A stretch of DNA of 64,000 bases from Sphyrna mokarran (Eukaryota): NCBI GenBank assembly GCA_024679065.1, contig JAGIQG010000015.1, forward strand, positions 48,484,001 through 48,548,000, read 5' to 3'. Each line of letters opens with the position of its first letter. The first letter of the stretch is position 1. A model generated the notes under the pieces. The model was not told the origin of the DNA, did no database searches, and was given only the letters and a program-made list of their open reading frames with translations. Of this stretch, positions 1-64,000 are shown piece after piece. The translations under genes were made by a program, and so were the position numbers.

Positions 1-266
1 ACCTTCTTCCTTCAGGAAAAAGATACAAAAGTCTGAGGTTATGTACCAACTGACTCAAGAACAGCTTCTTTCCTGCTGCTTTCAGACTTGTGAATGGATT
101 TATCTTGCATTAAGTTGATCTTTCTCTACACCCACCTATGACTGCAACGCTACATTCTGCACTCTTGTTTCCTTCTCTGTGAACGGTATGTTTTGTCTAT
201 ATAGAGCACAAGAAATAATATTTTTCACTGTATGTTAATACATGTGACAATATTAAATCAAATCAA
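1..266 (+). mobile_element. 3' end of a Rex1/Babar-type non-LTR retrotransposon (decayed)
   Basis: Translates as LLPSGKRYKSLR..TN*LKNSFFPAAFRLVN, typical of the Rex1/Babar ORF C-terminus, followed by a 3' UTR and an (AAATC)n tail. Confidence 0.7.
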
Positions 267-303
267 GTCTCTCACACCAGATTAAAGTCCAACAGGTTTG
301 TTT
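265..303 (+). repeat. Fragment of the Penelope-derived repeat family also seen at 25984-26182 and 43341-43556
   Basis: aagtctctcacaccagattaaagtccaacaggttt matches the arm sequence of the other two copies. Confidence 0.6.
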
Positions 304-329
304 AGAAAAAAAGTTTTCAGCCAGCTGCT

Positions 330-860
330 GACTGCTAGAGAGCATTAATGCGCATGCACCTGTACTATTGTACATAATGCATTAGGAGATTGTCATTCCC
401 CTGGATGTTGCCCCCACCTCATTCAATGCCCCTGTTCACCCCTCTCCACCTCTGGCCGATCACCACCTCCGTGATATCTGTGATTGAAGAGTGTGCAGCA
501 TCCCACATGTTGCTTCCTCTTCAGACCTCCACTCCCCTCCTCCCCTCTTGGCACTGCCCAGTGCCTGATAGGCAGTGCCAAACTAGCACTGCCTCCTGCT
601 CCCAACCAATTAGGGGGCCTCAGTGGCCTCCAGTCCTACCGATCCATCACATGTTGTTGGGGACCATACCTTATCCACACCATTGAGGCAAGTGTGCCCA
701 GATAATAATGTCCTAGACATGCTAATATTTAAGTATTAAAATCAGCCTCCTTCCCTTCCTGGGCACAAGGTAATTATGCCAGCAATCCAGTTCTGTTGTC
801 ATCATGAAGGAAGAGAAACTGCACTTGAACCTGGTTTTTTGCCTCTCTCGCTATGTTATA
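330..860. mobile_element. Decayed interspersed repeat, probably a non-autonomous DNA transposon, related to 27680-28700
   Basis: Shares a C-rich core with ggcactgcc/ggcagtgcca motifs and the downstream taaatcagcc...cccttc segment with the 28 kb copy; boundaries approximate. Confidence 0.4.
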
Positions 861-3298
861 GGCTTGTGAAGCTGATTAATTGGCTTGATGAACTGGTATG
901 ATCACCCCCTTAAAATGCATCTCTTCTACAAATTTCATCTGAGCCAGTAGAAATCACTCAGCAGCTAAGCTGAAAGTAGTTGATGATCTCTTTAAAATTC
1001 TAATGGGTAATCCTTCCTGGTACTGAGTATAAATTCTGCACCAATAGCCTCAGTAAAATAGCATCCAGTATGAGCCACACCTGAAGTGTGCAATTGGCAC
1101 AGGCACCATTTTGAACGCACCAGTAACCACCAATAATATGGATGAATTTTACAGCTTTAATGGCCTTATATAATACTATAATTCTGACCAAAGTCTTCAA
1201 ACATTCAAAACAACACGCTGAATCCTTCATCTAATCCCATTTTATGTCCTACTCGATGAGTATGTGACTATTGGCACATTGGGAACACAGTTTTCTTACA
1301 AATAACTGCATCTCTTCCATATCAATTGGATCAGATGCTGAGGTCATGACTTTAACCTTCTTATTTGATAGCTGAATACCAAGTTTTAATAACAATTAAA
1401 GAAAAATACTCTACAGGGTCTTGTAACAGCAAGCATTGGGACTTCATTATTCAAAAACCACGTTTGTGTAAATGCTTGAAACTACTTTGCAATTTCACAG
1501 ATGTTCTTCTGATCTTCCAGTAATCAGACATTCATACAATGGCTTCCTGAGGGATTGGCTAAAATTGTTTCCTTTTTTTTCTGAAAAGTGGCCAGAGCAG
1601 ATGTCCTAATAAAAATCAGTCTTTTACAATGATGAAATTCTTGGGGCATAAGTATATCATTGTCAAATTTCAACTTCCTTCAGTAACCTTTAAGTTAAAT
1701 CTAGAAAAGATCTAATTTAGAGAATTGTTCACCTCCACTGAGATAAACAATGCTTCAACTCTAAGCAGGAGTTATTCACAAACATCAAAATTAAAGTTCT
1801 TGCCTGTTACATCTGAATATCAATTTTTTTCTTTGCCAGACTGCACTAGACTGAGTAAGAATATTTTCCATCCTCCAGTTACCATGGTAATCTGTTTAAT
1901 ACTGTTCAGTTTAATTTCAAGCTGTGAAGCCAATCTCAACCTGTCAAGGAGGCATAATTGCTCTTCATTATAATTTCAGACAAATGTTTTGCCTGATTTT
2001 CGTATTTTATTTCGACTTTTAAATTCCCGTGGAAAAGCAATATGAATGGAAAACAACTTATCAACAAAACCTTGTTTTACTTGCACTTTTAATGACATAA
2101 TACTTACCTCAATCCTAGTATCCAGTTGAAATTCATGTTATACACCGTTGATACAGGTGGGAATCATACTTTGTATTGCCTCTTCCCTGTTATGGAATAT
2201 ATCAAAGAGTATGGCCCTTATTAATCCTTATCACCCTGTGGCACAGTTTTTTTCCTCAGATTATGACCAGTATCAACTTCATAGATACTAGACTTTTGTG
2301 TCTCCTCATAGACTTCTTGCAGCTTGTTCTTTTCATTTCTTCTTGCTCTCAAGTGTAGAATTGTATAATGGTTTTCAGTCAATTTAGCTGAATAGTCAAT
2401 TCAATGAGGTTATGGCACTCAGCTTTCTTGAAGAAACATCAATCAGAATGATTATACTTACCACACTTCCAACATTGTTGGCCATTGTGACACATAACAC
2501 AATAAGGTATTTTGTATGAGTTTCTGCTCCAAGTGCTATTCCAAGAATTCTGACAAATATGGTTGTCATCCACCAAATTTCTATAAATGTTGCTTTCAGA
2601 CATCATATAATGCAGTATTGCATCATTGAAAAACCGACCAAAGTCCCCTGATGTGGTCAGCATCCTCATCCTGCCATTAACTGAAAAACATAAGTTTTTA
2701 AATTTCTTTGCCTCCTCTAGCTAAACTTGAATGTTTTGTCATTAACCTGTGACTTTGTGTTCTGCTTGGACTTACTCGTTGTACACTTGGCTTTAAATTG
2801 AGCATAAGTGATTAAATTCTCCATCAATGTGTATGTTGCAAGTCTACAAATGGGAAGCAAAACTGTATTTTTTTTTGGCATTTGGTGTCATTTCATTCAG
2901 CCCAAGATAATAAACAAGCTTCTCAACACATTCCTTCCAGCTACACACCCATTTGGTAATCTCCAATTTTCTAAACCATTGACAACAAGGTAAATAATTG
3001 CAATGACAAGTTGACCACTGCATAATTAATCAAGATGATGCCTGATCTTCATAACATGCATTGTCTATAATCTTCATTGTCAAAATGTTATGCATATTAA
3101 ATATTCACTTAGTATGGCAATATTACGGTTACTTTGTTCAATTTATTCAAGATTGGATGTCCTAGTTTTAGATATAGGTGTCCTTAAATACAGCATTCAT
3201 GGTATTCTGCTTTTCAATAAGAGGAGATGATGTTTGGTTCAATTTGTAAACTACTTTACTCCATAGTCATATAAAATGTCTAGAAAAATGATATGTTG

Positions 3299-3607
3299 TA
3301 GAATCTAGAATCCTACACTGCAGAAAGAGGCCTTTCGCTCCATCGAGTCTGCATTGACTACAATTCCACCCAAGCCCTTTTCCCCATGCATTTGCCTTAG
3401 CTCATTTCCCTGACACGAAGGGGCAATTTTGCATGCCTAATCCACCTAATGCATTCTTTGGACTGTGGGAGGAAACCAGAACACTCATAGGAAACCCATC
3501 AGACATGCGGAGAATGTGGAAACTCCACATAGATAGTGACCCAAGCCAGGAATCAAATCCAAGTCCCTGGTATTACGAGGCAGCAGTGCCAGCCACTATG
3601 CCACCCC
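3299..3607 (-). mobile_element. HE1-type tRNA-derived SINE
   Basis: Reverse complement has a tRNA-like head with A/B boxes, the gtggagtttccacattctcc...ggtttcctcccacagtccaaaga core and a gattcta-type tail. Confidence 0.8.
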
Positions 3608-3649
3608 ATATATTATATCAAATTATTCAATTGATGCAGCCTATGGTAT

Positions 3650-3820
3650 ACAGAAACAAAAAAATGCTGGAAAACTCAGCAGGTTTGACAGCATCTGTGG
3701 AGAGAAAGTAGAGCCAGTGTTATGAGTCTGGGTGACCCTTCGTACTGGACTGCTCAGTTTTTCCAGCATTTTCTGTTTTTGCTTCAGAATCCAGCATCTA
3801 TAGTATTTTGCTTTATTCTG
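3650..3820. repeat. Penelope-like inverted-repeat element (aaaatgctggaaaactcagcagg family)
   Basis: aaaatgctggaaaactcagcag and its inverted copy ctgctcagtttttccagcatttt. Related pieces at about 28895-29030, 37510-37630, 58515-58590 and 59205-59310. Confidence 0.6.
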
Positions 3821-4004
3821 ACAGCCGATGGAATGTTTGATTAATGGTGCAAAATATGGAACATGATAAAGTTCACTTTGATAGTTCATTACAAATAATG
3901 TAAAACAAAATATCAGCATTTTTCCCTAAATTTCTTGGACCCAACCATTCTTCTTTTATAATATTTTGCTGTCTGATTTTTGGGATAGCGGAGGAAACCA
4001 AGGC

Positions 4005-4225
4005 ATATCTACCTATTCAGATGGATGTTAAAGAGCATCATGGCCAAAAATGGCATCAAAATGACTAATTGGTCATTTGTTTCATTGTTGTTTGGGGAAT
4101 CTTAGTGTGCCCACTGTTGCATTTCCTTACACCACAGAAATTGTATCTGGAAAAAATCATTTATGTAAAGCATATTGAGATATTTCTAAATGTTGTTAAC
4201 AAAGTGCTATATAAATGTGCACCTT
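4005..4225 (+). mobile_element. Ancient Deu-domain SINE (SacSINE1/AmnSINE1-like), decayed
   Basis: ggtcatttgtttcattgttgtttgggga...gcatttccttacaccac...aaagtgctatataaatg matches the Deu core and 3' tail pattern. Confidence 0.55.
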
Positions 4226-6399
4226 TCTCATTTTCTTTTTGGACCAGATTGCACAAGCTGGATATCATGAGCTCAGTGCTCGTAAAGATGGTAGGGAATT
4301 GCACTTTACACATATTAGTCATAGAGTGAAATCAATACTTGAGTTTGATATTCAAGAGAGAAACTACATTCATCCCAGTACTAATGAAGGAAGCAATTCT
4401 TATGATATTATTTTTTCATGATCTTTAGAAAGACTAGTATTTTTTCAAAAAAGAAATCTGAAAACTCAATTATTTCCTTAAAGAATGAAGCTACAAAATG
4501 TCATAGCTTAAAACAAAATATTTTTTATGATACAAGAGTCAAACAAAGCAAACTAAATACTATCTTGATTAACCATCTATACACTAGAACCCAGAATCAA
4601 TATAACCTGAATATGAATTAGCAGGTGAATAGCTGTCAATTATTAATAATAAATTATACATTAAATGGTAGATACATCCAAGACAGATCTTACAAATTGG
4701 CTTGGCAGCCCATTCAGTCATTGTTGTCATTTATGTCATCAATCTGAGTCACAAAGTCCTTCAAAACTTTGCTTTTTTCATGAAGAAATTCAGCTCCTCA
4801 TCTTCTAGGATTTAGCCTGATTTACTGCTGACACCAGCGTACAATCAACTCGAGATCAAGAGACACAGGGCATGGTCTTACTTGTTGTTCACGCCACACT
4901 CTCCATGCAGTGAGGTCGGAGAATTCATTTGGTGCAGCGGGATGGGAAAATCATGCCAGTGCAAATGGTAGTAGGATTCCGGCCATAGTCTTCACTAAAA
5001 CTGGCACATGTCTACAAAAGCTCCTCAACTCTCTTTATGACAGTCTGGATAGTATAGATCCACCAGTGTTATTTTCAAGTAACAGAAATGGCTTCAAGTA
5101 ACAGAAACAGCTTCTGAACTGGCCTCAGTCTTTAGATTGTCCCTACTGAACCACAGAGATCGTTATCTTCATTTGAGCTCTGATGGCTCCATCTCTATTC
5201 TCTACAATTTCATCCAGTTCCACTCACCACAGAAGTTTTGATTTCACTTTCACTGCAGTCTGTTCAGAAACTAGGAAAGTCAATTTCCTTTCTCAGTTTG
5301 TTCTTTCAATTTCCTTTTTTTATTGATGTCCGTCTCAAACAAGAACAAGATTTGAAACTATGGATTCCATCACATTATGATATGGTCAGGACCTGATTTA
5401 AACATTATTTTAAAATGTGCTTTTTTTAGAAAAATTACATAAAATTTAACTTTCCTGAAATGGCACTTCTGTTGCACCAATTTTATCACTGAACAACCAC
5501 ACCAATTAAGAATATGACATAACAAAAAATCAACAACTTTTTCACTGTGATAACATCATTAGGCAATATGACATCTCTACACATTTGCTGCAAGCACTTT
5601 TCCTTAGTGTTAATTTCTTCAATCGTCATGTTTTGATTAATTAACTTAAAATTATTCTGTCATGCATCCACTTGTCCTGGTTCAATATAATTGTTCTATA
5701 TATTACAAAAGACATTTCTTGCCGTTGAGTTTAATGAGCTGGATCAACATTGGAGATACTGGTCGAACTCTTTCTGGAAAAACAATGGTGAGTTTATGTC
5801 GTATAACATTATTATTGCGCAAATCAGTGAGACAGTTTATGCAAAACACAGGTCACGAGTTGTGAATCACTATAACTTTCTGGTTGATTTACGCTATTGC
5901 ACTCAATCAGGGCACTGGGGTGGGATATATGGGGAGAGAGAGGTCTTCCTGTGCACTGGAAGTTGGTCATGGTTATCCATTTAAAGGCACCATGGCATGA
6001 TTTGATGACAGCTACATGGCAGTTAGTAGTCTAAACGCATTAGTTTGGACCAAAAACACTTGTAAATCTATTGAACTGTTGAAGCTGCATTAGGTTCTGA
6101 AACTTGCGATTATTGTTCCACGGTTGTCTTATTCGGACCCCTTGTTGCAGAGAAAAAGAACACTTAAGCGCACCTATTCAATCCCTTTCTAATAAGTATT
6201 TAGGAAAAGTTTCAAACTGTAATATCTAGCTCTCTGTCTCTCTACAGAAGCTTTAAGGTTACTACATGGCAGAGGGAATGGAAAAAGGGGACAATGCCAA
6301 AGATGGCCCCATAGTTTGACGAAAACTTCCTGTGCGCCCTCCTCCAGGCTGTGGATGACTAGGGAGAAATTTTCATGCCTGTTGATGGGAAGATGAGAT

Positions 6400-7800
6400 C
6401 CCCCAGGCAGAATACAGCAGGCAGTACGTAGTGAACAGCCATGGGGGTTGTCCATTAAACATTGGTTGCAGTGCCAAATGATCTCTTACAATCTGCCAGC
6501 GTAAATGTATAATCATTTCAGAGATGAACCTATATGAAACTGTACCTCCACATTGGCACAAGCACAATGGTGTTGATTAATGGAGGATGACAGGAGAAGG
6601 TGAGGATGATCAAGATGGTCTTGCAGATCAAGTTACGTATTGTCTGTTAAATCTTCACTTAGTGGTAAATCTCACACCTCCCCGTTGTTCAAAGCATCTA
6701 GTGTGTCAGCTGATCAGTCCAAACATTGAGATCTCATTTTGAACAGACTAATGGATCTTGGACTGAGTTCATTAGTCATCTCTTCAAAAGGTAGCCTTTG
6801 GTCCCAGAAGCCAGCCATTCAAGTGTTCAAGTCCCTAGCACCTGGAGCTGTCTCAGTACGTACGTATCATGATAGCTGCCAGGATAGCATGCACACAACC
6901 ACATTATCCATTGTCTGTGGCTGCATATAAGCTGCACATTGATAGCCTTTTCTGTTAACAAATATTTCTGGCTGCCCCAAAGATGCTTTAACTCACCACA
7001 TGTTTAACTCACACAACTTTAAATTAAGGGGTATGAGTTATAGGACGGATATCAGAGGTAGGTTCTTTACTCAAAGAGTGATTAGGGAGTGGAATGCCCT
7101 GCCTGCAGCTGTTGTAGATGCGCCAAGTTTGGTGGCGTTTAAGAGGTTAGTTGATAAGTATATGGATGAGAAGGGAATGGTTTAGTTAGGAGGGGCATTG
7201 CTTTTTATTTTGGTCGGCACAACATCGAAGGCCGAAGGGCCTGTTCTGTGCTGTATTGTTCTATGTTCTATGTTCTATGTTCTATGTTAGTAATCTATAC
7301 CCCTTGCATCTTTGGAATTCTGCAATATCTCCAAAGGCTCTGGTTTTTTTCTGCCTGGCTGGCATTGTTATCACCAAATGAAATGAACTCATGGGCATAC
7401 TAAAACAAAGCATCTGTAAAACCCTTTATGAAATGACGGGCTGCTGGCTGCAATATCCCACAAAGATCTCCAGCTGATGCTTGAAAGAGCTCTGAAAAAA
7501 TTTCAAGGCCACTGTTACTTTTAACACCACCAACATTGTGTGTTCACCAACACAATCTGAGGCAACCTCTCCAGCCAACAGTGATGTAACAGTCTCCCTG
7601 GAGAGATGCAGTCATCTCAGGCTCTGGTGTTCCAAAATTTGGAGATATGTCATCCTGTGGTAGATTGCTTTGGTGTAATGATAGTGTCTTCATCTAGTTC
7701 TGTTCACCTGCTGCTGTTGTCTCCCTGCCACTGGCTCTTGCTCAGTAGCAAGTACACAATTTCCTGAACTATAAGAGGTGCAATTGTCCTCGGCCATCTT
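6400..7800 (-). pseudogene. Decayed PIF/Harbinger (DDE_Tnp_4-type) transposase, interrupted by a CR1
   Basis: Minus-strand remnants in the expected order: YLQILEHQSLR*LHLSRETV, KVTVALKFF..SFQASAGDLCGI, FTDALF, ID(Y*)HV, FVNRKGY..INVQL, GSYHD, GWLLG-KGY, TACCIL. Many stops and frameshifts. Confidence 0.8.
7011..7288 (+). mobile_element. 5'-truncated young CR1 LINE 3' end
   Basis: Essentially identical to 10478-10745; encodes FKLRGMSYRTDIRGRFFTQRVIREWNALP; (TTCTATG)n tail; probable ATGTT target duplication. Confidence 0.92.
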
Positions 7801-7987
7801 CCTCTGGTTTCTCCTTCTCTTGCGCATTGCAGGAGAAGCCTGCTCTGGAATGTAATAGGTTCATTGGGATACAGGGTCCAATACTGGGTCATTAGTCATC
7901 TCTTCAAAGGGTAGCCAGAAGCCAGCCATCCAAGTGTTCCAGTCCCTAGCATCTGGAGGTGTCTCAGTATGTAAGTAACATGATAGC

Positions 7988-8299
7988 TGCAGCAAGTTAG
8001 AGCTAACATTTAACAGTCTAAGTGCCTGTTAATGCTGTGATTAATGTTACTGCAATGTCTCCAGCCCAAGGGAACTATTTAAATTGTCAAGTTTCAATCC
8101 TGCTGGTTCTAAGTTAGCTTTTAAAATAAATGGTTCTTCAAAACTTAATTATCCCTTCAGTCTACTTTTGCTCACTCAGTCCAATTTTTCTTTCTATTTC
8201 TTCTATTTCTCTTTCTGTGCCAGATTTGATTCCAATTCGTCCTCCATCTCAGTCCATCTCCTTCACAATCTTTAAATGCTATTGGTCAAGGAGATAGGC
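7988..8299 (+). repeat. About 310 bp direct repeat, copy 1 (copy 2 at 8747-9057)
   Basis: gcagcaagttagagctaacatttaacag...ggagataggc aligns colinearly with gcagaaagttagagctgacatttaacag...ggagataggc. Confidence 0.85.
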
Positions 8300-8746
8300 A
8301 GGAAATTCACTTTACACTTGCCTCCCAGTGAAGTTTCAAAATGGTTATTCATTTGCAAACTTCTACAGCAGAATCTTCTGTTAAAGTCAATCATAGTCTC
8401 ATTTGCAGCTTTTTATCTGCCTTTGTGATGTCTCCTCATACCTGGTGTCAATCAATCCAAACATTCCTGTGCACCTATCAGAATATGATGTGGCTGATGT
8501 AAAATGCGAACCTATACTTGTTGACATGCTGAATTGGCTATCATTAGTTTTTTTGAAAATGGCTTATCAGGAACTAGCATGATGACCTTCAGTTGGCCAC
8601 TCAGTTATTATGCCAGTTTTTATGTGAAGGGGCCAAAGGGCCGAATTGGGAGAGGCAGCAGTCTCGATTTTCACATGTAAATTTTACCCCAAAATTATTT
8701 TTCAGAACTTGCTGAACTTGTACACTAACCATGAATTAAACTTGCT

Positions 8747-9057
8747 GCAGAAAGTTAGAGCTGACATTTAACAGCCTAAGTGTCTGTTAATGCTGTGATT
8801 AGTGTTATTGCAATGTTTCCAACCCAAGGGAACTAGGTAAAATTATCAAGTCTCAATCCTGCTGGTTCAAAATTAGTTTTGAAAATAAATGTTTCTTTAA
8901 AACTTAATTATCCCGTCAGTCTATTTTTTGCTCATTTAGTCCAACCTTTCTTTCCATCTCTTCCAGTTCCCTTTCTGTGCCAGATTTCCTCCAATTCAGC
9001 CATTCAAATATGTCTTCCTTCTCAGTTCTTAATTGCCATTGGTTAAGGAGATAGGCC
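8747..9057 (+). repeat. About 310 bp direct repeat, copy 2
   Basis: Colinear with 7988-8299, with scattered substitutions and small indels. Confidence 0.85.
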
Positions 9058-10080
9058 GATCATTTACTGAAATCCCAGATGTCCTGTTGTCTTTGCAATT
9101 AGCTTACACTTCCAGGAAAGAACAAAACTGAGCTGAAGTTGAGGAAAAAGACTAACTAATGCTGCTTACTACAAGATGCACTTCCCAAACAGGATTTGGG
9201 CCATTATCTGTGAGACAAAATAGCTATTTCTACCCAATGTCCCCAATTTTCTCATGGTTCTGCAGTTCAAATATGATCCACTCTCTGAATCACTCACTGT
9301 GGCCTTATTTCACTATTTCAACATCAAAGCCATTCAAAATGCCTTTCAACATGCTGCAATCAGAGCAAATTAGATAGAGTTCAGCAGAGGAACAACAGTT
9401 GTCCACATCAGCTATTTGTGAAGGAAATGTGGAGTTCTTAAAAGAAAAATGTTGGTGGTCTTCAAATTAATTTTTATCCTTTGGGAAAATTACATTTAAA
9501 ATATTTTTTTGCCAATCTGCCTACTTGCTTTACACTTCTTTTCACAGGGTTGGACCTCTGGAAGATTTTCATAAATCCCAACAGGCTTTACAGGAACAGG
9601 TATGGCATTCTCTGTGGGCACCTATTTCTATGTTTCATTGAGATACCACCTAAAGGCCAGGATTGTAGGAGGTAACTCTGAAGTTGGGAAGGGAGTGCGG
9701 GGATGGTGGGAAGATTGGTAAAAGGCCTATAACAGACATGCAGTTGTTTTAATAGATGGCAATATTATGAAGCAAAGACTTCTGAATGCTCACAATCCCT
9801 TCACAATCATTGTCTCTTCTTGTTCTGTGGTGAGTCCACAGGAAGGGAGATTAGAAACTCAAAATGGATTAAGAAATTTTCCCCTGGGATTAGAAGGACT
9901 GAGAAGGCAGTCACTGTGCAATATTTCATCTGAATCCAGAGCAACAATGTAGGCTTACACTCATTTATTCTGGCATGAGAGATTTAAAGGTGAACATGCA
10001 TCTCGGTGTCCTGTCCATGGTGTTGATTATATAATTTATTTTATTTATATTTATTTTATTTATTTATTTATATTATTTAT

Positions 10081-10745
10081 CCCTGAAAGTAGGCAGTCAA
10101 GTGGATAAAGTTGTTAAGAAGGCTTATGGAGTCTTAGCTTTTATTGGTAGGGGGATTGAATTTAGGAGCCGCAGCATCATGTTGCAGCTGTACAAAACTC
10201 TAGTGCGGCCGCACTTGGAGTATTGTGTGCAGTTCTGGTCGCCACATTATAAGAAAGATGTGGAGGCATTGGAGAGGGTACAGAGGAGGTTTACTAGGAT
10301 GTTGCCTGGTATGGAGGGCAGGTCCTATGAAGAGAGGTTGAAGGATTTGAGGTTGTTTTCGTTAGAAAGGAGGCGGCTAAGAGGGGATCTTATTGAAGCA
10401 TATAAGATGATTAGAGGTTTGGATAGGGTGGACAGTGATAGCCTTTTTCCTAGGATGGAGAAAGCTAGCACGAGGGGACACAGCTTTAAATTAAGGGGTA
10501 TGAGTTATAGGACGGATATCAGAGGTAGGTTCTTTACTCAAAGAGTGATTAGGGAGTGGAATGCCCTGCCTGCAGCTGTTGTAGATGCGCCAAGTTTGGT
10601 GGCGTTTAAGAGGTTAGTTGATAAGTATATGGATGAGAAGGGAATGGTTTAGTTAGGAGGGGCATTGCTTTTTATTTTGGTCGGCACAACATCGAAGGCC
10701 GAAGGGCCTGTTCTGTGCTGTATTGTTCTATGTTCTATGTTCTAT
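10081..10745 (+). mobile_element. 5'-truncated young CR1 LINE (ORF2 C-terminus, 3' UTR, tail)
   Basis: Uninterrupted ORF 10101-10652 with CR1 motifs LYKTLVRPHLEYCVQFWSPH, LERVQRRFTRMLPG, LFSLERRRLRGDLIE and WNALP; (TTCTATG)n tail. Confidence 0.95.
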
Positions 10746-12154
10746 AATAATTGTGTTTACTGCATGTAGATGGTGAGCATTAATGAAGGATTCACTTGTG
10801 TCCCTATGAATAGACGTTGCCTAAAACTGTGGTTGTTGGATTAGGAGGTGTTTGCTTGTAATTCATAACTCTGAATAAACTTTTCTTTAAGTGTATAAAG
10901 ATTGGCTCCTGTTCAATGCTTCACCAACTGGCTTACCGATTAAAGAATTGTGTGCTGATTTGTTGAGCAAAAGAAATAGTGAACCATAATAAACTAGCAG
11001 TTGAAGAGGATATAATTAGTATCATGGGAGAGATACATGAAAAGATGTGTGCACATGAGGCAGTTAAAGTGGAGGAAGGGATTTTAGAGTTATGCATTTA
11101 AATCTTTGTGTGACATTAATGAGTAGCCATAGTGAAACATGCTGAGTTGGAGTCTTTCCTAACCAGAGAGTAATGTGAAGTATTAGTTATTGATTTATTA
11201 TTTTAAGAGCATTTTGATGGCATATATGGCTTAAATAATCTTTTTGAATCACAGCCTAATTGAAAGGGAAACTGGAACTGAGGCCGAGATTTCTCGTGGC
11301 AGAGACAATTTGTCATTGACCACCAATAAGATCTTTCAATCCTGCCAAAGTCTGCCGTATTTTGCATTGCTTGCCTACTCTGCTGCCAGAGAACTTGCTA
11401 TAGTGGGTCATCTTCAGCGGGATCTGAAATTCCTGCTAGTGGGAAGGGCTGGAAAATCCAACTCTGCAAAGTGGAAACTTCAGATTTTGGGGAAAATTAA
11501 AGGAGATCGAACCCAGATAAAAGGCATAGAGTCATTTGAGCTCAAATCATCTTATGGGCAGTGCAGGGCAGGATGAAGAAATTGAAGGTAGAATCAACTA
11601 AAAACAAAGGAATATAAGGTGACTATTGTTGCTTCAGTTATTTCAAAGGAACTGATTGACCAGAACTGACCATACAATGCAGCGTACAGTATTGTTACTG
11701 GCTGTTTAAATAAAGGTGTTTCTCCTAAATTGATGCCATCAAAACTGTCATGAACAGAGCTGATGATGTACTGTAGATATGTACTATTGTGGTGAAGACC
11801 ATGTTGAGAATTTGGGTTGATTGGGTACTGCTGCTGGCTGAATATTGGAAACTAAATCCTTGAAGGAGCTGGTATTCTACTTGAGGAGGTTCAGAACATT
11901 GAAGGACTTTCAGCTGAAATTAGAGCCACATAAGCCCTGTAAATCTGAGAATTTTTTTTCCTATTTGCAATTGAATATGTGATTTAGAGTTTACAGTGAC
12001 CAAGATTTTCCTGTTAATTCCTGTTAACTTTGTGTTGATTGGTAAAGCTTATAAAATGCAAAATCTTGTTCATTGGTTTTCTCACTGGGGTCATTTGATA
12101 AGTGTTTGGTGTGTGGTCTCCATTAGAATCATAATAGTATGAACCACACAATAG

Positions 12155-13320
12155 TAAATAGAAAGGCAAGTTTGGACAGGGATATAAACAGATCACAAAG
12201 AGATATTGATAGGTTAAGTAAGTGGGCAAAATATTGGCAAATACAGTATAATGTGGGAAAATATGAAGTTGTTCATTTTGAAAGGGAGAACAAAAGTATT
12301 ATTTAAATGGAGAAATTTTACAGAAAGCTGCAATACACGGACTTTGGGGTACAAAATACAGATAGTTAGCACAGAGGTGCAGCAAGTAATCAGGAAGGCT
12401 AATGGAATGTTGGCCCTTATTTCAAAGAGGTTGGAGTATGAATAAGGATGTCTTGCTGCAACTGTACAAGGTATTGGTGAGAACACATTTGGAGTACTGT
12501 GAGCAGTTTTGGTCCTCTTATTTAAGGAAATGTATTATTTCTTTGGAGGCAATTCAGAGCAGGTTTACAAGGATGATTCCCAATATGGAGAGATTGTCTT
12601 ATGTGGAAAGGTTAAGCAAGAGATGTGATCTCATTGAAACATATAGGCTTTTTAAAGGTCTTGACAGGATATTACCCATCATAGGAGAGTCTAAGATAAG
12701 AAGGGATAGCATGGTGGTGGCAAATGGTTGACAGTACTACTAACACCAGGGACCTGGGTTTGATTCCCGGCTTGGGCTGTTGCCTGTGTGGAGTTTGCAC
12801 ATTCTAACATGTCTGCATGAGTTTCCTCCAGGTGTTCTGGTTTCCTCGCACAGTCCAAAGATAGGTGGGATGGGTTGATTGGCCACTCTAAAATTGAATG
12901 TAATGTCAGGGATTTGAAGGATAAATATGTGAGGTTATGGGAATAAGGCCTGGGTGAGGTAGTGGTTGGTGCAGATGGGCTGAATGGCCTCCTTTGCACT
13001 GTAGGGATTTTATGATGATCTTATGAAGATATAGTCTCAGAAAAAAAGTGCAAATTTAACACTGAGATGAGGAAGAATTTGTTCTCTTGGGGGGATGTGA
13101 TTCTTTGGAATTCCTTGCCACAGAGAGCTATGGGGGTAGAGTCTTGTGATTGTTTAAGGCTGAGATGGATAGATTTTTAATCAGTAAAGGAATCGAGGTT
13201 TCAGGAAAAGAGCAGAAAAGTATCCATGAGGAATGTCAGTTTAGTTATAACCCTACTGAATGGCGGAGCAGGCTTGAGGAGCCAAATGGCCTATTCCAGT
13301 TTTTATTTCTTAGGTCTTAA
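12155..13320 (+). mobile_element. Old CR1 LINE 3' remnant, interrupted by an HE1-type SINE
   Basis: QQVIRKANGMLALISKRLEY, LLQLYKVLVRTHLEYCEQFWS and a ctgaatggcggagcaggcttgaggagccaaatggcct 3' UTR; multiple frameshifts. Confidence 0.85.
12702..13026 (+). mobile_element. HE1-type tRNA-derived SINE nested in the CR1
   Basis: gggacctgggtttgattcccggcttggg B-box head, gtggagtttgcacattct core and gtagggattttatgat tail. Confidence 0.8.
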
Positions 13321-14604
13321 AAGGGTGAACTGTGTCCCACATGGACAAGAAATAAAAGGGAGATGTACAAAGTGTGCTATCTTGCCTGCCCTGGAAAAGA
13401 TGTGGAACATTCTGTAGTACTGTTCTACAATGCTAATGATGAGAGAGTTAGCAGTCTGTGGCAGTGCCACCTTCTCCATAATGTAAGTGAAAATTCTGGG
13501 AGCATCCACACCCAGGAATCGGTTCATTTTGCCTTTGGTGAACTCCTGAATAACAGGAGTTGGTATTCCTTGCCTTTGACTTGGACCATGCTGTACTACC
13601 ATTGAGTGCAAGTAGTGTACAATTAATAACACTACAGTAGAAACATAATAAAAATATTGCTAAGACATGCAATGTAATTATTTGACAGTGCAGTGCATGG
13701 GTACTGTTCTACTCTTACTGTCTCGTCTTCTGCTAAGCAATTGCCTTTTTGTAGGTTGTACAGAAGCTTTTAAGCAAGTTCAGTTGCTTAAACCAGTTTT
13801 ACATCAATCCTGCACCAATTGATGTGGGAGTGAATAGACCCTGGAAATATGTGTACATCTCCCTCTAGAGACCATCAATGGGTTCAACACTTCTATAACA
13901 ACGGCAATGTGACTATTGGTTATATGCCAGCTATAATAGTTAGAATTATATTTAGGAAGTGAACTTTACTTTGAACTGGTTAGAATTTGAGAATTTTGCT
14001 CAAACTTTTATAACTATAGCAATTCCAAATTGTAACAAGTTGTCGTTATGCATTGGCTTTAACATTAAAAAAGATCCCAACTTCTTTAGCCTTACTACTG
14101 GTATGTATTCACCACAAAAGAGGTATCACATTTGTGTATGAATCAGCTGATTGGTACAAATACCATTTTCCCAACAGAAGAAAGGTAGGATTTGCCCAGT
14201 CACAGTGTGATGGACCGGGAGGCAGTTATTTTCCCAACAGCAGAACTGAATGCAGAGAGACTGCCTGACAAAAAAGGGGCAGGCAGCCAATCTAAATATT
14301 TAAAAACCCAATTAGGATTGATTCTTTAGGCATGCTGGCGGGGGTCTTCCCTGGGGTAACAAAGAACCATCCGGATTGGCTTGCTTGCCTGCTTGGCCCC
14401 TTTGATTTTCATTTTATTAATTTTCTGTGTCCTCAGCAGCTTGGGGGTTGCAGACCAAAGCATGCCTGGCAGGGCTACTGAGGCTCCAAAGCTGCCAGCC
14501 TCCTGATTGGACTGGCAGCTTCAGGAGGTACCCTAATTGGCCAACAAGCCTGGAGGCATCCAATTAGGAGACGAGTTCTGGTAAAATTATTAAAGCTGTC
14601 CTAT

Positions 14605-14895
14605 GCCAGCACGGTAGCACAATGGTTAGCACTGTTACCTCACGGTGCCAAGGACCTGGGTTCAATTCCAGTCTTGAATGACTGTGTTGAGTTTGCACAT
14701 TGCATGGCTTTCCTCTGGCTGCTCCAGTTTCCACACACAGTTCAAAGATATGTAAGTCAGGTGGATTAGTCATGGTAAAGGCATAGGGTTATGGGGATAG
14801 GGTGGGGTGGTGGGCCTCAGCAAGTCAACGCAGATTTGATGGGCCAAATAGTCTCCTTCTGCATTGGGGGAATTCAATGATGACATCTCTATGAA
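14605..14895 (+). mobile_element. HE1-type tRNA-derived SINE
   Basis: cagcacggtagcacaatggttagcactg...ggttcaattcc head and the conserved core. Confidence 0.8.
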
Positions 14896-16114
14896 CTGCA
14901 AGCTCATGACCTCCATTTTGTCCCAAATTAGGACCACGTTTTTAGATGTGATCAGCCCCATGCCGGAAAACAGTGTGGACTGTTTACCATATTGAAATTG
15001 TCATTTCTCTCTGATGAGTGAACCAGGGATAATAGTCTTCTACAACCTGCCAGGAGAGGTTCCCACCAGTGGAGTTTACAACTGGTCCCCATCAACGGAC
15101 ATCAAGCATGATCACCCTGCTGGTGGAAACAGAAGCCACTGAGATCCCTCAGGTGGTCAGGGGCAAGGACTTGCTCCTTGGGCAGTGCCAAGGGGCAGGA
15201 CCTACTGGGGAGGCTGATCCATGATAATGAGGTGCGACCTGCAGAGCGATCAGTGGAGAGGGAGAGAGGAGGCAATGGAGCTGCATCTGGAGACATGGGA
15301 GGGGAGATCGGGGGGCTGCACATAGCGGGAGGGGGAGGAGATCAGGGCTGGCCATGGAGAGGGAGAGATCGGAGTTGGCCATTGGAGCTCATGATGGGGG
15401 GAGGGTGCGGTAGGGCTGGCAATTAGGTTGGTTTGGGGGGGCAGAAGGGGTAGGTGGGTGGGGGTAACATAGGCCAATGATCTGGGAGGTTGACAACCAG
15501 GCAGGAGGGGGTCAGGGAAGGAAGCAACTTTTGGCGGGGAGCAGTGGGTATGTGCAAAGTTCCACAGTGATACCTTACGATATGCATAGTGGCCTGCTGA
15601 GCACTACTACCAGCCTCTCCAGCAGGACGGGTGGTGCCCCCTCCTCACCCCCTCCACCTCTTTACCGGCATGAATCTCTCTGAGGCACAGTGTGCCAGAG
15701 ATTCGCTCCACTAAGTGCGCTCAAAGAATAGATAGGAAAATCTCCCATTTTCCCACCCACTGGGCACTTAGATTTTTTTGAGGAGAATCCGGGCCATGAC
15801 TCCAATGAAGACTGAAAGACAACAAGAACAATTGCTTCATGGACATCTGTCTTCCTATTTCATCAAGATGGGTAATGACTTTTTTAATGGTTTTAATGGC
15901 TGGGACATTACCAAATCTCATCAACAGCCACAGTGGGTGCAAATGATCCTACCAATCAGATAAACAAACCCTTTCTGGGTTGAGTTGGTGATGGCCTATT
16001 TAGGGAGGCAGCTCATGGAGATAATAAAGAAGTGACGGGCAGTCAGGGGTCATTATGGCAGTCAGCAGATGATTGAGTGGTATAGTTACCCAGGAGTTAG
16101 GATTTTTCTGTTTA

Positions 16115-16385
16115 ACATGGTAATGTCACAGGACTGGTAATTCAGGGCCCAGGTTAATGCTGTGGAGATTTGGATTTAAAACCCATCATCAGTAATGGTG
16201 ACCATGAAACTATCATTGATTGTCGTAAAAGCCCATTTGCTTCACTGACATTCTGTAGTGAAGGAAATTTGCCATCCTTACTTGGTTTGGCCTACATGTG
16301 ACTCCAAACCTAATATGATTGACTCTTAACAGCTGTCTGCCCCAGCGTGGCCTTCAGTTCAAGGGCAATTAGGAATGGGCAACAT
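16115..16385 (+). mobile_element. Second tRNA-headed SINE family (copies also at about 55540-55820 and 56264-56570)
   Basis: Shared body gtaatggtgaccatgaaactatcattgattgtcgtaaaagcccat...gaaggaaat...catgtgactcca in all three copies. Confidence 0.6.
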
Positions 16386-16513
16386 CCAATGTAGACATTT
16401 TTCAAAAACTGTCCAAAGTATCTGGCTCTAATTAGATACTTTCTTGCAGGGTCCAGGAAACAGTGGAGTTCCCCATTAGAAGTTCAAACTCTGGGCAATT
16501 CCCACAAAGACAG

Positions 16514-16640
16514 TGGGTGGGATTTTCCAGCCACGCTCACCCCAAGACAGAAAAATCCCATCCAAAGTTAATGGGCCTTTGCATTGGTCCCCTCCCACCT
16601 CACAAATCCCGTGGCAGACATGCATATGAAAATTCTGCTC
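16514..16640. mobile_element. Small MITE with imperfect terminal inverted repeats (Harbinger-like)
   Basis: gggtgggattttc at the left end and gaaaattctgctc at the right end; similar ends occur at about 11280-11462. Confidence 0.4.
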
Positions 16641-17279
16641 AGTACATCAGAATTACTGCAATTACAATTACTTGACACACATCTTGGGTTATATAATGAT
16701 TTGTATACAAATCTAATGATTTGAGAAGCCCACTGTGCAAAATTTCCCTAGTTCACTCACAGATGCTACTGGATGTTAGAATATTTTAAACACTGAAAGG
16801 TTTGGAGTAAGAGGCATATAACAGGTCAGGAATTTTAGATCAAACCTTTGGCATAGTTGGCTATTTACATTGTAATTATTCAAGTTCTTAGTAAGCCCCA
16901 ACCTATCATTTTTTTCCAATTCTGAAACAGGTCTTACAACATTCAAATGCAGTATAACAATTAAGATCGATCATGAATATATTTGCAGGCAAAGGAAAGC
17001 ATGAACTTTTGAGCTCTGATCAAATGTTAAAGGAAAATTAGTCTAACGTTTTGTGACATTAAACAGTTAAACTATTTATGGTGAGCTTTATTAACATAAG
17101 TTTGAAAAGAAAAATAAGCAATTATCTATTAACTGCATAGAAGTAATGTTGGCAACCTGAACTTCAAAATACCAAACAAATTCAGAAAATATATGTTTGC
17201 TACTTGAAAAAATAATGTTTCCTTTCTTTTTACAACTGCTAACTGAATGTCTGTGCATTTCTAGCAGCTATATCATAGT

Positions 17280-17970
17280 ATTTTTCCAGCTTTCCCACCC
17301 TGAGGAACACCCACAAGTTCATTAGCAAGACATGGGCTATCTGTTCAGTTATCTCCACAGATTTCCCCAGTCCCCAAGCTCAGTCACTCTTCAACACCAC
17401 CCACTATACTCTGGCCCTTAACTGAATCTCTCAACTTCCTCCCATCTGCTCACTTGTCCTTTCCAAGCTTAAATAAGAGCTAAACCTCCAACTTGCCTCA
17501 CTCCATTCCCAACAAACTCCTGACCACTACCCAGCTTCCCATCTTATCCCTCCAATCTAGTTTAAATCTAAATTATTTCATTGTTCTCCTGTCTTTCAAA
17601 ACTGCCAATACCTTTTTCAAAATAAAATCAGCAACTGTCCTTGCAAACTACCATGTATGTCCAATCTGTTTTATCTCTGAGATCTTTGAATGAATTGTCA
17701 TCTTCCAGGTCCACGACATCTCTCTCACAGCTTTCTGTCTGAATCCCTCCAATCTATGGCTTTATTTTCCTCATCTCTGTAACCTCCTCCAGCCCTATAA
17801 CTCCTCACCACCCCTCCCCCCCATGACCTTTACTTCTCTAACCCCAGCAACTTATATATTTCTCTTCCCTTCATATCACTGTTGTCAACTAGGCTCCCAA
17901 TCTCCAAGATATCGTCTGTGCCTTATGCTGTTCCTTTCAGACCAAACATTTAGATGTTCTCTTTGCTAAT
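17280..17970 (+). mobile_element. Decayed L2-type LINE fragments
   Basis: C/T-rich L2-like composition and a LANYH..SNLFYL-like remnant of the NYRPISNL RT-entry motif. Confidence 0.45.
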
Positions 17971-19363
17971 GTCCCTCAGTAAATTGTATATTCTATGATG
18001 AAGATGAAACATAACTGTACATGTAATACATAAGAAACATCAATATAGTAAATATGAGATGTGTTTTATGCAGCCTTGCCCCTCTTGTCAGCTTCTCTTC
18101 CAACCTTAATTCTATGAACCTCTCAGCTCACATTCCCTGCTGAGATATCCTTTTTTTTCATTCCTAGTCCAAGGTCTACCTACTGTCAGGGCTTCAGAAG
18201 CACCTGTGCTCCTGTTCATGGCCCTAATTCTTTCATCAGTGCCAAGAATATCACGTTCCTGGTCTTGATTGCAGGACTGCTTGTGCTCACACCTTCAACC
18301 TTAAGAATGCCAGTAATCCCAGCTTCAGAGGTAGGAATGTTTCTGCTTTACTCAGGCCCCATCCTAGTTGAGAAAAACATAGGACATCGACACCACTACA
18401 TCTTAGTTTCAAGTCTGACCTTGAATGCCACTCTGTCATGGCTTTAATTTTTACTTTGACCAACTGCTCCACTCCCCCGGCTCATATTGCATTTGCTCCT
18501 CCCCCTCTGCTATCAGTGCTTCGTTCACAACTTAGCTGTATGTCCTTGGTTTTCTCTCCCAAACTAAACTAATCATGCAATGTCACAATTGTTAAAAATA
18601 TTCCATCCTTTTCTTTAATTTTCTTTAATTTGTCTTAATATTTATTTAGCATGCTATTAGCATGATTAATGTACTATATTTGTTCAAAAATATATGATGT
18701 AATTAAATAATGCAATAAATACCGAACAAGTTAGAAATACATCAAGTCCATCAACATCTTGACAGAGGATATTTTAACTTTTTGGCTAGCATTCTCAATC
18801 AGAAAAAATCAAAGTGAAGCAGCTGTAACAGTTGCAATAACTGTTTCTGAGAGGCAGCAAATGCATTGGCAAAGCTAATTCTGCAGAAAACTGTAAGGAG
18901 CTGGAAAATGCTGGATGATGCATCAGGAGTCATTTAAAATTCATGAGAAAGACAAAATGCAGAATGCAAGAGATATGGTGAAATATGTCTGAGGAAAAGC
19001 AAAGAAGCAAAGGTCCCAAGTTGCAAAAGTTTAAGTTCAAGGCACTGGGTTACAGGAACAAAATAGTATTGTTCCCTAAAGTTTCATTCAGCTGATTGGT
19101 AGGGAGCTAAAGCCAAAAGTGCAGGACTGAGAAAGGGTCGGAAATAGAAAAGGTGTCACCTGCAGAGATCAGAATATTGGGTGTAATTTTCCAATTCTTT
19201 TTTCTAAGTCTCGTTACTCAGCTAGCTTTTCTCATCAGATATAGCAGCACTTGGAATCAAAAAGTAAGAGGAGGAGGGAATTCAGACCATCTTGGGAGGA
19301 GATGGGAGTGTCCATTTTTGGTAGAGATGAGAATGGATAGGGGTGGGAGGCCATAGAGGTAAG

Positions 19364-19845
19364 TGAAAAAGGGAATGGGTTAATGAACTTTGTAACACTT
19401 AAAGATTTGTGCAAAGTATTGCAAGACTTGTTTTTGCACCCCTGTAATCTTGTATGCCAGTTGATGTGTTTGTGCGAGTTTGTAACCTTGTATGCTGGCT
19501 AAACAAACCATAGGTCTTGAGATGCGATAGTGACTAGTCAGACTAGAGGAATAGAATGGAGACAGTCATGGCCTTGGGACAGCTATTACAATGGATTACA
19601 CAAAGGATAAAACCATTGAGGCAGCAATAACCAAATGCGGGATGATAAACCATGACAGACATCCTGGAGAACTGAGGGTGTGATTAGGGGCGGGAACCAG
19701 AATGTATAAAAATCTAATCTTACTTGTGTTTGGGTAGAAGTCTGGTGAACTGCTTTAGGAACCGGGCTTCTTCCAAAAGCTTTTGTAATAAACCTGCTGT
19801 ACTCTGACTCATGACTAGTCTCAGAGGTATTATTTACTGATAACA
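19364..19845 (+). repeat. ERV 5' LTR (482 bp)
   Basis: tgaaaaagggaatgggttaatg...ttatttactgataaca; contains a TATAAAA box and AATAAA; homologous to 25209-25648. Confidence 0.9.
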
Positions 19846-19847
19846 AA

Positions 19848-19868
19848 TGGGTGACAAAACCCGAGATC
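19848..19868 (+). promoter_or_regulatory. Primer-binding site, tRNA-Phe-like
   Basis: tgggtgacaaaacccgagatc, 2 nt after the LTR, versus the complement of the tRNA-Phe 3' end TGGTGCCGAAACCCGGGATC (one insertion, three substitutions). Confidence 0.7.
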
Positions 19869-20299
19869 TATTTACAGGTACAGTTGAATGGCCATGACCG
19901 GAGCTCAGGAATAAATCACCAAACTTAATAGGGTGGGTCAAACTGCGGTAGGTGATGAGAGAGTGTGTGAGTGAAAATTATCTGAACTGAGCATATACAG
20001 ACAAGGAGGCATCCATCTCTAACACCCAGCCTTAGACCTGTTGTTAAGAGGGATAGCCTCCCCAGGCAAAGGTCAGGATTTTGAAGTGGGTGTGAAACTG
20101 AAGAAAGAGATGCCTGGGGTGTGATGTTCGGAAACGAGTGAGAAAGAGACTGAGTGATCACCAAAGTAGATGGAAAAGCCGGCTTAAATGGTATAAACGG
20201 TGATATGGAAGGATCTGATCACCCCTAACAGGTATCACCGGACTATGATAAGAACGACCTAGGAAGGAAAGAATGAGAGGGAGAATAGAAGACTCTAGG

Positions 20300-22470
20300 T
20301 GGTGAGTATAAACATATTTGTATTATGGCAGGATCACAAGGAAGTGGGAACCCCCGGGATCCCTGATAAATGAATATATAACTGAGAGGGGTAAATTTAT
20401 TAAACAGATGAAAAAAGGGGATGGGATCGATAGACCAACAACAGAAATGGTTGGAAAAGGAAGAAAAGAACAGAACTAAGAAAACTGCAGTTCTCTTAGT
20501 TCATCAGTTCATTAATTGAACCAGTCTCACTCTCAGGTATGAAATTGGATGACAACAAAGCAAAAATCAAAATGTTGGAAGCACGCAATAGAGAACCAGA
20601 AAAGAGAAACCAAATTTTAGAGGGCCCTGGCTGGGGATTCTTGCCTCCTTATGGGTCGGCCATACAACTCATGGGGAGACTTCGCTGTAGAGTTAAACAC
20701 TGGGCTCGATGCAATGATTGAACCGTTTAATTGGTTTAAGGCGGAAGTCCAATGTGTCTTGGGCAATGCACCAATATTAAACACAAAAGGGTGAAGGAGC
20801 CTCTGAATTCGGGGAGCAACTCCTTAAAGTATATCAAGAATGTTCAGGAATTCCTGAAACTGCCCAAACAGATATAGCCCTTTTACAAGCATTTAAAGAC
20901 CGGCTGTCGCCAGCTCACCAAAAAATCCTTAAAATGGGAGTTATTTGTTCTCAGGATTATTAAAGCATTAATGAACACACATTGCAAAATGTTCTTACAC
21001 CTAACTTCAAGAAGAAGTAAAATTCTATGATTGTCATTTTCATAAAATGCAAATAGATAGAACACAGCAGATTGTGTTATGTTTATTTGGAGGTATTGAA
21101 ATGCGAAACAAAAATTTTGTATACTGGTGACGCCGAATCTGATCTATTTTAGATTAATGTTTTCAAATTCAAATAGCATTTACTACAGACTGCAAGGAAA
21201 GATGTATTTCTGAAATGGTGATTATTTTCACATATTTTAAAAAGCACTGAACTGTCAAAATTGACCATATAAAACATCAAAAATACCAGAAAGAGATTTT
21301 GTGGTAAGCTTACGCTATAACTGATTGCGTATGCACATAACTCTGATTTACAGTTGTCATAAACAATGATAAGCCTTCCATGATATGCCTGGGATTCCAT
21401 AATACTGCACTGTATAGCACAAGTACTCTCACTTTTTAAATCAAAAAAAGTTAATACATTGTTTATTTTGTTTCAGTTTTGAGACTTTTAATCTTACTAG
21501 CTTCCAAATGCACCTTGTAGTCTAACTGTTAAAATGTTTAAATATACTGTGAGCAGTACTGGGCATTTGGCCAAACTTTAACAGGAACTACATTATTTTG
21601 CTGTCAATATATTGTTGCTGATAAGTTAACCCTTTGAGTATTAATTGACCTCTCTTGCTTTCAGGGAATCTGAAGTAATTATTTCTTTTAATCTCTAATG
21701 ACCATTCAATTAAGATAGATTAGAGAAGCATGTGGAACCATGCAGTGTTTCTCAAAGCATAACTGCTCAGAAATAATCCTCCAAATGTTAACTCATTTTT
21801 GACTCTGGTGGTATAATGTTATTGTTAATGTATTTTATTTTAACACAATTTAAAAAGGAGCCCATCTCTTGTCAACACTACTTCTGATTCAGTGATGACC
21901 GAAGCCATTTTTAGTTAAATTGTTTGGATTTTTTATTATTGAGGGGACTAATGATTCTGTTGCTTGCGCATGAACTTGTAAGTGTCCTGACCGAGTGTAA
22001 AATCACCTGGAGACTACACAATAGATCTCATTCTCTGCTCTGTTGCTGTGGCAATGTTTTCAATGTGAATTTATGCAACCAGCACAGAGGCAAGAGCTCC
22101 TGACATTAATGTGAACATCAGAAGATCACAAGAGGCCATAAAATGAAACTGCGATGTTTCAAAGCTGATGAATTAGTAGAATGGGCATCTGGAATTAAAG
22201 ACAGACCAGATGAGAACCCATACCCATGAATAAAACAGAAAAATGTTAGTGCAAACAGTGGAGGATCTAAACCAAAGAATACTTGCCATAATCGTGGAAA
22301 GCCAGGCTACTTTGCCAAAGACTGTAGGGTTCCAAAGGAGGGAAAGAAGGAAGGCCCCTACCTGCCACTTTTGCAATAAGGAGGGCCACCCAGAGGCTAT
22401 CCAATTGGAGCAAACACGGACAACCTAGTCAGGCTTCCCCTGCCATTATGGAAGGGACAAACTGATGAGG
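20300..22470 (+). pseudogene. ERV gag remnant (capsid plus two zinc knuckles), split by a 1.2 kb insert
   Basis: MHR-like KGEGASEFGEQLLKVYQECSG; LQAFKDRLSPAHQKILKMGVICSQDY joined to DELVEWASG across the insert; knuckles TCHNRGKPGYFAKDC and TCHFCNKEGH. The 5' boundary is approximate. Confidence 0.75.
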
Positions 22471-22499
22471 GGCACCCCTGTGAGCTTGGGTAAGAAGGA

Positions 22500-22750
22500 G
22501 AGTAGAATCTACATGTCTGTGCTAGTAGAGGGCTGACAATGTGAAGCGCTGGTGGACATGGGAGCCTTTAGATTTATCATGGACCTACCCTTACCCATAA
22601 CAAATAAAATGATCTATGTAAAAGGAAATAACGGGTAGAAGACACCTGCCTATTTAAGCGAAACCACCTTAGTAGAAATTAATAACAAATATACCTATGC
22701 AATTCTATGTATGTAAAAATAATGAAGAAACTATTATGGGAAATGACCTG
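22500..22750 (+). pseudogene. ERV aspartic protease remnant
   Basis: VLVEG*QCEALVDMGA is a decayed LVDTGA active-site motif; ACG to ATG fits CpG decay. Confidence 0.75.
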
Positions 22751-22779
22751 ATGAAGGAATACAAAATCTGAATAGATTG

Positions 22780-23560
22780 TGGGAAGGGATGCCATGATGA
22801 CCAGTATGGGGTAGAAAGGTGTGGAATGGGGCATTGCCTGGTATTGTCAGCGATGCATAACCTGTGCCCAATATAACCCAGTGAGGCCTGTAAAAATCAA
22901 GATGGGACACCAGCCTCGTCCCAAAGGTTCCTGGGAACATCTAAAATCGACTTTACTGGGCCTCTTCCGCAGTCATGTGGGAGAACCTACTGCTTGGTAA
23001 TAATTGACCAATTCACCAGATGGGTAGAGGCATTCCTGACAAACAGTGGTAAGAATATTAACTGAAGAAGTTATCCCAAGGTAGGGAGTACCTTTGCAAA
23101 TAGACTCCGATCAGGGCACACATTTTACAAGGAAGGTAGTAAAAACCATATGTCAACTGATGGGGATAAAACAAAAATTTCACATCCCCTACCACCCTCA
23201 AAGCTCAGGAATAATAGAATGTATGAGTAGGACACTTAAAACCTCCCTGGCAAAGGCCATGCAGGAATCAGGGAAGAGGTGAACAGAGGTGTTATCCACT
23301 ATATTAATGAAACGCAGAGCCACGATGAATTGAACCACGGGGCAGACACCATATGAGCAAATGACCAGGGGGGCTATTCAACTGTCCGAGTCCATCATTA
23401 CCTGGGGGACCAACATAGGCTCATTGAGGGCCAGGATTAGGCAGTGGGTTTTAGAATTAAGTGCCCAACTAAAGGATATGCGAAAAACAGTCCAGGACAA
23501 ACAAATAGTGGCAGACAAGCAAAATGAACTAGGACAAACCCCTAGCAGGCAGTAAAAGGT
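22780..23560 (+). pseudogene. ERV integrase remnant
   Basis: CQRCITCAQYN, IDFTGPLP, LVIIDQFTRWVEAF, IDSDQGTHF and HIPYHPQSSGIIE (DDE core). Confidence 0.92.
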
Positions 23561-23929
23561 CTGACAACACCAATTTTAAATCCAACCAATTTATTTGATA
23601 GTAAACTTGCTAGCTTTCGGCCTTTGTAGCAAAGTTATGGTTAAAAACATTATCCAGAAAACCTGGGTTCATCCCCAAATGAAATGGCCCCTATAAAGTT
23701 ATCATCAGTGGAAGCACCTGTGCCTGCATAAATATGCAAGGCAGGGCCATCTCGAAACATTGGACTCAGTTGAAAGAATACACTGCCACCATTTGGAAAA
23801 TTAGGTAATGTGCTCAATTCACAGATACATGAGATGGCTGACCTCCAAGTAAGCTGAACAGGTTCACGGGAAGTTGCATGTGGGAATATAGCCTTTGAAC
23901 CATTGTATAACAGTCGCACAGGTTATAGT

Positions 23930-25110
23930 TAAGTGATAGAATGATTCCCTTGCTGCTTCTCATAACCCTTGCCCATCAGCCACCGAGGGAAAGTATAGAT
24001 GGAATTGTAGGGACAGAGCACCATAATCATCTCTGTAACGGTGACTCTGTCTATTGTAACCATCCGACACATGGAATAGGCCCTTGGGAAGTAACCCCTA
24101 GGAACTGCTCCTCGGGATTCCTTAACTATAGCCGTTGACAACTCTGTTGGAGGAGGCAAAGTGATTGGGGTCTGTCATGCAATATAACTTGGTGTAACTG
24201 GAATTTCCGGTGTTCAGCTGAGGGATCGGGATGGACCTGTGCCCAGCAACAACAGAGGGGGAATGAGTACATCAACATGAGATTTGGCTGATCCAAGAGA
24301 TTATGGCACCAATCCCTTAAAATCAGACCCCCTGACATGAACATTTTTGTGTATATGTCTCTCTTGTATGCATTACAGTCAAATTTGAGCAAGTGCTTAT
24401 GTGAGCAGTATGACTGCATATAATGATACCTATTTTGTATGAGGAAACAATGCCTACTTATGGCTTCCATGGGATTGGGCAGGATTGTGTTATTTAGCAT
24501 ATGTGATGCCCTACCTTCACCATTACACTGACTTAAGAGACACTCTGAGATACACCTGCTCAGGGCCAAGCAAGCCATTAGTAAGACAGCACAGTTCTTC
24601 ATGATAGCCTACCACCGCAAGGACGGTAAAGGCAGCAAAGAACTTATATGCATGGCCGCGATCTTAGAGAGAATCGCAAATGAGACTAGAGACAGGTTCG
24701 AGGAGATGAGCACAGCCGTCTCCGAGGCATCAGCAGAGGTCATAGCTATTCAGACTACTGCTTGACAGCATCGATTGGCACTCAATTATGTGCTAGCCTC
24801 TCAAGGGGGGGGGTATGCGCGATAGTTAACTCCGAATGCCGTGCGTATATTCCAGATGCTTCAGAGAATATAACTCATTTGGTAAATCATATTAAACACG
24901 TAACAAAAAGAATACAGGATAGGAAAACCAATATCACAATTATAACCCTCCAGACTGGTTGGGGCAATGGTTTGGGTCATGAGGTTCATACCTGATACAT
25001 GCATTGATTATATTAATTGTAATTGTTATTGCTTGCTGTGTTTGTATGACATTATTGACCAGCTGTTGTAAAACAGCGACAGCCCGGATTATACTGGGCC
25101 CAAGTGTACA
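23930..25110 (+). pseudogene. ERV env remnant with a gamma-type transmembrane subunit
   Basis: Immunosuppressive-domain-like *QHRLALNYVLASQGG, then (frameshift) VCAIVNSEC(R)AYIPD as a decayed CX6CC, then a hydrophobic TM-like stretch near 25000. Confidence 0.8.
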
Positions 25111-25208
25111 GGCAGAAGGGACAGACCTCCTGACAGAGGAGCTGGTAATTTAGTTCTAAATTGGTCATGGGGCCATGCTTTGTTACAGCCTCGACCAAAA
25201 GGGGGGAA

Positions 25209-25648
25209 TGAAGAAGGGAACAGGTTAATGAAGTTTGTAGCACTTAGAGGTTTGTGCAGAACATTGCAAGACTTATTTTTGCATCCCTGTAACCTTGTAT
25301 ACCAGTTGACGTGTTTGTACAAGCTTGTAACCTTGTATGTTGGCTAAACAAACCATAGGTGTCGAGATGCAATAACAGCTAATCCCACTGGAGGAACAGA
25401 ATGGAGACAGTCACGACCTTGGAACAGCTATGATTACAATGGACTACATAAAGGATGAAGCTGCTGAGGCAGCAATAACCATATGATGGATGGGGCGGGA
25501 ACCGGGATTATAAAATCTACTCTTACTTGTGTTCGGAAAGAAGTCTGGTGGACCACTTTAGGAACTAGGCTTCTCCCAAAAGCTTTTGTAATAAACCTGT
25601 TGTACTTTGACTCACAATTAGTCTTGGAGGTATTATTTATCAATAACA
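25209..25648 (+). repeat. ERV 3' LTR (440 bp)
   Basis: Follows the PPT; tgaagaagggaacaggttaatg...ttatttatcaataaca; lacks an internal segment of about 45 bp present in the 5' LTR. Confidence 0.9.
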
Positions 25649-25983
25649 GTGAGAGTAGGTAGGAGTGGGAGGGCATAGGGATAAGAATAAGTAGGGGTGA
25701 GAATGGGTAAGGCAGGGAGTGGAGAGGAGAAGAAAGGGTAAAGGTGAGAATAGGTAGGGGAGCGATTGGGTAAGAGTGGATTGGGATGGGAACAGATAGG
25801 GGAGGGAATGGGTGGCAGAGTAAGTGGGTATGGGTGGCAATGAATAAGTGAGGGATTGGGTGCAAGTTGATGGGGATGAGAGTAGTAGGAGTGTGAGGGC
25901 CTAGGGGTGGATGTGGGTATCGGTGAGAACAGGTAGGACAAGGGAATGAATAAAGGTAGGAGTGGGTAACAGATGGAGACCAT

Positions 25984-26182
25984 GATGTGGAGATGCCAGT
26001 ATTGGACTGAGGTAGACACAATAAAAAGTCTCACAACACCAGGTTAAAGTCCAACAGGTTTATTTGATATCACAATCTTTTAGAGTGCTGCTGACTCACC
26101 TGATGAAGGAGCAGTGTTCCGAAAGCTCATGATACCAAATAAATCTGTTAGATTTTAACCTGGTATTATGAGACTTCTTATT
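25984..26182. mobile_element. Penelope-derived palindromic element containing a minimal hammerhead motif
   Basis: Inverted arms aagtctcacaacaccaggttaaagtccaacagg and ctgttagattttaacctggtattatgagactt around CTGATGA...GAAA. Confidence 0.75.
26096..26132 (+). ncRNA. Minimal type I hammerhead ribozyme motif
   Basis: tcac-CTGATGA-aggagcagtgttcc-GAAA-gc-TC-atga: stem I tcac/atga (one mismatch), intact core, stem II and palindromic stem III. Confidence 0.6.
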
Positions 26183-26939
26183 GCGAGGTGAAAAGATTTA
26201 GAAAGTAAGGGTTGATAAAGGGGAGATTGGAGCAGTGCAGAGTGGAAAGGAAGAAACAGAAGAGTGCAGAGGGGGAGGAAGAAGAATATGGAGGGGAGAG
26301 AGAGAGGGTGAGAGTGAAACAACATCTGAAATGGGAGGAAGGGAGACGGTGTGAGCTTCTGGGATGAAGAGTGGGTGAGAGGAGGTAATGAAGGGTAGAG
26401 GGAAGCACAGGAAGTGGGGAGGAGAGGGGGACAAGGAGGCAGAAGGGAGGGGTAGCCGCTCAAGTCACCACTCATTTATTTGCATTACTTTACCCACCAC
26501 CATGGTAAAGTAATTGTGAGTAGCCATGAAGTCTTTCTCCCACTACATAATGTTCAAGCTAAATCAGAATTATTTCTGCCTGCAGAGTTATATTACAACA
26601 TTTAACTGGAATAAACAGTAAGTACAATAAGGTTCAATTAAAATCACATCTTCAAACATTGCCAGTGTTGTTGAACTGAGTATTGCCATTAATCAAAAAT
26701 ACCAGAAAGGTCAAGAAACTGGAGCAGGCCATTCAGCCCAAACTAGCTTTTCCTAAGTACTCAAGGTTCCGTTTAATGACTGGTTTTGGATGCAGAACAA
26801 AGCAAAGTGTCAGTATCACTCAGGAATCTTGTTAATGACCTGAGTTCAGAGATCATGAAAACGAAACCACCTTCAGTATTCCAGCCCAGTGCAAAGTCAT
26901 ATTTTAGAAGTGTCCAGGCAGTCCATTGGACCCAACTCA

Positions 26940-27105
26940 ACAGATTATCTGATTATTATCACATTTGTGGGAGATTGTTGTTTCAAGTTGGCTGCCACTT
27001 CTGCTACAATATAACAATGACTACATTTCATAAGCATTATGTTGGCTGTAAAATGCTTTAGGGGATCATGAAGTTACGAAAAGCATTATCAAAAAGCAAG
27101 CCTTT
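26940..27105 (+). mobile_element. Deu-domain SINE fragment
   Basis: attatcacatttgtgggag...ttggctgcc...acaatgactacatttca...ttggctgtaaaatgcttt. Confidence 0.65.
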
Positions 27106-27679
27106 TTTAGGAACTGTATAATTGTAGTGTTGTCTTTCTTAGCTGCTCTATGAAAAGTAAGTGTATTCTGATAACATTAAAAGAATAGCCAGTTGAGCAG
27201 AGCACTGCTCTACATGTGAATTTATTGCTGGTGTAGCTGTCATTATATCTTGGGTCAACTGAATAGAGGTGGCAAAATGAACAGTGCAGCGTCTATGTTT
27301 GCAGCTATACTGCTAATTTTGTAATGGAGAATGATTATTCTCTGCAAGTGGAGATGCAATAAGGCAGTGCAATATGTAAGGTTAAACAATGAACCAGTCG
27401 AGAAGTTCTAAAGAAGGGCTTTATGCTGCTATACTTTATACACAGAAAATCTAACAGAGATCAGTGATGGTTTGAGATTTCTTTGACTTGCTGCCTTTGT
27501 TATTATCTCCTAACTTGTAAAAAATATGCATTTAAAATTGCTTTGCATCAGTGTGAAAATGTTTGTGTAATGGCATTCATTGCTAAATTCTAGCAATATA
27601 TATGCAAGCATTTAATGATTCCCAATAAATCCTCATCATATTTGCTCACAAAATGTTGCTACTGGGTACCTTTATGGCA

Positions 27680-28700
27680 TGACCAGAATTTTACACATCA
27701 GGTACAATTTTCCCCCCAAAAAATTTGAACTGTTACAGAAATCTGAAAACAAAGAGTTTCACTCCAGTTTTTGCAGTGAGTTACCCTGTGCAATTTTCCC
27801 AAACTGTAGCAGCAGGATTTTACTGCCTCACTGAAGCAAAACTGGAAAATCTTGTCTGAGGTCAATGACAATTTCCATTGTCCACTCCTCGCCTGCTCTG
27901 ATTTTGGTGAAGTCAGGGTGGTAGAATTCTGAAAAATGTGGTTTTTTTTTGGCAGATGGGAGTTCCATGCTGGTAGGGAGGAGGCTGAGCTTAAGCTGGG
28001 GAAGTGGTTGCAGACTGCTAGGCACGCACCCTAATCTCCCATGTACTGCGTACTGCGTACAGTATGTGGGAGAAATGTCAAATGCCCAACAAACATCACC
28101 TCCCTCCGCAAGACAGACTGCCCCTGATTGCTGCCTCCATCCCCCTATACAGAGTTCCCCTCCCTTCCTACCAATCTCCCCCACCCATTCTGACTTTGCC
28201 CATCTACCCCCCCCCCCCCCGCCCCATGATGCCTGATGCCTAGTAGGCAGTGCCAAGGTGCCTGGTAAGCAGTGTAAGGCTTTAAAACTGTCACTGCCAT
28301 GGTTCCAGGCTGGCATTGCCTAAGGGACATTGTCCCGAACACTCAGTGGGCCTCAGCGACCTCCAGTACCCACCAGTGAGGTCATCATATCAGGTCCTCA
28401 TTGATGAAGACTTTCTGCTATCCTTGCCTATGAGAACCTTCATTGGTGAGTTCAGAAAGTTAAATGAGCCTGGGCAATAGTGTTCTAGGCTCACTAACAT
28501 GATTTAAATGAGGTCATAAATGTTTAAATCAGCCTTGTGCCCTTCGCAGATATGAGACTGATTCCATCAGCGAAAAATGGCCTGGGAGGATCACAACCTG
28601 CTGAATGCTGGTCGCGATTCCTATTTTTAGCCTCCCATTGAAATTTCCCACCCCACGACATTACTCAATCAGTGCAGTAGGGTGGAAAAATTCTTAAATG
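27680..28700. mobile_element. Decayed non-autonomous DNA-transposon-like repeat
   Basis: Ends cagaattttac and gaaaaattct resemble degenerate inverted termini; internal similarity to 330-860. Confidence 0.4.
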
Positions 28701-29549
28701 GCATGTATTTGCATGGGATTCCTAGCAGGGCTCCATATTTGGTTAAGGCACTTGCTCAATTGTCCAATATGCAGCCCTGCTTTTCAGACTCCCACAAATT
28801 GAATTCTCTTGTTTATTTCCAATTATTTGATATTTTTATTTTGTGCAATACTTGTCCTTTCTGGTTAAGTGTACAACCTGACTTAGTAGTTTTAAAATAA
28901 AAGTTGGAAAAATTGGAGATGCTGAAAATCTGAAGAAAATCATACTGATTTGAAATGTTAATTCTTCTTCTCTTTCCACGGATGCTGCCAGACTTGCTGA
29001 ATTTATCAAGCATTTTCCATTTTTATTTTAATCCTTTTGTAAGTCTTTTGCTGTAGTGAGCAAATTCATTTCTGCCAGAATGGGGCTTTAACTGTGAAGC
29101 ATATATTTGATATTGGAATCAACCTCTTCTTTGAAACAAGATGAATAATTAACAGATGGTGACAATTAATCTTTTATTTGAAATATTAGATTTGAAATTA
29201 TTGTTGAAATTTGGAGGCGATGTATTTGTTATTACAATTTAACTCACTGCTGTTTGCCAGATCTCCTCATATACAAATCGTTTACTCCGTTCTCCTGCAA
29301 AGGAACCAGTAAAATGTTGTTGTATAATGTGATATGTATTGAATTTAATAATTCTCACTGCAAACATCAAAATTCATATGCATTGATTTATTTTAAATGT
29401 TACCGTACTCTAATAAATCTCTAGGTATTAACTTAAATCATGCAACATGTGCAACTATATTAAAATGTATAATCAGACAAATAAATAGATAGAATTCTAT
29501 CCCTATGACAAAGTTTTAAAGAACCATCATTGTAGAAGTGATAACTCAT

Positions 29550-29940
29550 GTGTCAGCTTTGGTTCAGTGGTTTCAACTTTGAGTCAGAAGTGATGTCTTC
29601 AAACTTCAAGATTTAAGCACTTAATCTAGAATGACACGGACTGCAAAGCTGAATAAGCACTGCGCTGCTCCTTTCAGTCAAGGTTTGAGACACTCTGCCT
29701 GTCTATCTCAGATACGCATTCCATTTATTTGAAGAACATGAAATTCCCCTAATTTCTAATCAACAAACATCACCAATTTAACTCACTGCTATTTGTAAGA
29801 TTTCCTCGTATATAAATCGTTTACTCCGTTTTTTTACAACGGCAAAACCGAAGTGCCTACACTTCACAACTAATTGATTGGCCGTGAGGCACACAATGGA
29901 CGATCCGAGGAAACGAAAGGCGCTATGTAAATGCAACCTC
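29550..29940 (+). mobile_element. Near full-length ancient Deu-domain SINE (SacSINE1-like)
   Basis: Head gtgtcagctttggttcagtgg...gagtcagaag, Deu core cactgctatttgt, and tail ctacacttca...attggccgtga...gaaaggcgctatgtaaatgcaa. Confidence 0.7.
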
Positions 29941-32066
29941 ACTCTTCATAGAGACGGGACACTGTTATTCTTTAACTTTTGCCTCATTAGAAAGTAATTC
30001 TGCTTTACACCGATGGAAAACGAAAAATTGAATTCTCAATCTAGATCCTCAATACGTCTTCAGATTAGATTTACAAATATTCCGCTCTAAGGCCATCTCA
30101 TATCCTTGCTTGACACACCGCGGAGCATGATTCAATTAATGCTTCATTCCAGGTTCACTAAGTGTCCAGTGTGTCTACCAAACGGGTGTGTGAATTATAA
30201 AATTCAATAAGCTCCTTTAAGTAGAAATGCTTTAAGGAAGCAGGCGCTCATAGCCATTCCTAAATCAAACACATTCCACCAGCAAAGCTGTACGGGGCAG
30301 TATCTTCCAGGTATTGGTGCTGCAGATGCTTCTCTGTAAGAGCAATTCTGAGGCCGCTTGCACAGTATAATGACAATACATTGAAACGCTTGGCAGAATG
30401 TTTCCGCAATATATTGAAACAAAATCCATGTAGAAATTCGTGTTCAATTATAATCAGTCACAATCCAAACAAATAATTTACCTAAAACACTCTTAAAAAA
30501 TAAACACTGAACAATTTCCAAACAACAGAAACGTACAGGACGATTTACAATTAAGGTAATGCTGTCAAGGCGTGGATTTTTAAAAGAAATATTTACGTTG
30601 AACAAAACGAACATGTGGAAGGACTTAAAATGTGTTTGAAATGCTTTGCAATGGTCGATAAATGTCTATGTTAGTTTTACTGCCGATTTTAAATCAAAAA
30701 CACCAGGCACAGCGCAGCGAATTCATCGGTTTTAAAACGTATTTTTCATATTTTATCAACATGTGGTGTTCTAAAATAAGCAGAAGGAGAGAACTCGCTG
30801 CATATGTGTATCAGTATAACATTTTCAAAGAAAGGAATGCTATGTGAACACGTTTAAATTGGCGTTTATCGTTTAATGTATTTTCTAACCGTAGGCATGC
30901 TGCATCAGTTGTACTGTGTCTGAGTGAGAGGTATTCATTAATATGTAAGGAAGGAACTAGACTTCTTAAAAAAACAATTGTATAAATGCACGAGCTTTAA
31001 AGACACACTGCAGAAAATGATGTTATTATTCTCCATGGATTTGGCCGCACTTTCAGGAATGATACAATATTTTAATAGTCAGACGCTAAATAATTCAAAG
31101 CTAATACCATTTATCGTAGCAACATATAGTATAATTAAAAATCATGTTTATACTACACCAAAAAAAAGAGATTTGACCCTTCAAAATAACCATTGACATC
31201 GTGTGTACTCTGATAAATTTCGAATCTAATTTTCAATTATTCGTATTAATCAGGAACAGTTAAAGAGAAAGAATTTGCCCAAACAATTTCAGTTTGAATT
31301 TGTACTCATTTTACTATTTTTTTAAAATAAATTTTTTTTTATCCAAATAAGTGGCTGTGGAAAACTACAAATGAACTGCCACACCGTGAAGTTACAATGC
31401 TGCTCGCGGTTTTGGGAGAAAGCAAATCCAAATAAAGCAAACAAGGAGAAAGTCTAACTCCCCTGCTCCTATAAACAGAAATTACACTTTGCAGCTTTTA
31501 TCATTATAATTTCACCGATGGAGAGGAAAACCATTGAGCTGCACCGTATACGACAGGAACTGGATAAAGCTTGCCTTTATCAAGTCAAGTACACCGAAGT
31601 CTTTCAAAATATAAATAAGAAATCGTTTACTGTTTAAGGGTTCTGATAAAATCTGCCCTCGTCATTTCTCAAAATATAAATTATTGAAGAAAATATTTTT
31701 GAAAATAGATATGCGGCCAATCGACTGTCGAGCACAAAGTGCAATTATGAGTGACAACTGATTATGAAACAATCAGGTTGAACAATTTTCCTCAGTGAGA
31801 TTCACACTTCACCAATTATCTTCCGAAATTATATTTATATTTTTTAATCTAACAATACTTCAAAGATTGGGCCCTATTTTATTCCTATTCTCGTAGCTAT
31901 TGGCAATGTTATCCTGTTATTTAATAAATTGATGTTTAACTATGCTGAATGGTGTAAATCATTGAGTAAACGGTGGGATGATTTTAGACAGAACCCGTCA
32001 GGATATATTATCGTGGATGCTGATAATATGAAATGGTTGTTTCTTTCTCTTACCTGCCAGCTGTAA

Positions 32067-32080
32067 TCAGGAGGTGGCGC
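32067..32080 (+). promoter_or_regulatory. Candidate CTCF site
   Basis: TCAGGAGGTGGCGC matches 12 of 14 positions of CCASYAGRKGGCRS, in a non-repetitive GC patch. Confidence 0.4.
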
Positions 32081-35000
32081 CAGATCCCAACAGGGTTAAC
32101 GCCGCGATGGAAAAAAGCCAGTTCTGTGGTTTTAGAACAAAATTGACGGGAGAAACGTCTTTCAATTAAAGACCAACGTAGTTTAAGAAAAATAAACGAT
32201 ACGTTCAATAAAGACGCGACAAAACAAAGCGAAAACTATACAAACGTATGATAGCAGCAGTTTGTCAGTTAGCCTGATATCATCACTTTGGAAATGATTT
32301 AAATACATCTTATATTTGTAAATTATATATGTATATATGTAATAATTATAAAATGTAAGCGCAATGCATTGTTATGTAATAGAAGGAGTGGTTGATTCGA
32401 ACATTCTGAAAAGGCTGCTAAAAATCGGTTCTATCAAAGTTCTTCATTCCTGCAATTATTTATAATTAGTTTCATACATCTTAAATAGAGAAAATTATAA
32501 TAGGGATAGAAAAAGACGAGTAATTCAAATGTGCAAAGAAAGGTAGTCCAAGCTTGTGAGCACGGCTGGATCATTCGGCAGATTCTAAGTTACAATTCTA
32601 CCCATTACCGCAATGACTACTTCATGAAATTATTCAGGAAATCCTATTCTCTATGGCGCTTACAATTCAGTAATGAGTAACGTTGTCCAACCAACCAAAC
32701 CTTTATGTGACTCAATAGTAATTTCCCTTAAACTGTTGTGGTTATCGATTAATGCTCTTTATCTATTTCATATATTGTCATTTGAATTTAATTCAGGTCG
32801 TTGAATGAATTATCTCAACTGATATTTTTTCGCAGTGATATGTACTCTTGGTTCCCCATTAACAACGATATCAATAATGCAAATTGTTTACAAATAACAG
32901 GTCATTTCATCTTACATATGAACAATTGTGTATTTCCATTAGTTTGTTCGTATCATAATGTTATTCTTAAACTTAATTTAAATATTAAAAAACTGATTTA
33001 AATATAAAAAAAATTCATGCATTTTATAGAACACTTTTCCTGTCCCTTTTAAGAACAGAATATATATTTTATAAAGCATTTGTTCTAAATTACTGGTGCT
33101 CTTTCATTTCTGTATTCCGAGATTTAATTTCTTCCTTATGAACATTCATTCCGCACAACTTTCAGCTGCATAAACATTCCGGTTTTTGTGTATTTGGAAT
33201 TAATATGCTTTTGTTCTTGTTTTGAGACTTCCTGGCTCTTTTGTCCGGAATATTTCCTCTATATGCGTTTATATTTCCATTGTATATACTTGTAGCTAAT
33301 ATTTAATATAAATTCCCTTTACATATGCGAAATATTCCAGGTATATTCATTCGAAATGAGATTTTTCTTTTACACAGTGTTCAATATTACAATTATATTT
33401 GTTATTTTTGGGAGGACTTCCAATAGGATTTGGTTATATCTATGTGAAGTTCAATGCAAGACCCACAAAACAATAATCTTAGTCAGAAATTCCGCGGAAT
33501 TTCAGTAATTTATTTCCTGTCTTTGTAAATAGAAGAACAGACTGAGATAGCTTGATAAAAGTTTGATATCAGTAGCAGATTTGCTGAAAATGTAATATTC
33601 ATTAGCTAGATAGAACAATAGATAGAAAATCCAAGATCAACTCACTGAAAGACGGAAATCAAGCTAATGAGTTCAGTGTGATCTATTCAACACATGGAAT
33701 TAGACATTTTCCAAACGCAGAAAGGACCAGTTTAAACAAATGGTGCTTTTTACACCCTCTCAATCACTAGACATGATGAGAACTGAAATGTAAGCTTGGT
33801 GACATTTTTATTTACTATTCCATGAGTTGCAGTTTATTGGGAGGAACTTGAGACTCTGAATTTTTGCTGCAGGTCATTAATTTACCAGTGGAGTCCAGAA
33901 TTGATAGATATGCAACATACACACAACTGAATACGGATATTAAACTTGGGTGCGTGGCCCTTTTCGCCAAGTTTAAGCTATCGACGACTACAGCTAGTAA
34001 GAACTACCTTGCTGGTAAACATTATTGTTCTTTACGTTTTAACTTCGTCTAAAATAATCTCGGTTATTAACATCACAAGAATGTTTTTTTCATATAAAGT
34101 GGTGTCAGAGAGACCTCCTGCCTTATGTATGACCGTGATGTTGAACTTGGGAAATAGCAAAAACTACTTTGGAGACCTACGGTACTCACTCTCATATTGT
34201 ATGATGAAATATTGCACTCGTCATTGCAACTTCTCCGCACGCACACGCCTTTGTTCCGCACTGAGGGCAGAAACATCACAAGAACAATGGAATCTTATTT
34301 CGAACCACAATTTTTAATCAAACCATTATGTCGAAGATCTGATATTTTATTTATAAATCTTCTATGAATTTATCAATAGAGTACTTTAGCAGACACCCGT
34401 TTGTTAGCGATTTAAAGCCATGCACAAATTATTTGTATTTTATAGCCCAACACATATTGGGTTATGAAGTATATTTCAAATAGTCACTTTAGACTGGATT
34501 TGCTCTTTCTCCCTCAGAACTGGAAACAGATTTTTGTTCATAACAATGCTGTTTAACGTGCAGCCTGTTCCGACTTACTGAATTTATAATTCAGACAAAA
34601 TCTTCCTCATACTCCACTCATCAGCTTGTTAGTTTATGAGCAAGGGGTAGATGGTGAAATGGATGACCTGGTTAAATAAGATGTGCAGCAGGAAAGTGAC
34701 CGCGGTTGTCCTTCCTAGAATTTCAATACTCAATATAAGGTTGAAAATGATTTTGTTCATGCGCTCGATTGAGAATCAGCGGATAAATAAGAGATAGCAC
34801 ATGTTCATTATCAGCATCTCTAATATGAACAAATATTTATATCCAGGCACATCACAAGAAGCATTGCTTTTTCTAACATAGTTCTTTAATTATTTTATTT
34901 GTTAAAATACGTTTCAGATGTTTACTGATTTCTGAATGTATTGTCTTAGTTTTCAAGATCTTTACATTATACTTACAGCAAATTAGTGTTACGTAAAATG

Positions 35001-35364
35001 GAAAATGGAAGTCATAAGTCTCACTCAAACCGCAATATAGTTTTGAGTTGGCAAATAATTTCTGAAACTTAATTGTACTTACGACGTTTTTCCTCTATTG
35101 AAAACTATATATATAATCCTCTATATGTCCTAAAATAATATATGCGTTATTAGGGACGAAATGTATTGCGATAGAAACATAGCTGTGGTAATTTATGAAC
35201 TGATATGATCAACTTCCCGTTAAGGCTACTTGGGCGGTGCAGTCTATTTTTGAATTAAAGTTTATCTGATAGGTCAAACCCTCAGCTATATCGAATGGAT
35301 CGGGCCCATACTGCATTTAGGACTGGGCACCGAACCTCAGGAAATACATATTTGTTTTGAAAGG

Positions 35365-35790
35365 GACACATTCACCAGAATGATATCAAGGATGTAAAGG
35401 GTTAAATTATGAGGACGGGTTATATATATTTTGGGCTGAATTCCCTTGCCTTTAGAAGACTGAAGGACCATTTAATCGAAATACTAAAACTGTGAAGAGA
35501 TTCCATGGAGTGGATGTAAAATAAGTGTAGGGCCTTTTCGATATGAAATCAGGAAACGTTATCACACACACACTAGGTAAAAAGTGGAATTCGCTCCTCA
35601 AATGTTTGTGGATCCGTTCCGATTTTTAATACTGACGTAGAAAGATTATTGTTAAGCAGTAGTTGGTTTATTTTTATTTGTAACCAAGTAATATCCAAAA
35701 AAATTAAATTGAAATATAAGTCAATCACGACCCAATTCAATAGTGAAGCAGCCTCGAGGGGCTGAATGGCCTCCAGCTATTCCCATGCTG
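35365..35790 (+). mobile_element. Highly decayed CR1 3' remnant
   Basis: attcaccagaatgatatcaaggatg...ttatgagga...tttagaagactgaagg and the 3' UTR gcagcctcgaggggctgaatggcct. Confidence 0.7.
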
Positions 35791-38700
35791 TTTGTTACTT
35801 TTTACAATAATGTGAACCGACCATTTGTACATTTGCCTACATGTGATATGCCAATCTAAATAAAATTAACCATTCTTTGACAAACATGTAGATTTAATTC
35901 GTTGTGATTGCACTTTATTCAGACTAGTGTGAACTTACTTTTAGGAAGCTCCACGGTTTCGGGTCCACTGAAGTTGTTTGAACTCACCTATTGTAGAATT
36001 ACTTTACTAAGGTAATTGGAACTTGTGTACGTTAAAGCGTTATTTAATCCTTGATGTATTCACTTCACACTAATTGAACGTGAATACTCTAAATTAGGAG
36101 TCGAGTTATACCTCGTCGCAAGCTAAAAGCGTTCTCTTTGTGCTGCTTTGATGAAAGGCAGATACTGTGGATTTCAGCACGAGGGTGACAGCGAGGAGTC
36201 ACATTTAACTTGTCGGAGTCATGCTTCACACCTATTTCTGGAAGATTAGAATATTGTCTAAAGAACTTTTCGGTCAATTATAACTTGCATTCTGTAAGTT
36301 CCCAAACTTATCAAAGTCACTTTTTGAAAGTTGCATTAACAAAGAATTTTGGCTTTTGCTTCTGTAGCGCAAGGAAGTGTTCAATAATATGTCCACGAGA
36401 GTTCTGATTCATAAAGTAATTTTGTAAAACATGGAGTTGCTAATTTCACGTAACATCCAGTTTTTATGTCAAGTTACCTACTAGAAAGTTCCTGTCCTTC
36501 TCATAATTGCGTTCTTATTTTCCTGAGAAAATATTCAAAATAATTTCGACTGAGATACAAAATGCTTTGCATTTAAATGAAAATGGCTTTAAATACTTAT
36601 TGCTACAGTTTCCAAATTTTTCACCGTAAGTGTTTGGAATTCATTAGTATAATTTCTCTATATGTTTGGTCGCTCATTGTATTCTGGATGAATGGCCATT
36701 TTCACACTGAAGGAATCTGACAAGTTTGAGTGATTTATTTAATGGAAAATTCAAAGTTAACTTAAAGTAGTAGATAAAGAGAGTTTAAACATAGTAAAAT
36801 CTTCCTGAACCACATTTAAAAACTAGACCTGATGCGAGTCTTTGCAATCAAATAAAGGGGAAAACTATAAATGTTAAAAATATGTTATTCCATTTATTTA
36901 TTGCAGCAATATATATGATTGGATAGAAAGATGTGACTTTCAAAACCAGAAACCAACTTCCTTGCGAAAATTAACTCTAATAAACCATTTGGCCATTAAA
37001 TGATTTATTCCGAAATAAAACAGCCACATTCAAAATGATCTAATGCTTGCTAACAGAAACAATTGCTGGATTCATCCCATTTGTGTCCCTTGCTCGTTAA
37101 TGGGCCAGTGTGGATCTGACCTTTGTTATTTAAGACCATATTCAGCACCTCAATGGAAACAAGTTAAGCACGTTCAGCCCTGGTAAACATTTATCCTTTC
37201 TCACCAGAGACCAGCCCTGTGGACAGGGGCTCTTCCGACTGTCACAGTCACAGCCTCACACGCGGCCCACAGCTTAGGAGCAGGGAACAGAGATCCCACA
37301 AATAATACGGAAAGATAACAACACAGATCCATACAGACAATGGGGCAGAGATAAGAACGTGTTCGGAAACAGTTGCAGATAAAGCAGCAAACTGAGAAAT
37401 GTAAACGGCTGGAAAAAAAGAAAGGTCTTATCCAATTACAATACACTCAACACATTATCCAAAACATTCATACCACCTGATTACTTATTGGTATGCTTTA
37501 CAAAGATTATTAAAGCAAAATACGGAAGCTGGAAATTGGAAATAAAACAGGTCTGGCAAAAGAAACGTTCCCTCTTCATAGATGCTGCTAGACCTTTCGA
37601 GTGTTTTCAGCATTTTCTGTTTTATTATCACAATTATTAGTTCGAAATACAAGATACAATCAGGAATGTTCCTTGATATTTTGATGCAGAAAGCATTTCA
37701 AAGAAAAAGATTAAAAACATCGTTACCTCAAAACCATTGCATAGCATGAGCGTTATTTTAGCCACACAACTTTATTGACAGCAAGAACCTTCTTGGCGCC
37801 TTAAGCATAACATTACCAACTGAATATGGACATCTGACAAAAATATCTGTGCGGAATGAAAGTGAAGCATTTAACTTTTACTTCCAAAGAAACACATTTG
37901 GGATCAAGTTTAGGGGTTTAGAGGAATGTTTTGGCTTCAAGAAAAACCTACTTCAAACTTGATTTTGTGGCAGGTTTGGAACATACCGCGAAACATAAAC
38001 GGTAGGGCGAGATAATACCACTAAGGTAAATAGATACCCTAACAAAATTAAAGTCGTAAATTTTTTCCCTGTTTTAAAATCGTTCACAGCAATAAAACAG
38101 TATAAATCCAGGATTGATGTTCCATTTTGTAATTAAGCAAAGACGTTAATGATTATTTTCATTTACCAGAGTAATTTACGCCAATGAGAATAGCACAAAG
38201 GTTAAATAGATGAGCAAATTTTTTGTTTAGATTGATAGAATAGACAATGCGTTTTCTAAGACAGTTTAGTGTTGACTCATTATCAACTGCATATTGGGTT
38301 GTATTTTCGATTTCAAACCGCAGCTTGTATTAAACATATTTTCTACCTAATAATTAATATTACTAATGGAAGAAACACTTTGTTTATGAACTAATCAACC
38401 AGTAATTCTTCATGTATAAATTATCTACATTTTGTAAACGTCATTAGATGTTGACTACCAACAGTTGAACATAAATTAACTATTTGTAATTATTTATCCT
38501 GACCAAAATATATCCCTCCTATTGTAATAAAGAACAATTATTCTGATTATTAATTTACCATTCCAACACTGATGTTCGTCGGCTGTTTAGATTTGTGATG
38601 CACGTTATTTCCGCAACTTACAAAACATTAGGGCTGGTACTTCACTTTGGACTAACACTATCTACCTGATGGTTTATTTTAAGATGCATTTGATATTTAA

Positions 38701-38889
38701 TTTTCAAAAATCAATAGGTTAACAATTTGTTTATTTTGGAGGGGGAGGGAAGAAGAACTTACAATGGGAACTTACCGGCTGAATGAACTATTCCGTTTTA
38801 AATAACAATACTAGTTTGATACAATTTGCAATTTATTGAAAGGTTTAAGTAGCATTTCTTTCACATTAACAGTCCACTAGAAACCACAA

Positions 38890-39060
38890 GACGTTGGTCA
38901 GCCCGATGCTAATTGTATGACCAACTTCCAGGTAGTGTTGCCAGGTCACATCCATTCACCAATCAGGAAATATTATTTCCAATATCCCGCCCCGTACGTC
39001 ACTGCCACGGGCGTGCCTATGGTGACTGACAGGCAGAGCGTGTAAAATCCATTTCCCATG
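38890..39060 (+). promoter_or_regulatory. Probable pax9 proximal promoter
   Basis: CCAAT boxes at 38959 and 38979, GC box cccgcccc 38986-38993, ACGTCA 38996-39001 and TGACTGACAG (PBX/MEIS-type) 39023-39032, 240-310 bp upstream of the ATG. Confidence 0.6.
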
Positions 39061-39271
39061 CTGTGCTTTGAAATGCAGAACCGAACCACCTCTCCCGAGG
39101 AAAAGGGAAGCATATTTACTCTATACAAGCTCGTCGGTAACTTCGACGGTGAGATTTGTTATTAGGCAGCACTTACAAGCCGACCCCAGAGCAATTTGAA
39201 CTTAAGGGGATTTGAATTCTGTTTGAAACGCTTACATATTCAGCAGGAAGTATTGAGGATTACTAACTATC

Positions 39272-39275
39272 ATGG
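39272..39275 (+). CDS. pax9: Paired box protein Pax-9, first coding exon (ATG G)
   Basis: catgg|gtaagt: ATG+G followed by a consensus donor; joins the next exon to give [10 protein letters not shown], the known Pax9 architecture. Confidence 0.88.
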
Positions 39276-40334
39276 GTAAGTGGTTTCCAAATTTTACATT
39301 GCTGTTATCGGAGGCATAATCAATCATTAAAGTTAGCATTACCAGGCACGAACTTGTGTTTCCACTCTCCTCATACTAATTGAAAAGACATGCTTTAAAA
39401 TCAAGTTTGTCGCGCCTGGTTCGATGTCTACATGTTGGATGGTTATTTTGTATTTCGAGTAAGTAGACAGAGGTTTGTGAAAAGGGGGAAAAGTGTTTCA
39501 ATGAATTACACTTTGCGTGGTCATCTATTAGAGAGTAATGAGTTTAATGAGGTTATGTTTAGGAACGTTTACTGCAAAAATATATTATAATTAAATGGCC
39601 CAATTAACAAACGCAGTAAACCAAAAGGAAAGTGAACTGTTTAACATCTAAATATAACAGTTAAATAATGTCCTGAGTTTCAATTTCTCCTTCACATATG
39701 AAAGATAAACGCATTCTGAGGAGAAATAAAATCCAATGTCTAACTTATATCTGTGCTTTGAATCCTGACTTTAATTAGGATGCTAGCTAACTGTTTAACA
39801 TCTAATTATTCGAGAAATTAAAACCGTGATAAAACGATAAAATTGCAATTCAAAAGCAAATAATCTATGGCAAATATTTATTTACTTGCAATTAAATCCG
39901 CAGAGAATAAAATGAGGATTTATAAAACAAACTTACATGAGGTTAATTTAAAAGTAAACGGGGCAATTTAAGAGCCTTTCGATTTGAAGTTTCTCTGGAT
40001 TGAGAAACAAAATCCCGACGAGATTTATGAAAACGTTAGCGAGAAAGCATGGTGATCTTAGTTTGCTCTGTTCTGTCTATTCTTGGCTGCCTTCGGTTAG
40101 GAAACGTCAGGGGCCGAGGCAAGAATTAATGTAGGTCTTCGAGTCGAATGCAAGCGTTACACTGTGCAGGCCTACACGGTGGGTACCCGCTTCAAAAAAG
40201 TAATAAAGTGGAGCTTGTCAAAAATTGCTTTACAAAACACAAATGCATCCGCTGTCGGGTTCGATGCTGCGTTGTAAGTTGAAACTGTGGTTGACTCTTG
40301 TCTGAATGCGTCCTCTTGTTTTCTTCCACACCAG

Positions 40335-40967
40335 AGCCAGCGTTCGGAGAGGTGAATCAGTTAGGAGGCGTATTTGTCAATGGCAGACCACTGCCTAATG
40401 CCATTAGACTGCGGATAGTTGAACTGGCCCAGTTGGGGATTCGACCCTGTGATATCAGTAGACAGTTAAGAGTTTCCCACGGCTGTGTCAGTAAAATCCT
40501 GGCTCGGTACAACGAGACCGGCTCTATATTGCCCGGTGCGATCGGAGGCAGCAAACCCAGAGTCACAACCCCTACGGTGGTCAAACACATTCGAGCGTAC
40601 AAGCAGAGGGACCCGGGGATTTTTGCGTGGGAGATCCGAGACAGACTTCTGGCCGATGGGGTGTGCGACAAATACAACGTCCCTTCGGTGAGCTCCATCA
40701 GCAGAATCCTGCGGAACAAGATCGGGAACTTGTCCCAGCAGAATCAGTACGAATCCAGCAAGACTCCAGCTCACCCGTCTCCACAATCGGCTCTGCAGTA
40801 CAATGCCATTTATTCTTACTCCAGTCCCATCACAACGGCCGGGGCAAAAATGCCAACGTCGCCCGGTGTGCCCGCCATCCCAGGACACATGGGAATTCAC
40901 AGGACCTGGCCTTCCTCACACTCTGTCTCGGACATTCTGGGTATCAGAGCAATCATCGAGCAGCAAG
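40335..40967 (+). CDS. pax9: Pax-9 coding exon 2 (paired domain and octapeptide)
   Basis: Acceptor ccag|AG; [35 protein letters not shown]...[10 protein letters not shown]; octapeptide HSVSDILG 40919-40942; donor G|gtaag. Confidence 0.98.
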
Positions 40968-42782
40968 GTAAGCTGCCATAAGGTCATTTCGTTTTTTAAA
41001 AAAACTGAGCCAATGGAACTACATCAAGTTTTCTTGTTTGAATTTCAGCTTTCAAAAACTACTTGTCCCCAGAAATATTAAATAAACCGTTTACTATAAA
41101 TCCAGCTCACACTGTTTCCCACTCTAGACTTAACCTTGCTGTTTGTCGATTTTTCCCGAGGGCCCACCTTTTCCCTTCCTGGAAATTGAGTACGAATTTG
41201 CAGAAACCAAGTCGCCTTCTACATTGCTCATTATTCACTCATTTCCGATCAGTAGCTGTTCCACTGACACCCACCAGACCGGAGCTTTGCTTTTAATTTT
41301 AAAGTATTGTTGCGTTTTTTTCAAAAGTACCCATTTATCAGGCTTCATTTGAACTCCCTCAAAAGAGGGGCTAAGCGAGGATTTGAAAGCTCAATTCTTG
41401 TCAATTACACGGTTTAAGTACGTTAAGTTTCTTCTAATGCATCCAGTTTTTGTAAACTAACTAAGAACATAAAAATACAACTAGGCCGCTTTCCACAAAG
41501 AAAAATGTCCACTCTTATTGTCAAACCACATAATTATTTCCTCTCTCTCGGACCGGCTGATTAGAATGGCCTGCTGTTATACCTTGCTGTTTTTGGAAGT
41601 TGGACATTGATTATATTTATATTTTTCACAAAGATTTGAGAAGTAGAAGCGTTTCTCGAGGGCACAGTAAATCGCTTACATAGCTGATTAATGTACTAGG
41701 TTGTCAAATAGAGTGCAGTATTTTGCTGTTTCTGTGATATACACATCCGCGTATTTTTCGGGTCAGTTTATAGGAAACCTCCTTGTTGTCCCTCCCCTAA
41801 ATCACAGCATTATTTTGTTTGCACATACGAAACATATAACATCACTTGTTGGGAAGATGTAAAGGAATCCGGGAATGGCCCAAGTTTTATTTAAAACAGA
41901 TTTTGTTAGTTCTGTCGTTTCATCCCTGCGACGTAAAAGAGATAATACCCCTCGTTTACGATGGAGCTACCTGAAAAATTCTTATCGGCTTTAAGTACCA
42001 ATGACAGTTTTCTTTTTTGAAACCATCACAATTACCCATCTTGTTCTGGGTCCAAGAGGAAATATATAATTAAAGGTCCAATTGCATTTCCTACATAATA
42101 ATGTATGGCTTTAGGCTACAATCCAATGCACAAGACCATAAACTGTATTTAAAATTAATTCTGTAGTTGTGATTTTGGGGAAATCGAGTGAAATAGCGGT
42201 AGAATAATTGTTGTTCGTTTCCACGGCAGAGAACATGGATATAAAAGCTAGGATTTGATACGAGCGAAATCAATTTAAATAAAGGCAGTCACTCATCCTT
42301 TAACATTTGTCCAAACATCGGAGCTCGTATAGAGATGTATGATTTGAAAGTTTCTTTTGCAGTCATTGATCTGACAAATTAAAATATATGAATATTTCTA
42401 AAATATATTTAGTAAGTTGCATGTGCGTATCTTTCGAAGCTGGTGACGTTGGGAAATTCGGTTCATTAGAAATAATCCTCAAACTCTAATCGCAAGACAA
42501 TTTGTGGAAATGTCTGATGTCCAACTGTTGCCTCTCTTATTCATTTAATGTGTAACATGTTCAATATGATCCAGACTGCTGTGGAGTGCAAATCGGACTC
42601 GATCGAATCCGATAAGTTTCGCAGTAATGAGTAAATCAGCTGACCAGCAACCTTCATCTGGCCGTCTGCACCAAATTAAAACAAAATGCCGGAATCATAA
42701 GGACCGGAAAAGAGAAACAAATATGAAGTCTGCTACAAGGATTCTGATACAAGTCATGTCATATAAATATTTTTGTTGTTAG

Positions 42783-42931
42783 GTGCTATTCCCATTAGTG
42801 ACAGTTCTTCCTACCCCACTAAAGTGGAGGAATGGAGCAGTATAAACAGGAGCCACTTCCAGTCCTCAAACCAGGCTGCAGTGAATGGACTGGACAAGTC
42901 CCCATTGGAGCAGGAAGTCAAATACACTCAG
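42783..42931 (+). CDS. pax9: Pax-9 coding exon 3
   Basis: Acceptor ttgttag|; (G)AIPISDSSSYPTKVEEWSSINRSHF...VNGLDKSPLEQEVKYTQ; donor CAG|gtaatt; phases 1 and 0 are consistent with neighbouring exons. Confidence 0.93.
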
Positions 42932-43340
42932 GTAATTGTAACTTGCCTTTCCTCTCAACTAGATAGATTACAGCGTTTACCGAACTCCAAACTCCAAAAA
43001 TAAACACGTTTGAACAATTATTACTTAGCTGTAATTAGTATTTAAATTGCAATGACTTTTCCATACTCGGAACCTCCAATTCATTTGTGAAATCATGGAC
43101 GAGGTAAAATGTAATAGTCATTTTTAAATCAAAAGGGCGAAAAAATCAACTTGGCATTTAAAAAGGGATTCGCTGCGTCGCCGATAAATCGTATTAATAT
43201 TCAATGCTCTGGCACATTTGGAAATGTCAAATCTCAAAAGCGGAACAAAAAAAATGTAATACGCACCTTCAAATTATTTGTGCCATTTATGTATAATAGT
43301 TGTATTGTTAAAATGTGTGATCAGGATACATGTTTACTGT

Positions 43341-43556
43341 GATGTGGTGATGCCGGCGTTGGACTGGAATGAGCACAGCAAGAAGTCTCACAACACCAGG
43401 TTAAAGTCCAATAGATTTAATTTGATAGCACAAGCTTTCGGAGCATTGCTCCTTTTATTTGGTAGCATAAGCTTTGAAAGCGCTGCTCCGAAAACTTGTG
43501 CTATCAAATGAACCTGTTGGACTTTAACTTGGTGTTGTGAGACTTCTTATTGTGCC
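43341..43556. mobile_element. Penelope-derived palindromic element in pax9 intron 3
   Basis: Same family as 25984-26182; arms 43373-43445 and 43484-43555 are near-perfect reverse complements. Confidence 0.8.
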
Positions 43557-45240
43557 ACCTTTACGTAACAAGCAATCACTAACAAAACAGATTGCCAATA
43601 AACTACCCATTTTGGGAGAAATAACCAAATTCGCATCAATTTACAATGAATAGAAACTGTATTTCTATAATCTGACGTCATGAGCATGGAGAAAGAGTAA
43701 TGATGGCACATTGAAACCAATGGATACAAACCCAAATCGTTTTTCTCGTAATTATTTTTCCTTAAAAAAAAGTCTCTTTAAAAGCAACCTTCACGCCAGT
43801 CTGGAGTCATTAACTGTCCAAAAAAGGACAAAGAAAGATTTGTAAAGTGTAGATGAATACACGATATTTATCGTTGGAGGTGGGGGCGGTAATGATAAGG
43901 ATTTCGTGTTCAACACGGATGGGTATGCTCGTCATACTTAGCCTTCCAACACATTTTGACAGGGGTTTTTGAATATTTTGTTGTCCCTACTCCAATGCTT
44001 CAGTTCAGTTGAACTTCTTTTGCTCGAATGAAATAATCTAACAATCACATCCAAAGCAGCCACATGAAAATATCGACAATTAAAAAGTAAAGGGAAGACG
44101 CGGGGAGTGATTCCAACCGAACAGCGACAATATAAGAGAGGCACAACAGAATGTGTTTGATGGTGCAAGAAAAATAATTCTTGAAACAGTGAACTGTCCC
44201 CAAATATTTCTAAAATAATTTATTTACAATTGAAACAATTATGCTTTTTGTCGTTTGACTATCTAATTTATGTAGAAATGTTAATATAGTGCAACTGAAT
44301 AAACTCGATGTGTCTGCCGTTAAAATGAACTGCAACACAACTAATCACATGGTTAGTTTTTAAATGTATATAGGATTGTTTCACGTTGGATGCGTACTGG
44401 CAGGTTCCGAACTGTAGAGTCAATGCAGTCTTTGGCTATCCATGTGGCTTACATTATTCCGCTGTTGTACCGTATTATTTTCAATTGTATTTGTGCAACA
44501 GCACAAATCACACATTTAAACAGATACAAAGGGCAGCACAGGCGCAGTGGCAGTATGTCAGGTTCCGCATTTTTGTTCAACAACACTGCATTCGGAAGCA
44601 TTGTGTGGGAGCAGTCATCATTGTGCTGTTCGCTCCTATCTTGTTACACTTTGCTTTTTATATCATTCCGTGAGTCAACTGTTAGAATTCACCAACATTC
44701 AAACAATTATTGCCCATTATTACGTTAGTCTATGCACTCATGACTTTTTTAATTTGGGGTCCTTTTTGCTGAATATTTTAAACAAATAGTATCTCATCTT
44801 AATCTATTAGTTCCGCAATTGGGTTACGCTTTCCTATATTTTAGCAGTAATTTAAATGTATATTCATATGTAACACCAAGAAATATGTTAATTTTTCAGA
44901 AGTTACTTCTGATTCCTATCTATAGGTTAATCTCACTTTAAAATATTACACACAGTTTTTCAGCCATTGAGATTATCTGATATTTCCAGAGCGGCCTAAT
45001 TGAAATATTTCATGTACTCTATTATATACAACCTTTTGTTTACATTAAATAAGTCTTTTCAGATTTATCCATAGTGCTAAATTCTCTAAGTTACAAACTT
45101 ACTCAAATATGCTTTCAGTGATTTAATTTTGGTGTCATTGAGTCACATGCTGCAAATATGGTAATGAAAGAATATTATTAATTTCAGTTGGTCATTTTTA
45201 TCATCATTAAATAATGCAATGATCAATTTTTATTTTCCAG

Positions 45241-45495
45241 GGTCCTAATGGTCTGCCTACAGTTAGCAGTTTTGTCTCTGTCCCAAGTATGGCTCCTTAT
45301 CCTCCACCCACACAAGTGTCTCCCTATATGACATACAGTGCAGCTGCCTCCAGTTACATGGCAACCCACGGCTGGCAACATGCGGGTGGGAGCACACTAC
45401 CAACTCACAGTTGTGACCTTCCCACACCACTGCCATTCAAAAGTATTCAAGCAACCAGAGAAGGTAGCCACTCCATTGCAGCCTCTGCATTGTAG
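45241..45495 (+). CDS. pax9: Pax-9 last coding exon
   Basis: Acceptor tattttccag|; [35 protein letters not shown]...[12 protein letters not shown]. Total CDS 4+633+149+255 = 1041 nt (346 aa). Confidence 0.97.
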
Positions 45496-46677
45496 TACAA
45501 TTAATTACTATTCAAAGTAGTTTAGTGCCAGCATCGGAACAAATATAGTCCTAAATTTTGATAAACAGACAGGAAGAGATAGATATTTTGTGGTAATTTC
45601 AGAAACTTCAATTTGCTTATTTTTATTTAATGGGCTATTGGATTCTGGATCTCCATAAAGTACCAGCCCACCTCCTCACTTTACCACTAACTACAGGGTA
45701 ACATAACTACATTTAGAGAACAAGACCCCCAGGATTGAAACATATTTATGTTCCAGTCCAGAAATGATAAGTGCATAAGCTACTTATCATATTATGTGGC
45801 TGAAATGCAGGGTGGAATCTGAAATAAAAGTGAGTATTTTCATTTGAGTAAGAAAACTCAAATTCTTGCCTTTGCTGAGGTCACACTTCCTAACATTCAA
45901 TCATAAAGCAGCATCACTTATAGTGCTGTAGAACAGCTGTGGTTTGGACAATCGCAAATATCTTTTTGAGCAAGGAAGTGTGGTGGCAAGTGCCATGTTA
46001 AGGGAGGGTGGCAATATTACTGAAAATAGTGTATGGAACTGTAAAAAAGTGGATTAAAGTTATAATTTCAGAGGGACAAATTTCTAAAACCTCATGTTGT
46101 TATGGATATTAATACAACTGACTAATTAGTTAAATCTATCATAAGTACCACAAGTCATTTAAAATTATAATTTCTTGAATCAAGTTCAATTCATGGGCTT
46201 TTATTCATTAGCTTATCTCAAATATTTTGCAGAAAAAGGCAGATTATGGGAAGCTATCCAATGTGTCTTTTTTTAATTCTTTCACGAGATGTAGGTGTCT
46301 CTGGTTAGGCCAGCATTTATTGTCCACACCAAATTGCTCAAGAATTAATAGAAAAATATTCTACAAAGTGCTGCACTGTTTTTGAAATATTTGAAGGGAA
46401 ACAATGTCAAGAGTCTATGAAGAAAAGCCACGTGAACTTTAGCATAATTATTCATAAGTCAATTGAAAATTTGATCCCAGGTGTACCCTTTGCAAAACTA
46501 AAAGCAAATACAGATGTGTTTATATATATCATCACCTTCTTCTGTTAAAGGAGTACTATTTAAGTAACTGGATTTGCAGAATGAGGCAAAGTATTGTAAT
46601 TTAATTATTTGGTAAAGCAATAATTGATAGTAGGGAGGAATAATTATGGAATAGAGACCTTCTTCTTTGTAAATACA

Positions 46678-46683
46678 AATAAA
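46678..46683 (+). terminator. Candidate pax9 polyadenylation signal (alternative at 45823-45828)
   Basis: AATAAA preceded by a TGTA element (ctttgtaaata) and followed by T/GT-rich sequence. Confidence 0.5.
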
Positions 46684-47877
46684 ATGGCAAAATTTATTTT
46701 TATACTATTGTGTAAGGCTTTTCTCCCTGACTGTAAACGTTGGCTTTCTGGAAAACATATTCATCGATGGCAGGATGCCCAGACACTTGAAAAATTGGAC
46801 ATTTATTACTTTATGTACGTACAGTAGAAGGTTCAGTGTTTTTTATGAAGGACATTTTCTTTCTTCAGCAGAGGACAGAAAGTCAAACAGCCCTCCAAGT
46901 AAATCTTCAGGATCCTATGCAGCTTCACAGGGTCAAACACAGCTAGGGTATAAAGTTAGCTAATTGAAGACCTGAACAAAAGTCTTTAAGAAGTTGATCA
47001 GAAGGTTCAAGCTTAATGTGAAACCTTTAAGTGGACTCAAACCATGGACTTGTAGCATAACCACTGTGAAAATAACTTTTGCTCTAGCTGATGGCTATAG
47101 CGTTGACCCTACAATTCAGGTGAAATGTCAACATATTTTCCTGACAGTTTCAAGGAAGTTTCTGTTTGAAATGAATGTACATTAGCTCGCTGTGAAGTTT
47201 ACATCCATGTAAATAATAATTTTTAATTGTAGGTATAATGGTGGTGGTATAAGGTATGAATATAAAATTTATTTAATGACAATTAGTACTTTGTGTAGCA
47301 AGTGTCAGTAAATTAGGTCATAAGTACAATTGGGCACCAACAAAAAGTCTGCACTCCATATAAGGCACAAATAATCTCTCATTCTAGATTGAAACCATAA
47401 CCTTTGTTTTGCAATATATCAAATCTCATGTGCCTGTCATGAAATTGGTTCACTATTCTTACAGTTTCAGCAAAACCTTCAATCAAACCCATTCTTCCAT
47501 AAAGTTCAAGGTGGATGTATAAAAAAAGTTAAAGCATTTTAAAAAAGGATGTAAATCAATAGGCTGTACCTGTATATATTTGTAAGAAAGCCTCTTTATT
47601 TTTATATCATATCTAAATTAAAAATGTGTGAATTACAAAATATTTGTTTTATTCAGAAATGTAAAAAATGTTGTACTTGTTAGGTAATCATGTTAAGTTT
47701 ATTTATTGACATGAGGAAAAACTTTTCAATTATATATTGTTTGCTTTGAATACAGGTTCTAATGAATGTCCTCTGAAAAAAAAATTCTGCATGTTTACAC
47801 AAGTTTATTGAGGGCACTGTAACATGATGTTTCATAAGCAAATACAACTGTTTCAGCAATATTTTGTTCTGTTTGAA

Positions 47878-47939
47878 TCAGAAGTTTTTCTGAAGCCAGG
47901 CAAAAGAATATTCATAAACCAACAGCATAACAGCACCTC
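47878..47939 (-). CDS. slc25a21: Mitochondrial 2-oxodicarboxylate carrier, last coding exon
   Basis: Minus strand: cag|GA GGT GCT... gives (G)GAVMLLVYEYSFAWLQKNF*, matching the SLC25A21 C-terminus. Confidence 0.95.
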
Positions 47940-48088
47940 CTGAAGATAAGCAGGGATGGAAATAGAAAATAAAACAATCAATTTCACTTAGTAAAGAATT
48001 TTTAAAAATTCAAACTATTGAAAACAGTCATAGGTCCTTATTGCTAACAATTTTGGTTAGGATGTATAATCACTATGATTAGGATTAC

Positions 48089-48141
48089 CTGGTCCGAGTC
48101 GCATGATTTTAGGTACCAAGCCTTTGTACAATGCAAAGAAC
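48089..48141 (-). CDS. slc25a21: SLC25A21 penultimate coding exon (53 nt)
   Basis: tag|G FFALYKGLVPKIMRLGP G|gtaat; phases fit both neighbours. Confidence 0.95.
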
Positions 48142-48995
48142 CTATCAAATGGAAAATTCATATCTTTGTTAATGTAGGTCACAAAATGCTCCAATGTTTA
48201 AGTGAGAAATTATGTTTAGCAGTGAATAAATGTGTTATTCAGGCCATCAGCCCCTCCCACCATTGGACTATGAATTGTCTTCATACTTTACATTTGTGCT
48301 TGAAAATGAGTGCAATTTGTAACTATATACATAATACAAGATAACTGAAAATATGATGGTGAAAGTTGTAATTCAAGGTATGTTTTAAAATTACCTTTAC
48401 ATAACTCTGATCCAATTTTACATTCAAAATAGCCACGTACCATGGCAGGATTTTAACACATTAAATACATTTTAGGATAATCTGAGTAATTTGATCCAAA
48501 AATAATTATACTTCCCAGGAATTTAGTATGGATTTTCTTAAAATCATTTATTTTTCCTGACACGGAACAATAAATTATAAAGAATTTGACTTCCTTCAAT
48601 GAGACACACTACAATGCAAGACCACAATGTGAACCTCAGGAATTTGTGTCAGTATCTCCATAGAACTTCGGGGTATAGGGAAGGGCCCTAACCTGTGTGC
48701 TGAAGGGGAATGCCTACACCACTTAGGACAGATTGTAGGCACCTGTTTACCAAATAGGGCCTGTTTCAGGAGGAGGGATTGTTATGATCCACCCTAAATT
48801 AATTATTTGCCATCCCCTTGACTCCACATAGGTGAAGAGTTTATAAAATTAGAAAAGTTGAACAAAGGCCTTTCTGATAGACTCCAGCTGTAGTTACTTT
48901 CAATTGTACATTTTACAATGTAGTAATTGTGTAAAACATAACTGAAAATGACAATGGTAAAATGATTCAACTTTTAAACTAAAAAGAACTCTTAC

Positions 48996-49177
48996 CCTTC
49001 CTCCCTATAGATAGTCTTGATAGTGCTGAAACATGTTCTGTATTTAATCACTCCTGGCTTAGGTTGTGGTCCTTGGATCCTGCTCTTTGCTACATCGAAA
49101 GGGATGTTAACACAAGAAGCAATCGTTCCTGACAATAATCCAATTGCAAGTTTCCTTAAAAACTCCATTGCTGGGTC
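48996..49177 (-). CDS. slc25a21: SLC25A21 coding exon (182 nt)
   Basis: DPAMEFLRKLAIGLLSGTIASCVNIPFDVAKSRIQGPQPKPGVIKYRTCFSTIKTIYREEG, with carrier signature PxDxxKxR; AG/GT boundaries. Confidence 0.96.
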
Positions 49178-50322
49178 CTAAAAGAAAATATAAACATAAA
49201 ATTGTTTGAGAAAAAAGAATTACAATTAATCAAAAATCTACATGGCATTCTGTTTTGTTATTCTACCTAAACACATTAAGATTTCCCATACTCAAGCAGA
49301 CTTTCTTGACAATCATATTGCCTGTGTTTTTACACATGTTCTAAATTGGTGAAACACACATTTCCTCACACAGGATTTATAAACAAAGTTTCTGAAAAAG
49401 ACTGGCTAGGCATATGGGGATGATTTATATAATTAGGTCTTACAATGTACTTAGTATTACTGTATCAAAACATAAGAAATCCAAGCAACTATATTAGTTA
49501 ATTGACCAGAATACTTTACAAATGACAGCAACTTCCACCATTAAATCTACCAAAATACTGATTTGTATATGAGATCTCCATATGTTAAAAAAATTTTGAT
49601 CCCAGTGTCCTGTGTTTTTGTTCTCTTTCCTGCATGCTTTTCTCTTCAGATTTGCTTTCATGTTTAAGTTATCCAGTCTATCAAGAAGTAGAAGTTTCCT
49701 GTTATTAACAATCCACATTAGTTCAATTATAGCAGTGACTGAAGTCTCTTGTATTTTTGGAAACCAGCAGCAAATAATTTAATTGACCTAAAGCATTTTT
49801 ACAGTACATTGCTACTTCAAAATACTGCTAGTTTCAGACTTTTGCTGCATGCAGTGTTATATTTGCACTCTTAGAATGTAGGCACTTCAGTGATGTTTTA
49901 TGTTGATATATTAAAATTACCACTTTTTCTGCTTATCGTTTGTAATTATTTACACAGGCCCCTCATCCACCACATTTTTATGGACAATGAAATATAATAG
50001 TATGTAATAATTTAAATTGCAACTCATTATATTTCAATTAAAGTTAGCTATGACAACTTCTTGGATTATAAAATTAAATGATTGGTACAGAAAAGCTTTG
50101 ACAGATGGTCAAATGATATGTTCTTCCTGAAGGCCAGTATAATTGGGACACTGTAACAGATGTATTGCCTTAATTTGAATATAAGATTTGCATGAGGAAG
50201 TGAGTTGCACTATAGCAAAGGGAACATGAAAATCTATCGCTTATATACACGCGAACAACTCCGAGTTTATGAAATTTTTTTCATTATCTAATAATCGCTA
50301 TTGATTTGGATCAAATAATTAC

Positions 50323-50487
50323 CTCTTTTACAGGGATGATATTTTTCACATTGAAGTAAAATCCAAAGTAGATCATGTTAAATACACCATGTCGTCCTAA
50401 TGTCGCTGTCAGTCCCTTGTTCAGGCCCCGTAATCCAAAACCCTGATATCGAATTATTTCACGTGCATAAGCAAATGTGGATGGTTG
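50323..50487 (-). CDS. slc25a21: SLC25A21 coding exon (165 nt); upstream exons not found in the window
   Basis: QPSTFAYAREIIRYQGFGLRGLNKGLTATLGRHGVFNMIYFGFYFNVKNIIPVKE; tag| and |gtaatt boundaries, phase 0/0. Confidence 0.96.
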
Positions 50488-50845
50488 CTATATTGAAGCA
50501 AATATAGTTACTTTTGGGTAAAGTAATATATTTTATTATATAAAATATATAATATCTTCATATCTTCTTTATCCCTCTTAAAGAAGTGACAAATACATAG
50601 CAAAACTGATGTTGACTTCAAGTCAAATGCAAGATGCAAGTTTTTTAATCAGAGACTTTCCTGCAATATTGTTCATCATGCCAAATCAGAGATCTGAGAT
50701 AGGTCAAGGCCTGGGACAAGAGAGTGGAAGTTGGAGCATTCAAGGTGGGAGGTAGTAAGCGTAGGTGGGGGCTGGTGAACAATAAAAAGCTACCAAATGG
50801 TAGCAAATGCCAAGCCAAATACCAAGGTCATTCGTTGAACTGAAT

Positions 50846-51160
50846 AGGAAAGGAAGCAAATGGGCAAGGGAACCATCATGGCAATTAAGAAAAATGACTG
50901 TTCAGTATGAACAATACCAGTGGCTCTTGGCAATACTAATGTTAAATGCAAGATTTCAAATAATTTTAACCATATAATCACCAAAATATAGGCGATAGGT
51001 TAATTATGTTGTGAAATATTAGGTTGAAATTCATCTTCTCCATTAATGAGTGGAGCAGTTCTTCTGTTTATTTTAGATATATCAATGCCTCCATTAAAGC
51101 AGCAAGGAGCAGAATTTCAGATGAGCATATCGAATATCCATATGTTGGCATCCTAAATTA
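50846..51160 (+). repeat. About 315 bp direct repeat, copy 1 (slc25a21 intron)
   Basis: aggaaaggaagcaaatgg...ggcatcctaaatta, colinear with 51741-52051. Confidence 0.9.
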
Positions 51161-51740
51161 CACCAACTGCATCACTAGTTCCTGGAATTCTCATGGGGAT
51201 TGCTCTGATCATTGACTGTAGCTAAAAGCAAATTGCTATAAACAATCATTTACACCATTTCTACAGGTCTTTGCATATCTTCAATTTAAATTACAGTAGG
51301 AGATTGGGAAAACTAAAAATTCTAGCCCTAGCTTTTTACCAGAGGAATTTCAAAGGCTGATTTTCTTGCTCCCCCTATTCCTGAATGAAAAGCTGAATCC
51401 ATTTAAGTGCATTCCATTGGCAATGACCTGAGCTCACCTGTATTTCTGAGTTCAGATGATTGTTCTACATGTGGCCTAAAACAGTCTTATCCTGACAAGA
51501 CCTTACACTTAGAAATGGAGATGGAATTACATCTGCTCCTGCAAGTCTCAGAGGCATGCTGTAGCAGGAATAGCTGCTGCCTTTGGTACCTTCTGGCAGT
51601 TGTCCAAAAACAATATTCAGAAAGCTTCAGTCTGAAGGTACACGACAAAGTTGTGGAAAAGAAAGGTTTTAGACCTCCCTTCTGACTGCACCATTCATAT
51701 TCTGAATTGAGTGGGCTAAACACAAGATAGATAATTAAAC

Positions 51741-52051
51741 AGGAAAGGAAGCAAATGGTCAAGGGGACTATCATGGCAATTAAAAAAAATGATTGTTTAG
51801 TATGACCAATGCCAATGGCTCTTGGCAATCCTAATGATAAGTGCAAGATTTCAAATAATTTTAACCATATAATGACCAAAATATAGGCTATAGAATTATG
51901 TTCTGAAATATTAGTTGGAAATTCATCTTCTCTATTATGAGTGCAGCAGTTCCTCTGTTTATTTTAAATACATCAATGCCTCCATTAAAGCAGCAAGGAG
52001 CAGAATTTCAGATGAACATATCGAGCATCCCTATTCTGGCATCCTAAATTA
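51741..52051 (+). repeat. About 310 bp direct repeat, copy 2
   Basis: Colinear with 50846-51160; the ORF track shows near-duplicate translations. Confidence 0.9.
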
Positions 52052-52289
52052 TATCAAGAACTATAATCATGAGTTCCCAGCGTCTTTATTGTTTTTCATT
52101 TCTTTCCATGAATACAGTGGAAAATGAGATGGAAAAGTCATTGGCGTTCCAATCTGCCCTTGTCCCACTGCTGCTCTTTGCCTATGTCTGTTGTTGGCAC
52201 AGCCACTCTGTTTCTCTGTACTTTAGCAAAGATCTGGAAATCCTATTCAATATAAAAGGGGCAAAGATCCAGTTTTGGGTTGATACTTT

Positions 52290-53340
52290 TAAAAATTATT
52301 TATTAATGGGGTGCTAGATTGGCATTTTTTACCCATCTCCTAATTGCTTTTGGGAAGGTGCTGGTGAGTTACCTCCTTGAACCTGTGCAGTCTGTGTTTG
52401 TAGGAAGGGAGTTCCAGGATTTTGACCCAGCAACAGTGAACTATTGATTCAGTGATTTATTTACAAGTCAGGATGGTTTGTGGTTTGGAATGCAGCTTGG
52501 AAAGTGGTGCTGTTCCTATGTACCTGCTGTCTTTATTCTTTGAGGTGATTGACGTCACAGGTTCAAAAGATGCTGATAAAGGAGCTTTGATGAGTTGTTG
52601 CAGTGCCTCGTGTATATAGTACATATTATTGCCATTATGCTTCATTAGTGAATGGAGTGAACATTGAGGTGGTGGATGAGGTGCCATCAAGTGGGTTGCT
52701 TTGTCCTGGAGCTTTTTAAGTATTGTTGGAGCTGAAATATTTCAGGCAAGAGGAGAGTATTACCTCATACTCCTATTCGTGCCTTGTAGGTAGTTGACAG
52801 GGTTTGGGAATTCAGGAGGTGAATTAGTTTCTGCAGAATTCCCAGTCCCTGACCTGCTGTTGTAATCAGAGTGCTTTTTTGGTTGTCCCAGTTCAGTTTC
52901 TGATCAATGGTAACCTCTCCAAGATATTGATAGTAGGAATTTCAATGATGGAAATGCCATGTGACTTTAAGGAACTCAAAGTCAACATTTCCCTCTTGCC
53001 TGTATAACAGCATGGTGGGTCTGTCCGACTGGTGAGTCATGACATACTGAGATAATAGTGGTTTCTTGGACATTGTAAGGCACAATTCCATGAATATGAC
53101 TACATCAGGCTGTTGCTTGACAAATCTTTTAGATGGCTCTCTCAATTTTGGCACAAGCTCCCAGATGTTAGTAAGAAGGACTTTACAGGGTCAAAAGAGC
53201 TGGGTTTATCATAGTCGTTTCCAATGCCTAGATTGATGCTAGATAGTTCATCCAGTTTCATTCCCTTTAGATTTTGATGCAACTGAGTGATTTGCTCATA
53301 CGTTTCAGAGGTCAGTAAAGAGTCAACCACATGACTGTAT
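52290..53340 (-). mobile_element. Decayed CR1-clade LINE fragments
   Basis: Same family as 59870-61480 (gaaggtgctggtgag...gtaggaagggagttccaggattttgacccagcaa); minus-strand QQPDVVIF endonuclease-like remnant. Confidence 0.65.
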
Positions 53341-53899
53341 TACACTTGTAAACAAGAACTAAACATTTTTTGGAACGTTGGGGTGAAAACTCAGCCTCAT
53401 GAATTCTGGTATGAAAACATTAACATGGGACTCATTTGTTAATAAATAAACATGATGTGATGCTGAATAGAAGGTCTATGTTCAGGCCCGGCTAATTTAG
53501 CTATTGTAAAAATGGGCAGGCTTAGGAGAGAAAATCATTAAAGTTTTCCTATTGATTCAGTTACCTTTTGAAGCCTTAACTGTGGGTATTGGATTTAGTT
53601 TATCTGTGCTGCCCACTATGATTAAATATGAATATACAAAAAACAGGATGAGAAAAGATTGCCATTTCTAGCACTGCTCACCAAATTCACTAAGCTTTAT
53701 CACCCTGTATAGAGATCTCCCTAATGGGAGTAATTTTAATGGCCAAGGAAGGCAAAGCATAGAGTAAGAAACTATTGACTATCTCAGAAAAACTCTATCG
53801 AGGTTCCTTTGGATTCCATTAGGCAATTAAACAAATTCCAGTACATTATGGTTGTCTATGACGTATCATAAATGAACTTAACTCATCCTCCCTGAATAG

Positions 53900-55460
53900 T
53901 ATGTCAGTCCCAGTAAGTCTATGCTTGCAGGTTTCACTAACAGTAATCGTTAAATGCCCTAGTGCCCTGAAAGGCAGCAGACTTACTGGCTCAGGTGTTG
54001 GTTTACAAGGTCTGCCATATAGGATTAATCTTTCATCATTAGGTATTATGGAGGTATCTCAATCCCAAAGATAGGCCATTTATCTCTTCTAAATGGATAG
54101 GCCATGGTAGTGTATTAAGCAAATAACGGTCCTTTTCTAATCCTATCTAGCGACAGGTGTGATACCAGAAGACTGAAGATAGCAAACATTGTATCATTGT
54201 TTTGAGAGCGTGACCAAGTAATATCAGGCTACTCAGCTAACCTAAGTGGTGGGAAAAACATTGGAAAATATTCTCAGGGACAGAATAAATCTGTAAGGAA
54301 TAATCAAAGATAGCAGATTTGTTGTGAGGAGATCATATTTGATGAATGATTGAGTATTTTTGAGGACTTAATAAGGAGAGTTGGTGGGAGTGATGGCACT
54401 CGATGTAGTATTTATGGATTCTAACAAGAGTTTTAATTAGGTCCTAAGTAGCAGTCTCATCACAAACATTAAACCCATTTGATCCCAGACAAAGTGGCTC
54501 ATTGAATTCAAAATTAGCTCAGGGACAAGAAGCAAAGCGCAATAGTTGGCAAGTGCTTTTATGGTTGGAAGGTTTTTTCCAATGAGGTTCTGCAGTGCTC
54601 AGAAGACACGAGAAGTTAATAATTATTACACAAATTGGCTTGTGACTAATAATGAAGAAGAAAGTTGTCAACTTTAAGACAAAAATCAATGAACTAGTCA
54701 AGTGAGCAGAATATTGGAAATCAGAATTCAAATTGGAAAAGTGTTGGATAATGTACCTTAGCAAGACTAACAAGGCAAGAGAATACACAATAATAGGATA
54801 CTATTATTGAGAAGTGTGGAAGAACAGAGGGATCTTGTATTTAGATAAAATGATCAAGGAGGCATGTACATGCCTACATTTATTAGTCAAAATATAAATA
54901 TAATAGCAATGAGATTATGCCACAACTGAAAAAAAAACACTAGATAAGCCACAGCTGGAGTATTGCATATGGTTTTGGCCATCACAGTATGTGCTAGAGA
55001 GGATACAGAAGACATTTAGGAGGATGTTACTTGGACTTGAGAATTTTAGTTATGAGCAAAGATTGGATAGGCTAGTTTTTTCTTTGGAACAGAGGAATCT
55101 GAGAGAAGGCCAAACTGAAGTGTATAAAACTATGAAAGATTGTGATAGGAGAGGAAAGCCATATTTTCCTTGGTTGAAGGGACCATAACCAGAGATCACA
55201 GATTTAGGGTAAAATGTATTTGGTTTAGAGAGGAAGTTTCCAAAGGTTGGTGGAAATCTGAAATTCATTGGCAGAAAGGGTAATAGAAACAGAAACTCTC
55301 ATAAAAAGTCCTTAAATATGTGCTTGAAGTGGTGTAACTTAGAAGGCTATGGACCCCAAGAGAATTGGAAAGTGGGATTAGACTGGATGACAACTTGTTG
55401 GCTGACAAGGACACAATAGGCCAAATATTCTCCTTCTGTGTTGTAGATTATGATTTAGTG
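53900..55460 (+). mobile_element. Decayed CR1 ORF2 and 3' end
   Basis: Remnants PED*R.ANIVSLF, DVVFMD, PQLEYCIWFWPS and LERIQKTFRRML...FSLEQRNLR. Confidence 0.85.
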
Positions 55461-56263
55461 ATCCTATGAACTGTGGTTCTATGTTTCTGACCTTGTTGGG
55501 TCCCATGAATTCTTATGAGTAACAGGCTGAGCAACATAAATAACCATGGAGTATACAAATCCATTTCCACCATCGTACAGACCATAGTGGTCATGATACT
55601 CAAATAATAAGCCAGAGATACAACTTAATGTAGTCCAAAAAGACAAGTTCAAATCCGAGCACAGCATGTGGAGAATTTTAAAAATCAGTTAATTAAATTA
55701 ATCTGGAATAAAATACATATATCAGTAATGGTGACCAAGAAACTATTGGATTGTTGTAAAAACCCATCTGGTTCATTAATGTAGTTCAGAGAAGGAAATC
55801 TGTTGTCCTGACCTGTTTTTGCAGATTACTAACTCTTGCCATCAATTGAAAAGCACTAAGAATGTTGCATATATGTACTCAGCCCACGTGGATGTGTAAC
55901 TGTTTCTGATGTCTTTTTGTTCTGAGAACAGCAGGAGTATTGGTGTAGTTTTAACAAGTTGCTTTAAATGCAGACTGGGTGACTACTTTGAGAAACACCT
56001 TCACCTTCAATCTGCAAGCATGACCACAACCTTCTTGTTGCTTGCCATTTAAAATCACCATCTTGCCCTCATGCCCACAGTTTCATCCTTGGTCTGCTGC
56101 AATGTTCCAGTGAAGCCCAACACAAACTGGAAGAGAAACATCTTATCATCCAATAAGATGATATAGACAGAGTTTTATTTGGTAAGGGAATCAAGGATTA
56201 TTGGTTAAGGCAAGAAAGCGGAATTGAGGATTTTCATGTCAGATCAGTCATGATTTTACTGAA

Positions 56264-56570
56264 GGCAGTGGTGTAGTGGTATTGTTGCTGGACTAGTAAT
56301 CCAGACACCCAGGGTAATGTTCTGGGGATCCGGATTCAAACCCTGCCATGCAGATAGTAGAATCTGAATTTAATAAAAATCTGGAATTAAAAATCTAATG
56401 ATGACCATGAGACCATTATCAACTGTTGTCAAAACCCATTTCATTCACTAATGTTCTTTATGGAAGGAAATCTATTGTTCGTACCTGATCTAGCTCACAT
56501 GTGACTCCAGATCCTCAGTTGACACTTAAATTCCCTAATGAGATGGTAATAAAAGCTGGCCAGCCACTGA
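56264..56570 (+). mobile_element. tRNA-headed SINE (second family)
   Basis: ggcagtggtgtagtgg A-box and ggattcaaacc B-box head; body shared with 16115-16385. Confidence 0.7.
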
Positions 56571-56589
56571 CTTGATTGGGTCTACTTTT

Positions 56590-57530
56590 TATTGTCTTAT
56601 CATCTTTGGTCACGAGGGGCAGTCAGATAGAGAGAAGGTGAGGTTGAGAAAAGAAATTCCTAAACTTAAGGCCCAGGCAGTTGGCACAAAAAAATACAGC
56701 CATGAAAGGTGGAGCATGGACACAAGGATGGGGTGGGGCTTTAAGTGAGACAGACATTTAAGTGAATGGTCCACATACATATGGAAATTCATGCTGAATT
56801 TTCAGATCATATCACCAGGGGGTAGCATATGAATGATGAATAAAAGGGCTAAGAATAAATCCTTGAACCCTAGAAGTAACAGAACAAGATGGGAAGAGAT
56901 ACCACTGCAAGTGGCTCTCAATTAAATGGATGGGAGTGGAACAAAAGTAGAGCACCAGAATAATGGAGGAGATGTTCCAGAGGAGGATGATATGGTGAAC
57001 TATATCGAGAACTGCAGAAAAACTGAGGTGGATGAAAAGGAATAGTTTATTATGGTCATAGTCCAAAATTATTTCATTTGTGATGTTAACAAAGCATGCT
57101 TCACCAGTGTTGCCAGGCCAGAAACCTGATTTGAGGAACTCAAACCTGGAATTGTGCAAAAATCGGACATGGATTTGGCAAGTCACTATATGTTCAAGGA
57201 ATTAAGAGGGGAAAGAGAGATCAGAAATACCTGGGTGAAGAGAAGATTTTTTTCAGGAGAGGAGTGATGACAGGAAATTTGTTTGAGAGAGCATGTACTT
57301 GAGGAAGGGGAATTTTCAACAATAGCAACTAACCTAAGGTTTAATAAGGGAAGCTGTATGAATAGTTTGTTTGGAATAGGATTAAGGGAGCTACAGTTGA
57401 ATCTTATGTATAGGATAAGTTTAGAGAGAGCAGCGCAGGAGATGGGCTGAAGACTGGAGAAAGATTTGATTTCAGGACTAGGATAATGCAGAATTATGGG
57501 GTTATCTGTCTAGTAGGAGTAACAGACAGA
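56590..57530 (-). mobile_element. Decayed L2 LINE RT fragment
   Basis: Minus strand: HNSRFEFLKSGFWPGNTGE.., LSFSAVLDIVHHIIL (LDLSAAFDTVDH-like) and VQGFILSP (PQGSILGP-like). Confidence 0.7.
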
Positions 57531-57829
57531 CCTGACAACAAATTGTTAACCAACTGTTCAACAAAGATATTTGGATCTGCTTCATTTGGACATGAGGAAG
57601 TAAAACAGGCATACAGCAATTGAGCAAGCATTGTTATTTCATTCATAAATTTAATTATTATAACATTGGTACTTCCTCAGGGTAATTTTAAAAAGCAACT
57701 AAAACAATAAAAGGCCAGTACTTGCTGGTAAACATACTACCAGACTTCATCCTCATAACCTCCTATTAATCACTTTGTTGAGACATAAAAACTCCCAAGC
57801 TTTATTCTATGTCCTCAATAATATCACAA

Positions 57830-58680
57830 TGTACAAGATGGTTTTCTAGTACAGTTTACGGAGCAACCAAGTACAGAATGAGTTAATTTAGACTTGGTAT
57901 TGTGCAATCATGTAATTAATAATCACACATTGGAGCTTCTAGGGAAAAATGACCATAATATGTCAAAATTTTATATTACATTTGTAAGTAATATAATTCA
58001 ATCTGATGCTCAGGTCTTAAATCTAAACAGAGAAATCTCTGGAAGTGTGAGGTGCAAGTTGGCTGAAGTAGGTTGGAAAACTACATTAAAAGATTTAATG
58101 GTAGATAGGCATAGGCCAGCATTTAAAGACTTAATACATGGTTTAGAATAAACTTACATTCCTTTGAGGCACAAAAAAACAACAGGAACGCTGATCCAAC
58201 TATGATGAGCAACAGAAGGTCAAGATTGTACTGGATCAAAGAGGAAGTTTATAAAGTTGCTATAAAGTATAGTAAGCCTGACGATTGGGAGCATTTTTGA
58301 TTTCAGAAAAGGATGACCAAGAAACTGGTCAAGAAAGGGAAAATAGAATATTTAAGTAAATTAGTGAGAAACATCAAAATGGGCTGTAAATGCTTCTATA
58401 GGTGAGTAAAAGGGAAAATATTAGCAAAGATAAATATAGGCCCACTACAGGCAGAGACAGGAGAATTTATAAGGAATGAAGAAATGGCAAAGAAACTAAT
58501 CAAACTTAATTATAAAAAACAGAAAATGCTTAGCAAGTCTGGTAGCATCTGTGGAGAGAGAAACAGAGTTAACATTTTGAGTCCATGCGACCCAGAAGAG
58601 GTTCACAAGAATGATCCTGGGAATGAAAAGCTTGACGTATGAGGAGTATTTGAGAATTCTGGGTCTGTAGTCAATGGAGA
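57830..58680 (+). mobile_element. Decayed CR1 ORF2 fragments
   Basis: LDLVLCN...LGKNDHNM endonuclease C-terminal motif; ataggcccactacaggcagagacaggagaa...gaaatggca segment. Confidence 0.7.
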
Positions 58681-58689
58681 CGAAAAACT

Positions 58690-59190
58690 ATGCATCCCAA
58701 CAAATTCATGGCTGCATTGTGTAACTTGTGCTGCCTCATACCTAGCTAAGCTGTCCCAGTTCAGTTTCAATACTGGTATCTAAATGCAATATGGAAATTT
58801 GCCCAGCTATGTTCTATTCAAAAAGCAGGATAAATCCTATCCACCCAATTATTGCTCCATTAGCCTACAGTCAATCATCTGCAAAGTGATGGAAGATAAT
58901 GCTATGATTGATAATGCTATCAAGTAGCACATACTTACCAATTAATAATATTCAGTTTGGGTTTTATCCAGACCACTTCGTTCAGGTCTCATTACAATCT
59001 TGGTGTGAACATGGACAAAAGAACTGTACTCCACAAGCGAAAGTGACTGCCCTTGACATCAAAGCAGCATTTGATCAAATCTAGCATCAAGAGCCCCCCA
59101 AAAAGTTGAAGTCACTGGGAATCAGGAGGAAAATAATTTACTGGCTAGAGTCATAACTAATACAAAGGAATATGATAGTTGTTTTTGGAA
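58690..59190 (+). mobile_element. Decayed LINE RT fragment
   Basis: NYCSISLQSIICKVME and ALDIKAAFD remnants. Confidence 0.7.
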
Positions 59191-59368
59191 GTCCCATTTC
59201 TGATGAAAACACATTGATCGGAAATGTTAATTCTGTTTCTCTTTCTACAGATGATAATTAATTTGCTGAGTATTTCCTGTATTTTATGTTTCCATTTCAG
59301 ATTTTCAGCAACGTCAGATTTAATTCACTGCCACTTCTCTTCTTGAGAAGTTGGGATTATTCTGTTCA

Positions 59369-59665
59369 GGACAGCATTGTGGCACAGTGGTTAACACTGT
59401 TTCCTCACAGTGCCTGGGACTGAGTTCGATTCCTGGCTTGGGTCATTGTCTGTCTGGAGTCTGCACACTCTCCTCGTGTCTGTGTGGGTTTCCTCTGGGT
59501 GCTCCAGTTTCCTCTCACACCAAAACATGATGGTTAGGAGAACTGGCCATGCTAAATTCTCCCTCAATGTATCTAAACAGGCGCTGTAATGTGGCGACAA
59601 GGGGATTTTCACAGTAATTTCATTACAGAGTTAATGTAAGCATACTTGTGACATACATAAATAAA
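59369..59665 (+). mobile_element. HE1-related SINE with an alternative 3' tail
   Basis: HE1-like head and core followed by ggggattttcacagtaatttcattacagagttaatgtaagcatacttgtgaca...ataaataaa. Confidence 0.75.
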
Positions 59666-59869
59666 TGAATCAGAGTTAAGAAGATTAAGGAGAGATTTGA
59701 TAAAAATGTTCAAAATCATGAATAGTTTTGGTAAAGTAAAGACATTCAGTGATAGAAGGATTGGTAACCAGAGTACATGGTTTTAAGGAAATTGGTAAAC
59801 AAATCAGAAGTGGTGTAAGTAAAACATTTATACAGGGAGTCGTTATTTTTGTGATGTGCAATGTTTTAA

Positions 59870-61480
59870 ATTTATTCAGCTGAGGCATGGGGACATCATT
59901 GGCCAGGCTAGCATTTATTGCCCATTCTTAAGTTCACTTGAGAAGGTGGTGGTGAGCTGTCTTCTTGAATCATGTAGTGAAGGTACACCCACAATGCTGT
60001 TAGGAAGGGAGTTCTAGAATTTTGATCCAGCAATATATGAACTACATACAACTTAGTGCAGACCACTTGTCCCCCTCAAGTCTGCTCAATCATTCAATAA
60101 GATCATGATGATCTCATTATAACCTCAACCCCACATTCCTATCCAGTCTCAATAAATTACCACCTACTATTGAATTAAGAATCTATGACACTCTGCCTTA
60201 GAAAGATTCTGTTTCCTTTGCCATTTCAGGAAGAGAATTCCAAAGACTCATGGCCCTCTAACAGAATAAAACTCTCTTCATCTCCATCTTAAATGAGTGA
60301 CCGCTTATTTTTAAACAGTAAAGTCTAGTTCTAGATTCTCCAACAAGAAATAGCCTCTCCATATCCATTCTTTCAATATCCTTCAGGATCTTAAAGGTTT
60401 TGATCAAGTCATCTCTTACTCTTCCAGTCTCTAAGCTAACCTCTCTAACCTTTCCTCATAAGACAAACTACCCATTCCAAGTTTTTGTCTAGTAAACTTA
60501 CTCAGTGACAGTGACAGAAATGGTGATATATTTCCAAATCAAGATGGCTAGTGGCTTGGAGGGAAGTTTCATTCTCTGGAGAGGATGTTTCCATGTTTCT
60601 GCTATTTTTGTCCTTTAGATGGTAATGGTTGTGGGTTCAGAACGTGTTGCCTAAGGAGCCTTGATGAGTTCCTGAAGTGCATCTTGTAAATGGTACACAC
60701 ACTGCCATTGTGTGTCGGTGATGGAGGGAGTGAATGTTTGTTGAAGGGCTATTTTGTCTTGAATTGTGTCCAACTTCTTGAGTGTTGTTGGAATTGTATT
60801 CATTGAGGCAAATGGAGAGTATTCTATCACACTCTTGACTTGTTGGATAGCTTTTGGGGAGTCAGAGGGTGAGCTACTTGCCATAATATTCATAGCTTCT
60901 GACCTACTCTTGTCGCCATAATATTTGTATGGTTGGTCCATTTCTGCTTCTGGTCAATGGTAAGCCCCAGGATACTGATAGTGGGGGATTCAGTGATTCT
61001 AACACCATTACATGTCAAAGTGTGATGGTTAGATTATATCTTGTTGGAAATGATCATTGTCTGGAATTTTCATGACATAAATGTTACTTGCCACTTTTCA
61101 GCCCTTGCCTCTATATTGTTTAGGTCCTCCTGCATTTGGACATGGACTGCTTCAGTATCTGAGCCATAAATGGTGCTGGTGCTGAACATTGTGCAATCAT
61201 CAGCAAGCACCCCCATTCCTGACATTATGATGGAAGGAAATTCATTGACAAAGCAGCTAAAGGTGGTTAGGCCTAAGGCCAAGGACACTACCCTGAAGAA
61301 CTCCTTCAGTAACTCCTGGAACAGAGATGTTTGACCTCCAACAACCACAACCATCTTCGTTTGTGCTAAGTATGACTCCATCCAGCATTCCTGATTCCCA
61401 CTTATTCCAGCTTTGCTAAGGTTCCTTGATGTCAAATATGATGAAATGCTGCTTTGATGTCAAGGACAGTCATTCTCACT
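59870..61480 (-). mobile_element. Decayed CR1-clade LINE with a nested CR1 3' fragment (about 60040-60505)
   Basis: Minus-strand remnants LADDCT, MQEDLNNIEARAEKWQVTF and VKSVIEYSP...TTLKKLDTIQDK. Confidence 0.8.
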
Positions 61481-62959
61481 GCCAATTATATGCAAAAGTA
61501 AAAATGAACACAAAATACATTTGCAGCTACCAGCTATTTATTTAACCACCATTATAATCTGTCCTAAAGTATCTTTCAAAGATCTTTTTTTCTGTTGAAG
61601 TGTTCACTGTCTCCGAGCATAACTTTTAAAAATGCTATCATTACTGTTTTCCACTAATCTTTCTGTAATTCCATCTTAGTTTTCTTTATGCTATAGCTCC
61701 CTCACAACCATTCAAATTGTTCATACATGAAAATGCTCTTTAGGCTGAGAAGTTCAAGTTTGCTGGTGAACATAGAACTACATCCATAAACGAGCCATTG
61801 TGTTGGTCGAAAACAAGAGAATATTTATCATGATGGGAAGAACTGCTGTAACAGAAATGATTCTTTTAAAGAAAATGTACACTAATTTCTTTAATTTAAT
61901 GTTAAATTTTATGTACTTATATTTCCATTTCGGTATACTTAGTTTCAGGAACAAGATGGTCGGGATTGCAGATTCTTTGTCCAACTGTTTTCAGTTTCTT
62001 AATGCCTTATACATAGTGCTCTTTGTAAGATGGGGCATTTTTTTCAATTTTACTTTTTAATTTTCCTTCTCTTGATCACATGAAGTACTTAGTATTGACG
62101 AAGTGTCAGGCAAGAACCATTGAGATTGCCTCTACAGGCTCCTTGAAGAAATGCTGATGCACAGCTCAAAAGAAAATACCGTAAGAAAACATTTTAACTA
62201 TTTAGAAATAGCAGATTTTGGAATACAATTCAAGAGACAGTAAATAGAATTTGCTTTGTTGTCTTTCCCCATTGACACATTACATTGAGCTTGTATCAGT
62301 TTCTCTAAATTTGAACAGAAACAATTTTTTCCCTTGAACCTTCAGGGTAGTTTTGATTAAAAGATTGTCGACATAAGTTTTTTTTTAATGAGTTGTTCAT
62401 AGGAACTTCTCTTTCAAAATGAATGTCAAATTCATAATATCAAGCAAATGTTCTCTTCAAATATTCAGTAGGCAGTTAGGACAGAAGAGAGGTGGATTTA
62501 AATTTCTGATTATTTGAAGTTTGAACATGCTTTTCTAATCATTAAATCAATGACATTATTTAACAAGAAATGTATATAAATACAATTTTCTGATCTAGTG
62601 ACCAGAAAATTTTGCTCAGTATATAAATCACAGAGTTAACATTATGAGTTTTAACTATTCCATGGTACCACTTAGTAAAAAATACAATAAAATAAATTAA
62701 TTCTGTTTAGGAAACTTATATGGCCATGGCTCTTCTATTAATTAGAAGATTATTTCTTAATTTAGTTTGCAAGAGGGGAATAAGTTTAATTGGCTAATTG
62801 GCTTATAAATTACAGATTTTATTTAACTTGCAGGAGGATGGGAAGCGGGGGTAACAATGGAGAGGAAAAACAAGATGCACAAAAAATTGGGAGGGACATG
62901 ATTAGAGGAAGAAATAGAGTGAGAAGGAATGTAAATTAGGTCAAAATTGAGATTTCAAA

Positions 62960-63670
62960 GTACAGATATGAATGGATGGATTATGGTAAGTAAGGTTGGT
63001 GAGCTGCAGGTGCAGATAGCCACATGGGAGTACGAAGTTGTGGCGATAATGGATACCTGCTTAAAAAGGGGCTGACTGGGGATTAAATATTCCTGGATGC
63101 AAGATATTCAGAAATGAATGAAAGATGGAAGTTGGTACTACTGATTCAGAGATTATTACAGCACTGGAAACAGAGAATATCCTAGAGAAATCAACTTCCA
63201 AATCTACTTGGTTAGAGCTAAGAAGCAATACAGCCACCATTACATTACTGGATACATTCTATACACATCCAACTAATGGGAAAGATGTAAAGGAACAAAT
63301 TTGCAAGGAAATTACAGAAAGATGCAAAAATGTGGTGTGATTACAGTGCGATACTTTAATTATATTAATATAGACTGGAATAATATTAAGTGCAAAGGCA
63401 GAGAGTGGGAGGAGTTTCTTAATTATATTCAAGAGAAAACTTTACATCAGCATATTTCCATTCCAACAAGAAAGGAAGCATGGCTGGATCTGACAGTTAG
63501 CTGGGGAAAATGGATCAAATGTTAACACGGACACATTTAGGGCACAATGATCCTTTTATCGTAAGGTTTTGGTTAGAAGTGGAAAACAAAAAAAAATCAG
63601 AGTAAATGGAGAAATAATTATTTGAAGGAGTGTCAATTACAAAGAAGTGAGAACAGATCTGCCACAGGTA
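62960..63670 (+). mobile_element. Decayed CR1 APE-endonuclease region
   Basis: KVGELQVQIATWEYEVVAI, LNIPG, STWLELRS, FNYINIDW and PTRKEAWLDL remnants. Confidence 0.8.
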
Positions 63671-64000
63671 AATTCAGAGAGGAGTGCCCGTAAAGCAGCG
63701 AGAGTTTGGAGAGAGAGAAGGCCAACAAAACAGCAGGAACTCGGACAGAGAGAGCCCATAGATCAGCAGGAGTTTGGAGAGAGAGCCCATAAAGCAGCAA
63801 GATTTTGGAAAGAGACAGAGCCAATAAAGCAGCAGGAGTTCAAAGAGGGAGAGCCACAAAGCAGTGGGCATTTGGAGAGAGAAAAAGACAACCCATTGAG
63901 CAATGGATGTTTAGAGAGAGAGAGATCCCATAAAGTAACTGGAGATTGAAAAGAGAGAGAGCCAATAAAGCAGCAGAAGTTCGGAGACAGAGCCCATAAA
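63670..64000 (+). repeat. Degenerate minisatellite, unit about 31-36 bp, running off the window end
   Basis: About 10 units resembling gagagagcccataaagcagcaggagtttgga. Confidence 0.85.

Follow-up and report, generated by a model that had tools for sequence, protein, structure and literature searches.

The provirus and its insert

The window, a stretch of 64,000 nucleotides from Sphyrna mokarran, holds a decayed endogenous retrovirus (ERV), all features of which are given here on the forward (+) strand. Its 5' LTR (19364..19845), with the ends TG...CA, is 84.9% identical over 437 aligned columns to the 3' LTR (25209..25648), which is preceded by a polypurine tract, and the provirus is bordered by the target-site duplications GTAAG (19359..19363) on the left and GTGAG (25649..25653) on the right, with one mismatch between the two. 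The decayed gag is split into a portion before the insert (20500..20960, the start being approximate) and a portion after it (22167..22466, with a degenerate zinc-knuckle-like stretch recognized by eye and no Pfam match), and two stop codons are found in each translated flank of the insert. These are followed by a region (22500..23279) comprising a protease remnant, the junction of an RT/RNase H deletion near 22787 and integrase remnants, and by a decayed env-like region (23940..25060) that was read by eye and has no Pfam match. The integrase remnants match Pfam rve at E-values of 3e-6 and 3e-4, both below the curated cut-off. The loss of RT from the window copy can be seen by comparison with sister copies, which diverge at ~22787 and continue into RT motifs.

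As to the class of this ERV, a target duplication of 5 bp is combined with the zinc-knuckle-like gag remnant recognized by eye. An RT piece from a sister copy matches Peptidase A9/RT and Pr125Pol chains at an E-value of 2e-11, names used for foamy-virus proteins, followed by an MLV-type RT at 3e-8. A search of a sister RT piece against the protein collection gave no match. For reference, in PMC4299795, ERV1 elements are characterized by a 4 bp duplication and a gag zinc finger, and ERV3/4 elements by 5 bp and no finger.

Two further repeats were observed in the window. A 268-bp direct repeat with 100% identity is present in two copies 3.5 kb apart (7011-7278 and 10478-10745) and also follows two ERV copies elsewhere (L110, L113); it is probably a young mobile element. 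A near-palindromic repeat of ~200 bp (43340-43555 and 25983-26183) is dispersed in many loci and looks like a miniature inverted-repeat element.

The insert itself occupies 20961..22166. The initial annotation had proposed, from the letters alone, that an AT-rich piece cleanly splits gag here, and this is borne out: the boundaries are exact, sister ERV copies have clean empty sites and the gag peptides quoted for the two sides do adjoin the insert on its left and right, each flank having been translated separately. The contrast in composition also holds, as the insert is T-rich and G-poor (T 0.34, G 0.17) and the viral flanks are purine-rich (T 0.22, G 0.24-0.25). No target-site duplication, poly(A) tail or repeat tail is seen on the insert, so that it does not have the features of a LINE-driven processed insertion; no tandem repeat was reported within it, and no terminal inverted repeat was found at a threshold of 30 nt, all in agreement with the initial description. 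Helitrons have 5'-TC and CTRR-3' ends, insert between A and T and are dispersed. Here, one register gives A|T and 5'-TC, yet no CTRR end exists on either strand and there are no dispersed copies. As for coding potential, the insert contains two ORFs, neither with a Pfam match and neither recombinase-like. The cargo shows no sign of constraint, and nothing indicates a function for it.

The donor is the 3' UTR of FER

The genome search suggested by the initial annotation yielded seven matches to the insert in five places, four of which are proviral. The sole matched place without viral flanks, at C1215:56.73 Mb, is the donor (G000:C1215:56729825-56731028), to which the insert is 89% identical, in the same sense as the viral genes. 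The donor piece begins 216 nt past the stop codon of the FER kinase gene: the short frame closing at that stop shares 96% identity with the Fer kinase of a shark, and its 17 protein matches, from cartilaginous fishes and other vertebrates, are all either Fer itself or kinases with the Fer architecture. The FER exons lie in order on the + strand over 144 kb (C1215:56.586-56.730 Mb). When the terminal exon (4.4 kb) was searched against the genome, eight matches were obtained; apart from the exon's own, they show duplication of the 1.2-kb piece and of nothing else, in every case within the ERV. Taken together, the searches revealed a single donor outside the virus and, besides the window copy, four more proviruses with the piece, as expected for retroviral transduction, one of the origins that had been put forward. 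An unknown mobile element or a Crypton-like one, also put forward, does not agree with the lack of copies in non-viral flanks other than the donor or with the presence of the native FER UTR in other species.

The donor is a native, transcribed FER 3' UTR, because contigs that we regard as RNA-type end near an AATAAA while a DNA contig of another species continues. In all three such runs (one of the same species and two of others), the contigs first align at the acceptor of the terminal exon, and in two of the three they carry long unaligned upstream parts; they stop at L076:8238-8375, near the AATAAA at L076:8233. It should be noted that the RNA status of these runs is a guess of the analysis tool, as none is recorded as RNA. 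The DNA run of a further species contains one contig that joins the last exon to the segment and extends kilobases beyond, at ~94% identity, and the RNA-type contigs of the two other species cross both segment boundaries.

Two side observations concern FER and related sequences. Its 3' UTR (L076:3966-8300, ~4.2 kb) is ~94% identical in three other species, and the nearby neutral flank is ~89-90% identical. Intronless kinase-domain frames were found at G000:C1548:50934817-50935635, C1215:82047854-82048669 and C1215:124476802-124477257; they are open over 236-483 aa, are 38-46% identical to Fer and are possibly kinase retrogenes or single-exon kinases.

The initial annotation had also pointed to two acceptor-like tracts in the insert. 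The tracts exist, having come with the donor UTR, and only one of them passes a strict filter, with 0.22 expected in shuffles. Both are crossed without gaps by RNA-type contigs of the same species. Splice use of the tracts was considered and rejected, as the contigs listed do not show it and the two shortened copies resume elsewhere.

Junctions and empty sites

Empty sites were sought in two junction searches of 30 loci each (60 in all), in which the best candidates were scored. The left and right viral flanks adjoin with a gap of 0 in 14 of the 30 loci of one search and in 21 of the 30 of the other, corresponding to 25 distinct empty places; viral sequence was therefore neither lost nor duplicated when the piece went in. 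Exact homology at the junctions is limited to 1 nt, a single T, at each end. On the left, six of the eight viral bases before the site match the eight donor bases before the piece, a similarity reached at 0.55% of UTR positions, and the product retains the viral letters. On the right, there is no similarity past the one shared nucleotide.

The ends of the piece have a second peculiarity. AAAGC had been noticed just inside both ends of the insert, and it is indeed present, although the full repeat is (T)CAAAGC and the first base of the window copy is privately changed. The left end repeat (20961..20966) is CAAAGC in the donor and in two sister copies, the right one (22160..22166) consists of CAAAGC and the single T common to the viral target and lies, in the donor, within a 10-bp palindrome, and a third, internal TCAAAGC is found at 21752..21758, so that all three copies in the 4.2-kb UTR fall in the captured piece. 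(T)CAAAGC thus bounds the donor piece on each side, and both copies moved with it. For random UTR segments, the chance of such bounding is 0.0002-0.005 at a slack of 0-1 nt and up to 0.012 at 2 nt, values that should be read as those of a post hoc test. No copy of the end repeat is present in any of the 25 distinct empty places, and a 7-nt footprint of loss between the end repeats was found in none of the 60 best-candidate loci. The absence of loss and the motif on either end are two details that remain unexplained.

With regard to RNA processing, the left donor end lies 32-33 nt past the proximal AATAAA, where 3-5% of positions are so placed (in a window chosen post hoc), and no GU-rich element follows it. 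RNA structure as the cause of the capture was rejected: the predicted folds at the viral site (four natural empty copies) and at both donor ends are no better than those of shuffles (z of -0.4 to 0.9), and no pairing between the two donor ends is predicted.

In 8 of the 30 loci, an unrelated gag-pol deletion, itself amplified, has its left break at the gag site of the insert, to within 0-2 nt. That deletion is carried by a younger subfamily whose members are 88-95% alike (L097, L098, L099, L100, L104, L107, L110, L113), and beyond it the sequence picks up again at a tandem unit of 30 bp ahead of env (~23855-23861 of the window). At or beside the same gag site, an 8-bp duplication and two 10-bp losses were observed (L013/L118; L012/L109; L035/L108), which may have arisen by slippage at short local repeats.

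Spread and relative timing

Five loci carry the chimera with identical junctions. The left junction was found in four copies (the window, C882, C838 and C1215:99.8 Mb), as was the right junction (the window, C838, C882 and C805). Each of the four copies checked, C805 being left out, has TG...CA LTRs that are 85-91% alike within a pair and a 5-bp target duplication that differs between loci; these four are therefore separate integrations and not segmental copies. The insert copies are 9-14% divergent from each other and 9-11% from the donor, and private changes over 1167 columns number 41, 50 and 68 for three of the viral copies and 40 for the donor. Later repeats lie inside the cargo of L068 (C838), L069 (C882) and L070 (C1215): 352 bp, 1403 bp and ~875 bp replacing the right half, respectively.

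Trees of the viral flanks are star-like and do not group the five insert copies in a clade (3, 3 and 5 changes); a single clade is not rejected (AU p 0.119, with short or gappy rows kept). The capture coincided with a star-like burst of the ERV family. One large pol-deletion junction is present in 12 of 18 rows, three with the insert and nine without, and five of these nine have a clean empty site, while the window's own, different RT-loss junction is common to one empty copy. As all four combinations of insert and pol deletion thus exist, either the family has recombined or identical deletions have been repeated.

Three sequencing runs bear on the timing. For X10, the insert is covered by one FER contig alone, and the alignment of the flank contig breaks off 15 bases short of the LTR. 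X3 has a contig that extends 98 bases across the boundary between flank and LTR, and both X3 and X8 have several different contigs over the insert. The pattern is suggestive of a capture and integration after the split from the species of X10 and before that from the species of X3. Absolute dating was rejected: at the rate of 2.2e-10 assumed in PMC4422223, these LTRs would be 200-400 My old, in conflict with the cross-species pattern, and timing should accordingly be considered in relative terms only. As a side observation, the window insert (20962-22166) differs at 68 places from the FER UTR of the X10 species and at 112 from the FER UTR of its own species; evolution in the host lineage appears to have been several times faster after the capture.

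Discussion

Capture of host sequences by ERVs is already known (Tan 2016; Chong 2014), and the present case can be compared with several such systems. In LTR-mediated retroposition, as described in Tan 2016 (PMC5131818), a partial host transcript without poly(A) or a target duplication of its own lies in an LTR element, and further rounds of copying share the switch points. Similarly, the FER piece is flanked on both sides by one LTR element and underwent secondary retroposition with common switch points, as seen from the five loci and the differing 5-bp duplications of all four copies checked. The Drosophila cases there all replace part of the element, none interrupts a continuous element and their median microsimilarity is 6 bp (PMC5131818). 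By contrast, the FER cargo is purely non-coding, replaces no part of the element (gap of 0 at 25 distinct empty sites) and has 1 nt of exact homology; as the replacement feature is missing, we file it as a variant and not as a typical member of the LTR captures. FAM8A1/HERV-K, mentioned in the same text (PMC5131818), is alike in being a host transcript piece in an ERV that is now a dead copy and unlike in its coding cargo and the microsimilarity at its fusion points.

The crocodilian captures of KIT-ligand in CrocERV29 and nectin3 in CrocERV31 (Chong 2014, PMC4299795) resemble the FER case in that an old non-mammalian lineage carries host mRNA in 6-9 copies common to several species. The KIT-ligand capture even took place with no significant viral loss, which its authors call "highly unusual" (PMC4299795). 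There, however, the cargo consists of coding ORFs under purifying selection that lie between pol and env or replace env (PMC4299795), whereas here it is a 3' UTR within gag with no sign of constraint. Our own literature search, which covered titles and the starts of abstracts outside subscription journals and repeat databases, found no report of a captured FER sequence, nor of any host sequence taken up by a shark ERV. A paralogue of FER, FES/FPS, was retrovirally acquired as a gag fusion in the acutely transforming viruses that carry v-fes/v-fps. In the present case no kinase coding sequence was captured, and the link is probably a coincidence.

As to the mechanism, we consider that the piece was probably captured in a single event during reverse transcription. 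The reverse transcriptase would have switched from the viral RNA to a FER transcript packaged with it, copied 1.2 kb there and rejoined the same viral site, and this double jump is simplest if it took place end-to-end at a break in the viral RNA, with one shared T per jump. We favour this reading because the donor is exonic and in the same sense, because the target would have been in the course of being copied in a burst, because the family seems to recombine and because a second rearrangement hits the same site. Forced switching at RNA breaks and patching by unlinked host RNA are described in PMC3187697 and PMC4997597. In mammals, Fer, like its variant FerT, has a role in sperm (PMC10049441). 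The zero viral loss and the single nucleotide of exact homology count against capture at this stage, and the polarity of the imperfect left match would be easier to reconcile with priming on FER by a broken DNA end than with a switch of the minus strand. The failure of the five copies to group in the flank trees (a single clade being nonetheless not rejected), the ordinary RNA folds, the guessed RNA status of the runs and the end repeats, for which this reading does not account, also weigh against it. Furthermore, intron loss cannot prove an RNA origin, because the piece sits wholly within the terminal exon. After a capture during reverse transcription, the gag-disrupted chimera would have been copied in trans by the proteins of sister viruses into at least five loci, as the insert breaks gag and the insert copies lack RT. 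Recombination would then have moved the cargo between the two pol-deletion types, and we thus infer one capture, followed by copying and by shuffling of the cargo.

A different first step is possible and should be considered seriously, although we find it distinctly less probable: a young germ-cell provirus could have suffered a double-strand break, been patched with 1.2 kb of FER, copied from gene DNA or cDNA, and later been mobilized. A pure insertion without target duplication or poly(A) and with minimal microhomology is the pattern of class 2 templated insertions, in which, according to Onozawa and Aplan 2016 (PMC5110952), the distant transcribed donor stays intact. In the FER case, the distant donor is likewise intact, the end-joining marks amount to 1 nt of homology with no deletion and no extra bases, and the left match of six in eight with the recipient letters kept suits priming by a broken 3' end. 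The enrichment of class 2 insertions for transcribed donors (PMC5110952) also agrees. On the other hand, such a patch would need a rare germ-line event on one provirus of a small family, during a short burst and while still mobile, and it leaves the independent amplified deletion at the same viral site without explanation; the experimental insertions given in PMC5110952, at 73-414 bp, are shorter than 1.2 kb. Class 2 insertions are moreover single-locus (PMC5110952), while the FER chimera re-integrated in the provirus at least four more times. Repair-templated capture, which the initial annotation had listed among the origins, may thus stand as a first step but does not account for everything, since it leaves the later re-integration of the chimera to be explained.

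It is also conceivable, though unlikely, that a free, uncapped 3' UTR fragment whose ends had been set by RNA processing was joined end-to-end by reverse transcriptase into a recurrent break of the viral RNA, with one base used per jump. The position of the left end 32-33 nt past the proximal AATAAA and the TCAAAGC at either end are the features behind this reading, and uncapped UTR fragments are a phenomenon described in PMC5725528. If true, ERV fossils would record ancient mRNA cleavage sites, together with a way of taking up host sequence that costs the virus nothing and differs from switching at microhomologies.

Far less probable is that a recombinase or nuclease recognized TCAAAGC at both ends and moved the piece, either in a Crypton-like manner or as a circle formed from two repeats. 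The same 6-7-mer at both ends, with the chance of 0.0002-0.005 given above, and the palindrome at the right end speak for it. In a Crypton-type insertion, however, the empty site keeps one short direct repeat and copies are dispersed in unrelated flanks, and the crossover of a circle requires a repeat copy in the target. Here both repeats travelled and yet none of the 25 empty sites holds one, and the Crypton-like element proposed at first is rejected by these empty sites and by the native donor; every match other than the donor is inside the ERV, neither of the two insert ORFs is recombinase-like and the motif test is post hoc. We regard as very improbable that the copy at the FER locus is itself an inserted, unknown non-autonomous element that also entered gag. 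At that locus the end repeats might pass for a target duplication, but the continuous other-species DNA contig described above largely refutes it, as do the RNA-type contigs crossing both boundaries and the fact that the gag copies carry both repeats while the target has none. Finally, an assembly chimera can practically be dismissed: while no zero-difference contig of the same species spans either window junction, as can happen where contigs built from short reads end at repeats, the junctions are common to five loci, each on a different contig, that are nonetheless 9-14% apart from each other and the donor, and the left junction of a sister copy is bridged within one contig, by 38 bases.

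The insert is thus a piece of FER 3' UTR ferried by a retrovirus and not a transposon, and its origin is explained and ordinary in kind. What is distinctive is the non-coding cargo, the loss-free insertion into gag, the junctions of 1 nt and the (T)CAAAGC at both donor ends. As a natural record of host-sequence uptake the case is unusually complete, since the donor, the empty sites (25), the five daughter integrations and the two types of pol deletion that recombine are all readable to the single base. It shows that a capture need not cost the virus any sequence. Non-coding mRNA tails are ferried as well, and screens based on coding genes would miss such cargo. The insert is also a dated fossil of a kinase UTR that has been conserved, and it is usable as a presence/absence marker in shark phylogeny.
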